A stretch of 4,274 bases of DNA, taken from the IMG/VR virus record IMGVR_UViG_2690316115_000023, one strand, 5' to 3'. Source of the DNA: a virus (Duplodnaviria; Heunggongvirae; Uroviricota; Caudoviricetes). Numbering within the stretch: the stretch's first letter is position 1; the number at the start of each line of letters is the position of its first letter. A program made the translations under genes and the position numbers. This document shows, piece by piece, positions 1 through 4,274 of the stretch. The notes under the pieces were generated by a model. That model did no database searches, had not been told where the DNA came from, and saw only the letters and a list, made by a program, of their open reading frames with translations.

Positions 1-102
1 CTGCCACTGTTTCGCATGTGCCCAGGCATCACTACCCGCAAAAATAATGACTTCGGTCATCTTGTCGTAAGGCTGTTTTTTTAAGTTCGGTGCGCTTTTC
101 AT
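1..102 (-). CDS. Partial CDS (first 34 codons; continues beyond the window start), unknown function
   Basis: ATG at 102..100 overlaps the upstream TGA (ATGA coupling), with AGGGG 6 nt upstream. Open to the window edge. Translation: MKSAPNLKKQPYDKMTEVIIFAGSDAWAHAKQWQ. Confidence 0.45.
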   Translation of the reverse strand, partial: MKSAPNLKKQPYDKMTEVIIFAGSDAWAHAKQWQ

Positions 103-398
103 TTCTTGCCCCTGAATCCGTTAATCATGTTTTTCATCTTCTGAATATTGGTGCGTGCTTTCTCCCTGCTGGTTGGTTTACTGCGGGGCGCTGCCTGTAC
201 CAGAGAAAAATCACGATCGAACTGATAAACAGGCATAACGCAGTCATATTCGTAGCCTTCACGGCGGTAAGTGATGCGGCGTTCTCTCACGCTGATAATC
301 GTCACGATGCCGCCGTACTGGTCGCGGTAAATATCCCCGCGCATGAATTTAGTGCGAGTTTTGCCACTGGCAGTTAAGCCAGGATATTTAAGTTTCAT
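99..398 (-). CDS. Small hypothetical protein (99 aa), possibly DUF4222-like
   Basis: ATG at 398 with GGAGA 9 nt upstream. The core GDIYRDQYGGIVTIISVRERRITYRREGYEYDCVMPVYQFDRDFSLV matches my recollection of the DUF4222 pattern (YRD..G..V.V..V...R.TF.R.GY...C..P...F...F); unverified. TGA stop at 101..99. Confidence 0.6.
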   Translation of the reverse strand: MKLKYPGLTASGKTRTKFMRGDIYRDQYGGIVTIISVRERRITYRREGYEYDCVMPVYQFDRDFSLVQAAPRSKPTSREKARTNIQKMKNMINGFRGKK

Positions 399-403
399 TA
401 TTT

Positions 404-637
404 TTATTCTCCGGTGTGCTGTTCTTTATATCTGTCGTGCAATAGATCTATTTCCTGCAACTCATTTATTACAGGCTCAAGAAGCGTTATTAATGATGTA
501 ATAATCCGCGTTTTTTTTGCATTACGTTCATTATCGCCAAAGGATTCAAGGCACATCCGCAATATTTCGTACATACCTTCAGCGTAAGCAAGGGCACTAA
601 ATGCGCGGTCTATTGTTTCAAGATAAATATCACGCAT
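404..637 (-). CDS. Small hypothetical protein (77 aa), probable third, more divergent member of the paralog array
   Basis: ATG at 637, one nt after the upstream TAA (coupled). TAA stop at 406..404. Weak similarity to the previous two (AL ... E-x-M ... L-C/E-T/S). Confidence 0.55.
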   Translation of the reverse strand: MRDIYLETIDRAFSALAYAEGMYEILRMCLESFGDNERNAKKTRIITSLITLLEPVINELQEIDLLHDRYKEQHTGE

Positions 638-638
638 A

Positions 639-860
639 TTAATCCCCGTCCGTTGTTTTTCTTAAAACAGCTTCTGTCACGAAATCAGCATAGTTAGCGG
701 CAATATCAAGAATATTTAGCCCTGTACCTCTGTGCTCATCAGTGCAAAGAAAGAAAAAAGCCACCCGCATAATTTCAGATATTGACGAAAGCGCATCAGC
801 CGCATCATCAGGAACGCCGGAAAATTCTTGTTTCAGGGAATTAAAACGATCATCACGCAT
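639..860 (-). CDS. Small hypothetical protein (73 aa), second member of the paralog array
   Basis: ATG at 860 (8-nt overlap with the upstream TGA), preceded by the G8 tract as an SD-like element. TAA stop at 641..639. Carries GVPDDAADALSSI and GLNILDIA, paralogous to the 853..1074 product. The ORF track extends to 908, but that start has no RBS. Confidence 0.55.
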   Translation of the reverse strand: MRDDRFNSLKQEFSGVPDDAADALSSISEIMRVAFFFLCTDEHRGTGLNILDIAANYADFVTEAVLRKTTDGD

Positions 861-1074
861 AACCCCCCCCATTTTCACAATCAGCAACAAGAATATTTTT
901 AGCGTCATTCAGCGACCGCGTTGCGATGTATCGGATACATTCCAGGGCGAACGTTGTCCGGTCTTTCTGTTCTTCTCCCTGCGCAAGCTCTGCCGTGCAT
1001 TCAATATCAATAAGCGCGTGCATCAGCGTAGTGAGCGCGGCGGCGGCTGCGTCCGGTGTGGTTTTATTGCACAT
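853..1074 (-). CDS. Small hypothetical protein (73 aa), first member of a three-paralog array
   Basis: ATG at 1074 with AGGAGG 6 nt upstream; the start overlaps the upstream stop by 11 nt. TGA stop at 855..853. Shares the motif PD-A/D-AA-A/D-AL-T/S-T/S-L/I and NIL with the next gene, with synonymous codon differences. Confidence 0.6.
   Translation of the reverse strand: MCNKTTPDAAAAALTTLMHALIDIECTAELAQGEEQKDRTTFALECIRYIATRSLNDAKNILVADCENGGGYA
863..870. repeat. Homopolymeric C8 (G8 on the coding strand) tract at the junction of two overlapping genes
   Basis: Eight consecutive C at 863..870. It encodes Gly-Gly-Gly at the C-terminus of the upstream gene and sits 2 nt upstream of the ATG of the downstream gene. 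Confidence 0.9.
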
Positions 1075-1255
1075 GGCACACCTCCTGACGAATACGGGCG
1101 GCGAATACAGCAACACAACCGGACGGGCAACGGCTACGTGCTTCGCGTTCCGTCCAGGCGGTTACGTGGATGATTTGATGTTCTGACGCGCCAAAGATGA
1201 TAAAGCGCCAGAGAAAGGCGGTTTGAGAATGTACAAGGGTAGGGATAGTAGCCAT
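1064..1255 (-). CDS. Icd-like small protein, copy A (63 aa), translatable independently from an internal start
   Basis: ATG at 1255 with GAGGAGG 8 nt upstream. Sequence MATIPTLVHSQTAFLWRF...EREARSRCPSGCVAVFAARIRQEVCHVQ. The family assignment is from recalled Icd-like sequences (F-x-W-x-F near the N-terminus, EQEAR ... F-x-A-R near the C-terminus) and is unverified. Confidence 0.6.
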   Translation of the reverse strand: MATIPTLVHSQTAFLWRFIIFGASEHQIIHVTAWTEREARSRCPSGCVAVFAARIRQEVCHVQ

Positions 1256-1624
1256 GTTGGCAGCCTCCTCAGTGTGGTTAAGATAACCGCCACCGGAAAC
1301 GCCAATTTCGCTGGTGGCGGACTGTACAGGGTTGGCGTAACCGGACACTGAAGAAACCGGCGCGGATTGCTCCGCCCCCGTACAGCCCACCATTGATAAG
1401 GTGTGACTATGCGGCACAAAAAAACACGCGGGGCGCGTGTTATGCGCTTCAGTTTTGCCCAGGACGCCAATCCCGGCACCCGTTTTATGAGGTGCGCGGG
1501 AATCATAGCTATTTTCGACACTGGCGATCAACTGGTTTTTTTCTCCGATATTCAGGGCCAGAAAACGCCACACAAAGGCCGTTTGTGTGTGTACAAGGTG
1601 TGGTATATGATTTACGGCAACCAT
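1064..1624 (-). CDS. Two-domain read-through ORF (186 aa): tandem paralogous domains, tentatively Icd-like (host cell division inhibitor-like), joined by a Gly/Ser-rich linker
   Basis: ATG at 1624 with AGGAG 5 nt upstream (the ORF-track extension to GTG 1723 has no SD). The N-domain (PHLVHTQTAFVWRF...TEAHNTRPACFFV) and C-domain (PTLVHSQTAFLWRF...EREARSRCPSGCVAVFAARIRQEV) align with several synonymous codon differences (CAC/CAT, ACG/ACC, CGT/CGC), indicating protein-level conservation. There is no in-frame stop between them. TAA stop at 1066..1064. Confidence 0.5.
   Translation of the reverse strand: MVAVNHIPHLVHTQTAFVWRFLALNIGEKNQLIASVENSYDSRAPHKTGAGIGVLGKTEAHNTRPACFFVPHSHTLSMVGCTGAEQSAPVSSVSGYANPVQSATSEIGVSGGGYLNHTEEAANMATIPTLVHSQTAFLWRFIIFGASEHQIIHVTAWTEREARSRCPSGCVAVFAARIRQEVCHVQ
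1418..1440 (-). terminator. Intragenic intrinsic-terminator-like hairpin inside the first Icd-like domain
   Basis: On the minus strand: ACACGCG-CCC-CGCGUGU (7-bp GC-rich stem, 3-nt loop) followed by U6. It lies within the codons for NTRPACFF. Confidence 0.4.
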
Positions 1625-1654
1625 AACGGCTCCTAGTTTACGTTGTTGGTTAGA

Positions 1655-1697
1655 AGCCCTGCGAGTGGTAATGACACTTGCGGGGCTTTGCTTTTTT
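1655..1697 (+). terminator. Plus-oriented intrinsic terminator upstream of the RHH promoter region
   Basis: 13-bp stem (1655..1667 with 1675..1687, two G-U pairs), 7-nt loop, followed by UUGCUUUUUU. On the minus strand the two G-U pairs become C-A mismatches, so the structure is strand-specific. Confidence 0.55.
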
Positions 1698-1713
1698 AAG
1701 TGCTCTTGTGTTA

Positions 1714-1725
1714 AGGTGACCACCT
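1714..1725. promoter_or_regulatory. Palindromic operator-like site 1 (AGGTG-AC-CACCT)
   Basis: Perfect 5-bp inverted repeat with a 2-bp spacer, in the divergent intergenic region between the RHH gene (plus) and the small-protein operon (minus). Confidence 0.45.
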
Positions 1726-1748
1726 AACAATGGAAAGGCTAATTCAAT

Positions 1749-1760
1749 AGGTGACCACTT
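1749..1760. promoter_or_regulatory. Palindromic operator-like site 2 (AGGTG-AC-CACTT)
   Basis: Near-perfect inverted repeat overlapping the SD and start codon of the RHH gene; 35 bp from site 1. Confidence 0.45.
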
Positions 1761-1950
1761 GTCAACAATCAAACGCGATAAAAGCCCTAAAGGGGACGGG
1801 CAATCCCCACAATTCAGAATGCGAATTTCTCCAGAGCTAAAAGAGCAATTCGACAAAGAAGCACAGAGCGACGGCATAAGCCTAGCCAACTGGCTTAAAG
1901 AGTTGGGGCGCACTGAACTAAAGCGGCGCGGCATAGAACCCAAAGGATAA
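1759..1950 (+). CDS. Ribbon-helix-helix (Arc/Mnt/CopG-type) DNA-binding protein (63 aa from TTG 1759; 43 aa from ATG 1819)
   Basis: FRMRISPELKEQFDKEAQSDGISLANWLKEL fits the RHH fold pattern: a beta-strand with alternating residues, then helix A, a G-x-S turn and helix B (compare Mnt FNFRMPMEVREKLKFRAEANGRSMNSELL). The TTG start has AGGTG 5 nt upstream, overlapping the second palindrome. TAA stop at 1948..1950. Confidence 0.65.
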   Translation: MSTIKRDKSPKGDGQSPQFRMRISPELKEQFDKEAQSDGISLANWLKELGRTELKRRGIEPKG

Positions 1951-1992
1951 AAACTATCAGCGCCGTGGTGTGAGGTATTACGGCGCATTGCT

Positions 1993-2181
1993 ATGCAGGA
2001 CAACACAATGACCGATAAAGAATTGACCAAAACATTATCACCGGCACGGAAAAGACGGCGCAGAAAGATAGAGCATGAATCAGAAAGATTCGCACCATGT
2101 GCTTTTGCCCTTGAGCAATTCCTTAAAGAGTATAGGGAAAAGCGCTCATTGCAGGTATGGCAACGAACTGAACCAGACTGA
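1993..2181 (+). CDS. Hypothetical small basic protein (62 aa; 57 aa from the ATG at 2008), possible partner of the RHH protein
   Basis: ORF 42 nt downstream of the RHH stop, followed about 95 nt later by the plus-strand terminator. Arg/Lys-rich (KRRRRK). There is no canonical SD: GAGGT lies 16 nt upstream, inside the loop of a 7-bp hairpin at 1960..1986. Rare codons are present. Weakly supported. Confidence 0.35.
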   Translation: MQDNTMTDKELTKTLSPARKRRRRKIEHESERFAPCAFALEQFLKEYREKRSLQVWQRTEPD

Positions 2182-2276
2182 TTGCATTGCCCACCAGCCT
2201 GATAGCGGCTATCATCCCCGTGCTTATGTTTGGGATCACATACACATAAGGCGCAGCGGGTTAATTGTTCAGAAAG

Positions 2277-2303
2277 GCGGCTCCATATCGGGGCCGCTTT
2301 TTT
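2277..2303 (+). terminator. Rho-independent terminator, plus-oriented, closing the RHH / small-ORF unit; a weaker structure on the minus strand could act after alpA
   Basis: Plus strand: GCGGCUCC-AUAUC-GGGGCCGC (8 bp including one G-U) followed by U6 at 2298..2303. The minus-strand version has a C-A mismatch and a poorer U tract. Confidence 0.65.
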
Positions 2304-2329
2304 CGTGTTTGTCATATCTGTGATACCCG

Positions 2330-2536
2330 TTAAGCAGCCGTTCCGCGTGCTTCCTGTTCGCGTTCTTTCTGCCAGGCCAACACATCATCCTCATACCATC
2401 CGCGACGGCGTAAACCAACGCGAAAACCCTGCGGAAATTCTCCGGCGTTGATCATGCTTTGCAGCGTGCTGTCTGCCTTGATGTGGATAATTTTTTTTAC
2501 TTCCTGGCGAAAGATAATTTTTCTGATTGCTTCCAT
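2330..2536 (-). CDS. alpA: AlpA / Vis / excisionase-like HTH prophage regulatory protein (68 aa)
   Basis: The segment STLQSMINAGEFPQGFRVGLRRRGWYEDDVLAWQ matches the AlpA-family HTH pattern (S-T-I/L ... G-x-F-P ... G-x-R ... W ... V-x-x-W). ATG at 2536, with AAGGT 8-9 nt upstream; TAA stop at 2332..2330. Confidence 0.85.
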   Translation of the reverse strand: MEAIRKIIFRQEVKKIIHIKADSTLQSMINAGEFPQGFRVGLRRRGWYEDDVLAWQKEREQEARGTAA

Positions 2537-2613
2537 CGTGATTTACCTTGTGAATCCGGTGTATTCCGGTGACAAATACGGTAAATCATCGGATATGGGT
2601 AAAAACAGTTCCC

Positions 2614-2643
2614 ACCGTTTTTAAACGGTATACACCGTTTTTT
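2614..2643. promoter_or_regulatory. Array of three alternating ACCGTTT / AAACGGT half-sites in the alpA upstream region
   Basis: ACCGTTT-TT-AAACGGT (2614..2629) overlaps AACGGT-ATAC-ACCGTT (2624..2639). The ACCGTTT half-sites are 20 bp apart. Direct repeats TCCGGTG at 2555 and 2565 lie immediately upstream of the alpA SD. Confidence 0.35.
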
Positions 2644-2669
2644 ATATTGATGATTTGAAATGGAATTAT

Positions 2670-2693
2670 AAAAAAAGCGGCATTTCTGCCGCT
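2670..2693 (-). terminator. Rho-independent terminator ending the int / small-ORF transcript
   Basis: On the minus strand: GCGGCA-GAAA-UGCCGC hairpin (6-8 bp stem, 4-nt loop) followed immediately by U7 (plus-strand A7 at 2670..2676). Confidence 0.7.
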
Positions 2694-2703
2694 TCCAGGA
2701 TTG

Positions 2704-2955
2704 TTACCGCCATTTTTTGGGCCTGCCTCCGATCTTCATAGATGCCGGACGTACGACCTTATCAATACTTACCGCCAGATTTCTGGAAGCGCCACGGGAT
2801 ACCAGAAAGTCTACTACCTGTTTTTTTGATGGGGCCGTCGTTCTGTCCTCCGGATCGTAGGTTGACCAAAATTCATGCTGAACCATCAGGGCCAGTTGCA
2901 GCCCGTCGCAATTGCATCTGATATTTTTTTGCATCTTAACGGTTTCATGTTTCAC
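2704..2955 (-). CDS. Hypothetical small protein (83 aa from GTG; 76 aa from the internal ATG at 2934)
   Basis: ORF between int and alpA with TAA stop at 2706..2704, followed 11 nt later by a strong minus-strand intrinsic terminator. The start is weakly supported: GTG with AAGG only 2 nt upstream, or ATG at 2934 with no clear SD. No family recognised. Confidence 0.4.
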   Translation of the reverse strand: MKHETVKMQKNIRCNCDGLQLALMVQHEFWSTYDPEDRTTAPSKKQVVDFLVSRGASRNLAVSIDKVVRPASMKIGGRPKKWR

Positions 2956-2979
2956 GGCCTTGTCGTTAAATTTGATGCA

Positions 2980-2985
2980 ATTATA
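2980..2985 (-). promoter_or_regulatory. Candidate -10 hexamer (TATAAT on the minus strand) for the small ORF downstream of int
   Basis: Perfect TATAAT on the minus strand about 25 nt upstream of the GTG at 2955, preceded by phased A-tracts (plus-strand GGTTTT repeats at 2990, 3000, 3019). No good -35 hexamer. Confidence 0.3.
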
Positions 2986-3032
2986 CGACGGTTTTACATG
3001 GTTTTCGTAGTTTTTACTGGTTTTCTGTACAG

Positions 3033-4274
3033 CTACACGGCTCGGATACCCCTTTTACCACTGGCGAGGGTTACGCCCGTCGCCGCAGCCTCGACAAATT
3101 CGCCCCACCAGCGCATCAGCACGATGCGTTTTTCTATGTAGTTGCTCCGGTTGTATGCCCGTCTAACTTCGTTGGTGTCGACGTGGGCAAGTGCCGCCTC
3201 TATTACGTCCGGCTCGAATCCTTCCTCGTTCGCTGCTGTGCTGAATATGGCGCGTAATCCATGAGACACCAGCACGCCAGCGAATCCCATACGCCGCAAT
3301 GCTGCGTTAGCTGTCTGGCTGTTCATCGGCTGCTGTGGGTCTTTCAGACTTGGGAAAACGTAATTGCGGTGGTGGCTGATTGGTTTCATGGCCTCCAGCA
3401 CCGCCATAGCCTGACCGGAAAGCGGGATAACGTGATCCCTGCGCATCTTCATACGTCCGGCAGGTATCGTCCATTGCTTCGCGTCCAGGTTGATTTCATC
3501 CCACCGCGTTGATGACGCTTCGGCGGGACGGGTTACGGTCAGTAACTGCCATTCAATCAGTAATCTGGTCTGCCGTTCTGTTGCCGATACTGATAAAGCC
3601 TGCATAAGCTCCGGCAGCTGTTCGGGGCGGATTGTTGGCATATGTTTTTTTACAGGTGAGGGAAACGCCTTACGCACATTCATAGCCGGATTGGCATCAA
3701 TCAGCCCACTGTTGGCGGCGTAATCCATTACCTCATTAACGCGCTGTAAAACCCGCTTGAGTGTTTCCAGGTTGCCGCGCTCCTTGATGGGGGTAAGCAC
3801 TTCAACGAACCTTCGGGCGGTGAGGGTATCTATTGGCGTGTTGCCGATGAACGGGAATACATATTTATCCAGCGAACGCCAGATGTCTTTAATCGTGTTG
3901 GGGGCCAGATTCTGGCTGATTTTCACCTGGTACCATGCCGCCGCCACATTTTCGAACGTGTTCCCTTGTCTTCGGGCCTCTGTCTCTCTTTTTTGCCTCT
4001 CGTGGTCCTGCGGGTCAGTTCCGGCACTGATTAACGTCCTGTACTCGCTACGGCGTTTTCTGGCATCAGCCAGGGAAACATCTTCAAGCGATCCAAAACT
4101 CAGCAATATTCTTTTTTTGTCCGATGGTCGGTAGTAGGAAAATCTCCAGAGTTTTGATCCAGACGGTTTGACCAGGAGAAAAAGCCCTCCGCCGTCCTGC
4201 AGGGTGTACTCCTTTTGCGCTGGTCTGGCTGCTTTGATCTGCACTGTGGTTAATGGGTGTGTTTTTCTCACCAT
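3033..4274 (-). CDS. int: Site-specific tyrosine recombinase, P4-type phage integrase family (413 aa)
   Basis: The N-terminus (KEYTLQDGGGLFLLVKPSGSKLWRFSY) is the typical P4-like integrase arm-binding region. The C-terminal catalytic domain carries TVTRPAEA (box I Arg), SHGLRAIFST (HxxR) and LAHV...RAYNRSNY (His and catalytic Tyr). ATG at 4274..4272, TAG stop at 3035..3033. The RBS and promoter lie outside the window. Confidence 0.95.
   Translation of the reverse strand: MVRKTHPLTTVQIKAARPAQKEYTLQDGGGLFLLVKPSGSKLWRFSYYRPSDKKRILLSFGSLEDVSLADARKRRSEYRTLISAGTDPQDHERQKRETEARRQGNTFENVAAAWYQVKISQNLAPNTIKDIWRSLDKYVFPFIGNTPIDTLTARRFVEVLTPIKERGNLETLKRVLQRVNEVMDYAANSGLIDANPAMNVRKAFPSPVKKHMPTIRPEQLPELMQALSVSATERQTRLLIEWQLLTVTRPAEASSTRWDEINLDAKQWTIPAGRMKMRRDHVIPLSGQAMAVLEAMKPISHHRNYVFPSLKDPQQPMNSQTANAALRRMGFAGVLVSHGLRAIFSTAANEEGFEPDVIEAALAHVDTNEVRRAYNRSNYIEKRIVLMRWWGEFVEAAATGVTLASGKRGIRAV

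Follow-up and report, generated by a model that had tools for sequence, protein, structure and literature searches.

A small phage-parasitic island at an Escherichia coli tRNA-Pro gene: the half that carries the integrase

Our analysis indicates that the window, by which we mean the whole stretch of 4,274 nucleotides studied here, covers the integrase-bearing half of a small E. coli island that parasitises phages and was catalogued in 2018. Very probably it belongs to a Gram-negative phage-inducible chromosomal island (PICI), a variant of EcCI11368.1 inserted in the 3' end of tRNA-Pro(GGG), of which it makes up the half devoted to integration, regulation and immunity. Read on the opposite strand, the window matches the end of the E. 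coli draft contig CYAY01000024.1 exactly, and it aligns end to end with EcCI11368.1 at 94.8% nucleotide identity, with amino acid identities of 99.8% for Int, 97% for AlpA and 100% for Icd. Table S1 of the 2018 study (PMC6092414) includes EcCI11368.1 and EcCI11128 among its PICIs, along with others at the yejM site; since the element is thus already in a catalogue, the initial annotation classified it rightly and the element itself is ordinary. That annotation had called the layout PICI-like rather than canonical P4, a view borne out by the identity to EcCI11368.1, the tRNA attachment site and the gene content of the relatives. At least 80% of the window is present in 187 complete genomes, and the left end of the island occurs at this site in about 333. 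Our literature search found no experiments on this island or on EcCI11368.1.

The genes fall into an Integration zone (int, orf76, alpA), a regulatory zone with P4-type RNA immunity, a Replication zone and a Late zone. The Late zone, with its small terminase and capsid homologue, was read in complete relatives; that of the source strain was not seen because the contig stops at the replicase start.

The island sits in the 3' end of tRNA-Pro(GGG) (proL), between yejM and yejO. The tRNA gene lies 218 nt past the right edge of the window with its 3' end facing int, just where an att site and tRNA had been anticipated. Alignment with the empty site places the insertion in the tRNA 3' end and locates a degenerate repeat of that end, imperfect by 2 nt, about 8.85 kb away at the far boundary, so that the direct repeat proposed for that boundary exists in degenerate form. 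The core here, CTCT-CGTG, agrees with that reported for tRNA-Pro PICIs in the PMC10111431 supplement. Six arm-type repeats, TAGTTATACG, are confined to both island ends. Moreover, L003 contains 11 copies of TCCGGTG where 1.4 would be expected, with three phased copies abutting the tRNA 3' end and two lying 19-35 nt upstream of the alpA ATG. The segment from the integrase to alpA contains the following features.

3033 to 4274, minus strand: tyrosine integrase of the P4/CP4-57 family, 413 aa, with its ATG at the last base of the window
2704 to 2934, minus strand: conserved 76-aa open reading frame (orf76) between int and alpA; the longest frame starts at 2955
2673 to 2696, minus strand: terminator-like hairpin with a T-run, from a terminator scan, closing the int-orf76 unit
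2555 to 2642, minus strand: alpA upstream region, with 20-nt tandem repeats (2642 to 2603) and two CACCGGA boxes
2330 to 2536, minus strand: Vis/AlpA-like winged-HTH regulator or excisionase, 68 aa, assigned from PHROG, fold and context

Int carries Arm-DNA-bind_3, Phage_int_M and Phage_integrase domains (Pfam), scores 551 bits against NCBIfam PRK09692, and is 54% identical to CP4-57 IntA, 34% to P4 Int (E 7e-75) and 24% to EcCICFT073 Int. The product of orf76, a hypothetical protein of 76 aa in the annotations of L001, L013, L014 and L015, is 94-100% identical in amino acids among relatives and has no family match in Pfam, NCBIfam or PHROG searches. The regulator falls below the Pfam threshold (PF05930, 17.6 bits against a cut-off of 21, E 0.0035; HTH_17, E 0.01). 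It matches PHROG 66 (E 5.5e-7) and PHROG 2790 (E 3e-6), two families also matched by P4 Vis and EcCICFT073 AlpA, with which it shares just 31-43% identity in alignments that cover part of the protein (49 and 30 aa), with E 1e-5 for Vis. Its sole PDB sequence match, the AlpA family protein 8c3t, is also the top Foldseek match of its AF2 model (probability 0.91). PHROG, fold and context evidence thus suggest membership of the AlpA family. The two CACCGGA boxes upstream of alpA, 10 nt apart at 2571 to 2555, are together with the repeats there candidate AlpA autoregulatory sites. As for the claim that int and alpA are adjacent and co-oriented, the shared strand holds, but the 76-aa frame and the terminator-like hairpin lie in between.

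Could the window instead be an immobile integrase-AlpA remnant of a decaying CP4-57-type cryptic element? The similarity of Int to CP4-57 IntA and the order int, one gene, alpA common to both would fit such a reading, as would the imperfect far-end att copy and the frameshifted small open reading frames of some relatives (L013, L014). However, every frame in the window is intact and tightly coupled, both RNA genes described below have full-length scores, the arm-type and candidate AlpA boxes are intact, and the genome counts given above also speak against it. Moreover, islands at different att sites have swapped modules, implying that they still move. We regard decay as distinctly unlikely, and return to the PICI reading.

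Between alpA and the operon that follows it lie two genes on the strand opposite to the backbone.

2271 to 2303, plus strand: intrinsic terminator, strong for the RHH-orf62 unit and weakly terminator-like for alpA read-through
1993 to 2181, plus strand: orf62, a small basic protein (PHROG 21027, E 1.6e-15)
1759 to 1950, plus strand: Arc-like ribbon-helix-helix (RHH) protein with a TTG start, a variable allele (PHROG 228)
1714 to 1765, minus strand: sigma-70-like promoter (TTGACA, 18 nt, TAGCCT) toward the eta/icd operon

The orf62 product is 100% identical in amino acids in EcCICFT073, L001 and L015. The RHH protein matches the Arc-like repressors of PHROG 228 at E 5e-7 and Pfam HicB at E 5e-4, the latter below threshold, and its best PDB sequence match is the Arc repressor itself, at E 0.2. 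In EcCI11368.1 the allele is 46% identical, while in L001, L011 and L014 a YlcI/YnfO protein stands in its place. Two exact GTGGTCACCT boxes, at 1758 to 1749 and 1723 to 1714, cover the operon promoter; in EcCI11368.1 the boxes read CATGGTAATTACC, a different allele of both gene and operator-like boxes, and the design of promoter plus twin boxes recurs with other box sequences in L001, L015 and L011. An unreported lead is that these twin boxes are allele-specific and co-vary with the adjacent RHH gene.

Also between alpA and the operon, and not mentioned in the initial annotation, is an RNA cassette consisting of isrK and a C4/CI RNA within an eta/ash frame that ends in icd.

1064 to 1625, minus strand: eta/ash-like open reading frame (Phage_ASH), 186 aa from the ATG at 1625 and open from the GTG at 1723
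1607 to 1562 and 1247 to 1202, minus strand: 46-nt direct repeats on either side of the RNA cassette, consisting of duplicated icd 5' ends
1502 to 1531, minus strand: sigma-70-like promoter (TTGATC, 18 nt, TATGAT) directly upstream of isrK
1419 to 1495, minus strand: isrK-type leader RNA with intrinsic terminator (Rfam RF01394, 66 bits, gathering 50)
1310 to 1397, minus strand: C4/CI-type antisense immunity RNA, full length (Rfam RF01695, 77.6 bits, gathering 45)
1261 to 1275, minus strand: seqC-like target that can pair with the C4 loop and spans the icd Shine-Dalgarno GAGGAGG

The eta/ash frame matches Pfam Phage_ASH (E 6e-17) and PHROG 29966 (E 1e-109) and is 32% identical over 111 aa to the P4 'cI' frame. 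Both RNAs exceed their gathering thresholds, in the same order, in the window, in EcCI11368.1 and in P4, where isrK matches at 8692 to 8615 and C4 reaches 74.9 bits in the CI RNA at 8507 to 8420. The promoter at 1502 to 1531 would be the analogue of P4 PLE, as its position relative to isrK matches that of the PLE leader. The C4 loop forms 15 contiguous pairs (four of them G-U) with the icd Shine-Dalgarno region, a length reached by 2 of 300 shuffles, and its complementarity to the isrK leader, at the seqA-like ACUGAAG, spans just 7 nt. Strain MS 21-1 (L013) matches the window except at 1239-1540, a difference that fits loss or gain between the 46-nt repeats. P4-type RNA immunity cassettes have already been reported in Gram-negative PICIs.

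Downstream of the cassette runs the replication operon.

1064 to 1255, minus strand: homologue of Icd-like (P4 Kil-like) cell-division inhibitors, 63 aa (NCBIfam NF033153, 57 bits, cut-off 25)
853 to 1074, minus strand: orf73a, overlapping the icd stop by 11 nt (PHROG 5146, E 3e-12)
639 to 860, minus strand: orf73b (PHROG 24341, E 3e-42)
404 to 637, minus strand: orf77 (PHROG 2196, E 2e-31)
99 to 398, minus strand: DUF4222 protein, 99 aa (PF13973, E 1.4e-23)
1 to 102, minus strand: first 34 codons of a replication protein, joined to the DUF4222 stop by an ATGA overlap and leaving both window and contig

From icd through orf73a, orf73b, orf77 and DUF4222 to the replicase, every stop and start codon overlaps or abuts. 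The same-strand operon of small proteins said to follow alpA is therefore there, and tightly packed, but the two opposite-strand genes come first. Amino acid identities in EcCICFT073 are 98.6% for orf73a, 81% for orf73b, 73% for orf77 and 80% for DUF4222, and the 34-codon replicase start is 100% identical to the N-terminus of a 466-aa RepA-family (AAA_25) helicase in L001, L014 and L015.

In complete relatives this N-terminus belongs to an AAA_25 RepA-type helicase, followed by a Terminase_2 small terminase and an HK97-type Phage_capsid homologue, so that the suggested search for primase-helicase and packaging-interference genes downstream had its answer there. In complete genomes the elements span the 8.5-8.9 kb from yejO to tRNA-Pro (11 kb in L013) and are mosaic, the late zone of L013 being EcCICFT073-like. 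Capsid and small terminase genes might mark the window as the left arm of a full-length conventional prophage, and genes of the DUF4222 and Icd-like types are found in lambdoid prophages as well. However, the complete relatives are islands of the size just given, in which portal, tail, lysis and large terminase genes are all missing, and int is directed toward the island interior, alpA lying downstream of it, the arrangement of PICIs rather than of prophages (PMC10111431). A full prophage in the flank, which had been named as the refuting case, is thus an almost negligible prospect.

The same late genes bear on the rival reading of the element as a P4-like satellite, a reduced P4-family member dependent on a P2-like helper, instead of a PICI. 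The integrase and Vis similarities to P4 would agree with this, and the eta/ash frame with isrK and C4, the small frames and the replicase are collinear and co-oriented with P4 vis-CI-epsilon-orf151-orf106-alpha. Yet neither the window nor any of four complete islands sharing its att site has a homologue of Psu, Delta, Sid, epsilon or alpha, five of the seven P4-like core components defined in PMC10085698, while the late zone offers a small terminase and HK97-type capsid homologue, and the near-identity is to a catalogued PICI. We consider a P4-like satellite very unlikely.

How might such a PICI operate? If P4 and EcCICFT073 are a guide, the promoter at 1531 to 1502 would act constitutively while the island is quiescent, making the isrK-type leader and C4/CI RNA, whose C4 loop would pair with the seqA-like leader site and the icd ribosome-binding site, halting translation and transcription before they reach icd and the genes for replication. 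Once induced by a helper phage, AlpA would boost expression of both its own gene and the operon downstream; probably with Int, it would act at the phased CACCGGA boxes beside the att core to bring about excision. The excised island would then replicate through its RepA-type helicase and be packaged by means of its own capsid homologue and small terminase together with components of the helper. That AlpA may activate the operon here follows the example of EcCICFT073 (PMC6092414), where it is an activator needed for induction, as also in EcCIMP1 (PMC11773190). Since EcCICFT073 has no C4 or isrK match even at E <= 1, its regulation may not transfer fully to our island.

The reference PICIs at yejM/tRNA-Pro (Fillol-Salom et al. 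2018, PMC6092414) are EcCI11368.1, from E. coli O26:H11 11368, and its site-mates EcCI11128, EcCIED1a.1, EcCIATCC25922 and SdCI1012. EcCI11368.1 shares with the window the att site, the small-frame operon, the replicase N-terminus and identical C4 and isrK scores; its orf77 and DUF4222 differ, at 76-82% identity. EcCICFT073, an experimentally characterised PICI with helpers lambda and phi80, AlpA as activator and Rpp, has the same order of int, alpA, opposite-strand small genes, icd-like gene, four small frames, DUF4222, replicase and late zone, and shares modules at 85-97% nucleotide identity (85% at positions 1-1085, 97.5% at 1958-2199). Its att site (ycfD-phoQ) differs, however, its Int and AlpA are more distant (24%, and 43% over 30 aa), its replicase is a primase where the island at our site has a RepA-type helicase, and its late zone holds a lambda-like capsid, decoration protein and Rpp where the window's relatives have Terminase_2 and an HK97-like capsid.

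CP4-57 (E. coli K-12; intA, yfjH and alpA at ssrA) likewise has a 413-aa integrase, alpA one gene after int, and insertion beside a small stable RNA gene. Unlike in the window, the intervening gene is on the opposite strand; the element is about 22 kb with other cargo, and its AlpA has no significant match to the window regulator. In P1, immI works through C4 antisense RNA control, with icd and ant. The immI regions of P1 and P7 (c4, icd, ant) resemble the window in a C4-family RNA upstream of icd and an icd ribosome-binding site complementary to the RNA loop, whereas the antirepressor gene is absent downstream in the window, whose regulated cargo is a replication operon.

With P4 (NC_001609) the window has in common a P4-family integrase, arm-type repeats around a tRNA-derived core, the one-strand succession of Vis/AlpA regulator, isrK leader, CI/C4 RNA, eta/kil-like frame and replicase operon, and the logic of complementarity between loop and flanking sites. 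The initial annotation had placed P4 int and vis at opposite ends of the prophage, which is imprecise: vis (9030 to 8764) lies mid-prophage, 5.2 kb from int, and heads the alpha operon, the far end being held by alpha. Still, P4 has cII, beta, gop, cos, psu, delta and sid (about 5.2 kb) between int and vis, and it carries sid, delta, psu, epsilon and alpha where the window's relatives carry a small terminase and capsid homologue after the replicase. Thus, since the backbone of the window is collinear with the P4 left operon, the contrast between the two lies in gene content and the placement of int rather than in regulatory logic.

Our analysis indicates with confidence that we have here a variant of a phage-inducible chromosomal island (PICI) that had been catalogued before, and that it can be annotated as an EcCI11368.1-type PICI at proL. 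An alignment with EcCI11368.1, from E. coli O26:H11 11368, covers the window from end to end at 94.8% nucleotide identity (Int 99.8%, AlpA 97%, Icd 100% at the amino-acid level), and the C4 and isrK matches of EcCI11368.1 have scores identical to those of the window. EcCI11368.1 is listed with EcCI11128, EcCIED1a.1, EcCIATCC25922 and SdCI1012 among the Gram-negative PICIs at the yejM site (PMC6092414 Table S1), and in 187 of the complete E. coli genomes in our collection at least 80% of the window is present. EcCICFT073, which has been studied experimentally and occupies 1377930-1388654 of strain CFT073, is 85% identical over window 1-1085 and 97.5% over window 1958-2199, with the gene order found here: int, alpA, opposite-strand small genes, an icd-like gene, small ORFs, DUF4222, replicase and a late zone. 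The recognizable features of the window are as follows; its backbone genes, as given by the ORF list and profile searches, are all on the minus strand.

Features of the window
4274..3033, minus: tyrosine integrase, 413 aa (Arm-DNA-bind_3, Phage_int_M, Phage_integrase; NCBIfam PRK09692, 551 bits)
2934..2704, minus: conserved 76-aa ORF (orf76), followed by a terminator-like hairpin
2536..2330, minus: 68-aa winged-HTH protein (AlpA/Vis-like)
2271-2303, plus: strong terminator closing RHH-orf62
1993-2181, plus: orf62, opposite to the backbone
1759-1950, plus: Arc-like ribbon-helix-helix (RHH) protein, 63 aa, opposite to the backbone
1625..1064, minus: eta/ash-type ORF, 186 aa, enclosing isrK and C4
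1495..1419, minus: isrK RNA (Rfam RF01394, 66 bits against a gathering threshold of 50; model positions 1-77 of 77)
1397..1310, minus: C4 antisense RNA (Rfam RF01695, 77.6 bits against a gathering threshold of 45; model positions 1-87 of 87)
Last 63 codons of the eta/ash-type ORF, minus: Icd-like protein (NF033153, 57 bits)
Then, minus: orf73a, orf73b, orf77, a DUF4222 protein and the start of the replication protein, stops and starts overlapping or abutting throughout

Read as its reverse complement, the window is an exact match to positions 10001-14274 of locus L003, at the end of contig CYAY01000024.1 from an E. coli draft assembly (GCA_001286405.1). This contig breaks off at the beginning of the replicase gene and does not cover the remainder of the source strain's island. 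The 34 replication-protein codons inside the window match the N-terminus of the AAA_25 RepA-family helicase of the relatives at 100% identity; that helicase is not a primase-type Pri-Rep. Beyond this point the helicase of the complete relatives is followed by small ORFs, by a Terminase_2 small terminase and by a Phage_capsid homologue, and the islands close at yejO. The downstream check for primase-helicase and packaging-interference genes, proposed in the initial annotation, came out in its favour in the relatives, with a helicase in place of the primase. The late-zone matches (Terminase_2, E 5e-11; Phage_capsid, E 1e-6) come from the relatives alone, namely SMN013SH2, EcCI11368.1 and a further complete island at the same site (L014), the source contig ending earlier. 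From yejO to tRNA-Pro the islands measure 8.5-8.9 kb (SMN013SH2 and EcCI11368.1), 9.3 kb (L014) and about 11 kb (strain MS 21-1), against a PICI size of about 8-15 kb. No portal, large terminase, head-tail connector, tail or holin/lysis gene is annotated in these four islands, which speaks against the complete conventional prophage that would have overturned the initial reading.

We compared the island with the PICI criteria of Fillol-Salom 2018 (PMC6092414), the five core components of SatelliteFinder (PMC10085698) and the four-zone scheme (PMC10111431). The AlpA-, MerR- or Stl-type regulator placed downstream of int is here the 68-aa winged-HTH protein, and the island, taken with its complete relatives, conforms to both the five-component definition and the four-zone order, with the caveat that the replicase is a helicase rather than a primase, so that its place as the primase-replicase module is tentative. 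Together with the identity to a listed PICI, this upholds the earlier proposal of a PICI-like element rather than a canonical P4. In the literature searched, we found no report of helper-dependent induction, packaging or transfer of EcCI11368.1-type islands.

The integration site was established by comparing, in complete genomes, the empty site of E. coli B with both island junctions of SMN013SH2. As had been expected, a tRNA lies just past the right edge: tRNA-Pro(GGG) lies 218 nt away, with its 3' end toward int and yejM behind it; the integrase sits at one island end, is transcribed away from the tRNA and reads into the island. The three-sequence comparison shows that the island is inserted in the 3' end of this tRNA, which is reconstituted at the int end (...TTTGGTCGGCACGAGAG...), while a degenerate copy of the tRNA end (TTTTTGGTCCACGAGAG), the direct repeat sought at the far boundary, adjoins yejO about 8.85 kb away. 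An identical core (CTCT-CGTG) is given for tRNA-Pro PICIs in the supplement of PMC10111431. The repeat TAGTTATACG occurs six times in EcCI11368.1, against about 0.45 copies expected by chance, and only at the island ends, with four copies lying between int and the tRNA and the other two at the opposite end. The annotated attP arm-type repeats of P4 are placed in the same way, and we read the TAGTTATACG copies as candidate Int arm-type sites. Fillol-Salom et al. (PMC6092414 Table S1) listed this repeat as the 'att core'. The crossover proper falls in the tRNA-Pro 3' end, about 130 nt away from what was published as the 'att core' of PICIs at the yejM site (TTTGTAGTTATACG...); copies of that repeat are at 1164-1215 and 9710-9731 in our EcCI11368.1 locus and at 10770-10795 and 19355-19411 in that of SMN013SH2.

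The arrangement of the early genes is less simple than first described. Integrase and regulator had been called adjacent and co-oriented; they do share a strand, and orf76 lies between them. Likewise, the same-strand operon of small proteins said to follow the regulator is present, with an RNA cassette and two opposite-strand genes ahead of it. The proposed layout is therefore real but simplified. Several candidate calls in this region were also set aside. The suspicion that a 219-aa 'ash' ORF is spurious, lying as it does over RNA genes, was dropped, since the eta ORF of P4 likewise spans CI (PMC10111431) and the Pfam and PHROG matches are strong. A 221-aa ORF at 1650-2315 (minus) was rejected as a gene, having no family match and running antisense to two supported ORFs. 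Assigning the 63-aa plus-strand protein to YlcI/YnfO by position proved wrong, as it matches PHROG 228 (Arc-like), whereas the YlcI/YnfO proteins of SMN013SH2 and CFT073 match PHROG 949. The Rfam matches rnk_pseudo and c4-a1b1 were sub-threshold and were discarded. A GC-rich hairpin with a T-run at 1653-1697 (plus) lies upstream of the RHH gene and inside the eta/icd 5' leader; the EcCI11368.1 and L014 alleles retain its equivalent with a different sequence.

RefSeq calls in this region are inconsistent across genomes (window 1650-2315 and 1064-1723, both minus; MS 21-1 locus 8961-9626; EcCI11368.1 locus 3208-3723 and 3877-4215). They variously comprise a 221-aa 'hypothetical protein', an 'Icd-like' pseudogene and an 'ash family' pseudogene, and RNA genes are lacking. 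Better support exists for the isrK and C4 RNAs and for the RHH and orf62 genes, and for annotation the two RNA genes and the two opposite-strand ORFs should take the place of the calls over the RNA region.

Is the 68-aa regulator really an AlpA protein? Against Pfam PF05930 (Phage_AlpA) it scores 17.6 bits (E 0.0035), short of the gathering threshold of 21, and its HTH_17 match (E 0.01) is also sub-threshold; nor do any of the 18 close homologue clusters carry a precomputed Pfam domain. The clusters, all at least 79% identical, belong to one narrow Escherichia/Shigella clade; their NCBI names, HTH regulator or AlpA family, agree with an AlpA/Vis assignment, as do three further lines of evidence. 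The protein matches PHROG 66 (E 5.5e-7) and PHROG 2790 (E 3e-6), 'excisionase and transcriptional regulator', both of which are common to P4 Vis and EcCICFT073 AlpA. Its sole PDB sequence match is the AlpA-family excisionase 8c3t (E 0.48), which is also the top Foldseek match (probability 0.91) of its AlphaFold model, ahead of phage Xis and MerR-family proteins; at pLDDT 66 this model is only moderately reliable. By position, PHROG match and fold, we treat the protein as working like AlpA/Vis, below strict Pfam membership. Because this allele falls under the Pfam threshold, profile-based satellite finders may miss the regulator. Moreover, the motif TCCGGTG/CACCGGA occurs 11 times in L003 against 1.4 expected. 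CACCGGA boxes at a 10-nt phase are found three times directly after the tRNA 3' end (L003 9790-9816 and 9884-9890, just past the right edge of the window) and twice 19-35 nt upstream of the alpA ATG (window 2555-2571). The Vis/AlpA-like protein is likely to bind these boxes, which would link excision with autoregulation.

The RNA cassette has the marks of P4-type immunity. The loop region of C4 hairpin 2 (CGGUUUCUUCAGUGU) pairs over 15 contiguous nucleotides (four of them G-U) with 1275..1261, which includes the icd Shine-Dalgarno sequence GAGGAGG; a pairing of this length was reached in 2 of 300 shuffles. RNAduplex energies of the whole C4 against 40-nt windows were uninformative, as shuffles gave similar values, and we used contiguous loop-region pairing instead. 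The isrK leader holds a 7-nt match to the C4 loop, ACUGAAG, and a sigma-70-like promoter lies just upstream of isrK at 1531..1502; an equivalent two-site pairing logic surrounds the CI RNA of P4. Drawing on P4 biology (PMC10111431), P1 immI and experiments with EcCICFT073 and EcCIMP1, we can outline a working model. In the resting island a constitutive promoter would yield the leader and a processed C4/CI RNA, which would block icd translation and read-through to the replication genes. A helper phage would induce alpA, and AlpA would then activate both its own gene and the operon; together with Int at the phased boxes, it would also drive island excision.

The cassette appears to be exchangeable. 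The MS 21-1 island carries the int, alpA and RHH alleles of the window at 99.7% identity, has an EcCICFT073-like late zone and lacks window 1239-1540, that is, isrK, C4 and the icd start. The segment missing in MS 21-1 (its locus 8852-8909) is exactly the one between two 46-nt direct repeats (1607..1562 and 1247..1202) that duplicate the icd 5' end, and the sequence on either side is identical, so the cassette appears to have been gained or lost through exchange between the repeats. An Rfam search found C4 and isrK absent from the EcCICFT073, EcCI11128 and MS 21-1 islands. On a larger scale, comparison of the MS 21-1 locus (800-11900) with those of SMN013SH2 (10600-19650) and CFT073 (27931-38655) indicates that whole zones are being swapped between islands. 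Late zones at the tRNA-Pro site differ: some hold Terminase_2 and an HK97-like capsid, others an EcCICFT073-like set (PerC, SSB, lambda-like capsid, decoration protein). Near-identical early modules recur in islands at different att sites.

The island family and its tRNA-Pro site are already known from published work, as is the fact that some Gram-negative PICIs carry C4/isrK (PMC10111431), so these results add little biologically. The one point that could matter concerns the RHH gene. In each of five island variants, the stretch separating the opposite-strand small gene from the eta/icd operon holds a consensus-like promoter directed at the operon (TTGAC[AG], 17-18 nt, TAnnnT). Four of these variants have an exact box of 10-14 nt twice, once in the spacer and once just past the -10, and its sequence varies with the allele of the adjacent opposite-strand gene.

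Twin boxes, adjacent genes and promoter/box regions
Window: box GTGGTCACCT; Arc-like RHH (gene 1759-1950); region 1714-1765
EcCI11368.1: box CATGGTAATTACC; RHH, 46% identical to that of the window; region 3740-3786 of its locus (L015)
SMN013SH2: box GTGGCTGACACCT; YlcI/YnfO; region 16728-16765 of its locus (L001)
EcCICFT073: box GTGGGCCACACCT; YlcI/YnfO; region 30715-30755 of the CFT073 locus (L011)

The RHH gene and the twin boxes look like a candidate repressor-operator pair controlling the replication operon. A rival reading takes RHH and orf62 as a toxin-antitoxin pair that regulates only itself. A scan of the genome collection for relatives of orf62, which could have added RHH/box alleles, found none. 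Going beyond a local repressor-operator pair, one may speculate, and we hold it to be on the unlikely side, that the variable RHH/YlcI-YnfO gene is a repressor with the twin boxes as cognate operators, forming a master-repressor or immunity-specificity switch of enterobacterial PICIs atop a P4-type C4 cassette that is apparently exchangeable. The 2018 PICI paper called the repressor in Gram-negative islands unclear (PMC6092414), and in the literature searched we found no paper assigning a repressor or operator role to the RHH gene and boxes in such islands. The co-variation offers a testable repressor candidate for Gram-negative PICIs.

More generally, how far does the island depart from P4? 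P4-like satellites are defined by seven components, Int, Psu, Delta, Sid, AlpA, epsilon/Ash and alpha (PMC10085698). With tblastn at E <= 0.01, neither the window nor the four complete islands at the site match P4 Sid, Delta, Psu, epsilon, alpha, Gop, Beta or CII. The psu-delta-sid capsid-hijacking operon and epsilon/alpha are accordingly missing, and the replicase is of the RepA/AAA_25 type. What the island has of the P4 set is an integrase, a Vis/AlpA protein and CI RNA immunity, its Vis-like protein being 31% identical to P4 Vis; its Int is 34% identical to that of P4 (NC_001609) and 54% to CP4-57 IntA. The initial annotation had placed int and the Vis/AlpA-type regulator at opposite ends of P4; vis in fact lies 5.2 kb from int, in the middle of the prophage. 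Immediately after vis, and co-oriented with it, P4 carries isrK (8692..8615) and C4 (8507..8420), the same Rfam pair in the same order as in the island. From attP, P4 reads int, [cII, beta, gop, cos, psu, delta, sid], vis, CI, epsilon, ..., alpha, and from its att site the island reads int, [orf76], alpA, [orf62, RHH], isrK/C4, icd, ..., replicase, [terS, capsid]. Since these orders match, the backbones are collinear and co-oriented and it is the placement of the cargo that differs. The contrast with P4 holds up in gene content and is weaker in architecture.

What the first reader, a model, noticed from the sequence alone, without database searches (positions are those of the whole stretch)
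404..1074. Tandem array of three paralogous small proteins of unknown family
The 853..1074 and 639..860 products share the motif PD-A/D-AA-A/D-AL-T/S-T/S-L/I and a downstream NIL block, with several synonymous codon differences, which points to protein-level selection. The 404..637 product appears to be a more distant relative. The genes overlap by 11 nt and 8 nt or are 1 nt apart. Tandem, rapidly diverging small paralogs at the head of a satellite or prophage operon are typical of host-takeover, anti-defence or helper-interference factors. I recognise no known domain.
Basis: seen in the sequence. Interest (0 to 1): 0.6.

Follow-up and report, generated by a model that had tools for sequence, protein, structure and literature searches.

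The report
Three unrelated small satellite early genes
The three small genes are real, selected and tightly coupled early genes of an E. coli phage-satellite island, but they are not detectable paralogs; the most unusual feature is a hypervariable run of G bases at the first junction that joins or separates the first two genes in different strains.

Summary
The ORFs at 853-1074, 639-860 and 404-637 (minus strand) exist as described. They are conserved, intact and under purifying selection (dN/dS 0.26-0.37). They lie in an E. coli phage-inducible chromosomal island, between an RNA-immunity leader (isrK/seqA-like, C4/CI-like RNA, Icd-like ORF) and the replication genes (DUF4222, RepA-family helicase).

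Paralogy is not supported. BLASTP finds nothing, Smith-Waterman against shuffles gives p = 0.055 at best, and profile-profile probability is at most 1%. The three fall into three different PHROG families. The shared PD-A-AL motif and the NIL block are not collinear. What the three share is size, acidity and an all-helical prediction.

New finding: gene 1 ends in a G8 run (863-870). In relatives this run is G7 to G11. G7 and G10 fuse genes 1 and 2 into one 144/145-aa protein (about 27% of 139 loci). G8, the modal state, keeps them separate. Near-identical backgrounds carry different run lengths, and two assemblies of one strain differ only there.

Function is unknown. The best guess, from position only, is small acidic binding proteins aimed at helper or host targets. 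The finding is of modest interest.

The parts
853..1074 (-). Gene 1 (g1). 73 aa, acidic (pI 4.5). Two long helices are predicted, at low confidence. Conserved ends, hypervariable centre.
   Evidence: (phrog_5146 and the N-terminal half of phrog_2512)
863..870 (-). Homopolymer G8 (C8 on the + strand) at the 3' end of g1, 2 nt upstream of the g2 ATG. Length-variable in relatives (G7-G11). It sets whether g1 and g2 are separate or fused, and it is also the only Shine-Dalgarno-like element for g2.
639..860 (-). Gene 2 (g2). 73 aa, acidic (pI 4.4). One short and two long helices are predicted, at low confidence. Its start ATG lies inside the last codons of g1 (8-nt overlap ATGCGTGA).
   Evidence: (phrog_24341 and the C-terminal half of phrog_2512)
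404..637 (-). Gene 3 (g3). 77 aa, acidic (pI 4.8). High-confidence helical hairpin (helices 2-32 and 37-74, pLDDT 91). Always 77 aa in relatives. Optional or replaceable between islands.
   Evidence: (phrog_2196)
1064..1255 (-). Icd-like ORF (63 aa), whose stop overlaps the g1 start by 11 nt.
   Evidence: NF033153, 57 bits against a cut-off of 25; RefSeq annotation
1310..1397 (-). C4 / P4-CI-type antisense immunity RNA in the operon leader.
   Evidence: RF01695, 77.6 bits against gathering score 45; PMC10111431
1419..1495 (-). isrK / P4-seqA-type leader element ending in a terminator-like hairpin.
   Evidence: RF01394, 66 bits against gathering score 50; hairpin 1441-1423 plus T run
99..398 (-). 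DUF4222 protein (99 aa, basic, pI 10.4). Next gene of the operon, 5 nt after g3.
   Evidence: PF13973, 82.6 bits
1..102 (-). Start of the RepA-family helicase gene (replication module). It runs off the window.
   Evidence: WP_000833625.1 in L001 and L002 at the equivalent position
2330..2536 (-). AlpA-like HTH regulator or excisionase of the island.
3033..4274 (-). Tyrosine integrase of the island. In relatives it lies next to tRNA-Pro and yejM.
   Evidence: NF007246, 551 bits

Best explanation
The three ORFs are separate, co-transcribed and translationally coupled early accessory genes of a Gram-negative phage-inducible chromosomal island (PICI-type satellite). They lie between a P4/P1-type RNA-immunity leader (isrK/seqA-like element, C4/CI-like RNA, Icd-like ORF) and the replication genes (DUF4222, RepA-family helicase).

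Shown: they belong to three different narrow families and are not a paralog array. Each is a roughly 75-aa acidic protein predicted to be all-helical. They behave as exchangeable cassettes joined at conserved junction sequences, with old mosaic alleles and purifying selection.

Shown: g1 and g2 are by default two genes with an 8-nt stop/start overlap. A hypermutable poly-G run at the junction (G8 here) slips recurrently. G7 and G10 make one fused 144/145-aa g1-g2 protein, and G9 gives g1 an altered 80-aa C-terminus. g2 keeps its own ATG and G-rich ribosome-binding site in every state.

Inferred: the genes are expressed only when the RNA-mediated block in the leader is lifted after helper-phage induction, and translation passes down the chain from the Icd-like ORF. 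The products act as small protein-binding factors aimed at helper-phage or host proteins. They occupy the position of the antirepressors P4 epsilon, P1 Ant and Gifsy-1 AnrP. g1 and g2 probably work together, because natural fusions are common and tolerated.
For: Genes and context:
- Exact ORFs and spacing.
- PICI context: integrase, AlpA-like regulator, Ash/Icd region, DUF4222, RepA-family helicase, TerS and capsid next to tRNA-Pro.
- C4 and isrK RNAs well above their Rfam gathering scores, just upstream. PMC10111431 states that these two profiles detect P4 CI and seqA relatives in Gram-negative PICIs.
- The order Icd-like, [extra module], g1, g2, [g3], DUF4222 is kept in 49 metagenome loci whose integrases are 22-100% identical to this one.
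- dN/dS is 0.26-0.37 and ORF lengths are conserved.
- The three hit different PHROGs, and no pairwise or profile similarity is detected.
- Predictions are helical and the proteins are acidic.
- No hit in 50,697 phage records, and only 38 representatives among 1.84 billion proteins.

G-run:
- Window G8. L001 and L003 G9. L004 G10.
- 49 metagenome loci: G8 25, G9 12, G7 9, G10 1, interrupted 2.
- 90 IMG/VR loci: G8 34, G7 23, G9 18, G10 4, G11 2, interrupted 9.
- Different run lengths occur on backgrounds at least 99.5% identical.
- About 100 distinct full-length fused proteins exist.
- Contig counts of exact protein forms: 80-aa form at least 1000, 73-aa form 330, fused forms 258, 152 and 212.

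Two genes as the default state:
- Diverged stand-alone g1-like and g2-like proteins exist.
- L054 has a g1-like gene without a G run, overlapping a g3-like gene by the same 8 nt.
- Short interrupted runs (GGGGGTGG, GGGGTGGG) are all in the G8 frame.
- g2 is intact in 47 of 50 loci whatever the run length.
Against: No experiment and no homology links any of the three proteins to a known function. The antirepressor-like role rests on gene position alone. tblastn against the phage collection found no similarity; whether P4 or P1 records are in that collection was not checked. The AlphaFold model of the fused g1-g2 protein is poor (pLDDT 48), so neither a g1-g2 interface nor their folds are established. 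The g3 fold search returns only generic helical hairpins (E of 0.26 or higher). Some of the G-run variation could be homopolymer sequencing error. The two assemblies of strain 97-3250 that differ by one G fit error as well as real switching. The loci surveyed were selected by the junction pattern, so conservation of the junction itself is partly circular.
Confidence: 0.55

Rival explanations
1. g1 and g2 are really one gene of 144/145 aa. The window carries a frameshift allele (a pseudogene or a homopolymer sequencing error), so there are only two genes here.
For: PHROG 2512 (154 aa) covers g1 and g2 end to end. About 100 distinct fused proteins at 72-99% identity occur in E. coli. Fused forms are found on hundreds of contigs. 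G7 or G10 occurs in about 27% of loci. Two assemblies of one strain disagree by one G.
Against: The G8 frame is the commonest state (about half of 139 loci). Interrupted, non-slippery runs are in the G8 frame. Diverged relatives encode stand-alone g1-like proteins (P0303, P0306, P0317), and g2-like proteins that begin exactly at the g2 Met (P0304, P0307, P0314, P0322). In L054 a g1-like gene without a G run is followed by a g3-like gene with the same 8-nt overlap. The g2 module also occurs behind a different N-terminal domain (P0301). g2 stays intact and under purifying selection in split-state loci.
Confidence: 0.15
2. One reading: the three genes are highly diverged tandem paralogs from duplication of one ancestral 75-aa helical-hairpin gene.
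For: All three have the same size, acidity and all-helical prediction. The pattern P-x-x-A-x-x-A-[LIMV] is conserved in both the g1 and g2 families. g2 and g3 share the start context GGGG..TTA(AT)ATGCGTGAT and begin with MRD. The cassettes are exchangeable.
Against: No BLASTP alignment is found. Smith-Waterman is not above shuffles. hhalign probability is 1%, 0.1% and 0.1%. The three hit separate PHROGs. The motif and the NIL block are not collinear. A helical hairpin is too simple a fold to indicate descent. An exhaustive HMMER search with g1-g2 over 1.84 billion proteins never returned a g3-like protein.
Confidence: 0.1
3. The small proteins are accessory factors for the satellite's own replication, for example helicase loading or origin recognition with DUF4222 and the RepA-family helicase. 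They are not helper- or host-directed factors.
For: They lie immediately upstream of DUF4222 and the RepA-family helicase, in the same tightly coupled operon, in every locus examined.
Against: The cassettes are optional or replaceable while DUF4222 and the helicase are constant. g3 is absent or replaced in 10 of 49 loci, and the extra upstream module is present in 13 of 49. g1 and g2 alleles reassort freely. Acidic proteins are unlikely to bind DNA. Frameshift-prone runs are tolerated.
Confidence: 0.2
4. The ORFs are not translated. The region is a leader or spacer with chance ORFs.
For: There are no domain hits and no experimental data. The AlphaFold confidence for g1-g2 is low.
Against: dN/dS is 0.26-0.37. 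ORF lengths are conserved at 45-100% protein identity. Each start has a Shine-Dalgarno-like sequence, and the stop/start overlaps are precise. The g3 model is confident.
Confidence: 0.03

Closest known systems
Gram-negative PICIs (EcCICFT073-type satellites), with the four-zone plan Integration / Bro / Replication / Late described in PMC10111431
   Same: The island has an inward-facing integrase, an AlpA-like regulator, an Ash/eta-like region carrying C4 and isrK RNA elements, a replication helicase, then TerS and a capsid gene. It is about 8.5 kb and sits at a tRNA gene.
   Different: The cited paper was searched only for three terms (icd, isrK, antirepressor) and its 'Gene content' section was read; that section does not describe the small cassettes between the immunity leader and the replication genes. 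No paper in the library names these proteins. This island carries a RepA-family helicase preceded by DUF4222, not the Primase/DUF5906 genes listed there.
P4 left operon (eta, CI RNA, epsilon, orf151, alpha), P1 immI (c4, icd, ant1/2) and Gifsy-1 isrK-orf45-anrP
   Same: In each, an RNA-based immunity element in the leader is followed by an Icd-type small ORF and then by coupled downstream genes. In these three systems the downstream genes include an antirepressor (my knowledge of the P1, P4 and Gifsy-1 literature; PMC4825925 and PMC10111431 for the RNA elements). g1-g3 occupy that position and are small and acidic.
   Different: tblastn of g1-g2 and g3 against 50,697 phage records found nothing. 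Whether P4 or P1 records are in that collection was not checked, and no direct comparison with epsilon, Ant or AnrP was made. No binding or derepression activity has been shown.
Phase-variable contingency loci (homopolymer-tract switching, as in Neisseria, Haemophilus and Campylobacter)
   Same: A G7-G11 run lies inside coding sequence. Its length differs between near-identical backgrounds, and it changes the reading frame.
   Different: The switch does not turn a gene on or off. It toggles between two separate proteins, a C-terminally altered g1, and a fused two-module protein. The element is an E. coli phage satellite, and the run also serves as the ribosome-binding site of the downstream gene. 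Switching within a clone has not been measured.
PHROG families 5146, 24341, 2196 and 2512 (all 'unknown function')
   Same: g1, g2 and g3 match these families at E = 1.6e-12, 1.6e-42 and 1.7e-31. The fused form corresponds to phrog_2512.
   Different: These families carry no functional annotation. No record of the current phage collection contains them, so they probably entered PHROGs from prophage-like regions.

Membership tests
Single paralogous family (g1 ~ g2 ~ g3) | Significant pairwise sequence similarity | tested here: not met
   BLASTP finds no alignment. Smith-Waterman against 2000 shuffles gives p = 0.055, 0.82 and 0.32.
Single paralogous family (g1 ~ g2 ~ g3) | Profile-profile similarity of the three family alignments | tested here: not met
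   hhalign probability is 1% (13 columns), 0.1% and 0.1%. The profiles are shallow (Neff about 2.2).
Single paralogous family (g1 ~ g2 ~ g3) | Same specific three-dimensional fold | tested here: inconclusive
   g3 is a confident helical hairpin. The g1-g2 model has pLDDT 48 and is all helical. No pairwise structure comparison was possible.
Gram-negative PICI-type satellite | Integrase plus AlpA-like regulator at one end, facing inward | tested here: met
Gram-negative PICI-type satellite | Own replication gene and phage late or packaging genes, small size, no tail or lysis genes | tested here: met
   In L001 the island has a RepA-family helicase, TerS and a major capsid gene within about 8.5 kb, between yejO and tRNA-Pro.
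Gram-negative PICI-type satellite | Induction and packaging by a helper phage | not testable with these tools
   Needs experiments.
P4 CI / P1 C4-type RNA immunity leader | C4/CI RNA and seqA/isrK element upstream of an Icd-like ORF | tested here: met
   RF01695 scores 77.6 bits and RF01394 scores 66 bits, both above their gathering scores. NF033153 (Icd-like) scores 57 bits.
Antirepressors in the position after the Icd-type ORF (P4 epsilon, P1 Ant, Gifsy-1 AnrP) | Sequence or profile homology to a known antirepressor | tested here: inconclusive
   Pfam, NCBIfam, PHROG and PADLOC scans give no functional assignment. tblastn against the phage collection finds nothing, but no antirepressor sequence was compared directly, and the presence of P4, P1 or Gifsy-1 records in that collection was not checked.
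Antirepressors in the position after the Icd-type ORF (P4 epsilon, P1 Ant, Gifsy-1 AnrP) | Binds and inactivates a helper-phage repressor | not testable with these tools
   Only the positional analogy is available.
Phase-variable contingency locus | Homopolymer tract in coding sequence with length polymorphism on otherwise identical backgrounds | tested here: met
Phase-variable contingency locus | High-frequency reversible switching within a clonal population, with a phenotypic consequence | not testable with these tools
   Two assemblies of strain 97-3250 differ only by one G. This is suggestive but also fits sequencing error.

The most novel reading that the evidence does not exclude
The early cassette region of this satellite family carries selected contingency switches, which are hypermutable homopolymers placed at or inside cassette junctions. 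These are G7-G11 between g1 and g2, A7/A8 between the optional upstream module and g1, and G5-G10 inside the alternative third cassette. Under this reading, a clonal population of satellite carriers continually produces free, fused, extended or truncated versions of its small acidic effector proteins. That would be bet-hedging in the conflict with helper phages and host, and would be phase variation of protein architecture in an E. coli phage satellite.
Probability: 0.15. Interest if true: 0.65.

Novelty: new member of a known kind. Interest (0 to 1): 0.35.

Why it matters
Small early genes of phage satellites are where helper-derepression, interference and anti-defence functions have repeatedly been found. 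These three families are widespread in E. coli, including many STEC genomes, and are completely uncharacterised.

The practical lesson is that the 'paralog array' is three unrelated cassettes. Annotation of genes 1 and 2 flips between one and two genes, depending on a single G in a homopolymer. This affects pangenome counts and pseudogene calls in thousands of genomes. If the homopolymer switching proves to be real and adaptive, it would be an unusual example of phase-variable protein fusion in a mobile element of E. coli.

Tried and rejected
- Pfam, NCBIfam and PADLOC scans of the three proteins gave nothing usable. The weak hits (Mad3_BUB1_I at E = 0.054, APH(9)-Ib at E = 0.054) lie far below their cut-offs and were rejected.
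- PDB sequence searches with family profiles found nothing.
- Fold searches with the g3 model against PDB and BFVD gave only generic two-helix matches (E of 0.26 or higher), which were rejected as uninformative. The fused g1-g2 model was too poor (pLDDT 48) to search with.
- tblastn against phages found nothing. Against plasmids there were four E. coli records, again next to Icd-like genes.
- Counting run lengths in complete E. coli genomes with 78/79-nt megablast queries failed, because partial alignments contaminate the identity bands. This was replaced by pattern scans of metagenome and IMG/VR contigs.
- The genome contigs pattern scan and the related-locus scan found nothing.
- The third homolog search, with P0306, returned only P0306 itself, but it allowed its contig to be fetched.
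- A search for complementarity between the C4-like RNA and the Icd-like ribosome-binding site gave no clear target.
- Literature searches for the RefSeq protein accessions, and for homopolymer phase variation in PICIs, found nothing.
- Tests for diversifying selection, gene-wide and centre against flanks, were negative.

Full report
**The observation**

The window carries three minus-strand ORFs at exactly the stated coordinates. They are g1 at 853-1074 (73 aa), g2 at 639-860 (73 aa) and g3 at 404-637 (77 aa). The upstream ORF 1064-1255 overlaps g1 by 11 nt, g1 overlaps g2 by 8 nt (ATGCGTGA), and one base separates g2 and g3. Each start has a purine-rich ribosome-binding sequence. These are AGGAGG before g1, the G run before g2, and GGGGA before g3.

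**Are they genes?**

Yes. I collected 49 metagenome loci that carry the g1/g2 junction and four E. coli genome loci.
- ORF lengths are conserved. All 29 g3 copies are 231 nt, and g2 is intact in 47 of 50 loci.
- Nei-Gojobori dN/dS is 0.37 for g1, 0.26 for g2 and 0.29 for g3. The neighbouring DUF4222 gene gives 0.31.

**Are they paralogs?**

No test supports this.
- BLASTP finds no alignment between any pair.
- Smith-Waterman scores against 2000 shuffles give p = 0.055 (g1-g2), 0.82 (g1-g3) and 0.32 (g2-g3).
- I built family alignments that include diverged members (A2, A3, A6). With these, hhalign gives probability 1% over only 13 columns for g1-g2, and about 0.1% for the other two pairs.
- Each protein hits a different PHROG of unknown function: 5146, 24341 and 2196.
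- The shared PD-A-AL string is real, and P-x-x-A-x-x-A-[LIMV] is kept in both families. It is a helix-start pattern.
- The motif is offset by +10 residues between the two proteins and the NIL block by -12, so the two matches cannot be part of one alignment.

What the three do share is size, acidity (pI 4.4-4.8) and an all-helical prediction. g3 is a confident helical hairpin (pLDDT 91). The g1-g2 model is all helical but unreliable (pLDDT 48). Fold searches with g3 return only generic hairpins.

**Context**

The window is the left part of an island of about 8.5 kb at tRNA-Pro/yejM in E. coli. The gene order is integrase, a small ORF, an AlpA-like regulator, an Ash/Icd region, g1, g2, g3, DUF4222, a RepA-family helicase, small ORFs, TerS and a major capsid gene. 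This matches the Integration / Bro / Replication / Late plan described for Gram-negative PICIs (PMC10111431).

Rfam finds a C4 antisense RNA at 1310-1397 (77.6 bits, gathering score 45) and an isrK element at 1419-1495 (66 bits, gathering score 50). Both are on the minus strand, inside the annotated 'Ash' ORF. PMC10111431 states that these two profiles detect relatives of the P4 CI immunity RNA and its seqA target in such islands. So g1-g3 are the first genes after an RNA-immunity leader and an Icd-like ORF (NF033153), and they precede the replication genes.

The order Icd-like, [optional 72-aa module], g1, g2, [g3 or another cassette], DUF4222 recurs in islands whose integrases are only 22-100% identical to this one.

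**The unexpected feature**

g1 ends ...GAA AAT GGG GGG GGT TAT GCG TGA, and the G8 run is at window 863-870. PHROG 2512 (154 aa) covers g1 and g2 end to end. A search with an in-silico fusion found about 100 distinct 144/145/150-aa proteins at 72-99% identity in E. coli.

The DNA shows why. Relatives have G9 (L001, L003), G8 (L002) or G10 (L004).
- G7 and G10 put g1 and g2 in one frame.
- G9 gives g1 an 80-aa form.
- G8 gives the two overlapping genes seen here.

Counts of run length:

| Set | G7 | G8 | G9 | G10 | G11 | Interrupted |
|---|---|---|---|---|---|---|
| 49 metagenome loci | 9 | 25 | 12 | 1 | 0 | 2 |
| 90 IMG/VR loci | 23 | 34 | 18 | 4 | 2 | 9 |

By reading frame, this is about 49% G8-type, 24% G9-type and 27% fused.

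Exact-sequence contig counts agree. The 80-aa form is on at least 1000 contigs and the 73-aa form on 330. Fused forms are on 258, 152 and 212 contigs.

Backgrounds that are at least 99.5% identical over 400 flanking bases carry different run lengths. Two independent assemblies of strain 97-3250 differ in this 4.5-kb region only by one G in the run. That can be real switching or homopolymer error. The predominantly short-read-style (SPAdes-named) metagenome contigs argue that most of the variation is real.

**Which state is the default?**

The two-gene state.
- An exhaustive HMMER search over 1.84 billion representatives found only 38 relatives.
- These include stand-alone g1-like proteins (P0303 ends ENGGGYA as here; P0306 and P0317 have no Gly run) and stand-alone g2-like proteins that begin exactly at the g2 Met (P0304, P0307, P0314, P0322).
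- They also include a g2 module behind an unrelated N-terminal domain (P0301).
- The contig of P0306 (L054) shows an Icd-like ORF, then a g1-like gene ending ...GGG CAT GCA TAA. That gene overlaps the ATG of a g3-like gene by the same 8 nt, and DUF4222 follows. There is no g2.
- Short interrupted runs (GGGGGTGG, GGGGTGGG), which can no longer slip easily, are all in the G8 frame.

Because fusion is common and tolerated, g1 and g2 probably act together. This is an inference in the Rosetta-stone sense and was not shown structurally.

**Cassette behaviour**

g1 and g2 have conserved ends and hypervariable centres, and their alleles reassort across the junction. The centres do not show positive selection. 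dN/dS is 0.46 and 0.31 in the centres, against 0.32 and 0.33 in the flanks, and dS is high. The pattern is therefore old mosaic alleles rather than rapid adaptive divergence.

g2 and g3 share the start context GGGG..TTA(AT)ATGCGTGAT and both begin with MRD. In some islands g3 follows g1 directly (P0238; L054).

Two further homopolymers behave like the G run.
- An A7/A8 run at the junction of the optional upstream module and g1 accounts for the 217-221-aa triple fusions P0048 and P0088.
- A G5-G10 run lies inside the loop of the alternative third cassette, where most copies are frame-shifted relative to the full-length form.

**Function**

No library assigns a function. The proteins are absent from 50,697 phage records and from the literature searched.

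The best-supported mechanism is therefore positional and inferred. In P4 (CI RNA, then epsilon), P1 (c4, icd, then ant) and Gifsy-1 (isrK, orf45, then anrP), the genes coupled downstream of this kind of leader include an antirepressor. This statement rests on my knowledge of those systems; PMC4825925 and PMC10111431 cover the RNA elements. Small acidic helical proteins fit a protein-binding inhibitor role.

I put the anatomical conclusions at about 0.85-0.9. These are three unrelated, real, coupled cassette genes, with a G-run toggle between g1 and g2. I put the helper- or host-directed binding-factor role at about 0.3. A role in the island's own replication is the main functional rival, at about 0.2.

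**Verdict**

The genes, the spacing and the motif string are real, and the paralogy is not. The satellite early-operon setting is correct, and the function is untested. The proteins are uncharacterised members of a known kind of system. The homopolymer-controlled fusion is the only feature a specialist might find surprising. Overall interest is modest.

Noticed in passing
window 1310-1397 (-) and 1419-1495 (-): A C4/P4-CI-type antisense RNA and an isrK/seqA-type element, both above their Rfam gathering scores, lie inside the ORF that RefSeq annotates as a partial 'ash family protein'. A weak c4-a1b1 target hit at 1456-1508 is below threshold. A simple complementarity search did not identify the RNA's target near the Icd-like start.
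   Followed up: partly
L006, L010, L013, L018, L025 and others versus L012 (junction of the optional upstream 72-aa module and g1): An A8 run (A7 in L012) sits at this junction. A7 puts the upstream module and g1 in one frame. This explains the 217-221-aa proteins P0048 and P0088, which are triple fusions of the module, g1 and g2.
   Followed up: partly
L005, L007, L020, L037, L043, L047, L052 (third cassette, between g2 and DUF4222): An alternative g3-like allele (MDKIPFDVLIHSENAL...) contains a poly-G run of 5 to 10 bases in the loop between its two helices. Only L020 (and L054, which lacks the run) encodes the full-length protein of about 70 aa. The others are frame-shifted to 47-52 aa.
   Followed up: partly
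L003 (NZ_CP027599.1) versus L004 (NZ_CP074773.1): Two independent complete assemblies of the same strain, 97-3250, are identical over this 4.5-kb region except for one G in the junction run (G9 versus G10). RefSeq therefore annotates two genes in one assembly and one 145-aa gene in the other.
   Followed up: yes
window 1650-2315, both strands: RefSeq relatives annotate a partial pseudogene here ('Icd-like' or 'hypothetical', incomplete). A 63-aa plus-strand ORF at 1759-1950 has weak HicB/Arc/YlcI-YnfO similarity. Terminator-like hairpins lie on the + strand at 1653-1689 and 2271-2303. This may be a degenerate second leader or a divergent regulator.
   Followed up: no
window 511-518 (T8 on +, A8 in g3): g3 contains an A8 run in its inter-helix loop (codons for NAKKT). 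Unlike the G run it shows no length variation, because all 29 g3 copies recovered are 231 nt. Other alleles encode the loop without a run.
   Followed up: yes
L001 8063-16620: The whole island is only about 8.5 kb. It ends with TerS, a 53-aa ORF and a major capsid gene directly next to a frameshifted yejO. It has capsid and small-terminase genes but no portal, protease or large terminase, so it may be a reduced capsid-forming-type satellite or a remnant.
   Followed up: no
L017, L045, L048 (third cassette position): A further unrelated cassette (MHNHE.H.PVVLNVP.D.TGRVL..., 57-66 aa) replaces g3 in some islands. This shows that the slot before DUF4222 accepts several unrelated small genes.
   Followed up: no

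What the first reader, a model, noticed from the sequence alone, without database searches (positions are those of the whole stretch)
853..872. G8 homopolymer at a gene junction acting as a potential frame switch
The eight-C tract (863..870) sits exactly where the 853..1074 and 639..860 genes overlap. Losing one G (7 G) would fuse the two reading frames into a single product of about 150 aa (...ADCENGG-VMRDDRFNS...). As written, it supplies Gly codons for one gene and an SD-like G-run for the next. Tracts of this length are prone to slipped-strand mispairing and to sequencing error.
Basis: seen in the sequence. Interest (0 to 1): 0.5.

Follow-up and report, generated by a model that had tools for sequence, protein, structure and literature searches.

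The report
Length-variable poly-G joining two satellite genes
An eight-G run between two small genes of an E. coli phage-satellite island really does vary in length among relatives (7 to 11 G, once 13), so the two genes appear as separate, fused or tail-extended products; this kind of switch is known in Neisseria and Helicobacter but I know of no E. coli example.

Summary
There is a C8 run (G8 on the coding minus strand) at 863..870. It lies 2 nt upstream of the ATG of gene B (639..860) and inside the last codons of gene A (853..1074).

- G7 and G10 give annotated single 144/145-aa fusion proteins (...CENGG(G)VMRDD...), seen on hundreds of contigs.
- G8 gives the window's two genes, overlapping by ATGCGTGA.
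- G9 gives A a 10-residue alternative tail.

Pooled over three samples, pure tracts number G7 46, G8 63, G9 36, G10 5 and G11 1. There is no three-base periodicity. Nineteen other homopolymers in the window are essentially invariant in the same loci. Loci with identical 420-nt flanks differ in tract length, and two assemblies of strain 97-3250 differ only here (G9 vs G10).

Distant relatives are separate A and B genes without poly-G, so the two-gene state looks ancestral. The G-run pairs with the anti-Shine-Dalgarno sequence as well as a canonical site does.

Best reading: a slippage-prone Shine-Dalgarno/Gly-linker tract in the early operon of a PICI-like satellite. All three frames appear tolerated. 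The function of A and B is unknown, and within-population switching is untested.

The parts
863..870 (-). G8 homopolymer (C8 on + strand). It encodes the Gly-Gly-Gly near the C-terminus of A and forms the Shine-Dalgarno-like run 2 nt upstream of B's ATG. Its length is polymorphic among relatives.
   Evidence: presence. (length 7-11 in relatives while flanks are identical). (anti-SD pairing -11.1 kcal/mol).
853..1074 (-). Gene A, 73 aa (MCNKTT...ADCENGGGYA*), function unknown. Predicted helical hairpin. Has its own AGGAGG Shine-Dalgarno site.
   Evidence: phrog_5146, and positions 1-76 of the 154-position phrog_2512. PGAP annotates the identical arrangement in L002. Helices. SD.
639..860 (-). 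Gene B, 73 aa (MRDDRFNSLKQEF...), function unknown. It is the more conserved partner.
   Evidence: phrog_24341, and positions 78-146 of phrog_2512. The stretch 775..860 has 94-100% majority identity over 59 distinct loci. Stand-alone B homologues begin at the same Met.
853..860 (-). ATGCGTGA start/stop overlap of A and B, a translational-coupling type junction. It is in effect only when the tract is 8 (or 5 or 11) long.
   Evidence: Read directly. The same ATGCGTGA overlap occurs at the A'/B junction in L090 and at the B/C junction in the O157 allele.
404..637 (-). Gene C, 77 aa, next small gene of the same operon (phrog_2196). Context only.

Best explanation
The G-run is the ribosome-binding stretch of gene B, embedded in the Gly-rich 3' end of gene A. 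It sits in the early operon (isrK/C4 RNA, icd-like, A, B, C, DUF4222, RepA helicase) of a PICI-like phage satellite integrated at a tRNA-Pro gene.

Because it is a 7-10-base G/C homopolymer, it gains and loses single G's by slipped-strand mispairing faster than the surrounding DNA accumulates substitutions. Each length class gives a different but still coding arrangement:
- G8 (the window; also G11): two translationally coupled genes with an ATGCGTGA overlap. This is the arrangement of distant relatives, so it is probably ancestral.
- G7, G10, G13: one A-(Gly)n-Val-B fusion protein of 144/145 aa or more.
- G9, G12: A with a 10-residue alternative tail (LCVMIVLIP) ending 28 nt inside B, while B keeps its own start.

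All three frames occur at comparable frequency in nature. The tract therefore behaves as a length-polymorphic linker whose states are all tolerated, most simply because A and B act together whether or not they are covalently joined.

Shown: the tract, the frame logic, the natural polymorphism and its specificity to this tract, the fused and split annotated products, and the Shine-Dalgarno-like pairing energy.

Inferred: slipped-strand mispairing as the cause, tolerance of all three states, and A-B cooperation.
For: Polymorphism among close relatives:
- Near-identical E. coli islands carry G8 (L002), G9 (L001) and G10 (L003). PGAP annotates two CDS, two CDS with an 80-aa A, or one 145-aa CDS respectively.
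- Tract counts: 17/24/13/3/1 for G7-G11 in IMG/VR loci; 10/27/12/1 for G7-G10 in metagenome contigs, mostly short-read 'NODE' assemblies; about 19/12/11/1 in a spread sample of complete E. coli genomes, read from alignment spans.
- Pooled frames are about 34% fused, 42% split and 24% extended, with no three-base periodicity.

Specificity to this tract:
- Nineteen other homopolymers of the window are invariant in the same loci, apart from one intergenic T6 that is T5 in two loci. Only 863..870 varies widely.
- Five of nine groups of loci with identical 420-nt flanks have mixed tract lengths.
- Strain 97-3250, assembled twice, has G9 versus G10 with the other 4.3 kb identical.

Fused forms are abundant and can be stable:
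- P0001 is on 212 contigs, P0003 on 152 and P0014 on 258.
- The O157:H7/O145 G7 allele is exact in roughly 240 complete genomes, my extrapolation from 16 of 60 spread-sampled rows out of 900 matching records. 23 of 24 sampled near-identical records are G7.

Both states have derivatives with an interrupted or altered tract:
- Split frame: GGGGGTGG (synonymous) and GGGGTGGG.
- Fused: G8 followed by a single T, giving GGGM; GGGIM and NRGV variants.

Ancestral state and role as ribosome-binding site:
- Distant relatives are separate A-only proteins ending ...GHA or ...CDA without poly-Gly, and B-only proteins starting at the same Met.
- A different upstream gene A' also ends in a G6/G7/G9 run before B.
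- Anti-SD pairing of the G-run is -11.1 kcal/mol.
- The AlphaFold2 model is low confidence. It places the Gly stretch in a <50 pLDDT linker between two helical modules.
Against: - No reads were available, so within-population switching and its rate are not shown. Some single-base differences between assemblies, including the 97-3250 pair, could be homopolymer consensus errors.
- The samples are not phylogenetically independent. O157 clones inflate G7, so the claim of no frame preference is only semi-quantitative. G8 is the mode in two of the three samples, which could reflect mild selection for the split state.
- Nothing is known about what A and B do. The structure model is poor (pLDDT 55), so 'A and B act together' is conjecture.
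- The G7 allele is essentially fixed across a large clone, so short forms of the tract are not very unstable.
Confidence: 0.6

Rival explanations
1. Adaptive contingency locus. The satellite keeps the poly-G because stochastic, reversible switching between separate A and B, the A-B fusion and tail-extended A diversifies its behaviour, for example its response to different helper phages or its timing of replication. This would be bet-hedging, as with C-terminal phase variation in Neisseria and Helicobacter.
For: - The uninterrupted G-run is retained in alleles whose proteins are only 58-75% identical, and in front of B even with a different upstream gene.
- Tract length changes faster than the flanks.
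- All three frames remain coding.
- There is precedent for homopolymers that switch C-termini or fuse adjacent genes: PMC2823697 (HCAN_0660/0661) and PMC5320596 (NGK_1211/1212).
Against: - No phenotype is known.
- The frame distribution is what neutral slippage would give.
- Interrupted 'locked' alleles exist in nature.
- G7 is fixed across a whole O157 clone.
- The conserved G-run is also explained simply by its Shine-Dalgarno and Gly-codon roles.
- From general knowledge, mismatch-repair-proficient E. coli is not known for homopolymer contingency loci.
Confidence: 0.2
2. Sequencing or assembly artefact. The tract has one true length per lineage, and the observed differences are homopolymer miscalls. 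The window's G8 might itself be a miscalled G7 or G10 of a single gene.
For: - G/C homopolymers of 8-10 are a known weak point of long-read consensus (general knowledge).
- Two assemblies of the same strain disagree by one G.
- Most differences are plus or minus 1.
Against: - The same spread of lengths is seen in three independent collections, including short-read metagenome assemblies.
- About 240 complete genomes from many projects agree on G7 for the O157 allele.
- A7/A8/T7/T8 runs in the same loci never vary.
- G8 is the commonest state. It also has point-interrupted derivatives of the same total length and frame, which cannot be homopolymer miscalls.
- A G8 state recurs in Nissle 1917 and ATCC 25922 assemblies.
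Confidence: 0.1
3. Recoding at the RNA or ribosome level. The G-run acts as a slippery site (G GGG GGG), or as a site of transcriptional slippage. Any one allele would then produce both the separate proteins and some A-B fusion, as in the programmed frameshifts of dnaX or phage tail chaperones.
For: - A run of 7 or more G contains an X XXY YYZ-type heptamer.
- In the G9 state a -1 shift would join A to B. In the G8 state a +1 shift would do so (frame logic).
Against: - Programmed sites are conserved in length and frame, whereas here length varies freely.
- The 106 nt around and downstream of the tract show no unusual RNA structure (z = -0.54).
- From general knowledge, transcriptional slippage is best documented for A/T runs rather than G runs.
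- No direct data bear on this.
Confidence: 0.1

Closest known systems
C-terminal phase variation with gene fusion by homopolymeric tracts (Helicobacter canadensis HCAN_0660/0661, Snyder et al. 2010, PMC2823697; Neisseria gonorrhoeae NGK_1211/1212, Zelewska et al. 2016, PMC5320596)
   Same: A G/C homopolymer lies near the 3' end of a CDS. The three frames give two alternative C-termini and one fusion with the downstream CDS. Tract length differs between strains (for the precedent; here).
   Different: - The host is E. coli, and the element is a phage satellite rather than a surface or host-interaction gene.
- The tract doubles as the downstream gene's Shine-Dalgarno-like site, so the downstream protein is probably made in every state. 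Nothing is switched 'off'.
- Population-level switching has not been demonstrated here.
Translationally coupled overlapping genes (ATGnnnTGA / ATGA-type junctions) in phage and satellite operons
   Same: In the window's G8 state A's stop and B's start overlap in ATGCGTGA. The same 8-nt overlap recurs at A'/B and B/C junctions in relatives.
   Different: Ordinary coupled junctions are not preceded by a slippage-prone homopolymer that can abolish the coupling or fuse the genes.
Split/fused gene pairs (gene fission-fusion polymorphism) in bacterial genomes
   Same: The same two modules are found as one polypeptide (phrog_2512, 154 positions) or as two (phrog_5146 plus phrog_24341).
   Different: Here the interconversion is by single-base slippage in a homopolymer and is seen between otherwise identical sequences. 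It is not a rare fixed evolutionary event.
PICI-type phage satellites of Enterobacteria, and the P1 immI-type c4-icd immunity cassette
   Same: The island has an integrase next to tRNA-Pro, an AlpA-like regulator, C4/isrK RNAs plus an icd-like gene, a RepA helicase, a small terminase and a major capsid protein in about 8.4 kb.
   Different: This only gives context for the tract. No published satellite description that I found mentions the A/B genes or the tract, and the family has no match in the phage genome collection.

Membership tests
Homopolymer-mediated C-terminal phase variation / gene-fusion switching | Homopolymeric tract of about 7 nt or more inside the 3' end of a coding sequence | tested here: met
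   G8 at 863..870, within the last 6 codons of A.
Homopolymer-mediated C-terminal phase variation / gene-fusion switching | Tract length differs among strains or closely related copies while the flanks stay the same | tested here: met
   Lengths of 7-11 occur with invariant flanks. Groups with identical 420-nt flanks show mixed lengths. Other homopolymers are invariant.
Homopolymer-mediated C-terminal phase variation / gene-fusion switching | Alternative frames give alternative C-termini, one of them a fusion with the downstream CDS | tested here: met
   - G8: ...GGGYA*.
- G9...GGGLCVMIVLIP*.
- G10/G7: fusion of 145/144 aa.
Homopolymer-mediated C-terminal phase variation / gene-fusion switching | High-frequency, reversible switching within a clonal population | not testable with these tools
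   No reads were available. The only hint is two assemblies of strain 97-3250 with G9 versus G10, which could also be an assembly error.
Homopolymer-mediated C-terminal phase variation / gene-fusion switching | The switch changes a phenotype | not testable with these tools
   A and B have no known function: no hit in Pfam, NCBIfam, PADLOC or PDB, and only PHROGs families of unknown function.
Programmed ribosomal frameshift site | Slippery sequence conserved in length and frame among homologues | tested here: not met
   Tract length and frame vary freely.
Programmed ribosomal frameshift site | Downstream stimulatory RNA structure | tested here: not met
   The fold of 780..885 (- strand) has z = -0.54 against shuffles.
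Translationally coupled overlapping gene pair | The upstream stop overlaps or abuts the downstream start, with a ribosome-binding sequence inside the upstream gene | tested here: met
   ATGCGTGA at 853..860. The G-run/anti-SD duplex is -11.1 kcal/mol. Coupling itself has not been measured.
PICI-like phage satellite (genomic context) | Small island with a tyrosine integrase at a tRNA site, an AlpA-type regulator, a replication helicase or primase, and packaging or capsid genes, without a full phage gene set | tested here: met
   The annotated homologous island in L084 is about 8.4 kb: int, HTH/AlpA, icd, RepA helicase, TerS and major capsid next to tRNA-Pro. Helper-dependent mobilisation was not tested.

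The most novel reading that the evidence does not exclude
The poly-G is a selected contingency locus of a widespread E. coli phage satellite. It would stochastically toggle two early-operon proteins between separate, fused and tail-extended forms to hedge the satellite's interaction with different helper phages or hosts. As far as I know that would be the first homopolymer-driven protein-architecture switch described in E. coli or in any phage satellite.
Probability: 0.15. Interest if true: 0.7.

Novelty: new member of a known kind. Interest (0 to 1): 0.45.

Why it matters
From general knowledge, E. coli is usually regarded as poor in homopolymer contingency loci. Here a G/C tract in a satellite carried by roughly one in six complete E. 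coli genomes (889 of 5426 match the junction) is clearly length-polymorphic. It changes the predicted proteome among one fused, two coupled, or one tail-extended plus one separate product.

Practical consequences:
- It explains inconsistent annotation of these loci: one CDS versus two, 73 versus 80 versus 144/145 aa, and three PHROG families for one module pair.
- It marks a position where assemblies of the same strain can legitimately or artefactually disagree.

Biological consequence: it offers a natural allelic series (G7 to G10, plus locked variants) for asking what these unknown early satellite proteins do, and whether covalent linkage matters.

Tried and rejected
- Counting exact G7-G10 alleles in E. 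coli genomes by identity bands of short BLAST queries. Rejected as a count, because partial 100% alignments of other alleles fall into the same band. Spread-sampled rows were used instead.
- Paralogy of A, B and C by BLASTP: none detectable.
- Function of A, B and the fusion. No hit in Pfam, NCBIfam, PADLOC or PDB sequences, and only PHROGs families of unknown function. No match in the phage genome collection.
- AlphaFold2 on an 18-sequence alignment gave pLDDT 55. That is too poor for a fold search, so none was run.
- Cross-species survey. The B alignment found only Shigella flexneri and Escherichia ruysiae among species representatives. The exhaustive HMMER search found only 37 representatives at 50% identity, so the family is narrow and no deep phylogeny is possible.
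- RNA structure at the junction, as a frameshift stimulator or functional RNA: not significant.
- Conservation of the tract flanks as a special DNA element. Rejected: the whole 5' third of B is highly conserved, so the flank conservation is not specific to the junction.
- Literature search on homopolymers in E. coli satellites: nothing specific to this locus.

Full report
**1. What is in the sequence**

The window has a C8 run at 863..870, which is G8 on the minus strand. It is the only G/C homopolymer of six or more bases in the window. Dinucleotide-preserving shuffles give 0.07 such runs per window, and 11 of 200 shuffles have at least one.

Both flanking genes are on the minus strand.
- Gene A is 853..1074: 73 aa, MCNKTT...ILVADCENGGGYA*.
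- Gene B is 639..860: 73 aa, MRDDRFNSLKQEF....

Read on the minus strand, the junction is AAT GGG GGG GGT TAT GCG TGA for A, and ATG CGT GAT for B. The two genes therefore overlap by the 8 nt ATGCGTGA (853..860). The tract lies 2 nt upstream of B's ATG and supplies A's three Gly codons.

The tract is adjacent to the overlap rather than in it. A one-G deletion gives a 144-aa product rather than about 150 aa.

**2. Genomic context**

The window is the integrase-proximal arm of a small island. It contains:
- a P4-type integrase (3033..4274);
- an AlpA/HTH protein (2330..2536);
- an icd-like gene (1064..1255);
- A, B and a third small gene C (404..637);
- a DUF4222 protein (99..398).

Rfam finds an isrK sRNA (1419..1495) and a C4 antisense RNA (1310..1397) just upstream of icd. 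This is the arrangement of the P1 immI-type immunity cassette.

In a 97.6%-identical island of E. coli 01_3327 the island continues with a RepA-family helicase, three small ORFs, a small terminase and a major capsid protein. It totals about 8.4 kb between yejO and tRNA-Pro/yejM. This is a PICI-like phage satellite.

Matches to the A-B region occur in 1234 of 5426 complete E. coli genomes, and matches to the junction itself in 889. The family has no match in the phage genome collection. Among GTDB species representatives it was found only in Shigella flexneri and Escherichia ruysiae.

**3. The tract length varies, and the frame consequences are as predicted**

Three nearly identical E. coli islands carry different lengths, and PGAP annotates each differently.

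| Locus | Tract | PGAP annotation |
|---|---|---|
| L002 | G8 | two 73-aa CDS, as in the window |
| L001 | G9 | an 80-aa A ending GGGLCVMIVLIP*, plus B |
| L003 | G10 | a single 145-aa CDS, WP_000336142.1, ...CENGGGVMRDD... |

A protein search with the fused form returns hundreds of fused proteins.
- 144 aa with a GGV junction (G7), for example P0014 on 258 contigs.
- 145 aa with GGGV (G10): P0001 on 212 contigs and P0003 on 152.
- One with GGGGV (G13): P0103.

PHROGs holds all three views of the module pair: phrog_5146 (A alone), phrog_24341 (B alone) and the 154-position phrog_2512, of which A matches positions 1-76 and B positions 78-146. The O157:H7 allele is a G7 fusion of 154 aa.

**4. 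How variable is it, and is it specific to this tract?**

| Sample | G7 | G8 | G9 | G10 | G11 | Other |
|---|---|---|---|---|---|---|
| IMG/VR loci | 17 | 24 | 13 | 3 | 1 | 3 with GGGGAGGGGGGG |
| Metagenome contigs, largely short-read assemblies | 10 | 27 | 12 | 1 | 0 | 2 interrupted forms |
| Spread sample of complete E. coli genomes, lengths read from alignment spans | 19 | 12 | 11 | 1 | 0 | one 12-nt form |
| Pooled pure tracts | 46 | 63 | 36 | 5 | 1 | |

By frame, the pooled tracts are about 34% fused, 42% split-coupled and 24% tail-extended. The distribution is unimodal around 8 with no three-base periodicity. The samples are not phylogenetically independent, because O157 clones inflate G7.

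Specificity and speed of change:
- Nineteen other homopolymers of the window (A/T runs of 6-8, G/C runs of 5) were checked in the same loci. All were invariant apart from one intergenic T6 that is T5 in two loci. Tract 863..870 ranged from 7 to 11.
- Among nine groups of loci with identical 200+220 nt flanks, five contain more than one tract length.
- Strain 97-3250 has been assembled twice, once with G9 and once with G10. The remaining 4.3 kb are identical.

Short forms can be stable. The O157:H7/O145 G7 allele is exact in roughly 240 complete genomes. That figure is my extrapolation from 16 of 60 spread-sampled rows out of 900 matching records. In addition, 23 of 24 sampled near-identical records are G7. 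This also shows that assemblies generally call this site consistently.

**5. Which state is ancestral, and what is the run for?**

An exhaustive HMMER search found only 37 representatives at 50% identity.
- The distant ones are separate A-only proteins ending ...VGHA or ...LCDA, without poly-Gly.
- The distant B-only proteins start at exactly the Met that follows the tract.

The two-gene arrangement therefore looks ancestral. The terminal '-Ala-stop' of those A proteins is compatible with the same ATGCnTGA overlap.

That overlap recurs elsewhere in the family:
- at the junction of an unrelated upstream gene A' with B (...IQGGGKHA*, L090);
- at the B/C junction of the O157 allele (...DVSHA*/MRD...).

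The A'/B junction also carries a G-run directly upstream of B's start: G6 in most loci, G7 in L049 and G9 in L090. A G-run in front of B is thus a property of B's initiation region, whatever gene lies upstream.

Its predicted duplex with the 16S 3' end is -11.1 kcal/mol. That is comparable with the canonical AGGAGG of gene A (-11.6) and of icd (-12.1).

Derivatives with an interrupted or altered tract exist in both states:
- Split frame: GGGGGTGG (synonymous, still ENGGGYA*) and GGGGTGGG.
- Fused: G8 followed by one T instead of two, giving GGGM; a cluster of 65 member sequences, DNA confirmed.
- Fused: GGGIM and NRGV variants.

**6. Mechanism proposed**

The most economical reading is as follows. 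The run is B's Shine-Dalgarno-like element, embedded in the Gly-rich tail of A. Because it is a 7-10-base G/C homopolymer, it changes length by slipped-strand mispairing.
- The G8 state of the window is the coupled two-gene arrangement.
- G7 and G10 join A and B through a Gly-Gly(-Gly)-Val linker.
- G9 gives A a 10-residue alternative tail, with its stop 28 nt inside B.

B retains its own ATG and ribosome-binding run in all states, so nothing is obviously switched off.

Two observations suggest that all three states are tolerated. The frame distribution is flat, and locked derivatives coexist in both the split and the fused states.

A low-confidence AlphaFold2 model (pLDDT 55) shows two helical modules separated by a <50 pLDDT segment that contains the Gly stretch. 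This is compatible with a permissive linker but is not evidence for one.

Slippage as the cause, tolerance of all states and A-B cooperation are inferences. No reads, expression data or functional data were available.

**7. Rivals**

- Adaptive phase variation (bet-hedging) is not excluded. The uninterrupted run is kept across alleles that are only 58-75% identical in protein, and tract length changes faster than the flanks. However, the Shine-Dalgarno and Gly roles explain the retention, and no phenotype is known.
- Pure sequencing artefact is unlikely as the general explanation. Three independent collections give the same spread, short-read assemblies included. A/T controls are invariant. 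The O157 G7 call is stable. Interrupted alleles of the same length and frame exist. It may still account for individual discrepancies such as the 97-3250 pair.
- Programmed ribosomal frameshifting or transcriptional slippage is disfavoured. Tract length and frame are not conserved, and there is no notable downstream RNA structure (z = -0.54).

**8. Comparison with what is known**

The closest described phenomenon is 'C-terminal phase variation'. In it, a 3'-proximal homopolymer switches the C-terminus between frames and, in one frame, fuses the gene to its downstream neighbour. Examples are HCAN_0660/0661 in Helicobacter canadensis (PMC2823697) and NGK_1211/1212 in Neisseria gonorrhoeae (PMC5320596).

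Three of that category's sequence-level criteria are met here: tract position, inter-strain length variation, and frame outcomes including a fusion. The two defining functional criteria, reversible high-frequency switching within a population and a phenotype, could not be tested.

I therefore file this as a new member of a known kind. It works like a C-terminal/fusion homopolymer switch, found in an E. coli phage satellite, with the added feature that the tract is also the downstream gene's ribosome-binding run. My searches found no paper mentioning this locus.

**9. Verdict**

Interest is moderate: this is a real, specific and widespread length-polymorphic tract in an organism where I know of few such loci. 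Against that, it lies in genes of unknown function, there are signs that all states are tolerated, and there are clear precedents elsewhere.

Noticed in passing
window 1310-1397 (-), 1419-1495 (-), ORF 1064-1624 (-): Rfam finds a C4 antisense RNA (77.6 bits) and an isrK sRNA (66 bits) inside the 186-aa ORF that matches Pfam Phage_ASH (residues 40-133, about window 1226-1507) and the full length of phrog_29966. The 'Ash family protein' calls here, which PGAP marks as partial pseudogenes in relatives, may be translations of an RNA-gene region, or the region may be dual-use. Only the last 63 codons (1064-1255) match the Icd-like model.
   Followed up: partly
L034-L036, L040, L041, L049, L077-L083 (about 60 nt upstream of B's start); L090 2440-2510: In another set of islands B is preceded by an unrelated upstream gene A' (...CGYRVIQGG(G)KHA*). 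It also ends in a G-run (G6, G7 in L049, G9 in L090) followed by TAAAC-ATGCGTGA. A second, independent poly-G of variable length therefore sits at the same position relative to B. With G8 it would fuse A' to B.
   Followed up: partly
P0055, P0057, P0070, P0072, P0073, P0077, P0083 (217-221 aa); Nissle locus L087 1097-1327: In some genomes the 76-aa ORF upstream of A is fused in frame to A-B (...NAEGY-MCNKTT...), giving a triple fusion of 217-221 aa; P0070 is on 52 contigs. In Nissle 1917 that ORF is separate and overlaps A's start. The cause of this second fusion was not examined.
   Followed up: no
L088 1740-1770 (O157:H7 allele); window 635-645: The 8-nt ATGCGTGA stop/start overlap is reused at the B/C junction of the O157 allele (...DVSHA* / MRDIYH). 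B and C both start with Met-Arg-Asp. In the window B instead ends TDGD* one base before C's ATG, so the 3' end of B is mosaic between alleles.
   Followed up: partly
L021 and L027 (same IMG/VR contig 2740892233_000016); Some elements or genomes carry more than one copy of the A-B module: two on one 14-kb contig, with G7 and G8, and up to 6 places per E. coli genome. Tract states can therefore differ between copies in one cell.
   Followed up: no
window 2638-2643: The only other homopolymer with any length difference among relatives is an intergenic T6 (T5 in 2 of 12 loci), near the AlpA promoter region.
   Followed up: no
P0136 / P0138; L090 2400-2520: A 167-aa protein joins A' to B at ...SRERLRDD-RFNSLK.... 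A' itself contains CTGCGTGATGAT, a near copy of B's start ATGCGTGATGAT. This fusion therefore looks like a deletion between short direct repeats, a third route to fusing B to its upstream neighbour.
   Followed up: no
window 1759-1950 (+) and 1993-2181 (+): Two small plus-strand ORFs face the minus-strand operon. One is an Arc/HicB-like ribbon-helix-helix protein, annotated YlcI/YnfO family in relatives. The other matches phrog_21027, of unknown function. They may be the satellite's divergent regulator genes. Relatives differ in this segment: L002 lacks the YlcI gene and has a longer icd-like pseudogene.
   Followed up: no

Follow-up and report, generated by a model that had tools for sequence, protein, structure and literature searches.

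What does a frame of 186 uninterrupted codons encode when its two ends resemble each other and its middle resembles neither? The question arises for the minus strand of the window, a stretch of 4,274 nucleotides from a virus of the Caudoviricetes, where such a frame runs from an ATG at 1624 to a TAA at 1064. A sequence-only reading had noted, correctly, that the frame contains no stop and fuses the two ends, and had taken it for two Icd-like domains joined by a linker. We put at roughly three in four the probability that a P4-like or PICI-type satellite prophage instead has its antisense-RNA immunity region here, with two RNA genes lying within an open frame that ends in icd. The arrangement is ordinary, widespread and of an already known kind, with a small lineage-specific twist. 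The features on which this reading is built are collected in Table 1.

Table 1. Features of the immunity region and its surroundings (positions in the window; minus-strand sites are given from high to low where their own direction matters)
Feature	Position	Strand	Basis or remark
Next operon ORF, 73 aa, start overlapping the icd stop	856..1074	-	phrog_5146, E 1.6e-12
Long open frame, eta-like, through the RNA module and ending with icd	1064..1624	-	ORF reading; phrog_29966 (188 aa) over its full length, E 6e-110
icd-like gene, 63 aa (MATIPTLVHSQTAFLWRF...)	1064..1255	-	NF033153 profile; stop overlaps ATG 1074 of the next ORF
Downstream C4 target (seqC / a2b2)	1264..1306	-	b2 ATTGGCGT 1306..1299; a2 ACACTGAGGAGG 1275..1264
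C4 / P4 CI-type antisense RNA	1310..1397	-	RF01695, 77.6 bits (gathering score 45), full-length match
C4 loops	a' CTTCAGTGT 1353..1345; b' ACGCCAA 1338..1332	-	complementary to the flanking targets
In-frame ATG at the C4 5' end, 46 codons ahead of the icd ATG	1391..1393	-	position of Gifsy-1 orf45
isrK / P4 seqA-type RNA	1419..1495	-	RF01394, 66 bits (gathering score 50)
isrK intrinsic terminator	stem 1441..1423 + T7	-	terminator scan
isrK target sites	b1 ATTGGCGT 1471..1464; a1 ACTGAAG 1453..1447	-	complementarity to C4
Sigma-70-like promoter TTGATC-18-TATGAT, inside the frame	1502..1531	-	consensus scan; isrK 5' end about 6 nt downstream
Shine-Dalgarno AGGAG (1634..1630), ATG 1624 and 29-codon duplicate icd head (MVAVNHIPHLVHTQTAFVWRFLALNIGE)	1538..1634	-	comparison with L005-L007
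Candidate regulated upstream promoter TTGACA 1765..1760, 18 nt, TAGCCT 1741..1736	1714..1765	-	inferred, read from sequence
Small divergent gene for a candidate repressor (Arc-like / ribbon-helix-helix), ATG 1819 being its likely start	1759..1950	+	phrog_228

Only the last 63 codons of the frame correspond to a predicted Icd-like protein, a putative cell-division inhibitor. They score 57.1 bits against the NCBIfam Icd-like profile NF033153 (cutoff 25), which bears out the earlier assignment of the C-terminal part, and their product is 40% identical to Icd of a P1-type phage (E 1e-9). Codon-position entropy over the icd/kil body (0.69/0.65/1.12) displays a third-position excess in the icd-like family. 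The gene also has the strong ribosome-binding site claimed for it, GAGGAGG at 1270..1264 with an 8-nt spacer to ATG 1255. In L001, a genome whose DNA is identical to the window over the entire frame, PGAP annotates it as WP_150322679.1.

The N-terminal 75 residues of the frame, on the other hand, do not match NF033153 even at E <= 1. What stands at this end is a duplicated icd head. Its leader and first 24 codons are identical to those of stand-alone Icd-like genes of 64-65 aa in three related E. coli islands (L005, L006 and L007), in which icd is intact and the RNA module is absent; homology ends at about codon 29 (~1538). The Shine-Dalgarno sequence and ATG of the head are intact and the same as in functional icd genes, and the head is lineage-specific, being found in 2 of 76 C4 modules (see below). 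The claim of two paralogous Icd domains thus holds in one respect, that a real repeat links the ends: 1562-1607 and 1202-1247 are 76% identical over 46 nt, 360 nt apart, and at protein level 20 of 42 residues are shared (E = 4e-10). It fails in the other, as the upstream copy is a mere 29-codon head that the profile does not recognize. The further motif thought to be shared, EA-R/H ... F, is not colinear and falls on the translated isrK terminator hairpin.

The middle ~100 codons consist of a promoter, a terminator and two structured RNA genes, and the constraint on them is on RNA, not on protein. The isrK/seqA-type RNA has its own promoter at the 5' end and an intrinsic terminator at the 3' end; the -10 element of that promoter aligns with TATGCT at the equivalent place in a P1-type phage. 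What had been described as about 45 Gly/Ser/Ala-rich linker codons (residues 78-123) is exactly the C4 RNA plus the downstream target site, the latter showing up in a repeat search as inverted repeats I6 and I9, and its a2 site contains the icd Shine-Dalgarno. The decayed third copy said to lie in the linker dissolves into a 12-nt, 83% match inside the 3' arm of the C4 outer stem, an element paired in 99.6% of cells across 66 sequences, while the second repeat-like fragment, AAGGTGTGACTATG, is the spacer immediately upstream of C4. A weak Rfam match to rnk_pseudo in the region is a mere terminator-like hairpin.

C4 folds into a long outer stem and two hairpins (minimum free energy -46.9 kcal/mol), a structure backed by compensatory changes. 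Across the alignment 99.7% of cells are paired and 14 of the 27 pairs have changed on both sides, values that 0 of 500 shuffles reach. Double-change cells number 197 versus 9-18 in slid controls, and the covariation score is 0.466 versus 0.06-0.11. The predicted duplex of the C4 core with the isrK site has an energy of -36.4 kcal/mol (z -3.4), that with the downstream target -39.6 kcal/mol (z -5.4; 0 of 500 shuffles). Pairing of C4 with the upstream icd head or with the icd body is no better than chance (z -1.3 and +0.2, respectively). Among 76 modules, cognate duplexes average about -36 kcal/mol versus about -26 for non-cognate ones (p = 5e-29 and 8e-33). Complementarity of the C4 loops to both flanking targets is kept across the family by coordinated substitutions. 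Indeed, between the window and L120, which are 96% identical, TTGGCGT becomes TTAGCCT in both targets and ACGCCAA becomes AGGCTAA in C4. Codon-position entropy is flat over C4 (0.77/0.77/0.77) and over isrK plus the spacer (0.91/0.98/0.82), and by this measure the RNA stretch of the frame has no codon periodicity.

The absence of stops was examined in 76 non-redundant C4 modules, collected from viral contigs with one sequence pattern. In 63 of the 76, which are not independent events because the modules are phylogenetically related, this frame has no stop over 150 nt or more upstream of C4 and 300 nt or more downstream; the other five frames reach this openness in 0-1 of 76. Across C4 itself the frame is open in 74 modules. 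The ATG downstream keeps the register, at +135, +138 or +141, and beyond the RNAs the open frame extends into upstream sequence that is variable and comes in many lengths. The missing stop is therefore a conserved feature of the C4 module, in phages as well as satellites, and not the local mutation that a tandem array with a lost stop would entail. Genes on the antisense strand over the module, such as a plus-strand ORF of 77 aa (1403..1636), were considered and rejected, antisense frames being open in 0-1 of the 76.

Nor is the frame an artefact of assembly. It recurs, over at least 80% of its length, in 149 or more complete E. coli genomes (best identity 99.8%), and identical or near-identical DNA in so many independent genomes rules out the assembly error against which re-sequencing had been advised. 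No stop separates the two copies in L001, L002 or L120. Annotation of this DNA is divided: in most genomes PGAP calls an incomplete "ash family" pseudogene over the upstream part, whereas one RefSeq genome treats all 185 aa of the frame as one Icd-like protein. RefSeq thus holds two incompatible annotations of the same DNA.

Members of the C4 antisense RNA family are expected to be processed by RNase P from a longer transcript and to repress in trans. The immI operon of P1 and P7 reportedly consists of the c4 antisense RNA, icd and ant (Citron and Schuster 1990; Riedel et al. 1993). The window resembles it in that C4 precedes icd, the same order of elements being found in a P1-type phage, in the complementarity of the C4 loops to the icd ribosome-binding-site region and to an upstream a1/b1 copy, in the related Icd, and in the overlap of the icd stop by the next gene. 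In contrast to immI, the window belongs to a satellite island rather than a plasmid prophage, and icd is followed by small ORFs and replication genes instead of ant. A further difference is that P1-type phages have a short frame ahead of C4 (57-204 nt).

P4 is another close parallel. Its CI RNA and the seqA and seqC targets lie inside the nested eta and kil genes (Forti et al. 1999, as reported in PMC10111431; PMC3632133), and in P4-like prophages IsrK corresponds to seqA and C4 to the CI RNA (PMC3632133). In P4 a 214-codon frame passes through seqA and CI and ends in a protein of 65 aa. The window has the same three Rfam elements in the same order, an immunity promoter internal to the long frame (whose ATG lies upstream of it), an in-frame ending in a short protein of similar size, a nested short gene that has a AGGAGGCTGCCA..ATGGCTAC start region to itself, and the setting of an integrase/AlpA satellite with the module upstream of replication genes. 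That the locus could yield both a long and a short product, as had been supposed, fits this precedent, where Eta has Kil nested at its C-terminus (PMC10111431). As for the differences, the short protein of the window is P1-Icd-like; BLASTP gave no alignment of it with P4 Kil, so that only the position is shared. The long frame is not coupled to alpA and starts with a borrowed icd head that brings its own Shine-Dalgarno; an Arc-like gene and operator-like repeats lie upstream; and a clear intrinsic terminator closes the isrK part.

The isrK-orf45-anrP region of Gifsy-1 likewise produces a short terminated IsrK and a read-through transcript (PMC4825925), and an ORF of about 45 codons overlaps its C4-like RNA (STnc1160); in one species it forms a fusion with the gene downstream. 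Ribosomes translate this ORF, orf45, which is coupled to the next gene; its nucleotides, not its amino acids, are conserved (PMC4825925). Unlike the frame in the window, it begins downstream of IsrK and as a rule ends where anrP starts; moreover, IsrK acts there as an activator in trans and the downstream gene is an antirepressor.

These data bear on three other explanations. Had an array of Icd-like genes lost its stops, leaving a two-domain protein whose flexible linker holds a decayed third copy, one would expect the open frame and the repeat at both ends that are indeed there, and the single RefSeq call of one Icd-like protein over all 185 aa would be apt. We regard this as extremely improbable, since the upstream copy is 29 codons long and fails the Icd model, the supposed linker, made up of two RNA genes plus promoter and terminator, is devoid of codon periodicity, the supposed third copy is paired within the C4 outer stem in nearly all sequences, and the open frame is ancestral to the module, leaving no local stop loss. 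It is hardly less improbable that the middle is a genuine protein domain overlapping the RNA genes, the 186-aa product being a regulator fused to Icd. Several matches point that way: the PF10554 (Phage_ASH) profile aligns over its whole length with residues 40-133 (63 bits), this stretch also matches several PHROG "transcriptional regulator" families, and translations of the middle region look conserved across modules. Against it, the amino-acid changes follow the switches in RNA pairing (GIGV, YANP and EIGV versus GISL, KANP and EISL in L120), entropy is flat over codon positions, and the equivalent position in P4 is occupied by an RNA immunity factor, the former "cI protein" ORF, which matches PF10554, being obsolete (PMC3632133). 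The PF10554 match is a conceptual translation of isrK, C4 and the target site, and by the tests run no independent protein domain is present.

A more serious objection is that the long frame may mean nothing: only the 63-aa Icd and the two RNAs would be made, the lack of stops would be a side effect of conserved, G+C-rich RNA, and the head would be a dead scar of recombination. The RNA stretch bears no coding signature and the frame encloses a promoter and an intrinsic terminator, both of which suit this account, as do the PGAP pseudogene calls and the restriction of the head to two modules. We nevertheless consider it unlikely. The frame is open well past the RNAs and always in register with the downstream gene, an openness that the other frames reach in 0-1 of 76 modules; P4 genetics assign a function to translating the long frame (PMC10111431); Gifsy-1 orf45 is translated (PMC4825925); and the Shine-Dalgarno and ATG of the head are intact and match those of functional icd genes exactly.

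If the locus is an immunity region, as we favour, it may work as follows, by analogy with P1 immI and P4. As long as the element is a prophage, the promoter within the frame would make isrK and, by read-through and processing, the C4 RNA. C4 would pair with the downstream site and hide the icd Shine-Dalgarno; expression of icd and of the coupled replication genes would therefore be blocked. When transcription comes from the upstream, probably repressor-controlled promoter, ribosomes entering at ATG 1624 would translate through isrK, C4 and the target, disrupting the terminator and the RNA pairings and rendering expression insensitive to immunity, as with P4 Eta; the conservation of the open frame lends this step indirect support. 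The functional protein would be the 63-aa Icd, and the 186-aa product a by-product of read-through. As for the head, a 360-nt cassette (promoter, isrK, C4, target and second icd head) may have become joined to a stand-alone icd gene; alternatively, deletion between the two heads may have given rise to the stand-alone form.

Upstream of the head, two AGGTGACCAC repeats (1714-1723 and 1749-1758; repeats D7 and I11) overlap the candidate promoter, whose -10 is weak and which the consensus scan did not call. The divergent small gene matches the Arc-like repressors of phrog_228 (E 5e-7) and scores 20.4 bits against Pfam HicB, slightly below the cutoff of 21. A tentative extension, which we find rather doubtful, is that the duplicated head has been co-opted as a translation start, giving ribosomes access to the RNA module from an Arc-like-controlled promoter, and that translate-through is a rule of the whole C4 family. 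To our knowledge, cancelling of immunity by translation has been demonstrated so far for P4 Eta alone. If the head is indeed co-opted, this satellite lineage would possess a two-layer switch in which a protein repressor gates a bypass of RNA immunity; if the rule is general, translating through an antisense RNA would be a design principle of C4-type immunity that includes lambdoid and Stx prophages. The survey indicates that the P4 eta-type open frame through immunity RNAs is widespread, and a mechanism that sets translation against RNA immunity is therefore testable in many prophages.

The practical consequence concerns annotation. PF10554 has served in satellite surveys as a marker of the P4 epsilon protein; in fact it recognises a translated RNA module. 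Translated regulatory RNAs likewise account for most of the 186-aa "fusion" and of what PGAP calls an "ash family protein", and this reading avoids the mis-annotation.

In the island the elements follow the order integrase, AlpA, immunity region, small ORFs, DUF4222 and, immediately past the window, a RepA-type helicase. The 73-aa ORF that follows icd is annotated as a hypothetical protein in L001 and L002, and eight neighbouring small ORFs had no match in NCBIfam. The alpA gene ends at 2330, and about 600 nt with two opposite-strand genes separate it from the long frame. A 221-aa ORF on the minus strand (2315..1650), which merges into a 432-codon frame in L001, was considered as the N-terminal part of an alpA-coupled Eta. 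It was rejected: it matches no family, while both plus-strand ORFs that it overlaps match PHROG families, and it is probably a shadow ORF. Between alpA and the long frame a hairpin followed by a T-run can be read by eye at about 2276-2306.

The locus is an antisense-RNA immunity region of the P4/P1 type with a nested reading frame, an arrangement of an already known kind; what is lineage-specific in the window is that the long frame borrows its start from an icd head. As the sequence-only reading had proposed, the minus-strand frame from ATG 1624 to TAA 1064 runs for 186 codons without a stop, a strong ribosome-binding site (GAGGAGG, 1270..1264) precedes an internal ATG at 1255, and the two ends of the frame share a repeat. 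The repeat covers 46 nt at 76% DNA identity (1562-1607 versus 1202-1247, 360 nt apart) and is also evident in protein (20/42 identities, E = 4e-10). An Rfam scan of the window gave two above-threshold matches, C4 and isrK, both on the minus strand and both within the long frame; a c4-a1b1 match overlapping isrK was sub-threshold. Residues 78-123, previously taken for a linker of about 45 Gly/Ser/Ala codons, are exactly C4 plus the stretch from C4 to the icd start, and the supposed decayed third copy of the domain amounts to a 12-nt, 83% match within the outer stem of C4, on its 3' arm. A P1-type phage has the same order of isrK-like RNA, C4 and icd. By BLAST, DNA-level conservation with phages is limited to window 1236-1495, the RNA module, which is matched in 320 phage records ahead of differing genes, for example those for Icd, Rha and antirepressors.

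Features of the immunity region and its surroundings
Feature	Position	Strand	Remarks
73-codon ORF	start 1074	-	overlaps icd stop
C4 antisense RNA, RF01695	1397..1310	-	Rfam 77.6 bits, gathering score 45
Intrinsic terminator of isrK	stem 1441..1423	-	followed by seven T; at isrK 3' end
isrK, RF01394	1495..1419	-	Rfam 66 bits, gathering score 50
Sigma-70-like promoter	1531..1502	-	TTGATC, 18 nt, TATGAT; ends 6 nt before isrK 5' end
Strong intrinsic-terminator-like hairpin	1653-1697	+	15 pairs, then TTTGCTTTTTT; just upstream of icd leader
AGGTGACCAC repeats	1714-1723 and 1749-1758		near-palindromic GTGGTCAC; either side of candidate upstream promoter
221-codon ORF	1650-2315	-	no family match; overlaps two + strand ORFs that match PHROG families
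Hairpin GCGGCTCCATATCGGGGCCGC, then TTTTTT	2276-2306		between + strand small genes and alpA end; read by eye

C4 modules were gathered from viral contigs by a stem-anchored pattern that is blind to reading frame. Across 66 distinct C4 sequences, 99.7% of cells are paired in the structure predicted for the window, and 14/27 pairs have changed on both sides. Double-change cells number 197, versus 9-18 when partners are slid, and none of 500 shuffles reached the observed values. Loop a' (CTTCAGTGT) and segment b' (ACGCCAA) of C4 are complementary to ACTGAAG and ATTGGCGT in isrK and, downstream of C4, to ATTGGCGT and ACACTGAGGAGG, the icd Shine-Dalgarno lying within the last of these. Against shuffled targets, the duplex energies are -36.4 kcal/mol (z = -3.4) for the isrK site and -39.6 kcal/mol (z = -5.4) for the downstream site; pairing with the upstream icd head or the icd body is at chance level in the same comparison. 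The 76 non-redundant modules hold 50 loop combinations, with cognate duplexes averaging about -36 kcal/mol versus about -26 for non-cognate ones (p = 5e-29 and 8e-33), and in 62/76, spanning twelve b' sequences, a perfect 7-mer complement of b' is found on both sides. In L120, the nearest diverged relative (96% identical), both targets read TTAGCCT instead of TTGGCGT and C4 reads AGGCTAA instead of ACGCCAA, a coordinated change at three sites. On this evidence both RNAs are real and probably work by pairing. One viral contig (L039) has two C4-pattern matches on the same strand, 2.6 kb apart (7251-7304 and 9881-9934), where the immunity module may be double or in tandem.

The open frame had been ascribed to a stop codon lost from a tandem array, and this explanation fails. 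The frame of the window ORF is stop-free across C4 in 74/76 modules and, in 63/76, remains so over at least 150 nt of upstream and at least 300 nt of downstream sequence, whereas each of the other five frames is open to that extent in 0 or 1/76; a downstream ATG is in register in every case (+135, +138 or +141). In phage P4, a 214-codon frame (8812..8168) crosses seqA and CI, its last part being a 65-residue protein beginning MATTLTPSHPEF. As in the window, a long frame spans the immunity RNAs and ends in a short protein, the P4 genes being the nested eta and kil; the 63-residue Icd-like protein of the window has no similarity to P4 Kil by BLASTP. In Gifsy-1, an ORF of ~45 codons overlies a C4-like RNA; it is translated, with coupling to the following gene, and is conserved in nucleotides but not in amino acids, and in one species ORF and following gene are fused (PMC4825925). 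The window has an equivalent in-frame ATG at 1393, 46 codons ahead of icd. On these comparisons, the absent stop is a conserved design feature and not a loss. Entropy at codon positions 1, 2 and 3 is 0.77, 0.77 and 0.77 in C4, 0.91, 0.98 and 0.82 in isrK plus spacer, and 0.69, 0.65 and 1.12 in the icd/kil body, the only one of the three regions with a protein-like third-position excess. By this measure the RNA stretch of the long frame is not evolving as protein, though the frame is kept open.

The claim of two Icd-like domains holds for one of them: against the Icd-like model (cutoff 25) the C-terminal 63 residues score 57 bits, and they are 40% identical to Icd of a P1-type phage; the N-terminal 75 residues have no match to that model. 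In three E. coli islands (L005, L006 and L007), intact Icd-like genes of the stand-alone type (64-65 residues) have the leader, Shine-Dalgarno and first 24 codons of the window (MVAVNHIPHLVHTQTAFVWRFLAL) as their own start, the homology fading by codon 29; neither C4 nor isrK is present at these three loci. In L006 and L007 the protein tail is also that of the downstream copy in the window. From the shared head and tails it follows that the window has a stand-alone icd with a 360-nt cassette between head and tail, containing a promoter, isrK, C4, the target with its Shine-Dalgarno and a second, P1/P4-type icd head. The cassette could have been joined into a stand-alone icd, or deletion between the two heads could have produced the stand-alone genes; among the 76 modules, the extra head occurs in the window and L120 only. 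The conserved icd head seems to be a recombination junction between islands. The TQTAFVW codons of the upstream head (1569-1589, minus strand) form a perfect 8-bp hairpin, CACACAAA-CGGCC-TTTGTGTG, then GCGTTTTCTG; flagged as terminator-like, it is also found in the intact icd genes of L005-L007 and is absent from the downstream head. A further related locus, L002, is the same as the window from the leader as far as ...LWRF, after which it has another Icd tail (L002 from about 2070, window about 1190).

For P4, PMC10111431 (after Forti et al. 1999) describes a constitutive promoter inside eta; RNA interactions at CI and seqA terminate its transcript, from which CI RNA is processed. In that account Kil is a truncated product of read-through, full-length Eta comes from an upstream promoter only, and eta translation prevents termination. 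The anatomy, RNA structures, pairings with their covariation, conserved frame and head origin are established here. Analogy with P1 immI and P4 suggests that isrK and C4 would be made from the internal promoter, and that C4 would mask the icd ribosome-binding site, keeping icd and the coupled replication genes off. Upon transcription from the candidate upstream promoter, ribosomes beginning at 1624 would traverse the module and so override terminator and RNA pairing alike, with the 186-residue chain as a by-product.

RefSeq has two annotations for identical DNA, one a pseudogene ("ash family protein") together with an Icd-like protein of 63 residues, the other a single 185-residue Icd-like protein, and the whole long frame has a PHROGs family. 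Pfam PF10554 (Phage_ASH) matches residues 40-133 (window 1226-1507, minus strand), where isrK, C4 and the target site are conceptually translated. Its P4 match is the obsolete "cI protein" ORF (8330-8521), not epsilon, which matches PF25738. PF10554 has served as the epsilon marker in a published survey of P4-like satellites (PMC8628076); the marker therefore probably detects the RNA immunity module instead. Of 5426 complete E. coli genomes, at least 149 have the arrangement.

Beyond the 73-codon ORF, the minus strand carries more small ORFs and then DUF4222. At L001, a locus almost the same as the window, a RepA-type helicase comes next, and that island, with an integrase and an AlpA-like gene, adjoins tRNA-Pro. 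Upstream of ATG 1624 lie a hairpin and both AGGTGACCAC repeats, and also a perfect TTGACA (1765..1760) whose -10 is weak; they are adjoined by a small divergent gene similar to Arc-like or ribbon-helix-helix proteins, and we infer a repressor-controlled promoter. L001 and L006 have GGTAATTACC repeats at the place of AGGTGACCAC, which suggests that operator and repressor specificities may be swapped between otherwise near-identical islands. The 1653-1697 hairpin, at whose position L001, L006 and L007 have one of other sequence, has no obvious plus-strand gene to terminate; a plus-strand promoter-like site (1257-1284) could give an antisense transcript ending there. The 2276-2306 hairpin is likely a terminator between alpA and the immunity region. 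The 221-codon minus-strand ORF is probably a shadow ORF. In L001 (2298-3596) its equivalent is joined to the icd frame as a single ~432-codon frame starting directly after alpA, a striking length given the alpA-coupled eta of P4.

Follow-up and report, generated by a model that had tools for sequence, protein, structure and literature searches.

A probable intrinsic-terminator hairpin at the 3′ end of an IsrK/seqA-like RNA, nested in a reading frame of a PICI-like satellite

Why should a hairpin with the form of an intrinsic terminator lie in the middle of a long open reading frame? The question is raised by a 4,274-nucleotide (nt) stretch of DNA from a virus of the Caudoviricetes (IMG/VR record IMGVR_UViG_2690316115_000023; hereafter, 'the window' means this whole stretch). 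An earlier note, made from the sequence alone, had drawn attention to such a hairpin in what it took to be the first Icd-like domain of the first gene of an operon, and had proposed a conditional terminator that limits expression of the genes downstream unless antiterminated, reminiscent of termination-based immunity in P4-type satellites. Our analysis places the hairpin, on the minus strand at 1441–1418, at the 3′ end of an IsrK/seqA-like RNA, and establishes the anatomy of the surrounding cassette: its parts and their order, complementarities, conservation and reading frame. We consider it probable, at roughly 80%, that the hairpin serves as Rho-independent terminator to a leader RNA of the IsrK/seqA type, within an antisense-RNA immunity cassette of the P4/P1 type that is carried by a PICI/P4-like satellite. 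As judged by homology, the interpretation in the note appears largely correct.

Hairpin structure and conservation

The hairpin was characterized from its sequence, by a terminator scan, by Rfam models and by folding. On the minus strand, CACGCG (1439–1434) pairs with CGCGUG (1430–1425) around a CCC loop (1433–1431), and the stem can be extended by A1440–U1424 and A1441–U1423 to 1441–1434/1430–1423, giving six G/C-rich pairs and two A–U pairs closed by a 3-nt loop. The U-run is a U7 at 1424–1418, and the letters across the element read AACACGCG-CCC-CGCGUGUU, followed by further U. A terminator scan that included the minus strand lists the hairpin with 8 pairs, 5 of them G–C, a loop of 3 nt and then TTTTTGTG, in agreement with the description in the note of a hairpin with a U-run on the coding strand, within a long open frame. 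The codons over it, in the minus-strand frame 1064–1723, are AAC ACG CGC CCC GCG UGU UUU UUU, translated as NTRPACFF, which is also how they had been read before. Folded alone, the hairpin reaches −9.8 to −10.2 kcal/mol; a stem this short and weak fits a leaky terminator.

As a bare pattern, such a hairpin is not rare. Across the window the terminator scan lists 12 sites of this kind, compared with 5.1 ± 2.9 for shuffled sequences, and a 61-nt region around the hairpin folds no better than its shuffles (z = −0.64), figures that would suit a chance hairpin or a terminator serving the opposite strand. We nevertheless give this explanation next to no credence. The significance of the hairpin comes from homology, that is, from an Rfam isrK match with an E-value of 4.6e-13 and from its retention in all homologous cassettes examined; on the plus strand, moreover, A7 stands before the stem and TATGCGC, not a T-run, after it.

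The Rfam match defines an IsrK/seqA-type leader RNA made of two 5′ hairpins and the terminator. The isrK model (RF01394) aligns to 1495–1419 (minus) over its full length (model positions 1–77 of 77) with 66 bits, above the gathering score of 50, and the hairpin corresponds to the terminal stem and U-tail of the model (positions 56–77). The genome of P4, scored with the same model, gives 60.8 bits. A second model, c4-a1b1 (RF03163), scores 21.2 bits against the window, below its gathering score of 46.7; P4 itself also falls slightly short with this model (44.1 bits), and the stretch that it matches is likewise claimed by isrK. A match to the Rfam model rnk_pseudo on the plus strand (1577–1697; 26 bits against a threshold of 55) was taken as chance.

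The end of a promoter-like site lies 7 nt 5′ of the start of the IsrK match, inside the open reading frame. It comprises TTGATC, an 18-nt spacer and TATGAT (1531–1502, minus) and is sigma-70-like as a consensus match only, at 9 of 12 positions; a −10-like hexamer occurs at the equivalent place in aligned homologues. The site would be the counterpart of PLE in P4 and of PisrK in Gifsy-1.

Conservation was assessed in cassettes found with a pattern from the 5′ part of isrK, which retrieved 120 viral contigs; among them, homology to the window was established for 54 cassettes, 41 of them unique. In the diverged members it starts exactly at 1495 and extends beyond the icd start. Every one of the 26 distinct 3′ parts, P4 included, has a hairpin of 5–8 bp (−7.5 to −11.5 kcal/mol) followed by T5–7, so that absence of the hairpin from homologous loci, which the note had named as evidence against its proposal, was not what we found. 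A pair count based on a MAFFT alignment (73.6% of cells paired) was blurred by register shifts, and we used alignment-free folding and an anchored count instead. Anchored on an invariant GCG, the 5-bp core is paired in 26/26 sequences, and its two outer positions vary as G–C/A–T/C–G and as A–T/C–G/G–T, that is, by compensatory changes in the stem.

Comparison of pairing across the same 26 sequences also reveals a lower helix, 1447–1443 with 1418–1414 (1414–1447, minus), that encloses the terminator and its U-run. It is present in 23 of the 26, including P4 (L123, about 8600–8650), with differing sequences. The energy that it adds is at least that of 95% of flank shuffles in 17/26 sequences, the window itself lying below that mark (0.115). 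The lower helix is outside the Rfam isrK model and can form in read-through RNA only; it may be a processing or stabilizing element.

C4 RNA, its targets and the nested reading frame

A C4/CI-type antisense immunity RNA begins 21 nt 3′ of the hairpin. The Rfam C4 model (RF01695) matches 1397–1310 (minus) with 77.6 bits, against a gathering score of 45, and the RNA folds at −46.9 kcal/mol. Its two exposed segments, a′ (CUUCAGU, 1353–1347) and b′ (ACGCCAA, 1338–1332), each have two complementary targets. The first set lies in the IsrK-type RNA: b1 (UUGGCGU, 1470–1464), complementary to b′, lies in the loop of its second hairpin, and a1 (ACUGAAG, 1453–1447), complementary to the a′ loop, stands immediately 5′ of the terminator. 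The second set (1305–1264) comprises b2 (UUGGCGU, 1305–1299) and a2 (ACACUGAGGAGG, 1275–1264), and a2 includes the Shine–Dalgarno sequence GAGGAGG of an Icd/Kil-like gene; the duplex of a′ with a2 is worth −21.7 kcal/mol. In heteroimmune cassettes such as L085, L029 and L113, the a and b sites co-vary three ways (b1, b′ and b2, for instance). Such three-place co-variation is, at the level of sequence, the signature of a working antisense system. An antiterminator formed by the b1 loop and the 5′ side of the terminator was considered and ruled out, as the terminator is unchanged where b1 differs (L029 and L085).

The Icd/Kil-like gene (1255–1064, minus; 63 codons from ATG 1255) starts 55 nt past the 3′ end of C4. 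The NCBIfam Icd-like profile NF033153 gives 57 bits for its product, hereafter copy A, and 76 bits for Kil of P4. A BLASTP comparison of copy A with P4 Kil returned no match, and it is the family profile alone that links the pair.

All of these elements are nested in one eta-like open reading frame of 186 codons (1624–1064, minus), recognized from the list of open frames, from Pfam and from frame conservation. It starts at ATG 1624 with AGGAG upstream, spans the internal promoter-like site, IsrK with its terminator, and C4, and has the Icd/Kil-like protein as its final part; the frame is open further, up to 1723 (219 codons, 1064–1723). We examined its conservation in 38 cassettes with an aligned start codon, over the roughly 81 codons that separate the ATG from the 5′ end of isrK. 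Read in phase with the Icd start, 34 of them have no stop in this interval, where shuffles predict about 1.5; in the two other phases, 1 and 8 cassettes have none. Most of the intervals measure 240, 243 or 246 nt. Furthermore, the open frames that contain the Ash stretch begin with an ATGA overlap on the preceding gene in L029, a triple array, and in L025, a lambdoid phage. Frame conservation and ATGA overlaps together show that the frame around the hairpin is maintained for translation, like that of P4 eta. The possibility that the 219-codon frame is a spurious read-through of two RNA genes was excluded by the precedent of P4 eta and by the frame-conservation test.

A conserved frame raises the question of whether the hairpin could be a by-product of coding constraint on a real Ash/Eta-type protein, with no transcription termination at all. 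The conserved frame across the hairpin is compatible with this, as is the existence of a Pfam family for the stretch, Phage_ASH (PF10554), which covers the IsrK–C4 region both in the window frame and in P4 Eta. However, the residues over the hairpin vary among homologues (NTRPACFF, DAPRVFF, YDAPASFL and HNRAHAVF), and all of these retain the hairpin and U-run, the pairing persisting through compensatory changes. In addition, the stretch scores as two structured RNA families, and an IsrK ending here has been detected in Salmonella (PMC4825925). We regard a coding by-product as very improbable. The earlier note had also held that the protein does not force the hairpin, and that statement stands on the variation among homologues.

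The argument by which the note had reached it, namely that the paralogous position in copy A has no such structure, does not hold, as the positions compared are not paralogous. DNA paralogy between copy A and the supposed first Icd-like domain (copy B) is restricted to 1607–1562 against 1247–1202. The repeat, some 15 codons long, stops short of the RNA gene, the protein alignment of the two copies has petered out by residue 45 of copy B, at the position of the IsrK 5′ end, and the Icd-like profile matches the 186-residue product once only, at residues 137–180, which are copy A. The hairpin is accordingly not located in an Icd-like domain. What opens the eta-like frame is a 46-nt in-frame repeat of the Icd N-terminus (IPxLVHxQTAFxWRF), offset by 360 nt and equipped with its own AGGAG and ATG 1624; further remnants of the Icd N-terminus are apparently present in L033.

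Phage_ASH, over its whole length, equals the eta-frame translation of isrK/seqA and C4/CI (window 1507–1225, minus; residues 37–161 of P4 Eta), and 'ash family protein' calls made by PGAP, often flagged as pseudogenes, mark such RNA cassettes. In relatives of the window, PGAP names the locus 'ash family protein' (pseudogene), 'Icd-like protein' (pseudogene) or a 185-residue 'Icd-like protein', the last being the coding sequence called in a relative with 93% identity.

Proposed mechanism and relation to P4, Gifsy-1 and P1

The comparison with P4 that the note had offered as a reminiscence turns out to be literally correct. The P4 genome carries isrK at 8692–8615 and C4 at 8507–8420, followed by the Kil start, all inside the eta frame (214 codons). 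An isrK-type RNA, a terminator, a C4-type RNA and an Icd-like/Kil gene (about 64–65 residues in P4) thus occur in the same order and orientation as in the window, the whole cassette lies within one frame in phase with kil, 55 nt separate the C4 3′ end from the Kil/Icd ATG in both, and both have an alpA/vis homologue upstream and a lower helix around the terminator. The P4 terminator is read as DAPRVFF, its U-run being UUU UUU (Phe-Phe) as in the window. The two differ in the gap between terminator and C4, 21 nt in the window and 107 nt in P4, and in the 15-codon Icd repeat with its own Shine–Dalgarno sequence and ATG at the N-terminus of the window frame, unlike the P4 one. The alpA gene of the window lies about 700 nt away with small opposite-strand genes in between, again unlike P4. 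The a/b recognition sequences differ as well, so the immunity specificity should also differ.

Published work on these elements offers a guide to their function. PMC3632133 equates IsrK and C4 with the 'seqA and CI' RNAs of P4. As set out in PMC10111431, CI and seqA lie inside eta, transcripts from a constitutive internal promoter are soon terminated through CI–seqA interactions, occasional read-through leads to translation of Kil, and termination is prevented when an upstream promoter allows the whole of eta to be translated. Gram-negative PICIs are matched by both Rfam models, isrK and C4 (PMC10111431).

We infer the dynamics of the window cassette, namely termination, read-through, and the processing and effect of C4, from its P4 and Gifsy-1 homologues. 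Transcripts would start at about 1495 from the promoter-like site at 1531–1502, and many would end at the short hairpin and U7, leaving an RNA of about 75 nt that bears a1 and b1. Those that read through would contain the C4/CI RNA (1397–1310), which would be excised from the transcript. Its a′ and b′ segments would pair with a2 and b2 and mask the ribosome-binding site of the Icd/Kil-like gene, so that this gene and the replication genes behind it stay off. C4 may also pair with a1 and b1 beside the terminator, which in P4 raises the efficiency of termination and limits the synthesis of C4 itself. When transcription instead arrives from upstream, from the ATG 1624 frame or the alpA region, ribosomes in the eta-like frame would cross the terminator and the C4 targets; with ribosomes passing, the hairpin would not form and expression would escape immunity, as described for P4 eta. 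By analogy, then, the terminator is probably leaky and assisted by C4, and would be overridden by translation of upstream transcripts.

The conditional terminator of the note, limiting the genes downstream, survives in part. Termination at this position is described in the literature as leaky or dependent on antisense RNA (PMC4825925; PMC10111431), in keeping with the proposal. What the note had overlooked is a distinct small RNA, with a promoter-like site to itself, whose 3′ end the hairpin forms, as well as the C4 RNA behind it; the transcripts stopped would therefore be mainly those from the internal promoter, and not those of a 'first gene'. Its 'antitermination' is more likely to be ribosome transit through the eta-like frame, by analogy with P4, than the work of a dedicated antiterminator protein.

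The Gifsy-1 prophage of Salmonella suggests another role for the same hairpin. Its isrK–STnc1160/orf45–anrP locus supplied the founding RNA of the Rfam isrK family, and Gifsy-1 IsrK has been detected as an RNA and described as a structural homologue of P4 seqA (PMC4825925). A dedicated promoter drives it and a leaky Rho-independent terminator ends it, and the window carries predicted equivalents of both; transcripts that pass the terminator give rise to an mRNA and, further downstream, to a processed RNA that is complementary to IsrK (Hershko-Shalev et al. 2016, PMC4825925). On the model developed there, the hairpin would serve mainly to make a trans-acting activator RNA: short IsrK binds the read-through transcript or C4 region, opens the downstream ribosome-binding site and turns the operon on. 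Short IsrK supplied in trans raises anrP translation more than 100-fold and is required for induction of Gifsy-1 (PMC4825925). In the window, a1 and b1 of the IsrK-type RNA are complementary to a′ and b′ of C4, so IsrK could titrate C4 off a2 and b2. However, the layout downstream, with the Icd/Kil-like gene 55 nt past C4 and replication genes behind it, is that of P4 and not that of Gifsy-1 orf45–anrP; in Gifsy-1 the product is the antirepressor AnrP, acting on a Q-like antiterminator, whereas the window has an Icd/Kil-like gene and satellite replication genes. PMC3632133 and PMC10111431 assign P4 seqA a role in termination and lysogeny, and activation by short IsrK is reported for Gifsy-1 and is not known for P4-type cassettes. 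We therefore consider an activator RNA as the main purpose possible but rather unlikely here. It would be compatible with a terminator of a P4/P1-type immunity cassette, as the same terminator would do both jobs.

Within such an immunity cassette, the hairpin could also have a more modest task. The corresponding P4 element, t1, was reportedly described by Briani and colleagues in 2000 as a Rho-independent, CI-enhanced terminator between PLE and cI, and its deletion is said in the same work not to abolish lysogeny. If so, the hairpin may serve to adjust the level of C4 and not to gate the operon.

The immI region of P1 and P7 (c4–icd–ant) provides a third point of comparison. In accounts attributed to Citron and Schuster (1990) and to Riedel, Heinrich and colleagues, C4 RNA is said to be processed from the operon transcript, with a1/b1 upstream of c4 and a2/b2 over the icd ribosome-binding site; the cell-division inhibitor Icd is reportedly the first gene translated, the payload in P1 is the antirepressor Ant and polarity is said to be Rho-dependent. 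To our knowledge, the classic description of P1 includes neither a nested eta-type frame nor a terminator of the IsrK type separating a1/b1 from c4. The feature studied here has already been described in P4, in Gifsy-1 and in Rfam, and reported in PICIs; it adds no principle beyond those of P4, P1 and Gifsy-1.

Its main value is for annotation. Names such as 'Icd-like fusion protein' and 'ash family protein', and the related pseudogene calls, hide an RNA immunity switch, composed of IsrK/seqA RNA, terminator and C4/CI RNA, that is nested in a reading frame. Matches to the locus occur in about 1,960 of 5,426 complete Escherichia coli genomes and in 319 phage records. Once the switch is recognized, its a/b sequences should tell which satellites and prophages are mutually immune, and its position locates the point at which transcription of the satellite replication genes would be gated.

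Genomic setting and neighbouring elements

Close relatives of the window identify the element as a PICI-like satellite beside tRNA-Pro/yejM; the closest match spans 94% of the window and is 97.5% identical to it. Their gene order is integrase, alpA, cassette, DUF4222 and RepA-type helicase, with a small terminase gene in one relative. Among the neighbour genes of these relatives, alpha primase, sid, delta and psu, the neighbours in P4, were not found; DUF4222, RepA-type helicase, SSB and small terminase stand in their place. The element is hence PICI-like, and not a P4-like satellite in the strict sense. Two related PICIs, L126:3767-5027 and L127:3496-4708, have neither isrK nor C4 at Rfam gathering scores, which makes the RNA cassette an optional insert in that PICI family; their order is alpA, a frame of about 250–260 codons and an Icd-like gene.

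Upstream of the cassette, the list of open frames and protein comparison place an alpA homologue at 2536–2330 (minus), followed by an open frame at 2315–1650 (both within 1650–2536) that starts 15 nt past the alpA stop and ends 26 nt before ATG 1624. In the relatives L001, L125 and L033, one minus-strand frame runs uninterrupted between the alpA and icd stops, with 806 codons in L033:9148-11607 (−) and 413 in both L001:3565-4794 (−) and L125:1564-2807 (−); in dinucleotide shuffles, the longest open run averages about 125 codons and reaches at most 239. This frame runs antisense, wobble on wobble, to small plus-strand regulator genes and continues across IsrK and C4. L124, L002 and the window have two overlapping frames in its place (1650–2315 and 1064–1723 in the window), and because the alpA-side frame of the window stops at 1650, coupling to the eta-like frame needs re-initiation at 1624. 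Over window 1993–2181, protein scores compared to tell the coding strand are only slightly higher for the plus-strand frame (143/141/146) than for the minus-strand frame (107/128/114).

One could imagine that the terminator is one of several barriers neutralized by a selected 'ribosome escort' frame, in which translation matters and not the product encoded. We hold this to be a doubtful conjecture. If it were true, helper-induced alpA transcription would be accompanied by translation, coupled to it for more than 2 kb, that overcomes the hairpin and the C4 block alike, and the principle of P4 eta would extend to long-range, translation-based antitermination in Gram-negative PICIs.

Several further elements lie around the cassette. 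On the plus strand, a 15-bp hairpin (8 G–C) followed by T6 occupies 1653–1689, between the start of the eta-like frame and a plus-strand gene for a ribbon-helix-helix (RHH)-like protein; it would stop plus-strand transcripts antisense to the immunity cassette. Similarity to L001, a relative with 99% identity, breaks within this hairpin, at about 1660, and L033 appears to repeat the module. In the divergent region between the eta-like frame and the RHH-like gene (1759–1950), GGTGACCAC occurs in two exact copies, at 1715–1723 and 1750–1758 (plus), 35 nt apart, where about 0.02 copies are expected by chance. These copies are candidate operators for the small RHH-like protein.

Cassettes of this kind also occur in tandem. 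L029:9289-11266 (−) contains three 656-bp units, each with isrK and C4 within a frame of about 220 codons that ends as a Rha-type domain. An ATGA overlap links each frame to the next, and every unit has a/b recognition sequences of its own; the arrangement resembles a series of RNA immunity cassettes that are heteroimmune to one another. Two units each are present in L111, L085 and L013.

Follow-up and report, generated by a model that had tools for sequence, protein, structure and literature searches.

The stretch of DNA analyzed here (4,274 nucleotides of IMG/VR virus record IMGVR_UViG_2690316115_000023, hereafter the window) carries on its minus strand an operon in which an Icd-like gene is followed by DUF4222 and then by replication genes (Table 1). 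The gene that would be the target of the regulation discussed below is represented in the window by just a 28-codon remnant, fused to an isrK/C4 cassette; this remnant aligns with intact Icd-like genes of 65 aa, with homology beginning at about position 1541, and it continues in frame through the RNA genes. An intact Icd-like gene, linked to C4, is also present. By homology annotation only (NF033153), the Icd-like protein is a cell division inhibitor; it is not visibly hydrophobic.

Table 1. Features of the window, with the evidence by which each was assigned
Feature	Position	Strand	Basis
Intact C4-linked Icd-like gene, 63 aa	1064-1255	-	NCBIfam NF033153, 60.3 bits versus cutoff of 25
C4 antisense RNA (P1 c4/P4 CI type)	1310-1397	-	Rfam RF01695
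SD-like AAGGTG	1398-1403	+	Read in sequence; spacer between isrK terminator and C4 5' end (other strand)
Shadow ORF, 75 codons from ATG	1409-1636	+	Nonconserved; codon-aligned antisense frame of minus-strand ORF
isrK-like sRNA with own terminator (stem 1441-1423)	1419-1495	-	Rfam RF01394
isrK promoter, TTGATC, 18 nt, TATGAT; +1 near 1495	1502-1531	-	PWM score 11.02; terminator/promoter scan
Icd-like remnant, 28 N-terminal codons; ATG 1624-1622, SD AGGAG 1634-1630	1541-1624	-	Alignment with 65-aa genes
Candidate sRNA promoter, TTGTGT (1583-1588), 17 nt, TATGAT (1606-1611)	1583-1611	+	PWM score 9.84
Predicted cis-antisense sRNA, ca. 80 nt (SL1, SL2, and U-tail)	about 1618-1697	+	Predicted fold
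SL1, predicted 5' stem-loop; 12-nt loop GCUCCUAGUUUA carrying anti-SD CUCC	1619-1651	+	Predicted fold
SL2, predicted intrinsic terminator; tail GCTTTTTT at 1690-1697	stem 1653-1667/1675-1689	+	Terminator scan, folding
Two operator-like repeats, AGGTGACCAC(C/T)T	1714-1730, 1749-1765		Lie over promoter region
Candidate operon promoter, TTGACA (1765-1760), 18 nt, TAGCCT (1741-1736); +1 near 1729	1736-1765	-	PWM score 11.25
Small RHH (HicB-like) regulator gene, downstream of terminator	1819-1950	+	Weak Pfam HicB match, E = 0.0035

Both RNA genes of the cassette are matched over their full length by Rfam models: the isrK-like sRNA scores 66.0 bits against a gathering threshold of 50 (E = 4.6e-13, model positions 1 to 77), and the C4 RNA scores 77.6 bits against a threshold of 45 (E = 1.2e-14, model positions 1 to 87). 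The predicted isrK +1 falls on the first position of the Rfam isrK model, and a promoter (TTGATT/17/TACACT) can be read from the alignment at the matching isrK position of a diverged homolog, L089. A minus-strand read-through ORF of 186 aa is open in near relatives. We considered this ORF as a fusion protein and rejected it, since its middle is the isrK/C4 RNA region and substitutions there change amino acids freely. The "Icd-like" or "ash family" coding sequences that annotation pipelines draw through 1226-1507 are largely translations of the two RNA genes.

On the plus strand, the original prediction had recognized what looked like a complete gene, with AAGGTG lying 5 nt before an ATG at 1409, an ORF ending at 1636, and a terminator beyond it. 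The signals themselves are present as described; by sequence reading and the ORF list, the ATG stands five bases past the motif and the frame is open to a TAG at 1634-1636, giving 75 codons from this ATG or 77 from a GTG at 1403. There are 17 ORFs of at least 70 codons in the window, however, and 5 of the 17 have a 5-mer SD match 4 to 12 nt before the start, one more of these five being spurious as well; an ORF plus SD such as that at 1398-1636 is no more than chance expectation. The frame is the codon-aligned antisense of an open minus-strand ORF (1064-1723). In codon-aligned antisense frames, stops arise only opposite TTA, CTA, or TCA, and such frames are a well-known source of long spurious ORFs. 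The plus-strand ORF shares this codon alignment with an open frame on the other strand, but it differs from the usual shadow ORF in that the opposite "ORF" is partly noncoding RNA (isrK); since that stretch is noncoding, the openness of the plus frame over the 44 codons opposite isrK is plain chance (ca. 0.12 in random sequence). In this regard, the description of the ORF as facing the first Icd-like domain holds only in part. It is accurate for 1541-1624, where the 28-codon N-terminal remnant lies, whereas 1409-1540, about two-thirds of the ORF, faces the isrK-like sRNA gene and its promoter rather than Icd-like coding sequence.

Comparison with homologous islands lends no support to a complete plus-strand gene. 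Stops in the plus frame of such islands, which the original prediction had named as telling against the ORF, cut it 8, 22, or 46 codons before CAT in 27 of 55 distinct homologous loci; the TAG stop is lost or moved in 25 of the 55, and there is no conserved start. These stops are synonymous Icd-like codons, namely, CTA (codons 10 and 24) and TCA (codons 48 and 62), and more generally, changes that are silent in the Icd frame (CTT/CTG/CTA, TCC/TCA, GCA/GCC, and ACG/ACT) appear as stops or replacements in the plus frame. Opposite isrK, substitutions among diverged isrK/C4 homologs track RNA pairing and include 1-nt indels; in L089 to L091, these indels are frameshifting, the SD AAGGTG is absent or rearranged, and there is no ATG. 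Three near-identical relatives (L001, L006, and L088) retain an intact ORF. Searches of Pfam and NCBIfam returned no family at E ≤ 0.01. None of the properties expected of a small gene (a frame, start, and stop that are kept, a silent bias in its own frame, and a family match) was found for this ORF, and the sequence comparisons show it to be a chance noncoding shadow frame. It should not be annotated as a gene.

The terminator, which had been placed on the plus strand ca. 20 nt past the ORF stop, was borne out; the SL2 stem begins 16 nt past the stop codon, and its G-C core is reached after 20 nt. The terminator scan gives a stem of 15 pairs (8 of them G-C) and a loop of 7 nt, followed by the tail to 1697. 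Folding yields -27.6 kcal/mol for the plus-strand RNA versus -16.3 kcal/mol for the minus-strand RNA, in which C·A mismatches replace two G·U pairs and weaken the fold. We rejected a bidirectional terminator, since the stem on the minus strand is followed by UCUAACCAAC and not by a U-tract. Judged by its z-score against shuffled sequence (z = -6.0) together with its conservation with covariation, SL2 is beyond chance. Each of the 40 distinct 5' regions in the first class of hairpin-linked Icd-like genes has it, as does each of the 57 in the second; protein identity between the two classes is only 44 to 49%. The sequences compared are nearly all from islands of E. coli and Shigella, which recombine and thus are not independent lineages. 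Among 22 variants, 95.5% of the stem cells are paired, compensatory changes occur at two pairs (AU<->CG and GC<->CG), and seven pairs vary through G·U wobble alone, with all wobbles valid on the plus strand only. The plus-strand fold is the more stable in 22 of 24 variants (mean, -24.3 versus -17.9 kcal/mol) and in 57 of 57 second-class sequences. In 54 variants, the tail averages 7.2 T in 12 nt, compared with 28% T overall, and 52 of the 54 have at least 6 T in 12 nt; in roughly half of the variants, the U-tract is interrupted (e.g., CGTCGTTTC), and termination there would be less efficient. SL2 lies upstream of every hairpin-linked Icd-like gene examined, and Icd-like copies linked to C4 are without hairpins. 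L116 and L125 have an unrelated hairpin where SL2 would be. Homology between islands ends right after the T-tract of SL2. A G+C-rich stem with a U-rich tract and selection on the structure of one strand are properties of intrinsic terminators that SL2 displays, and it is predicted to terminate transcription.

Immediately before SL2, the plus strand is predicted to form another stem-loop (SL1), and the two hairpins plus the U-tail would make up a short RNA (1618-1697) with a predicted folding energy of -35.5 kcal/mol (z = -5.2). In three diverged representatives, z for the SL1-SL2 fold ranges from -5.2 to -6.4, and the same two-hairpin fold is predicted in L003, L092, and 57 of 57 distinct second-class sequences. 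SL1 folds in each of 11 sequence classes (-8.0 to -14.0 kcal/mol on the plus strand versus -4.4 to -6.1 kcal/mol on the minus strand). The anti-SD sits in or next to its loop; as read from the predicted folds, it is inside the loop in 8 of the 11 classes. RNAalifold, run on a MAFFT alignment, recovered SL2 but, owing to misalignment of the classes within SL1, no more of SL1 than its 4-bp base; the evidence for SL1 thus rests on the class-by-class folds. The predicted RNA would cover the SD, the ATG, and 73 nt of leader and is fully complementary to the 5' untranslated region and SD of the minus-strand Icd-like ORF and to its first two codons, overlapping the plus-strand ORF in the last ca. 18 nt of the latter alone. 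An Rfam search of this RNA found no family, and permissive thresholds gave noise alone. Overlap with the initiation region of a target and stable stem-loops with a recognition loop, as expected of an antisense sRNA, are both predicted in silico. SL2 probably ends an undescribed antisense RNA of ca. 80 bases over the ribosome-binding site of the first operon gene. One suggestion of the original prediction, that the terminator ends an antisense regulatory RNA, is therefore favored by the comparative evidence, with the amendment that the RNA is much shorter than the ORF.

The candidate promoter of this RNA lies within the Icd-like coding sequence and has the second-best PWM score on the plus strand; the best hits in shuffled sequences have a mean of 8.6 and a 95th percentile of 11.6. 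The best plus-strand score (10.35) belongs to a promoter-like site at 1257-1284 (TTGGCA/16/TAAGAT), which we rejected because its -10 is not conserved in diverged homologs. Both candidates fall within the shuffled-sequence range, and so PWM scores alone prove nothing. The -35 of the sRNA promoter, TTGTGT, is poor. Its -10 reads T-A-T-G-(A/C)-T in every hairpin-linked class, and T1, A2, and T6 never vary among about 100 distinct sequences. In the second class, the -10 is extended by TGn and reads TATGAT in 55 of 57 sequences; the two exceptions, TATTAT and TATAAT, alter an Icd-like His codon yet keep or improve the -10. Throughout, the -10 stands 6 to 7 nt from the SL1 base, even where the Icd start codon is shifted by 8 nt. 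A synonymous-site test was weak because synonymous diversity in the gene is too low: the Icd-like gene is almost invariant at synonymous sites overall, which leaves promoter and codon constraints inseparable.

To the right of SL2, the candidate operon promoter has the best PWM score on the minus strand, and TGTCAAC is kept in the RHH-type relatives L003 and L006. If this promoter is in use, the mRNA leader contains the complements of both SL2 and SL1. Each island type has its own palindromes immediately past the T-tract. The L003 homolog of the RHH gene is a HicB-family antitoxin by PGAP annotation.

We hold, with moderate confidence, that the plus-strand ORF is a shadow frame and that the locus encodes a short plus-strand unit giving a ca. 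80-nt cis-antisense sRNA, which would repress initiation of the Icd-like gene. Under this model, a sigma-70 promoter in the first Icd-like codons would drive a unit starting near 1618, and the transcript would consist of SL1 followed by the SL2 terminator (1653-1689) and a U-tract ending at 1697. Such an RNA would be perfectly complementary to the leader, SD, and start codon of the first gene of the minus-strand early operon. Pairing with the Icd-like mRNA most likely would begin at the anti-SD in the SL1 loop, and the duplex would block ribosome binding and/or trigger duplex cleavage. In this way, a putative cell division inhibitor and the downstream operon would stay shut off for as long as the island is quiescent. 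Observed, and in support of this model, are hairpin structures that are strand specific, conserved, and covarying, a constant distance between the -10 and SL1, and an ORF that is not conserved; we infer that the promoter fires, that transcription terminates at SL2, and that the RNA represses translation.

Several other readings of the locus were weighed. SL2 may be an insulator only, stopping stray plus-strand transcription that originates within the minus-strand operon before it reaches the operators, the promoter, and the RHH gene, with no discrete RNA being made. In every island type, the operators and a small regulator gene on the plus strand do follow directly after the terminator, the strand preference and U-rich tail of SL2 would suit any plus-strand terminator, and statistically the case for a promoter driving a discrete sRNA is weak. 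However, an insulator leaves unexplained why SL1 is plus-strand specific in 11 of 11 classes, why the -10 is held 6 to 7 nt before SL1 while the Icd start moves, and why His-codon changes preserve or improve the -10. Moreover, the hairpin stays with the Icd-like side across more than 12 unrelated right-hand regulator modules. Insulation of the RHH promoter, which also had been raised in the original prediction, is conceivable but explains less than the antisense RNA, with the second hairpin and the fixed -10 spacing unaccounted for, and we consider it unlikely to be the whole function of SL2. Alternatively, the plus-strand unit may be a leader or attenuator, in which transcripts would start at the promoter within the Icd-like gene and mostly end at SL2, and the portion reading through would be the mRNA of the RHH gene (or of YlcI/YnfO in other islands). 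No strong RHH promoter was found between 1697 and 1819, where the best candidate (TTGCTT/18/TAAGGT) scores 6.46, and many variants have imperfect U-tracts that would permit read-through. There is also a precedent in the neighboring module type, in which some isrK transcripts pass the isrK terminator and form a downstream mRNA (PMC4825925). We nevertheless regard attenuation as distinctly improbable, given that the operators lie downstream of the terminator, as expected for a regulator with its own autoregulated promoter, and that homology between islands breaks exactly after the T-tract, so that the putative leader and the gene are not inherited together. Attenuation would in any case be compatible with the antisense RNA and not exclusive of it.

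The hairpins also could act in the minus-strand mRNA leader, as a 5' stabilizer, a protein site, or a means of occluding the Icd start, with the T-run on the plus strand being incidental. With the promoter at 1765-1736, both hairpin complements would fall within a 105-nt leader; the SL1 complement would pair AACCA with a UGGUU that includes the start codon, and the motif UCUAACC is invariant. We find this very hard to reconcile with the pattern of variation, since all of the wobbles are plus-strand G·U pairs, whose minus-strand counterparts are C·A mismatches, and since the minus folds are the weaker ones in 22 of 24 SL2 variants, 11 of 11 SL1 classes, and 57 of 57 second-class sequences. In addition, each unrelated right-hand module supplies a U-rich tail anew, for which the minus strand offers no rationale. 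Least credible of all, in our opinion, is that the ORF is a lineage-specific 75-aa protein, made from a plus-strand mRNA of ca. 400 nt running from the promoter-like site at 1257-1284 to the terminator. This site has the best plus-strand score, an SD-like AGGTG stands 5 nt before the ATG, and the frame is intact in the three near-identical relatives, but the TAAGAT box, SD, ATG, and frame are all lost in diverged homologs. The C-terminal half is broken by stops in many homologs, there is no protein family match, the first 29 codons are simply a structured sRNA gene, with pairing-led substitutions, read as its reverse complement, and chance would be expected to give the window an ORF with an SD-like motif.

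The antisense RNA that we propose has its closest parallel in sar of phage P22, a cis-antisense RNA of ca. 68 nt whose promoter lies at the start of its target gene, ant, and which runs back across the ant ribosome-binding site to its own terminator upstream; the immI region also encodes the small RHH repressors Arc and Mnt. Here, too, a promoter in the first codons of the target would drive an RNA that crosses the SD and AUG and ends at a terminator in the leader, with an RHH gene as neighbor. There is, however, no sequence similarity, and the RNA here has no Rfam match. The target of the candidate RNA would be Icd-like and not an antirepressor, and the element is a satellite of the phage-inducible chromosomal island (PICI) type and not a phage. 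SymR (which acts on SymE), Sok, IstR, and Sib likewise are short, structured antisense RNAs opposite the 5' end and ribosome-binding site of a small harmful protein, and SymR is transcribed from a promoter within its target ORF, immediately past the start codon. Since P1 Icd inhibits cell division, constitutive antisense repression of an Icd-like gene would match the logic of these type I toxin-antitoxin systems. Unlike typical type I toxins, Icd-like proteins are not hydrophobic membrane peptides, and the gene is the first of a long operon and not a solitary one. Plasmid countertranscripts (ctRNA, CopA, and RNA I) are also antisense RNAs of ca. 80 nt with two stem-loops and a loop complementary to the initiation region of the target, although there is no replication control context at the locus studied here. 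The candidate RNA scores 15.1 bits against the ctRNA_pGA1 model, for which the gathering threshold is 45; the resemblance is one of shared architecture only, and the candidate therefore is not a member of this family.

The immunity RNAs P1 c4, P4 CI, and Gifsy-1 IsrK control similar genes (icd, followed by antirepressor or replication genes), and RNAs of these families (RF01695 and RF01394) are physically present on the minus strand of the window. IsrK is transcribed from a promoter of its own and ends at a terminator that leaks (PMC4825925), matching the promoter that we found at 1531-1502. Those RNAs share a strand with their target, arise from the leader by processing or by termination within it, and act via short complementary boxes, whereas the candidate RNA would be on the opposite strand, fully complementary, and associated with Icd-like copies without C4.

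The module made up of the hairpins and the Icd start was matched in 889 of 5,426 complete E. coli genomes. In NZ_CP062160, IEM32_RS16520 (3363852-3364049) is the Icd-like gene, with the hairpin immediately past it. A profile search of genome contigs with the Icd-like alignment gave one locus alone and no cross-genus diversity; the phage collection had no match to the module, and the plasmid collection had three records with it, all from E. coli. From these collections, the module looks confined to Escherichia and Shigella islands. The literature that we consulted on EcCIEDL933, PICI antisense RNA and alpA, Icd-like genes, isrK/C4, and the Esr41 and Pas sRNAs describes no terminator, antisense RNA, or Icd-like gene at this locus.

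The PICIs of E. coli and Shigella have been described as unidirectionally transcribed and without a repressor, and the early operon of Gram-negative PICIs (including those of the capsid-forming EcCIEDL933 type) is thought to be controlled by the activator AlpA only. One tentative possibility, about which we remain doubtful, is that E. coli and Shigella PICIs carry an undescribed, conserved, two-hairpin cis-antisense sRNA of ca. 80 nt directed against the ribosome-binding site of the first early gene, beside a divergent RHH/YlcI-type regulator with island-specific operators, and that these constitute a missing negative layer that operates until AlpA induction. If this is true, a conserved antisense RNA, a repressor-like gene, and operators would add negative control to the PICI early operon. 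Since the targeted leader and ribosome-binding site are nearly identical among many islands, the sRNA could also act in trans on coresident islands. The module of an EcCIEDL933-type island among those compared (L002) is nearly identical to that of the window.

The 75-codon plus-strand ORF at 1409-1636 had been noted for its complete gene-like punctuation, all of which is present (AAGGTG at 1398-1403, ATG at 1409, TAG at 1634-1636). In homologs, neither the frame nor the SD, start or stop is conserved. Among 55 distinct Icd-like loci from IMG/VR, homologous islands do carry stops in the plus frame, 8, 22 or 46 codons ahead of CAT 1622-1624, in 27; the TAG is missing or displaced in 25, and the 55 share no common start. 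The interrupting stops are reverse complements of synonymous CTA or TCA codons of Icd-like, which argues that selection acts on the minus frame only. CAT 1622-1624 is itself the minus-strand ATG, and the plus frame is the codon-aligned antisense of the open minus frame, an arrangement that yields long spurious ORFs. ORFs of 70 codons or more number 17 in the window, and an SD-like 5-mer precedes a start in 5 of them. In three diverged homologs (L089-L091), the sequence opposite isrK has neither the ATG nor the SD of the plus ORF; it carries 1-nt indels, and its substitutions keep the RNA stems. A Pfam and NCBIfam search returned no family matching the ORF, and the best promoter-like site upstream of it (plus strand, 1257-1284) is not conserved. 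Judged by these comparisons, the ORF is not a gene and can be dismissed as ordinary.

The ORF was also said to lie opposite the first Icd-like domain. This is correct for a 28-codon remnant; elsewhere, the opposite strand encodes the isrK-like sRNA and its promoter. The ORF is thus antisense to the gene and promoter of an sRNA and to a gene remnant, and its SD and ATG fall within the spacer separating the isrK terminator from C4. [quoted passage not shown]

Features of the window and their coordinates
Feature	Position	Strand	Remarks
Integrase	3033-4274	minus	
AlpA-like regulator	2330-2536	minus	
Operon	start ATG 1624	minus	
Candidate operon promoter	TTGACA 1765-1760 / TAGCCT 1741-1736	minus	
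Icd-like remnant	1624-1541	minus	28 N-terminal codons
isrK promoter	1531-1502	minus	TTGATC/18/TATGAT; predicted +1 is first base of isrK model
isrK-like sRNA	1495-1419	minus	Rfam, 66 bits
C4 antisense RNA	1397-1310	minus	Rfam, 77.6 bits
Intact Icd-like gene	1255-1064	minus	63 aa; after C4
Small RHH (HicB-like regulator) gene	1819-1950	plus	
62-codon ORF		plus	same unit as RHH gene
Second strong terminator	2271-2303	plus	AGAAAGGCGGCTCC...GGGGCCGCTTTTTT; plus-specific; ends RHH and 62-codon ORF unit

The plus-specific hairpin after the ORF (SL2, 1653-1689, followed by GCTTTTTT) fared better, and is a real, conserved, strand-specific terminator. Its plus-strand RNA folds at -27.6 kcal/mol; replacement of two G·U pairs by C·A mismatches weakens the minus-strand fold to -16.3. 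Each of the 40 distinct 5′ regions from the first class of Icd-like proteins has a hairpin at this place, ca. 28 nt past the Icd-like start codon, and it recurs in 57 of 57 sequences of the second class; proteins of the two classes are only 44 to 49% identical. Across 22 variants, 95.5% of cells are paired (slid controls, 35 to 56%). Double compensatory changes are seen in two pairs (AU↔CG in 9 sequences, GC↔CG in 8), and seven pairs vary solely via G·U wobble, which only the plus strand can form; the plus-strand fold is the stabler in 22 of 24 variants. The 12 nt past the G-C core average 7.2 T (28% T overall), with U-tracts interrupted in many variants, and more than 12 unrelated right-hand modules supply the U-rich tail separately. 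At two loci (L116 and L125), an unrelated hairpin (GAGGCUG.GAAAGGA...UCCUUUUCAGCCUC) occupies the position of SL2, and both the adjacent hairpin SL1 and the -10 box are kept.

Folded as plus-strand RNA, 1618-1697 is predicted to form two hairpins (-35.5 kcal/mol; z = -5.2), of which the second is SL2 and the first, SL1 (1619-1651), displays an anti-SD CUCC in its loop. Each of the 11 sequence classes is predicted to form SL1, with energies of -8.0 to -14.0 kcal/mol for the plus strand and -4.4 to -6.1 for the minus strand. A -10-like hexamer lies 6 to 7 nt ahead of its base. First-class sequences have TATGAT or TATGCT here; in the second class, which also has a TGn extended -10, 55 of 57 sequences have TATGAT. 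The two exceptions (TATTAT and TATAAT) replace an Icd-like His codon, yet keep or perfect the -10. The second-class Icd start codon is 8 nt nearer the hexamer, with the same hexamer-SL1 spacing. Icd-like copies preceded by C4 are without the hairpins. Together, the hairpins and the spaced -10 box suggest a compact transcription unit for an RNA of ca. 80 nt that would be complementary along its full length to the Icd-like leader, SD and AUG. The promoter scores no better than the best shuffled-sequence matches, the coding context of the -10 box confounds its conservation signal, and the sequences compared come from E. coli and Shigella islands that recombine, and so do not represent independent lineages.

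Most likely, given the conserved SL1, -10 spacing and SL2, the terminator marks an undescribed antisense sRNA, one of the roles that the original prediction had allowed for it; we infer its transcription, its termination and the repression it would exert. The most probable function of this candidate RNA is cis-antisense repression: it would pair with Icd-like mRNA, blocking translation initiation on the gene that heads the early operon and encodes a putative cell-division inhibitor, and possibly also lowering mRNA stability. P22 sar and SymR, to which we liken this action, repress initiation of target translation in cis, and the candidate would join the cis-antisense sRNAs, a familiar class, as a new member. 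If the candidate operon promoter is used, the mRNA leader would hold the entire sRNA target. Three other roles are less likely. SL2 may insulate the regulator gene, as had been suggested for the RHH promoter; the plus-strand unit may be a leader or attenuator of that gene; or the hairpins may function in the minus-strand leader. Each of these accounts for less of the evidence than does an antisense sRNA. A conserved, strand-specific terminator that most likely marks an sRNA is of moderate interest and open to direct test.

The candidate RNA has no match among Rfam families. A weak sub-threshold similarity to the plasmid countertranscript family ctRNA_pGA1 (plus strand, 1620-1701; 15.1 bits versus a gathering score of 45) reflects a common two-hairpin shape, not membership. 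The publications consulted on phage-inducible chromosomal islands (PICIs) describe transcription in one direction under the control of AlpA, and they do not mention the element.

The window covers the end nearest the integrase of a phage-satellite island of E. coli. In strain JNEC-KY176, a near-identical copy (99.4% over 1200-1830) runs on into genes for a helicase, a PerC regulator, an HK97-type capsid protein, a protease and a portal protein, a gene order that gives it the layout of a capsid-forming PICI. Plus-specific terminators stand at both ends of the plus-strand cassette and should let minus-strand transcription through; that at 2271-2303 is head-on to alpA. Sharp mosaic junctions occur at ca. 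1541 and 1696: many E. coli islands match 1541-1696 only (Icd start, SL1 and SL2), others 1200-1659 only, and others 1641 onward only. Island-to-island homology stops exactly past the T-tract of SL2, and homology of the window to the intact 65-aa Icd-like genes in other islands begins at ca. 1541. Recombination seems to have brought into the island's Icd-like gene an isrK-C4-icd cassette of the type found beside ymfL and DUF4222 genes in e14-like prophages.

Two 17-nt repeats of the form AGGTGACCAC(C/T)T, AGGTGACCACCTAACAA and AGGTGACCACTTGTCAA, flank the candidate operon promoter at 1714-1765; they lie 35 bp apart and overlap the perfect minus-strand TTGACA. At this spot, the palindromes differ by island type, and so does the small plus-strand regulator that goes with them (RHH/HicB-like, YlcI/YnfO and others). 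Repeats and regulator resemble a repressor with its operators, which these islands are said not to have.

Two further minus-strand frames deserve comment. A single 186-codon frame (1064-1624) runs from the remnant ATG through the isrK promoter, isrK and C4 in frame into the intact Icd-like gene, and is likewise open in two relatives (L006 2021-2584 and L088 659-1225; 94.8 to 100% identical), where substitutions in its RNA part alter amino acids freely. Translation of minus-strand 1226-1507, exactly the isrK/a1b1 and C4 RNAs plus the C4-to-icd spacer, gives a match to Pfam Phage_ASH (PF10554, 63 bits); PGAP labels this stretch in related genomes an “ash family protein” or merges it into a 185-aa “Icd-like protein.” At least here, the family appears to be a translation of conserved RNA genes. 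The second frame, of 221 codons (1650-2315), is antisense to the RHH gene and the 62-codon ORF, stops at a TAA inside an invariant GGTTAGA and is labeled a hypothetical protein by PGAP in relatives. It is well above the length expected by chance in random sequence; a composition rich in Cys, Ser and Arg, with conservation confined to the part opposite RHH, suggests a further shadow ORF. In the relative L003 (2387-3313), its counterpart is open for 308 codons, across both hairpins and in frame into Icd-like.

Follow-up and report, generated by a model that had tools for sequence, protein, structure and literature searches.

A plus-strand cassette of two small genes probably serves as the protein arm of an immunity and regulation hub in a phage-inducible chromosomal island (PICI) of the EcCICFT073 type. 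The cassette lies at positions 1653 to 2303 of the window (the whole stretch of 4,274 nucleotides that was analyzed, IMG/VR record IMGVR_UViG_2690316115_000023) and comprises the gene of a ribbon-helix-helix (RHH) protein, a second open reading frame (ORF2), two strand-specific terminators, and two AGGTGACCAC sites. An earlier note on this DNA had proposed an autoregulated switch, such as an island repressor or immunity module, and this proposal is strongly supported by the Arc-like fold of the RHH protein, the covariation of its operators, the conserved promoters, and the constant gene position; the elements that it named were all found at, or a few bases from, the positions it gave. Both small genes are real. 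Function throughout the cassette we infer from sequence, and all promoter, operator, and small RNA (sRNA) assignments are consensus matches combined with comparative patterns. The approximately 80 loci compared are phylogenetically related, many of them from Pectobacterium, and counts over loci therefore overstate independence.

The island and its leftward operon

Near-identical annotated islands are found at tRNA-Pro, with the order int, alpA, cassette, Icd/C4, DUF4222, RepA helicase, and capsid/terS, and they encode int, an HTH/AlpA gene, RepA helicase, SSB, PerC, major capsid, head decoration, and terS. The hallmarks of Gram-negative PICIs (int-alpA, a replication module, packaging genes, a specific site, and a length of ∼10 to 15 kb) are all present on these annotated islands, and the window is, judged by its sequence, an EcCICFT073-type PICI. 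EcCICFT073 itself has the cassette, with an ORF2 protein 100% identical to that of the window. The features surrounding the cassette are as follows.

Positions 2330 to 2536, minus strand: AlpA-like HTH regulator, convergent with the cassette (sub-threshold Pfam AlpA and HTH_17; PHROG excisionase/regulator, 5.5e-7; RefSeq annotation).
Positions 1064 to 1624, minus strand: first leftward ORF, Ash/Icd-like, eta analogue (Pfam Phage_ASH, 6e-17; NCBIfam Icd-like, 2e-16).
Positions 1531 to 1502, minus strand: promoter-like site ahead of isrK (promoter scan).
Positions 1495 to 1419, minus strand: isrK RNA (Rfam, 66 bits; gathering score, 50).
Positions 1397 to 1310, minus strand: C4 antisense RNA (Rfam, 77.6 bits; gathering score, 45).
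Positions 1255 to 1064, minus strand: nested Icd-like gene (NCBIfam Icd-like).

The earlier note had missed the P4/P1-type immunity RNAs of this leftward operon, whose function (C4/isrK type) has been described (PMC4825925). Rfam thus places a C4/CI RNA and a seqA/isrK-like partner on the controlled operon, as in P4/P1-type RNA immunity, and at the level of reading frames we found a long ORF over the RNA genes (1624/1723 to 1064, minus strand), a Kil/Icd-like gene nested in it, and a link to an alpA homolog. The match to the c4-a1b1 target in the window was sub-threshold in Rfam. On the plus strand, Rfam returned only rnk_pseudo (26 bits against a gathering score of 55), a sub-threshold score driven by the terminator, which we took as chance. 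The first leftward ORF is presumed to be the regulatory target of the cassette.

An Arc-like RHH protein and its predicted operators

Positions 1714 to 1725: predicted operator O1, AGGTGACCACCT, overlapping the −10/+1 region of promoter P_R and lying at about +4 to +15 of promoter P_L.
Positions 1749 to 1760: predicted operator O2, AGGTGACCACTT, filling the −35/−10 spacer of P_L; 98% conserved.
Positions 1759 to 1950, plus strand: gene of the Arc-like RHH protein, 63 amino acids, TTG start.

The first gene had been read as encoding an Arc/Mnt-type RHH protein, and the predicted structure bears this out. The AlphaFold2 model (pLDDT 85) consists of an extended strand and then two helices (residues 24 to 36 and 41 to 55 of the 62-residue model without the initiator Met, equal to 25 to 37 and 42 to 56 of the full protein), which is the Arc/MetJ beta-alpha-alpha fold with an N-terminal strand predicted to be able to pair in a dimer. 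When the model was compared with the PDB using Foldseek, P22 Arc came top and accounted for 7 of the best ten matches (TM, 0.69 to 0.89; identity, 20 to 28%). The protein also matched PHROG 228, "Arc-like repressor" (E = 5.1e-7), and phmmer aligned it weakly but over its full length with Arc from the PDB (E = 0.2; PQFRMR against PQFNLR); the Pfam Arc family gave no match at an E value of ≤0.1. Its homologs form 54 clusters, spread over many Enterobacterales, and start at the same codon position, be it ATG, GTG, or TTG. In the plus frame, amino acid identity is 0.61 and the mean BLOSUM score of substitutions is −0.01, compared to −0.88 in the antisense frame. The gene keeps its position across satellites of Enterobacterales and Pasteurella; in Providencia, Dickeya, Edwardsiella, and Pasteurella it stands alone on the opposite strand, with alpA on one side and the primase operon on the other. 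The predicted identity of the protein as an Arc-like DNA-binding repressor is well supported.

Exactly two copies of AGGTGACCAC occur in the window, at 1714 and 1749 (35 bp start to start), with a chance expectation of 0.18 matches and at least two copies in 3 of 200 shuffles. Two AGGTG-AC-CACCT palindromes 35 bp apart had been described previously; the spacing and the first site stand, but the second site is imperfect. O2 overlaps the RHH start as had been claimed, its last two bases being the first two of the TTG codon, and it is at the same time the Shine-Dalgarno sequence (AGGTG) of the RHH gene. Over nine loci from six genera, O1 is 100% conserved and the 23-bp spacer only 78% identical. 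The AGGTGACCACCT/AGGTGACCAC pair recurs with equal spacing in E. coli, Providencia, Dickeya, Erwinia, Xenorhabdus, and Pantoea, always together with the beta-strand QFRMR and with diverged intervening DNA. One Xenorhabdus locus has the inverted core AGGTGGTCAC in O2, as expected of a pseudo-symmetric site.

In a comparison of about 87 loci, representing more than 25 genera, the residues that vary in the RHH beta-strand (SPQFRMR in the window) covary with the core of the two palindromes: QFRMR is found with AGGTGACCACCT, PFHMR with AGGTGTACACCT, and TFQIR with AGGTACGTACCT. Arranged by beta-strand, the cores are GGCC for QFKMR, GTAC for PFHMR, ACGT for TFQIR, ATAG for M/LFNVR, and AATT for PYQMR. 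These patterns argue, indirectly but strongly, that the RHH protein recognizes the pseudo-palindromes O1 and O2 through its beta-strand residues. The resulting table of beta-strands and operators is an unusually clean natural RHH recognition code, which predicts specificity swaps from single-residue mutations.

Two predicted promoters facing each other

Positions 1688 to 1717, plus strand: P_R, predicted RHH-ORF2 promoter, with −35 TTGCTT (1688 to 1693) and extended −10 TGtTAAGGT (1709 to 1717).
Positions 1736 to 1765, minus strand: P_L, predicted leftward promoter, with −35 TTGACA (1765 to 1760), an 18-nt spacer, and −10 TAGCCT (1741 to 1736).

The palindromes had been placed in the promoter region of the divergent operon, and O1 and O2 do fall on two conserved, face-to-face promoters. 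Transcription is predicted to start near 1724 from P_R, whose weak −35 sits within the terminator tail, and near 1729 from P_L, whose −35 is the reverse complement of the RHH coding sequence from the second base of the TTG, through codon 2, to the first base of codon 3. The −10 of P_L and the −35 of P_R are weak in the window, and neither promoter was called in a consensus promoter scan of the window. Among distinct loci, TGnTAnnGT was found 47 to 48 nt ahead of TGTCAA in 58 of 75, with the TG extension in 51, and P_R is 99% identical among the nine QFRMR loci of six genera; from these patterns, we infer that P_R has promoter activity. The TTGACA of P_L is perfect in 77 of 84 distinct loci and has one mismatch in 5 more, and a TANNNT follows it after an 18-nt spacer in 52 loci and after 17 nt in 8. 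Type-A modules share the P_L design (TTGACG-18-TATAGT in EcCICFT073 and TTGACA-16-TATAAT in module 2 of locus L004).

Terminators and a candidate antisense RNA

Positions 1653 to 1689, T tail to 1697, plus strand: upstream terminator hairpin (terminator scan).
Positions 1618 to 1697, plus strand: candidate cis-antisense sRNA of ∼78 to 80 nt (terminator scan, fold, covariation, and candidate promoter).
Positions 1583 to 1611, plus strand: candidate antisense-RNA promoter, TTGTGT (1583 to 1588), 17-nt spacer, TATGAT (1606 to 1611).
Positions 2271 to 2303, plus strand: RHH-ORF2 terminator, with the stop codon of the convergent alpA gene 27 nt farther on (terminator scan).

The scan recovered both of the plus-specific terminators reported in the earlier note. 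The region from 1618 to 1697 folds at −35.5 kcal/mol as plus-strand RNA (z = −5.2) against −21.5 kcal/mol as minus-strand RNA, and the region from 2265 to 2303 at −21.4 (z = −5.75) against −12.3 kcal/mol; E. coli modules retain the downstream terminator. The upstream terminator probably ends a cis-antisense RNA of ∼78 nt over the ribosome site of the first leftward gene, a role that had previously been missed. The candidate RNA is complementary to the Shine-Dalgarno sequence (1634 to 1630) and the ATG (1624 to 1622) of that gene, and its 5′ stem-loop presents an anti-Shine-Dalgarno CTCCT in the loop. With windows picked symmetrically on both strands, plus-strand RNA gave the more stable upstream hairpin in 80 of 83 loci. 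An RNAalifold consensus of 50 loci has two stem-loops, and of their 21 pairs, 19 show compensatory double changes. A clear T tail is wanting in about half of the loci (40 of 81), and termination at this hairpin may not be universal.

The candidate promoter of this RNA lies inside the first codons of the first leftward gene. In 78 of 81 distinct loci, a TANNNT precedes the hairpin by 41 to 53 nt (mode, 48). Counted in 10-nt bins, 79 matches fall into a single bin, compared to 1 to 43 (median, about 15) in the others and 4 in an opposite-strand test. A GGTA motif is kept across different reading frames of the overlapping gene, suggesting a signal at the DNA level.

ORF2 and the slot downstream of the RHH gene

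Positions 1960 to 1986, plus strand: hairpin GCGCCGTGG..ACGGCGC, lying in the 57 nt that separate ORF2 from the RHH gene, a spacer of constant length.
Positions 2008 to 2181, plus strand: ORF2, 57 amino acids, with homologs supporting the ATG at 2008 (open frame, 1993/2008 to 2181).
Positions 2183 to 2270, plus strand: conserved non-coding 3′ block with a promoter-like TTGCCC-17-TATCAT (2187 to 2215).

ORF2 had been described as matching no recognizable toxin family, and it proved to be a genuine gene that stays unclassified. Its homologs form 36 clusters, all from E. coli or Shigella, and indels preserve the frame. The pN/pS ratio lies between 0.22 and 0.68 for most pairs and reaches 0.9 at most; pS itself reaches 0.7. 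Since the wobble positions of the plus and minus frames coincide, pN/pS alone cannot tell plus from minus coding, and the conservativeness of substitutions was compared instead: with a BLOSUM score of 0.0, those of the plus frame are conservative, whereas those of the antisense frame, at −1.25, are radical. By these comparisons, ORF2 is under purifying selection and restricted to E. coli and Shigella. Among 1.84 billion representatives, a profile search found 9 clusters, all close relatives except for one 1141-aa protein with 13 short repeated matches, which we took as a repeat artefact. Pfam, NCBIfam, and PADLOC contained no family match, and tblastn against 50,697 phage records returned nothing; ORF2 belongs to PHROG 21027, a family of unknown function. 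The protein is predicted to have a disordered basic N terminus (SPARKRRRRK), followed by a single long helix (residues 24 to 54 in the AlphaFold2 model, pLDDT 70), and its conserved core reads E-x-E-R-F-A-P-C-A-F-x-L-E-x-F-L-K. A lambda-N-like RNA-binding motif in the Arg-rich N terminus was considered and dropped, as a 67-aa variant is without it. In the flanking DNA, the hairpin at 1960 to 1986 is kept in E. coli modules irrespective of RHH type, although folded alone (−17.7 kcal/mol, z = −1.8) it is below significance; the 3′ block is partly replaced in EcCICFT073, and RNA from 2222 to 2303 folds at −28.4 kcal/mol (z = −4.0), mostly owing to the terminator.

The two-gene cassette is conserved in islands of E. 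coli and Shigella, which keep ORF2, but not in most other RHH-bearing genera. Outside E. coli and Shigella, the slot is empty or holds defence genes, among them PD-T7-1 (E = 2e-153), a methyl-directed restriction enzyme (E = 7e-43), and an AriA/OLD-like ATPase, which makes the slot behind the repressor gene a new location for defence genes. ORF2 is predicted to be a small helical protein and is very probably not a toxin; the weakest step of our reading is to see in it an accessory or modulatory factor with a target in the phage or the host. Its presence in 1,218 of 5,426 E. coli genomes (about a fifth) fits a core function better than interchangeable cargo.

One could instead regard ORF2 as a dedicated partner of the switch, modulating AlpA, the RHH protein, or the immunity RNAs. 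The constant spacer and hairpin, shared by E. coli islands with several different integrase types and by the two copies of tandem modules, its presence in the model island EcCICFT073, and a basic N terminus that would suit nucleic acid binding all speak for this. We nevertheless find it doubtful: ORF2 is missing beyond E. coli and Shigella, where the RHH gene, operators, P_L, and hairpin persist, the Arg-rich stretch is lost from the 67-aa variant, and ORF2 does not covary with RHH type.

That other genera carry defence genes 3′ of the RHH gene also bears on a second possibility, in which the RHH protein does no more than autoregulate a cargo ("moron") operon that is insulated, its overlap with the leftward promoter is incidental, and the island is not under its control. 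Plus-strand terminators bracket the unit, and published models require AlpA alone. However, Dickeya and Xenorhabdus provide examples in which the RHH gene and both operators are retained without any cargo; the spacer that O2 occupies belongs to a promoter whose TTGACA is so widely conserved (77 of 84 loci); type-A modules of unrelated sequence repeat this geometry; and the cassette is always exactly at the head of the Icd/C4/primase operon. We consider the cargo reading unlikely.

The antitoxin-first toxin-antitoxin pair suggested in the earlier note, in which the RHH protein would be a type II antitoxin autoregulating through the palindromes and ORF2 a new small toxin, is not supported and is now highly improbable. 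The operon does have two genes, the RHH gene first, with palindromes at its promoter; many RHH homologs are named "HicB family antitoxin" at NCBI, the protein scores 20.4 bits against Pfam HicB (PF05534), just under the gathering threshold of 21, and in one Pectobacterium relative, the slot after the RHH gene is occupied by a MazF/PemK-domain protein. However, the modeled RHH fold takes up nearly all 63 residues and would leave no room for a neutralizing, toxin-binding extension, and ORF2, predicted as a disordered tail plus one helix, matches neither HicA nor any other toxin, toxin-antitoxin, or defence family in Pfam, NCBIfam, or PADLOC. HicA was absent from every neighbourhood read, and of the further marks of HicAB systems, the N-terminal HicB domain and an above-threshold Pfam score are lacking. 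Nor are the two genes inherited as a pair: most genera keep the RHH gene with the slot empty or unrelated, and an identical ORF2 lies beside an unrelated RHH type (locus L001 and EcCICFT073), which argues against coevolution of partners. The operators, moreover, coincide with a promoter of the island's own leftward operon.

A stop-free frame antisense to the cassette

Positions 1650 to 2315, minus strand: stop-free leftward frame of 221 codons, antisense to the whole cassette.

The cassette had been called the only plus-strand coding unit. For conserved protein genes this is correct, all other coding sequences of the near-identical islands being on the minus strand, but it shares 650 bp with a stop-free minus frame; this nesting of the cassette in an eta-like open frame was not seen in the earlier note. 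The frame starts 15 nt past the alpA stop and ends 26 nt ahead of the next ATG. It is open in 13 of 13 E. coli loci checked despite their differing RHH and operator types, and simulation for the window alone gave a P value of 0.0037. Where fused with the Ash/Icd ORF, it is 432 to 628 codons long; in locus L002 and EcCICFT073, a single frame of 432 to 433 codons runs from alpA to Ash/Icd. Of 82 loci, 36 have a leftward frame that stays open across the operators; it is not general beyond E. coli. We read it, by analogy, as the upstream part of an eta-like "bridge" ORF, for which the frame linking alpA to a long ORF in P4 eta is a precedent (PMC10111431).

In strain MS 21-1, which is 100% identical here, RefSeq annotates a 221-aa minus-strand protein (2315 to 1650) and neither of the small genes. 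It is scarcely credible that this is the real gene and the plus ORFs its shadow frames. More often than chance would allow, all E. coli loci that were checked have the frame open; it is packed operon-like between alpA and the next gene and is called a CDS or an "Icd-like" pseudogene by PGAP. Against it, protein-level constraint (identity and conservative substitutions) lies in the plus frames of both genes, the RHH protein is confidently modeled with an Arc fold and has homologs in genera where the minus frame is closed (e.g., loci L010, L054, and L073), and the Cys/Ser/Arg-rich product of the minus frame changes radically between loci. The two may be compatible, with the minus frame translated merely as a spacer, like P4 eta.

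Proposed mechanism

As the protein arm of the hub, the RHH protein would autoregulate when bound to O1, over the extended −10 and start of its own P_R, and from O2, within the P_L spacer, it would repress the leftward promoter. By analogy with P4 eta/CI and P1 c4/icd, P_L transcripts would be translatable from the first leftward ORF, which would cross the isrK and C4 RNAs into the replication (primase/helicase) operon. Translation of such an eta-type ORF prevents premature termination in P4, and a shut P_L would therefore keep the island quiescent. The antisense RNA, made from the conserved −10 inside the ORF, would form a second layer by covering its Shine-Dalgarno sequence and start codon. 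Upon induction, AlpA-dependent leftward transcription would read through the cassette along the stop-free frame; this convergent transcription would silence the RHH gene, and the leftward transcript would reach the replication genes. ORF2 would be co-transcribed and expressed with the repressor, in a slot used elsewhere for anti-phage defence genes.

Published work on the control of these islands describes AlpA as an activator and leaves the global repressor unclear (EcCICFT073, PMC6092414), and literature searches turned up no relevant account of a repressor, be it RHH, Arc-type, or otherwise, in Gram-negative PICIs. EcCIMP1 does have a "putative repressor," but this is a PerC homolog and unrelated. 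The repressor may be only a minor layer beside AlpA. Repression of P_L would seem counterproductive if P_L also feeds C4, yet a separate promoter-like site precedes isrK. We tentatively raise the possibility that the overlooked master repressor of Gram-negative PICIs is an Arc-like protein of ∼60 amino acids, its gene often missing from annotations or displaced by a spurious antisense CDS, with many specificity types and a readable beta-strand/operator code, working with a new ∼78-nt cis-antisense RNA and C4 and encoded antisense in an eta-like frame kept open for AlpA-driven transcription to flip the switch.

Implications and comparison with known systems

PICIs spread virulence, resistance, and defence genes. 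The EcCICFT073-type islands appear to be a family without a described repressor, and a conserved Arc-like repressor placed on the promoter that heads the replication operon, in EcCICFT073 too, would be a testable candidate in an existing genetic system. Our results also point to annotation errors: an antisense CDS or "Icd-like" pseudogene replaces the two small genes in some RefSeq genomes, and RHH homologs are named HicB antitoxins.

Like Stl of SaPIs and Rpr of Gram-positive PICIs, the candidate repressor is encoded opposite a replication operon in a compact promoter region. Stl-type repressors are much larger DNA-binding proteins of a different fold, in contrast to the 63-aa RHH protein with no obvious sensor domain. 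The layout of Gram-positive PICIs has been described, and Stl-type repressors are inactivated by a helper-phage protein (PMC6092414). With HicB-type and other RHH antitoxins, the protein shares the RHH DNA-binding fold, palindromic, putatively autoregulatory sites, and the HicB name of many homologs, but here there is no HicA, no N-terminal HicB domain, no conserved toxin, and only a below-threshold Pfam score.

EcCICFT073 (Fillol-Salom et al. 2018, PMC6092414) has the same gene order, an opposite-strand two-gene cassette with a 57-nt spacer, the identical ORF2 protein, the hairpin and terminator, and an open sense frame of 433 codons; its cassette is untreated in published work (PMC6092414). 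It differs in having another RHH type (RefSeq "YlcI/YnfO family") with its own repeats (GGTGTGGCCCAC).

To our knowledge, P4 has no protein repressor and no antisense genes within eta. The likeness to P4 immunity (P_LE/P_LL, eta/kil, CI RNA, seqA, Vis) consists in C4 (CI-like) and isrK (seqA-like) RNAs inside a long leftward ORF with a nested Icd/Kil-like gene, an AlpA/Vis homolog upstream, and a stop-free frame that links alpA to the long ORF, as for eta (PMC10111431). P4 immunity rests on the CI RNA, and neither a protein repressor nor antisense genes in eta are mentioned (PMC10111431). Here, unlike in P4, an Arc-like cassette is nested antisense in the eta-like frame, with predicted operators on an extra promoter.

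In P22 immI, the Arc and Mnt repressors have operators at opposing promoters, and the sar antisense RNA covers the ribosome site of ant. The island, by contrast, has one RHH gene rather than two, with about 25% identity to Arc and no Pfam Arc match; its host element is a satellite and not a phage, and where P22 controls an antirepressor gene, the presumed target here is a satellite replication operon with P4/P1-type C4/isrK RNAs. What the two have in common is a small Arc-fold RHH repressor, as judged from best structure matches to Arc, operators (here predicted) over close opposing promoters, and a short cis-antisense RNA, likewise predicted here, over the ribosome site of the first gene of the controlled operon.

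Gene order of the element and position of the cassette

The window (4,274 bp) is one end of a small integrated element, and near-identical DNA was found in 2,213 of 5,426 complete E. coli genomes. The ribbon-helix-helix (RHH) gene and the second ORF (ORF2), together termed the cassette, lie among genes of the opposite strand.

Genes of the window
4274 to 3033, minus strand: P4-type tyrosine integrase (int)
2673-2955, minus strand: 83-aa ORF with no family match, between int and alpA, then a terminator
2536 to 2330, minus strand: AlpA-like HTH gene
2008-2181, plus strand: ORF2
1759-1950, plus strand: RHH gene
beyond the cassette region, minus strand: run of small genes, the last encoding DUF4222

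A strong minus-strand terminator (2696-2673) directly follows the 83-aa ORF, which suggests that int and this ORF form a transcription unit separate from alpA. In annotated relatives, the element adjoins tRNA-Pro/yejM and further along carries genes for a RepA-family helicase, SSB, PerC, major capsid, head decoration, and small terminase. These are the genes reported for EcCICFT073, which serves as the model phage-inducible chromosomal island (PICI) of Gram-negative bacteria. EcCICFT073, which we placed in the CFT073 chromosome, has the same opposite-strand cassette, and its ORF2 protein is identical to that of the window.

An earlier note, made from the sequence alone, had described the cassette as an RHH module bracketed by plus-specific terminators and had read it as an island repressor or immunity switch or as a toxin-antitoxin pair. 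A terminator scan recovered both terminators (1653-1689, with a tail to 1697, and 2271-2303), and both fold far more stably as plus-strand than as minus-strand RNA (−35.5 versus −21.5 and −21.4 versus −12.3 kcal/mol), since several stem pairs can form as G·U in plus-strand RNA alone. The RHH ORF begins at a TTG whose position (MST...) is shared by its homologs, be it ATG, GTG, or TTG. ORF2 is likewise present and most likely starts at ATG 2008 (57 aa), since homologs lack the upstream ATG 1993.

The RHH protein resembles Arc

In Pfam, the RHH protein gave only a sub-threshold HicB match; in PHROGs, it matched "Arc-like repressor" (E 5e-7), and with phmmer its full length aligned to P22 Arc (PQFRMR versus PQFNLR). 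AlphaFold2 gave a strand-helix-helix model (pLDDT 85); its closest PDB structures, with TM 0.69-0.89, were chains of Arc, which took seven of the top ten places. Homologs formed 54 clusters, from Providencia, Proteus, Morganella, Xenorhabdus, Dickeya, Erwinia, Pantoea, Edwardsiella, Serratia, and others. Their usual NCBI name is "HicB family antitoxin," widely applied although they have no HicA partner. The position is kept in Providencia, Dickeya, Edwardsiella, and a 15-kb Pasteurella element, where the RHH gene is the sole opposite-strand gene, between an AlpA homolog and the small-gene run leading to primase.

Putative operators covary with the predicted beta-strand

The earlier note had also proposed two identical palindromes 35 bp apart. 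The repeat itself stood: there are exactly two copies of AGGTGACCAC, starting at 1714 and 1749 (chance expectation, 0.18), with the proposed spacing. The full palindrome is present in the first copy only; the second ends in ...CACTT and overlaps the TTG start of the RHH gene. We refer to the two putative operators as O1 (1714-1725) and O2 (1749-1760). In 80 further loci, one per species, the DNA 5' of the start codon was aligned against the predicted beta-strand; these loci are related to one another, so that their counts are not independent.

Predicted beta-strands and the operators found with them
QFRMR: pair AGGTGACCACCT / AGGTGACCAC, at every locus, in six genera, with unchanged spacing
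QFKMR: AGGTGGCCACCT
PFHMR: AGGTGTACACCT
TFQIR: AGGTACGTACCT
AFQIR: AGGTGTGTACCT
M/LFNVR: AGGTATAGACCT
PYQMR (E. coli): GGTAATTACC

The outer AGGT...ACCT is constant across alleles, and the center varies with the beta-strand residues; the varying strand positions are those that touch bases in Arc. Across nine QFRMR loci, identity was 100% in O1 and 98% in O2, compared with 78% in the 23-bp spacer. At one Xenorhabdus locus the O2 core is inverted, which is what pseudo-symmetry of the site predicts. Where E. coli islands carry a second RHH type that looks unrelated (RefSeq "YlcI/YnfO family"), repeats particular to those islands occupy the corresponding position. Sites that stay identical although their flanks have diverged, together with sites that differ between close relatives whose strands differ, are difficult to account for unless the palindromes are the operators to which the RHH protein is predicted to bind, and this is the strongest result of the analysis.

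The last two bases of O2 are the first two of the RHH start codon (1759-1761), and so the operator seems to constrain start-codon choice. The start is TTG in all QFRMR and QFKMR alleles and mostly ATG in the others.

Predicted promoters face each other across the operators

TGTCAA, formed by the last two start-codon bases, codon 2, and the first base of codon 3, has the leftward TTGACA as its reverse complement. A perfect leftward −35 TTGACA was present in 77 of 84 distinct loci, followed by TANNNT after 18 nt in 52 loci and after 17 nt in 8. On the plus strand, an extended −10 (TGnTAnnGT) lies 47-48 nt 5' of TGTCAA in about 58 of 75 loci.

Promoters predicted from conserved hexamers
1765-1760 (−35) and 1741-1736 (−10, TAGCCT), minus strand: putative leftward promoter P_L
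1709-1717 (extended −10), plus strand: putative rightward promoter P_R, overlapped by O1

The window's own hexamers are weak, below the promoter-scan threshold. The two promoters face each other with predicted starts a few bases apart, near 1729 for P_L and 1724 for P_R; O2 lies within the P_L spacer and O1 just past the predicted P_L start. From this conserved geometry, occupancy of both operators by the RHH protein would close P_L and P_R alike.

ORF2 occupies a variable slot behind the RHH gene

By its pattern of conservation, ORF2 is a real gene. Its homologs formed 36 clusters, in E. coli or Shigella only, in which the start, the core E-x-E-R-F-A-P-C-A-F-x-L-E-x-F-L-K, and the reading frame across indels are kept. 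The pN/pS ratio was 0.22-0.68 in most pairs (maximum, 0.9; pS up to 0.7), and substitutions were conservative in ORF2's own frame and radical in the antisense frame. The modeled structure has a disordered basic tail followed by one long helix. The earlier note had recognized no toxin family in ORF2; curated family, toxin, and defense models gave no match, nor did phage records, and a search of 1.84 billion representatives found 9 clusters only.

In E. coli, ORF2 lies 57 nt after the RHH gene, constantly across RHH types and integrases. The slot is filled differently in other species.

Contents of the slot outside E. coli
empty in some loci
50-aa membrane peptide or 128-aa membrane protein
PD-T7-1 (E 2e-153)
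methyl-directed type II restriction enzyme (E 7e-43)
AriA/OLD-like ATPase
MazF-domain protein
Hcp or DUF4225
loci for the group from PD-T7-1 to the MazF-domain protein: L010 5203-6573, L067 3260-3745, L086 3194-5185, and L087 795-1790

This variability, and the occurrence of an identical ORF2 protein with different RHH types, argue against an obligate toxin-antitoxin pair and leave that reading unsupported. The slot contents suggest a position for genes that would be co-expressed with the repressor in the resting island; directly 3' of the RHH gene in other genera, it looks like a defense hotspot expressed with the repressor. ORF2 may be such an accessory factor or, alternatively, a regulatory partner specific to E. 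coli.

The constant 57-nt RHH-ORF2 spacer (1951-2007, plus strand) contains a conserved hairpin (1960-1986), independent of RHH type, which may be the border at which interchangeable modules recombine. Many E. coli islands conserve a noncoding block of ∼90 bp downstream of ORF2 (2183-2270, plus strand) that includes a promoter-like TTGCCC-17-TATCAT; in EcCICFT073, part of this block has given way to other sequence. Its role could be that of a 3' untranslated region element, the start of a small RNA, or a signal acting on the leftward transcript. Some E. coli islands have two tandem RHH and ORF2-like modules with different operator types (L004 1480-2900, L005 1350-2900, and L006 1390-2900); between the modules lie a hairpin copy and a piece of the 5' end of the Icd-like gene. 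The second ORF2 type in tandem islands (75 aa) has only the ..F-A-L-E-x-F.. core in common.

Immunity RNAs within the leftward operon

The first leftward ORF (186/219 aa, 1624/1723 to 1064) has a Phage_ASH match and an Icd-like domain at its end, and contains two RNAs that scored above the Rfam gathering score.

RNA features, all minus strand
1531-1502: promoter-like TTGATC-18-TATGAT, just 5' of isrK
1495-1419: isrK RNA
1397-1310: C4 antisense RNA

IsrK is a structural homolog of P4 seqA, and the location of isrK and C4 within the Ash/Icd ORF is the P4/P1 arrangement. RefSeq annotates 1310-1531 (minus strand) as an "ash family protein" pseudogene and omits the RNA genes. The N-terminus of the first leftward ORF (..IPHLVHTQTAFVWRFLAL..) is repeated in that of the nested Icd-like gene (..IPTLVHSQTAFLWRFIIF..), an internal duplication (1064-1723, minus strand) flanking the two RNAs.

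In P4, the immunity RNAs are located within eta (PMC10111431), and CI/C4 RNA makes transcription of the replication operon terminate prematurely (PMC4825925). Full-length eta, translated only from the upstream late promoter and coupled to the alpA homolog, prevents this termination (PMC10111431). On the P4 model, P_L would start transcripts translatable from ATG 1624 across the isrK/C4 region, and the island would have to hold them off.

A candidate antisense RNA at the upstream terminator

All genera conserve the upstream-terminator hairpin, and compensatory changes affect 19 of 21 pairs. Of 83 loci, 80 have the more stable hairpin in the plus-strand RNA; a clear T tail is absent at half of the loci. 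A −10-like TANNNT (TAGACT, TAGAAT, TATGCT, TATGAT...) occurs 41-53 nt 5' of the hairpin in 78 of 81 loci, with 79 matches in one 10-nt bin compared with 1-43 in others and 4 on the opposite strand. Between the motif and the first leftward gene's start codon, seen in reverse complement, there are 10 or 4 nt, and the motif is retained in different reading frames of that gene. Because the hairpin is conserved and plus-strand biased, and the upstream motif is conserved independently of frame, we predict a plus-strand RNA of ∼78 nt (about 1618-1697; region 1583-1697). The candidate has two stem-loops with covariation support, exposes an anti-Shine-Dalgarno sequence in its first loop, and is fully complementary to the Shine-Dalgarno sequence and ATG of the first leftward ORF.

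An open frame antisense to the cassette

A minus-strand frame of 221 codons, starting 15 nt past the alpA stop, is stop-free across the whole cassette, including about 300 nt of noncoding DNA.

Loci with the open frame
window, 1650-2315, minus strand
L002, 4067-5362
L005, 1159-2979
L094, 297-2180
L101, 13752-15050

RHH and ORF2 are in one frame, and their wobble positions fall on the wobble positions of the minus frame, an arrangement that by itself leaves the coding parts almost free of possible minus-frame stops. In a simulation that preserved proteins, codon usage, and noncoding dinucleotides, the frame was open by chance with P = 0.0037 for the window alone. It was open in 13 of 13 E. coli loci examined, despite differing operator types, and reached 432-628 codons where fused with the Ash/Icd ORF (433 in EcCICFT073). 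Outside E. coli it is not general, being open through the operators in 36 of 82 loci, and its product is not conserved as a protein. By analogy, the frame is best explained as an eta-like ORF that bridges alpA and the Ash/Icd ORF. Transcripts that start at the alpA promoter and run leftward could be translated through the cassette and would, on the P4 eta precedent, be shielded from termination (PMC10111431).

In some genomes, RefSeq gives the 221-aa antisense frame as a CDS or as an "Icd-like" or hypothetical pseudogene and omits one or both of the small plus-strand genes. Both are missing at L003 12011-12676 and L002 4778-5293, and ORF2 alone at L001 10995-11364.

Comparison with known immunity systems

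The earlier note's description of the cassette is confirmed, and its island repressor or immunity switch reading is well supported by sequence comparison, from which we infer all functions of the cassette. No repressor has been reported in the literature for the EcCICFT073-type PICI satellite family. The two nearest known systems are P22 immI (Arc/Mnt/sar), in which sar follows the same logic as the candidate antisense RNA covering the Shine-Dalgarno sequence and ATG, and P4 immunity (eta/CI/Vis). On these comparisons, the cassette is a hybrid of P22 immI and P4 immunity in a satellite family.

Follow-up and report, generated by a model that had tools for sequence, protein, structure and literature searches.

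Among the Gram-negative phage-inducible chromosomal islands (PICIs), EcCICFT073 is the experimentally studied reference element. Its alpA gene is the induction switch: AlpA stimulates the promoter of its own gene and a helper phage turns alpA on, and the phage-encoded inducer of alpA was not identified in the 2018 description of these islands (PMC6092414). EcCIMP1 behaves like EcCICFT073. The cis elements of the alpA promoter were not mapped in the published EcCICFT073 work or in later PICI work (PMC6092414; PMC10111431). For recombination directionality factors (RDFs, excisionase-type proteins), the sites are direct repeats one turn apart on which monomers bind head-to-tail, and some of these proteins, including P4 Vis, 186 Apl and P2 Cox, regulate their own operon via sites of the same kind (PMC7498355; PMC11963761). 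Vis is cited as acting at att and away from att; Apl reads words of 6-7 bp that are directly repeated every 10-11 bp, and does so at att as well as in the region of its own promoter (PMC7498355).

By mechanism and by descent, the closest known system to the locus described here is vis/PLL of phage P4, together with the Vis sites in attP. There too an AlpA-family gene, vis, heads a leftward operon next to a P4-type int, and its product, annotated as excisionase and transcriptional regulator, represses the late promoter PLL. GCCGGA and ATCCGGT precede vis; in attP, next to the arm sites of Int, TCCGA, TCCGT and CCGGA are spaced at 11-bp steps; and a C4/CI-type immunity RNA lies downstream both in P4 and in the island. 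The two systems differ in several respects. The AlpA studied here is 31% identical to Vis (tblastn, E 1e-4), the words before vis are 14 bp apart instead of 10, no counterpart of the island's tandem AAACNGT-N4-ACNGTTT palindromes exists in P4, and the island carries PICI-type packaging genes whereas P4 carries sid, delta and psu.

By type of element, EcCICFT073 is the closest. It shares with the island the gene order and the families of int, alpA, the antisense YlcI/YnfO RHH gene, the icd-like and DUF4222 genes, the replicase and the capsid gene, as well as phased direct-repeat words before alpA and in the att arms. In EcCICFT073 this word is ACACAAC/AACAAC, which occurs twice before alpA, as an array of six copies immediately behind int, and again in each of the two att arms. 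The integrase, the attachment site and the AlpA allele (about 30% identical, by eye) are different, and EcCICFT073 has neither the palindromes nor the small gene that we call orf76. Finally, 186 Apl and P2 Cox are comparable as RDFs that also regulate early promoters. Apl has seven sites between two face-to-face promoters, both of which are repressed, whereas in the island two or three words abut the ribosome-binding site and a divergent lysogenic promoter is absent.

In this study, we have analysed a stretch of 4274 bp, referred to as the window. Its initial annotation had marked positions 2537-2663 as a single repeat-rich control region with candidate repressor or activator sites for induction of the island. 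The control role finds support, including conservation in homologous promoters, but the single unit gives way to two independent modules. We propose that 2537-2663 is probably the cis-regulatory region of alpA and comprises two separate predicted protein-binding modules, namely words for AlpA (module 1) and dimer operators (module 2). The experiments on alpA in EcCICFT073 and EcCIMP1 are what make the flagged stretch the control region of the island's key gene. RDF site arrays and the control of PICIs by alpA are already known; the lineage-specific operator pair is added here. For a widespread E. coli lineage this gives a map at base level, in which probable self-sites of AlpA are set apart from that operator pair.

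Island context and constraint on the alpA upstream region

Judged by its sequence, the window is an EcCICFT073-type PICI, a satellite of E. coli phages. It shares 97.5% identity with E. coli chromosomal islands of about 8.5 kb located at tRNA-Pro, which carry int, a hypothetical gene, alpA, an antisense RHH gene, the C4/isrK RNAs and ash/icd-like genes, continued by DUF4222, a RepA-type helicase, the small terminase subunit (terS) and a capsid gene. Matching islands in the viral-contig collection measure 7-13 kb. Since the window ends at the int start codon, the att arm was examined in L001, a 22-kb relative with an island of about 8.5 kb at tRNA-Pro (with RepA helicase, terS and capsid gene) and an alpA upstream region identical to that of the window. 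In L001, int and alpA are co-oriented at one end and the replication and packaging-interference genes come after them, as is typical of the PICI layout. The four-zone scheme for PICIs agrees with the layout of this island (PMC10111431). A distant DNA search detected the alpA region in 374 out of 5426 complete E. coli genomes, in identity classes near 100%, 91%, 89% and 78%.

On the minus strand, the order is int, orf76, terminator, repeat region and alpA (Table 1), with small genes of the ash/icd-like/DUF4222 set beyond alpA. The placement of the repeat region between the terminator and the alpA start codon (ATG at 2536-2534) in the initial annotation is confirmed. The terminator would shield alpA from upstream read-through. 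In the 78% lineage its place is taken by a hairpin of other sequence with a T-run, and its function thus appears to be conserved without its sequence. In Rfam, no family matched the alpA upstream region; the only matches (C4, isrK) lie further downstream.

Table 1. Features of the alpA locus, in window coordinates.
Feature	Position	Strand	Remarks
C4 and isrK antisense-type RNAs	1310-1397 and 1419-1495		Rfam
alpA, 68-aa AlpA/Vis-type winged-helix protein, predicted excisionase and transcriptional regulator	2330-2536	-	
Inverted repeat, 3' arm GGUAAAUCA	2539-2547	-	overlaps GG of the Shine-Dalgarno AAGG (2546-2549)
CACCGGA word 2, predicted AlpA site	2555-2561	-	exactly 10 bp from word 1
CACCGGA word 1, predicted AlpA monomer site	2565-2571	-	TCCGGTG on the plus strand
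Invariant block TTTACCGTATTT	2574-2585	-	none of 12 columns varies (30 sequences)
Inverted repeat, 5' arm UGAUUUACC	2580-2588	-	9 bp, perfect; brackets the CACCGGA words
Linker from operators to conserved proximal block	2586-2602	-	variable sequence, no indels between lineages
Proximal palindromic operator (putative)	2603-2620	.	plus strand AAACAGT-TCCC-ACCGTTT; alpA sense AAACGGT-GGGA-ACTGTTT
Distal palindromic operator (putative)	2623-2640	.	plus strand AAACGGT-ATAC-ACCGTTT; alpA sense AAACGGT-GTAT-ACCGTTT
Intrinsic terminator closing the int/orf76 unit	2673-2696	-	GGAAGCGGCAGAAATGCCGC then T7; terminator scan
orf76, small conserved protein gene between int and terminator	2704-2934	-	
int, P4-type tyrosine integrase	3033-4274	-	window ends at the int start codon

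The AlpA protein matches the PHROG category 'excisionase and transcriptional regulator' (E 5.5e-7 and 3e-6) and Pfam PF05930 with 17.6 bits (E 0.0035), below the curated cut-off of 21. Over its full length it aligns with PDB 8c3t 'AlpA family' at E 0.08, and the NCBI names of close homologues include 'AlpA family'. A tblastn search of AlpA against phage records gave nothing at E <= 1e-3, and no other excisionase annotation was found in the island (L001). The AlpA/ABE antitermination system of P. aeruginosa was rejected as a model. Each is a small regulator associated with prophage-like loci, yet the two are unrelated and share the name only. P. aeruginosa AlpA is larger, eight-helix and Q-like, contacts DNA with residues 128-142 and recognises GGGACG between -35 and -10 (PMC9371919), whereas the island protein has 68 residues and GGGACG is absent from 2537-2703.

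Conservation was assessed on 30 distinct alpA upstream sequences from 60 loci, with one 20-bp deletion allele set aside. The island copies on viral contigs were collected via orf76 and not via the operator, so that the set is not conditioned on the motif. Substitutions occur in five of the 28 half-site columns, two of which represent the degenerate central base and the rest single-sequence variants, and in one of the 14 CACCGGA columns. Variation is seen in seven of the eight spacer columns (up to four alleles per column) and in 11 of the 17 columns of the linker, the length of which is constant. Between the two main lineages the synonymous divergence (pS) reaches 0.56 in alpA and 0.82 in orf76. 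Given synonymous sites this close to saturation in the flanking genes, the near-invariance of the palindrome arms and the CACCGGA words indicates that both are under protection; for module 2 this constraint rests on two lineages, which count as two independent samples.

Direct repeats before alpA and in the attachment arm

The two TCCGGTG direct repeats reported in the initial annotation lie where it placed them and, as alpA is on the minus strand, read CACCGGA in the sense of the gene. Within the window TCCGGTG is present five times (the pair and three single copies), where 0.49 copies are expected; a count of five was not attained in any of 200 shuffles. The same word recurs in the att arm. 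Between int and tRNA-Pro of L001, the gene strand carries three CACCGGA copies at exact 10-bp steps beside the att core, and in addition a CACCGAA/CACCGGA pair with a CCGGA 21 bp beyond. Across the 22 kb of L001 there are 12 exact copies against 2.5 expected. Adjacent pairs at exactly 10 bp are found three times, once before alpA and twice in the att arm (0 of 300 shuffles). The att arm of the second lineage shows TCGGA/TCGGT and GCCGGA/ATCGGT/ACCGGA at 10-bp and 20-bp steps.

The arrangement is also conserved at larger distance. CCGG(A/T) words one helical turn apart precede alpA in five other genera (Edwardsiella, Pectobacterium, Erwinia, Brenneria and Pantoea), which bears out the direct repeats of the initial annotation in homologous promoters. 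Two [CT]CGG[AT] words exactly 10 bp apart are located just upstream of the Shine-Dalgarno sequence in nine of 12 AlpA relatives with 58-64% identity. In other genera the att arms of AlpA relatives carry phased triplets, e.g., TCGGT / CCGTT / CCGGA, the middle site of which is an ACCGTTT-type word. Among the exceptions, L069 (E. albertii) lacks CCGGA both before alpA and in the att arm, and in L059 a second AlpA-like ORF lies directly upstream, so that the promoter is elsewhere. The word changes with the AlpA allele in EcCICFT073 and L069, which are few independent cases. Natural alleles with a third unit (L004 and L097) keep the 10-bp unit in their three copies.

An adjacent AlpA/Vis gene, direct repeats at 10-11 bp and the same words in the att arm are all present, as in RDF site arrays. 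We therefore consider the CACCGGA repeats most likely to be sites for AlpA itself, as a protein of excisionase type. The shared word array in the att arm points to AlpA as the binder, and the assignment follows from the PHROG excisionase match together with the lack of any other annotated excisionase in the island. Since the att-arm array fits AlpA, no separate repressor is required for the direct repeats. AlpA monomers would bind module 1 head-to-tail, next to the ribosome-binding site; at the att-arm words beside int they would direct excision, and at their own gene they would act in autoregulation. The words end 15 nt before the alpA start codon, a position easier to reconcile with repression, or with a role within the transcript, than with auto-activation of the EcCICFT073 type. 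Both the predicted recognition word CACCGGA and its att-arm sites are directly testable for excision control. Next to the words, the invariant block TTTACCGTATTT may represent a third excisionase-type word (ACCGT, 2578-2582, 12 bp upstream of the first CACCGGA), or it may be part of a weak -10 element (TACCGT or CGTATT).

Tandem palindromes and their candidate regulators

Three ACCGTTT half-sites had been listed in the initial annotation and are all present where it placed them, at 2614-2620 (+), 2623-2629 (-) and 2634-2640 (+), but the count has to be raised to four, since AAACAGT at 2603-2609 is a further half-site with one mismatch. Together the four form two 18-bp palindromes of the pattern AAAC(G/A)GT-N4-AC(C/T)GTTT with centres 20 bp apart (Table 1). 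A repeat finder reports the same arrangement as a 20-bp tandem repeat (2603-2622 and 2623-2642, 80% identical). ACCGTTT occurs exactly three times in the window, all within 27 bp, against 0.65 expected, and at least three copies anywhere were found in five of 200 shuffles. In contrast to the arms, the distal spacer differs among alleles (GTAT, TATA, GGGT, GCCC, GAGT, GGAT, TCTA). The two palindromes are the sole AAACNGT-N4-ACNGTTT sites in the 22 kb of L001, also when up to two mismatches are allowed.

The palindromes are restricted to two lineages. A scan of the viral collection for the tandem pattern recovered 49 contigs, all of them islands of these lineages; among 21 distinct contexts listed from 39 metagenome matches, 18 are the same islands and three are unrelated. 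A scan by AlpA alignment, independent of the motifs and with one genome per species, found the palindromes in none of 19 AlpA loci (34-64% identity). The half-sites of the initial annotation are therefore conserved within the two carrier lineages and not in more distant homologous promoters. AlpA relatives without palindromes have upstream repeats of their own instead, such as ACTTCAA (five copies, Pantoea), CATTATTTAAA (three copies, E. albertii), A(C/T)TACCAAC (four to five copies) and CCCTCAC. Two alleles of the island, L092 and L093, have lost precisely one 20-bp unit, and L093 also has a stop codon in alpA.

Symmetric conserved arms, free central bases and a location on the same face of the DNA are the properties of tandem dimer operators. 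A comparable organization is found in lambda, where OR1-OR2 at PRM/PR are tandem dimer operators of phage regulators. As in lambda OR, there are two palindromic sites on one face with conserved arms and free central bases, and, with one of the candidate starts, the proximal site would lie directly against the -35 region. The differences are an unrelated sequence, two sites and not three, and no adjacent cognate repressor gene unless this is orf76. Module 2, located 35-85 bp further upstream than module 1, would thus serve as a tandem operator for a lineage-specific dimeric regulator, with palindrome centres about two helical turns apart, and would be the likely entry point of the induction signal. 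The lineage-specific operator pair offers a practical route to how these islands sense a helper phage: 2598-2645 is a short, defined DNA bait for the palindrome regulator, and orf76 is a concrete candidate protein.

The orf76 product corresponds to the C-terminal domain alone of a large family without annotation (1313 representatives at E <= 1e-3) located between P4-type int and alpA, with the family motif FWSTYDP...TAP.K..V..YL...G.S.N.A..ID...RP...GRP. It is under purifying selection (pS 0.82 vs. pN 0.175). Structure prediction gives three helices in a bundle and a basic tail (pLDDT 80); for this model no significant structural match was found. From its position before the terminator, orf76 is possibly expressed together with int in the quiescent state. 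The gene is present in every palindrome-bearing island and absent from AlpA relatives without palindromes. Six distant islands in the viral collection have a family member of about 240 residues upstream of alpA, placed directly after the integrase in all four loci where the sequence extends upstream, and a metagenome island (L275) likewise has a member directly after a P4-type integrase. All distant islands with a family member have different upstream repeats. Co-variation between orf76 and the operator was not obtainable, since every close orf76 comes with the same palindromes and the distant ones with unrelated repeats.

That the tandem palindromes are operators for orf76, as an island-encoded maintenance repressor of alpA that is neutralised by the helper phage, is a tentative and rather doubtful assignment. 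On this reading, its functional parallel would be Stl of the staphylococcal islands. If true, orf76 would be the master repressor reported missing in Gram-negative PICIs, at least in this lineage, and would explain the dependence of induction on a helper phage. By analogy with EcCICFT073, where the experiments point to such a factor, one encoded by the helper phage would be at least as likely a binder of the palindromes as orf76.

Other candidate regulators were also considered. The ribbon-helix-helix (RHH) protein, suggested in the initial annotation, is an unlikely binder, as its own gene is preceded by a different repeat, two copies of AGGTGACCAC (at 1714 and 1749). Int arm sites were rejected as well, because the arm-type repeats of the island are CGTATAACTAAA, located at both island ends (L001). 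The late-activator consensus of P2 Ogr and P4 Delta is a TGT-N12-ACA dyad centred near -55; a consensus scan of 2537-2703 found this Delta/Ogr late-promoter signature on neither strand, and likewise no LexA box, CII repeat, CRP, IHF or P. aeruginosa ABE site. Searched for singly among phages, a perfect palindrome gives at least 120 matches, apparently by chance, including one within a phage tail gene and one in an unrelated iteron array. By blastn against 50,697 phage records, the region gave E >= 1 throughout. The attP arm of Fels-2 resembles the region in blastn, without significance.

Promoter candidates, leader RNA and alternative readings

Two promoter scans yielded no convincing sigma-70 promoter on the alpA strand, and any geometry of the operators relative to the transcription start is for that reason a guess. 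Two weak candidates are conserved in position. With TTTACC/TTTCCC-17-CGTATT, transcription would start near 2568, the palindrome centres would lie near -43 and -63 and the AlpA words would span +1 to +17, which reads as the geometry of an activator-dependent promoter. With the -10 candidate TATAAA/GATAAA at 2641-2646, the start would be near 2634, inside the distal palindrome, and the palindromes read as repressor operators inside the early transcript. The 9-bp inverted repeat around the CACCGGA words could form a stem in the leader RNA. The stem is kept in the 78% lineage with one compensatory change (A-U to U-A) and one wobble change. As CCGG is self-complementary and is bracketed by this inverted repeat, part of the direct-repeat signal could act at the RNA level.

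Extended to the whole region, such a layer would mean that 2537-2663 exerts its effect chiefly at the RNA level, or else as a DNA cruciform: a leader hairpin or attenuator would be formed by the palindromes, and a CCGG stem would hide the ribosome-binding site, the outcome being translational or termination control of alpA. We regard this as unlikely. The 121-nt leader does fold at -38.7 kcal/mol (z = -4.1), the stem 2580-2588/2539-2547 has the compensatory and wobble changes just described, and a CCGG:CCGG hairpin with an outer stem of other sequence is predicted in several relatives and in P4 vis. Complementarity of the flanks, tested over nine lineages, reached a combined p of 0.006, but a stricter comparison of Shine-Dalgarno pairing with shuffled upstream sequence over 14 lineages was null (combined p 0.6), and given these two outcomes we do not claim a family-wide hairpin at the ribosome-binding site. 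The palindromes could fold as a nested hairpin, in which 97.8% of cells pair and with which a G.U to A-U difference between lineages is compatible, yet double-sided changes are absent from this register as well as from the local 7-4-7 hairpin, the central pair of which is broken to A.C in eight of 14 distinct sequences. Moreover, one 7-mer recurs in all four arms, a feature that base pairing by itself does not demand. The broken pairing, the lack of covariation and the repeated 7-mer make it more likely that the palindromes are read by a protein than that they act as a hairpin. For the direct repeats, RNA pairing cannot explain 10-bp-phased words in an untranscribed att arm, the EcCICFT073 word is not self-complementary, and Rfam has no match in the region.

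A single protein, AlpA, might also read both modules, with the ACCGTTT arms as variant words and oligomerisation across the palindromes as the means to activate or repress its own promoter. The arm core ACCGT is similar to ACCGG, the core of the words, and in relatives belonging to several genera ACCGTTT(AC) takes the middle position of the att-arm triplets. RDFs accept degenerate sites and spread along DNA (PMC7498355), and AlpA of EcCICFT073 acts on its own promoter (PMC6092414). We nevertheless judge this quite improbable, mainly because relatives keep the AlpA-type CCGG(A/T) words without the palindromes and have unrelated upstream repeats in their place. In addition, the inverted orientation of the arms does not fit head-to-tail binding by RDFs, the 27 bp from the palindrome to the proximal words on the same strand is out of helical phase, and ACCGTTT is absent from the att arm of the island (L001). 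A separate, lineage-specific regulator on module 2 is accordingly what we favour. A last reading takes the repeats for neutral remnants without function, for example duplications by slippage within an AT-rich spacer; we give it hardly any credence. The number of copies does change in nature, by loss of a 20-bp unit in L092/L093 and gain of a 10-bp unit in L004/L097. Against it stand arms and words that remain nearly invariant next to genes with 56-82% synonymous divergence, words that are conserved across genera, and motif counts that exceed those of all or nearly all shuffles.

Natural variation and a possible leader RNA stem in the alpA control region

Both repeat modules of the alpA control region, the CACCGGA words and the 20-bp palindrome units, occur in natural copy-number alleles. 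Three CACCGGAATA units are present in the island loci L004 and L097, while one 20-bp palindrome unit is deleted in L092 and L093, the latter additionally carrying a stop codon in alpA. The locus L007 (RM13745) retains the whole control region together with about 13 alpA codons; beyond these codons the sequence is unrelated to alpA, and the annotation lists no alpA gene.

The inverted repeat around the CACCGGA words (see the table) could form a stem in the leader RNA. In the lineage with 78% identity in the alpA region it is retained because an A-U pair has been exchanged for U-A, a compensatory change, but family-wide tests of such a stem conflict (p 0.006 versus p 0.6).

Sequence features in the window and in L001, a 22-kb relative with its island at tRNA-Pro
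Feature	Position	Strand	Remarks
Single exact CACCGGA copies elsewhere in the island	410-416, 1052-1058, 1291-1297		two of three on the gene strand
C4 antisense RNA	1310-1397	-	77.6 bits
isrK RNA	1419-1495	-	66 bits
AGGTGACCAC, two copies 35 bp apart	1714-1723, 1749-1758	+	just upstream of the RHH gene
Perfect DnaA box TTATCCACA	2482-2490	-	within the alpA coding sequence
Perfect 9-bp inverted repeat	2539-2547 / 2580-2588		flanks the CACCGGA words on both sides; overlaps the Shine-Dalgarno sequence
Promoter-like TTTAAA-17-TATATT	2620-2648	+	opposite strand to alpA, inside the palindromes
Perfect TATAAT	2665-2670	-	alpA strand, after the terminator T-run
orf76	2704-2934	-	C-terminal-domain-only member of a large family
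CGTATAACTAAA repeats	L001, about 13355-13420 and about 4775-4800		both island ends; tandem and inverted pairs

Motif matches in and around alpA

The DnaA box, probably a chance match, lacks conservation in the 78% lineage. The TATAAT hexamer is likewise absent from that lineage and reads TATAAA in the variants with 89-91% identity. A resemblance of the palindrome region to an attP arm of the P2-like phage Fels-2 (AAAAACAGTGTATTGCGTTTAAAAACAGCGGG; L235, positions 42-73) amounts to 84% identity over 32 nt with an E-value of 5, which is not significant. The CGTATAACTAAA repeats of L001 are likely arm-type sites of the integrase.

RNA genes and the RHH gene downstream of alpA

A long reading frame of the 'ash family' (1064-1723) contains both the C4 and the isrK RNA, and this arrangement points to an RNA immunity module of the P4/P1 type downstream of alpA. 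The RHH gene on the plus strand encodes an Arc-like YlcI/YnfO protein, and the two AGGTGACCAC copies are probably operators of this protein itself.

The orf76 family

The family to which orf76 belongs counts 1313 representatives after clustering at 50% and has no annotation in Pfam, NCBIfam or PHROG. The family is marked by the motif FWSTYDP..D..TAP.K..V..YL...G.S.N.A..ID...RP...GRP. Six distant islands of the viral collection encode a family member of about 240 residues upstream of alpA, located directly 3' of a P4-type integrase wherever the available sequence extends that far; the family member of the metagenome island L275 likewise directly follows a P4-type integrase. A 90-residue protein (P0038) is an in-frame fusion of the N-terminal part of orf76 with the C-terminal part of alpA, the entire control region being deleted. 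It was deposited as a protein of the nematode Cooperia oncophora, presumably owing to bacterial contamination.
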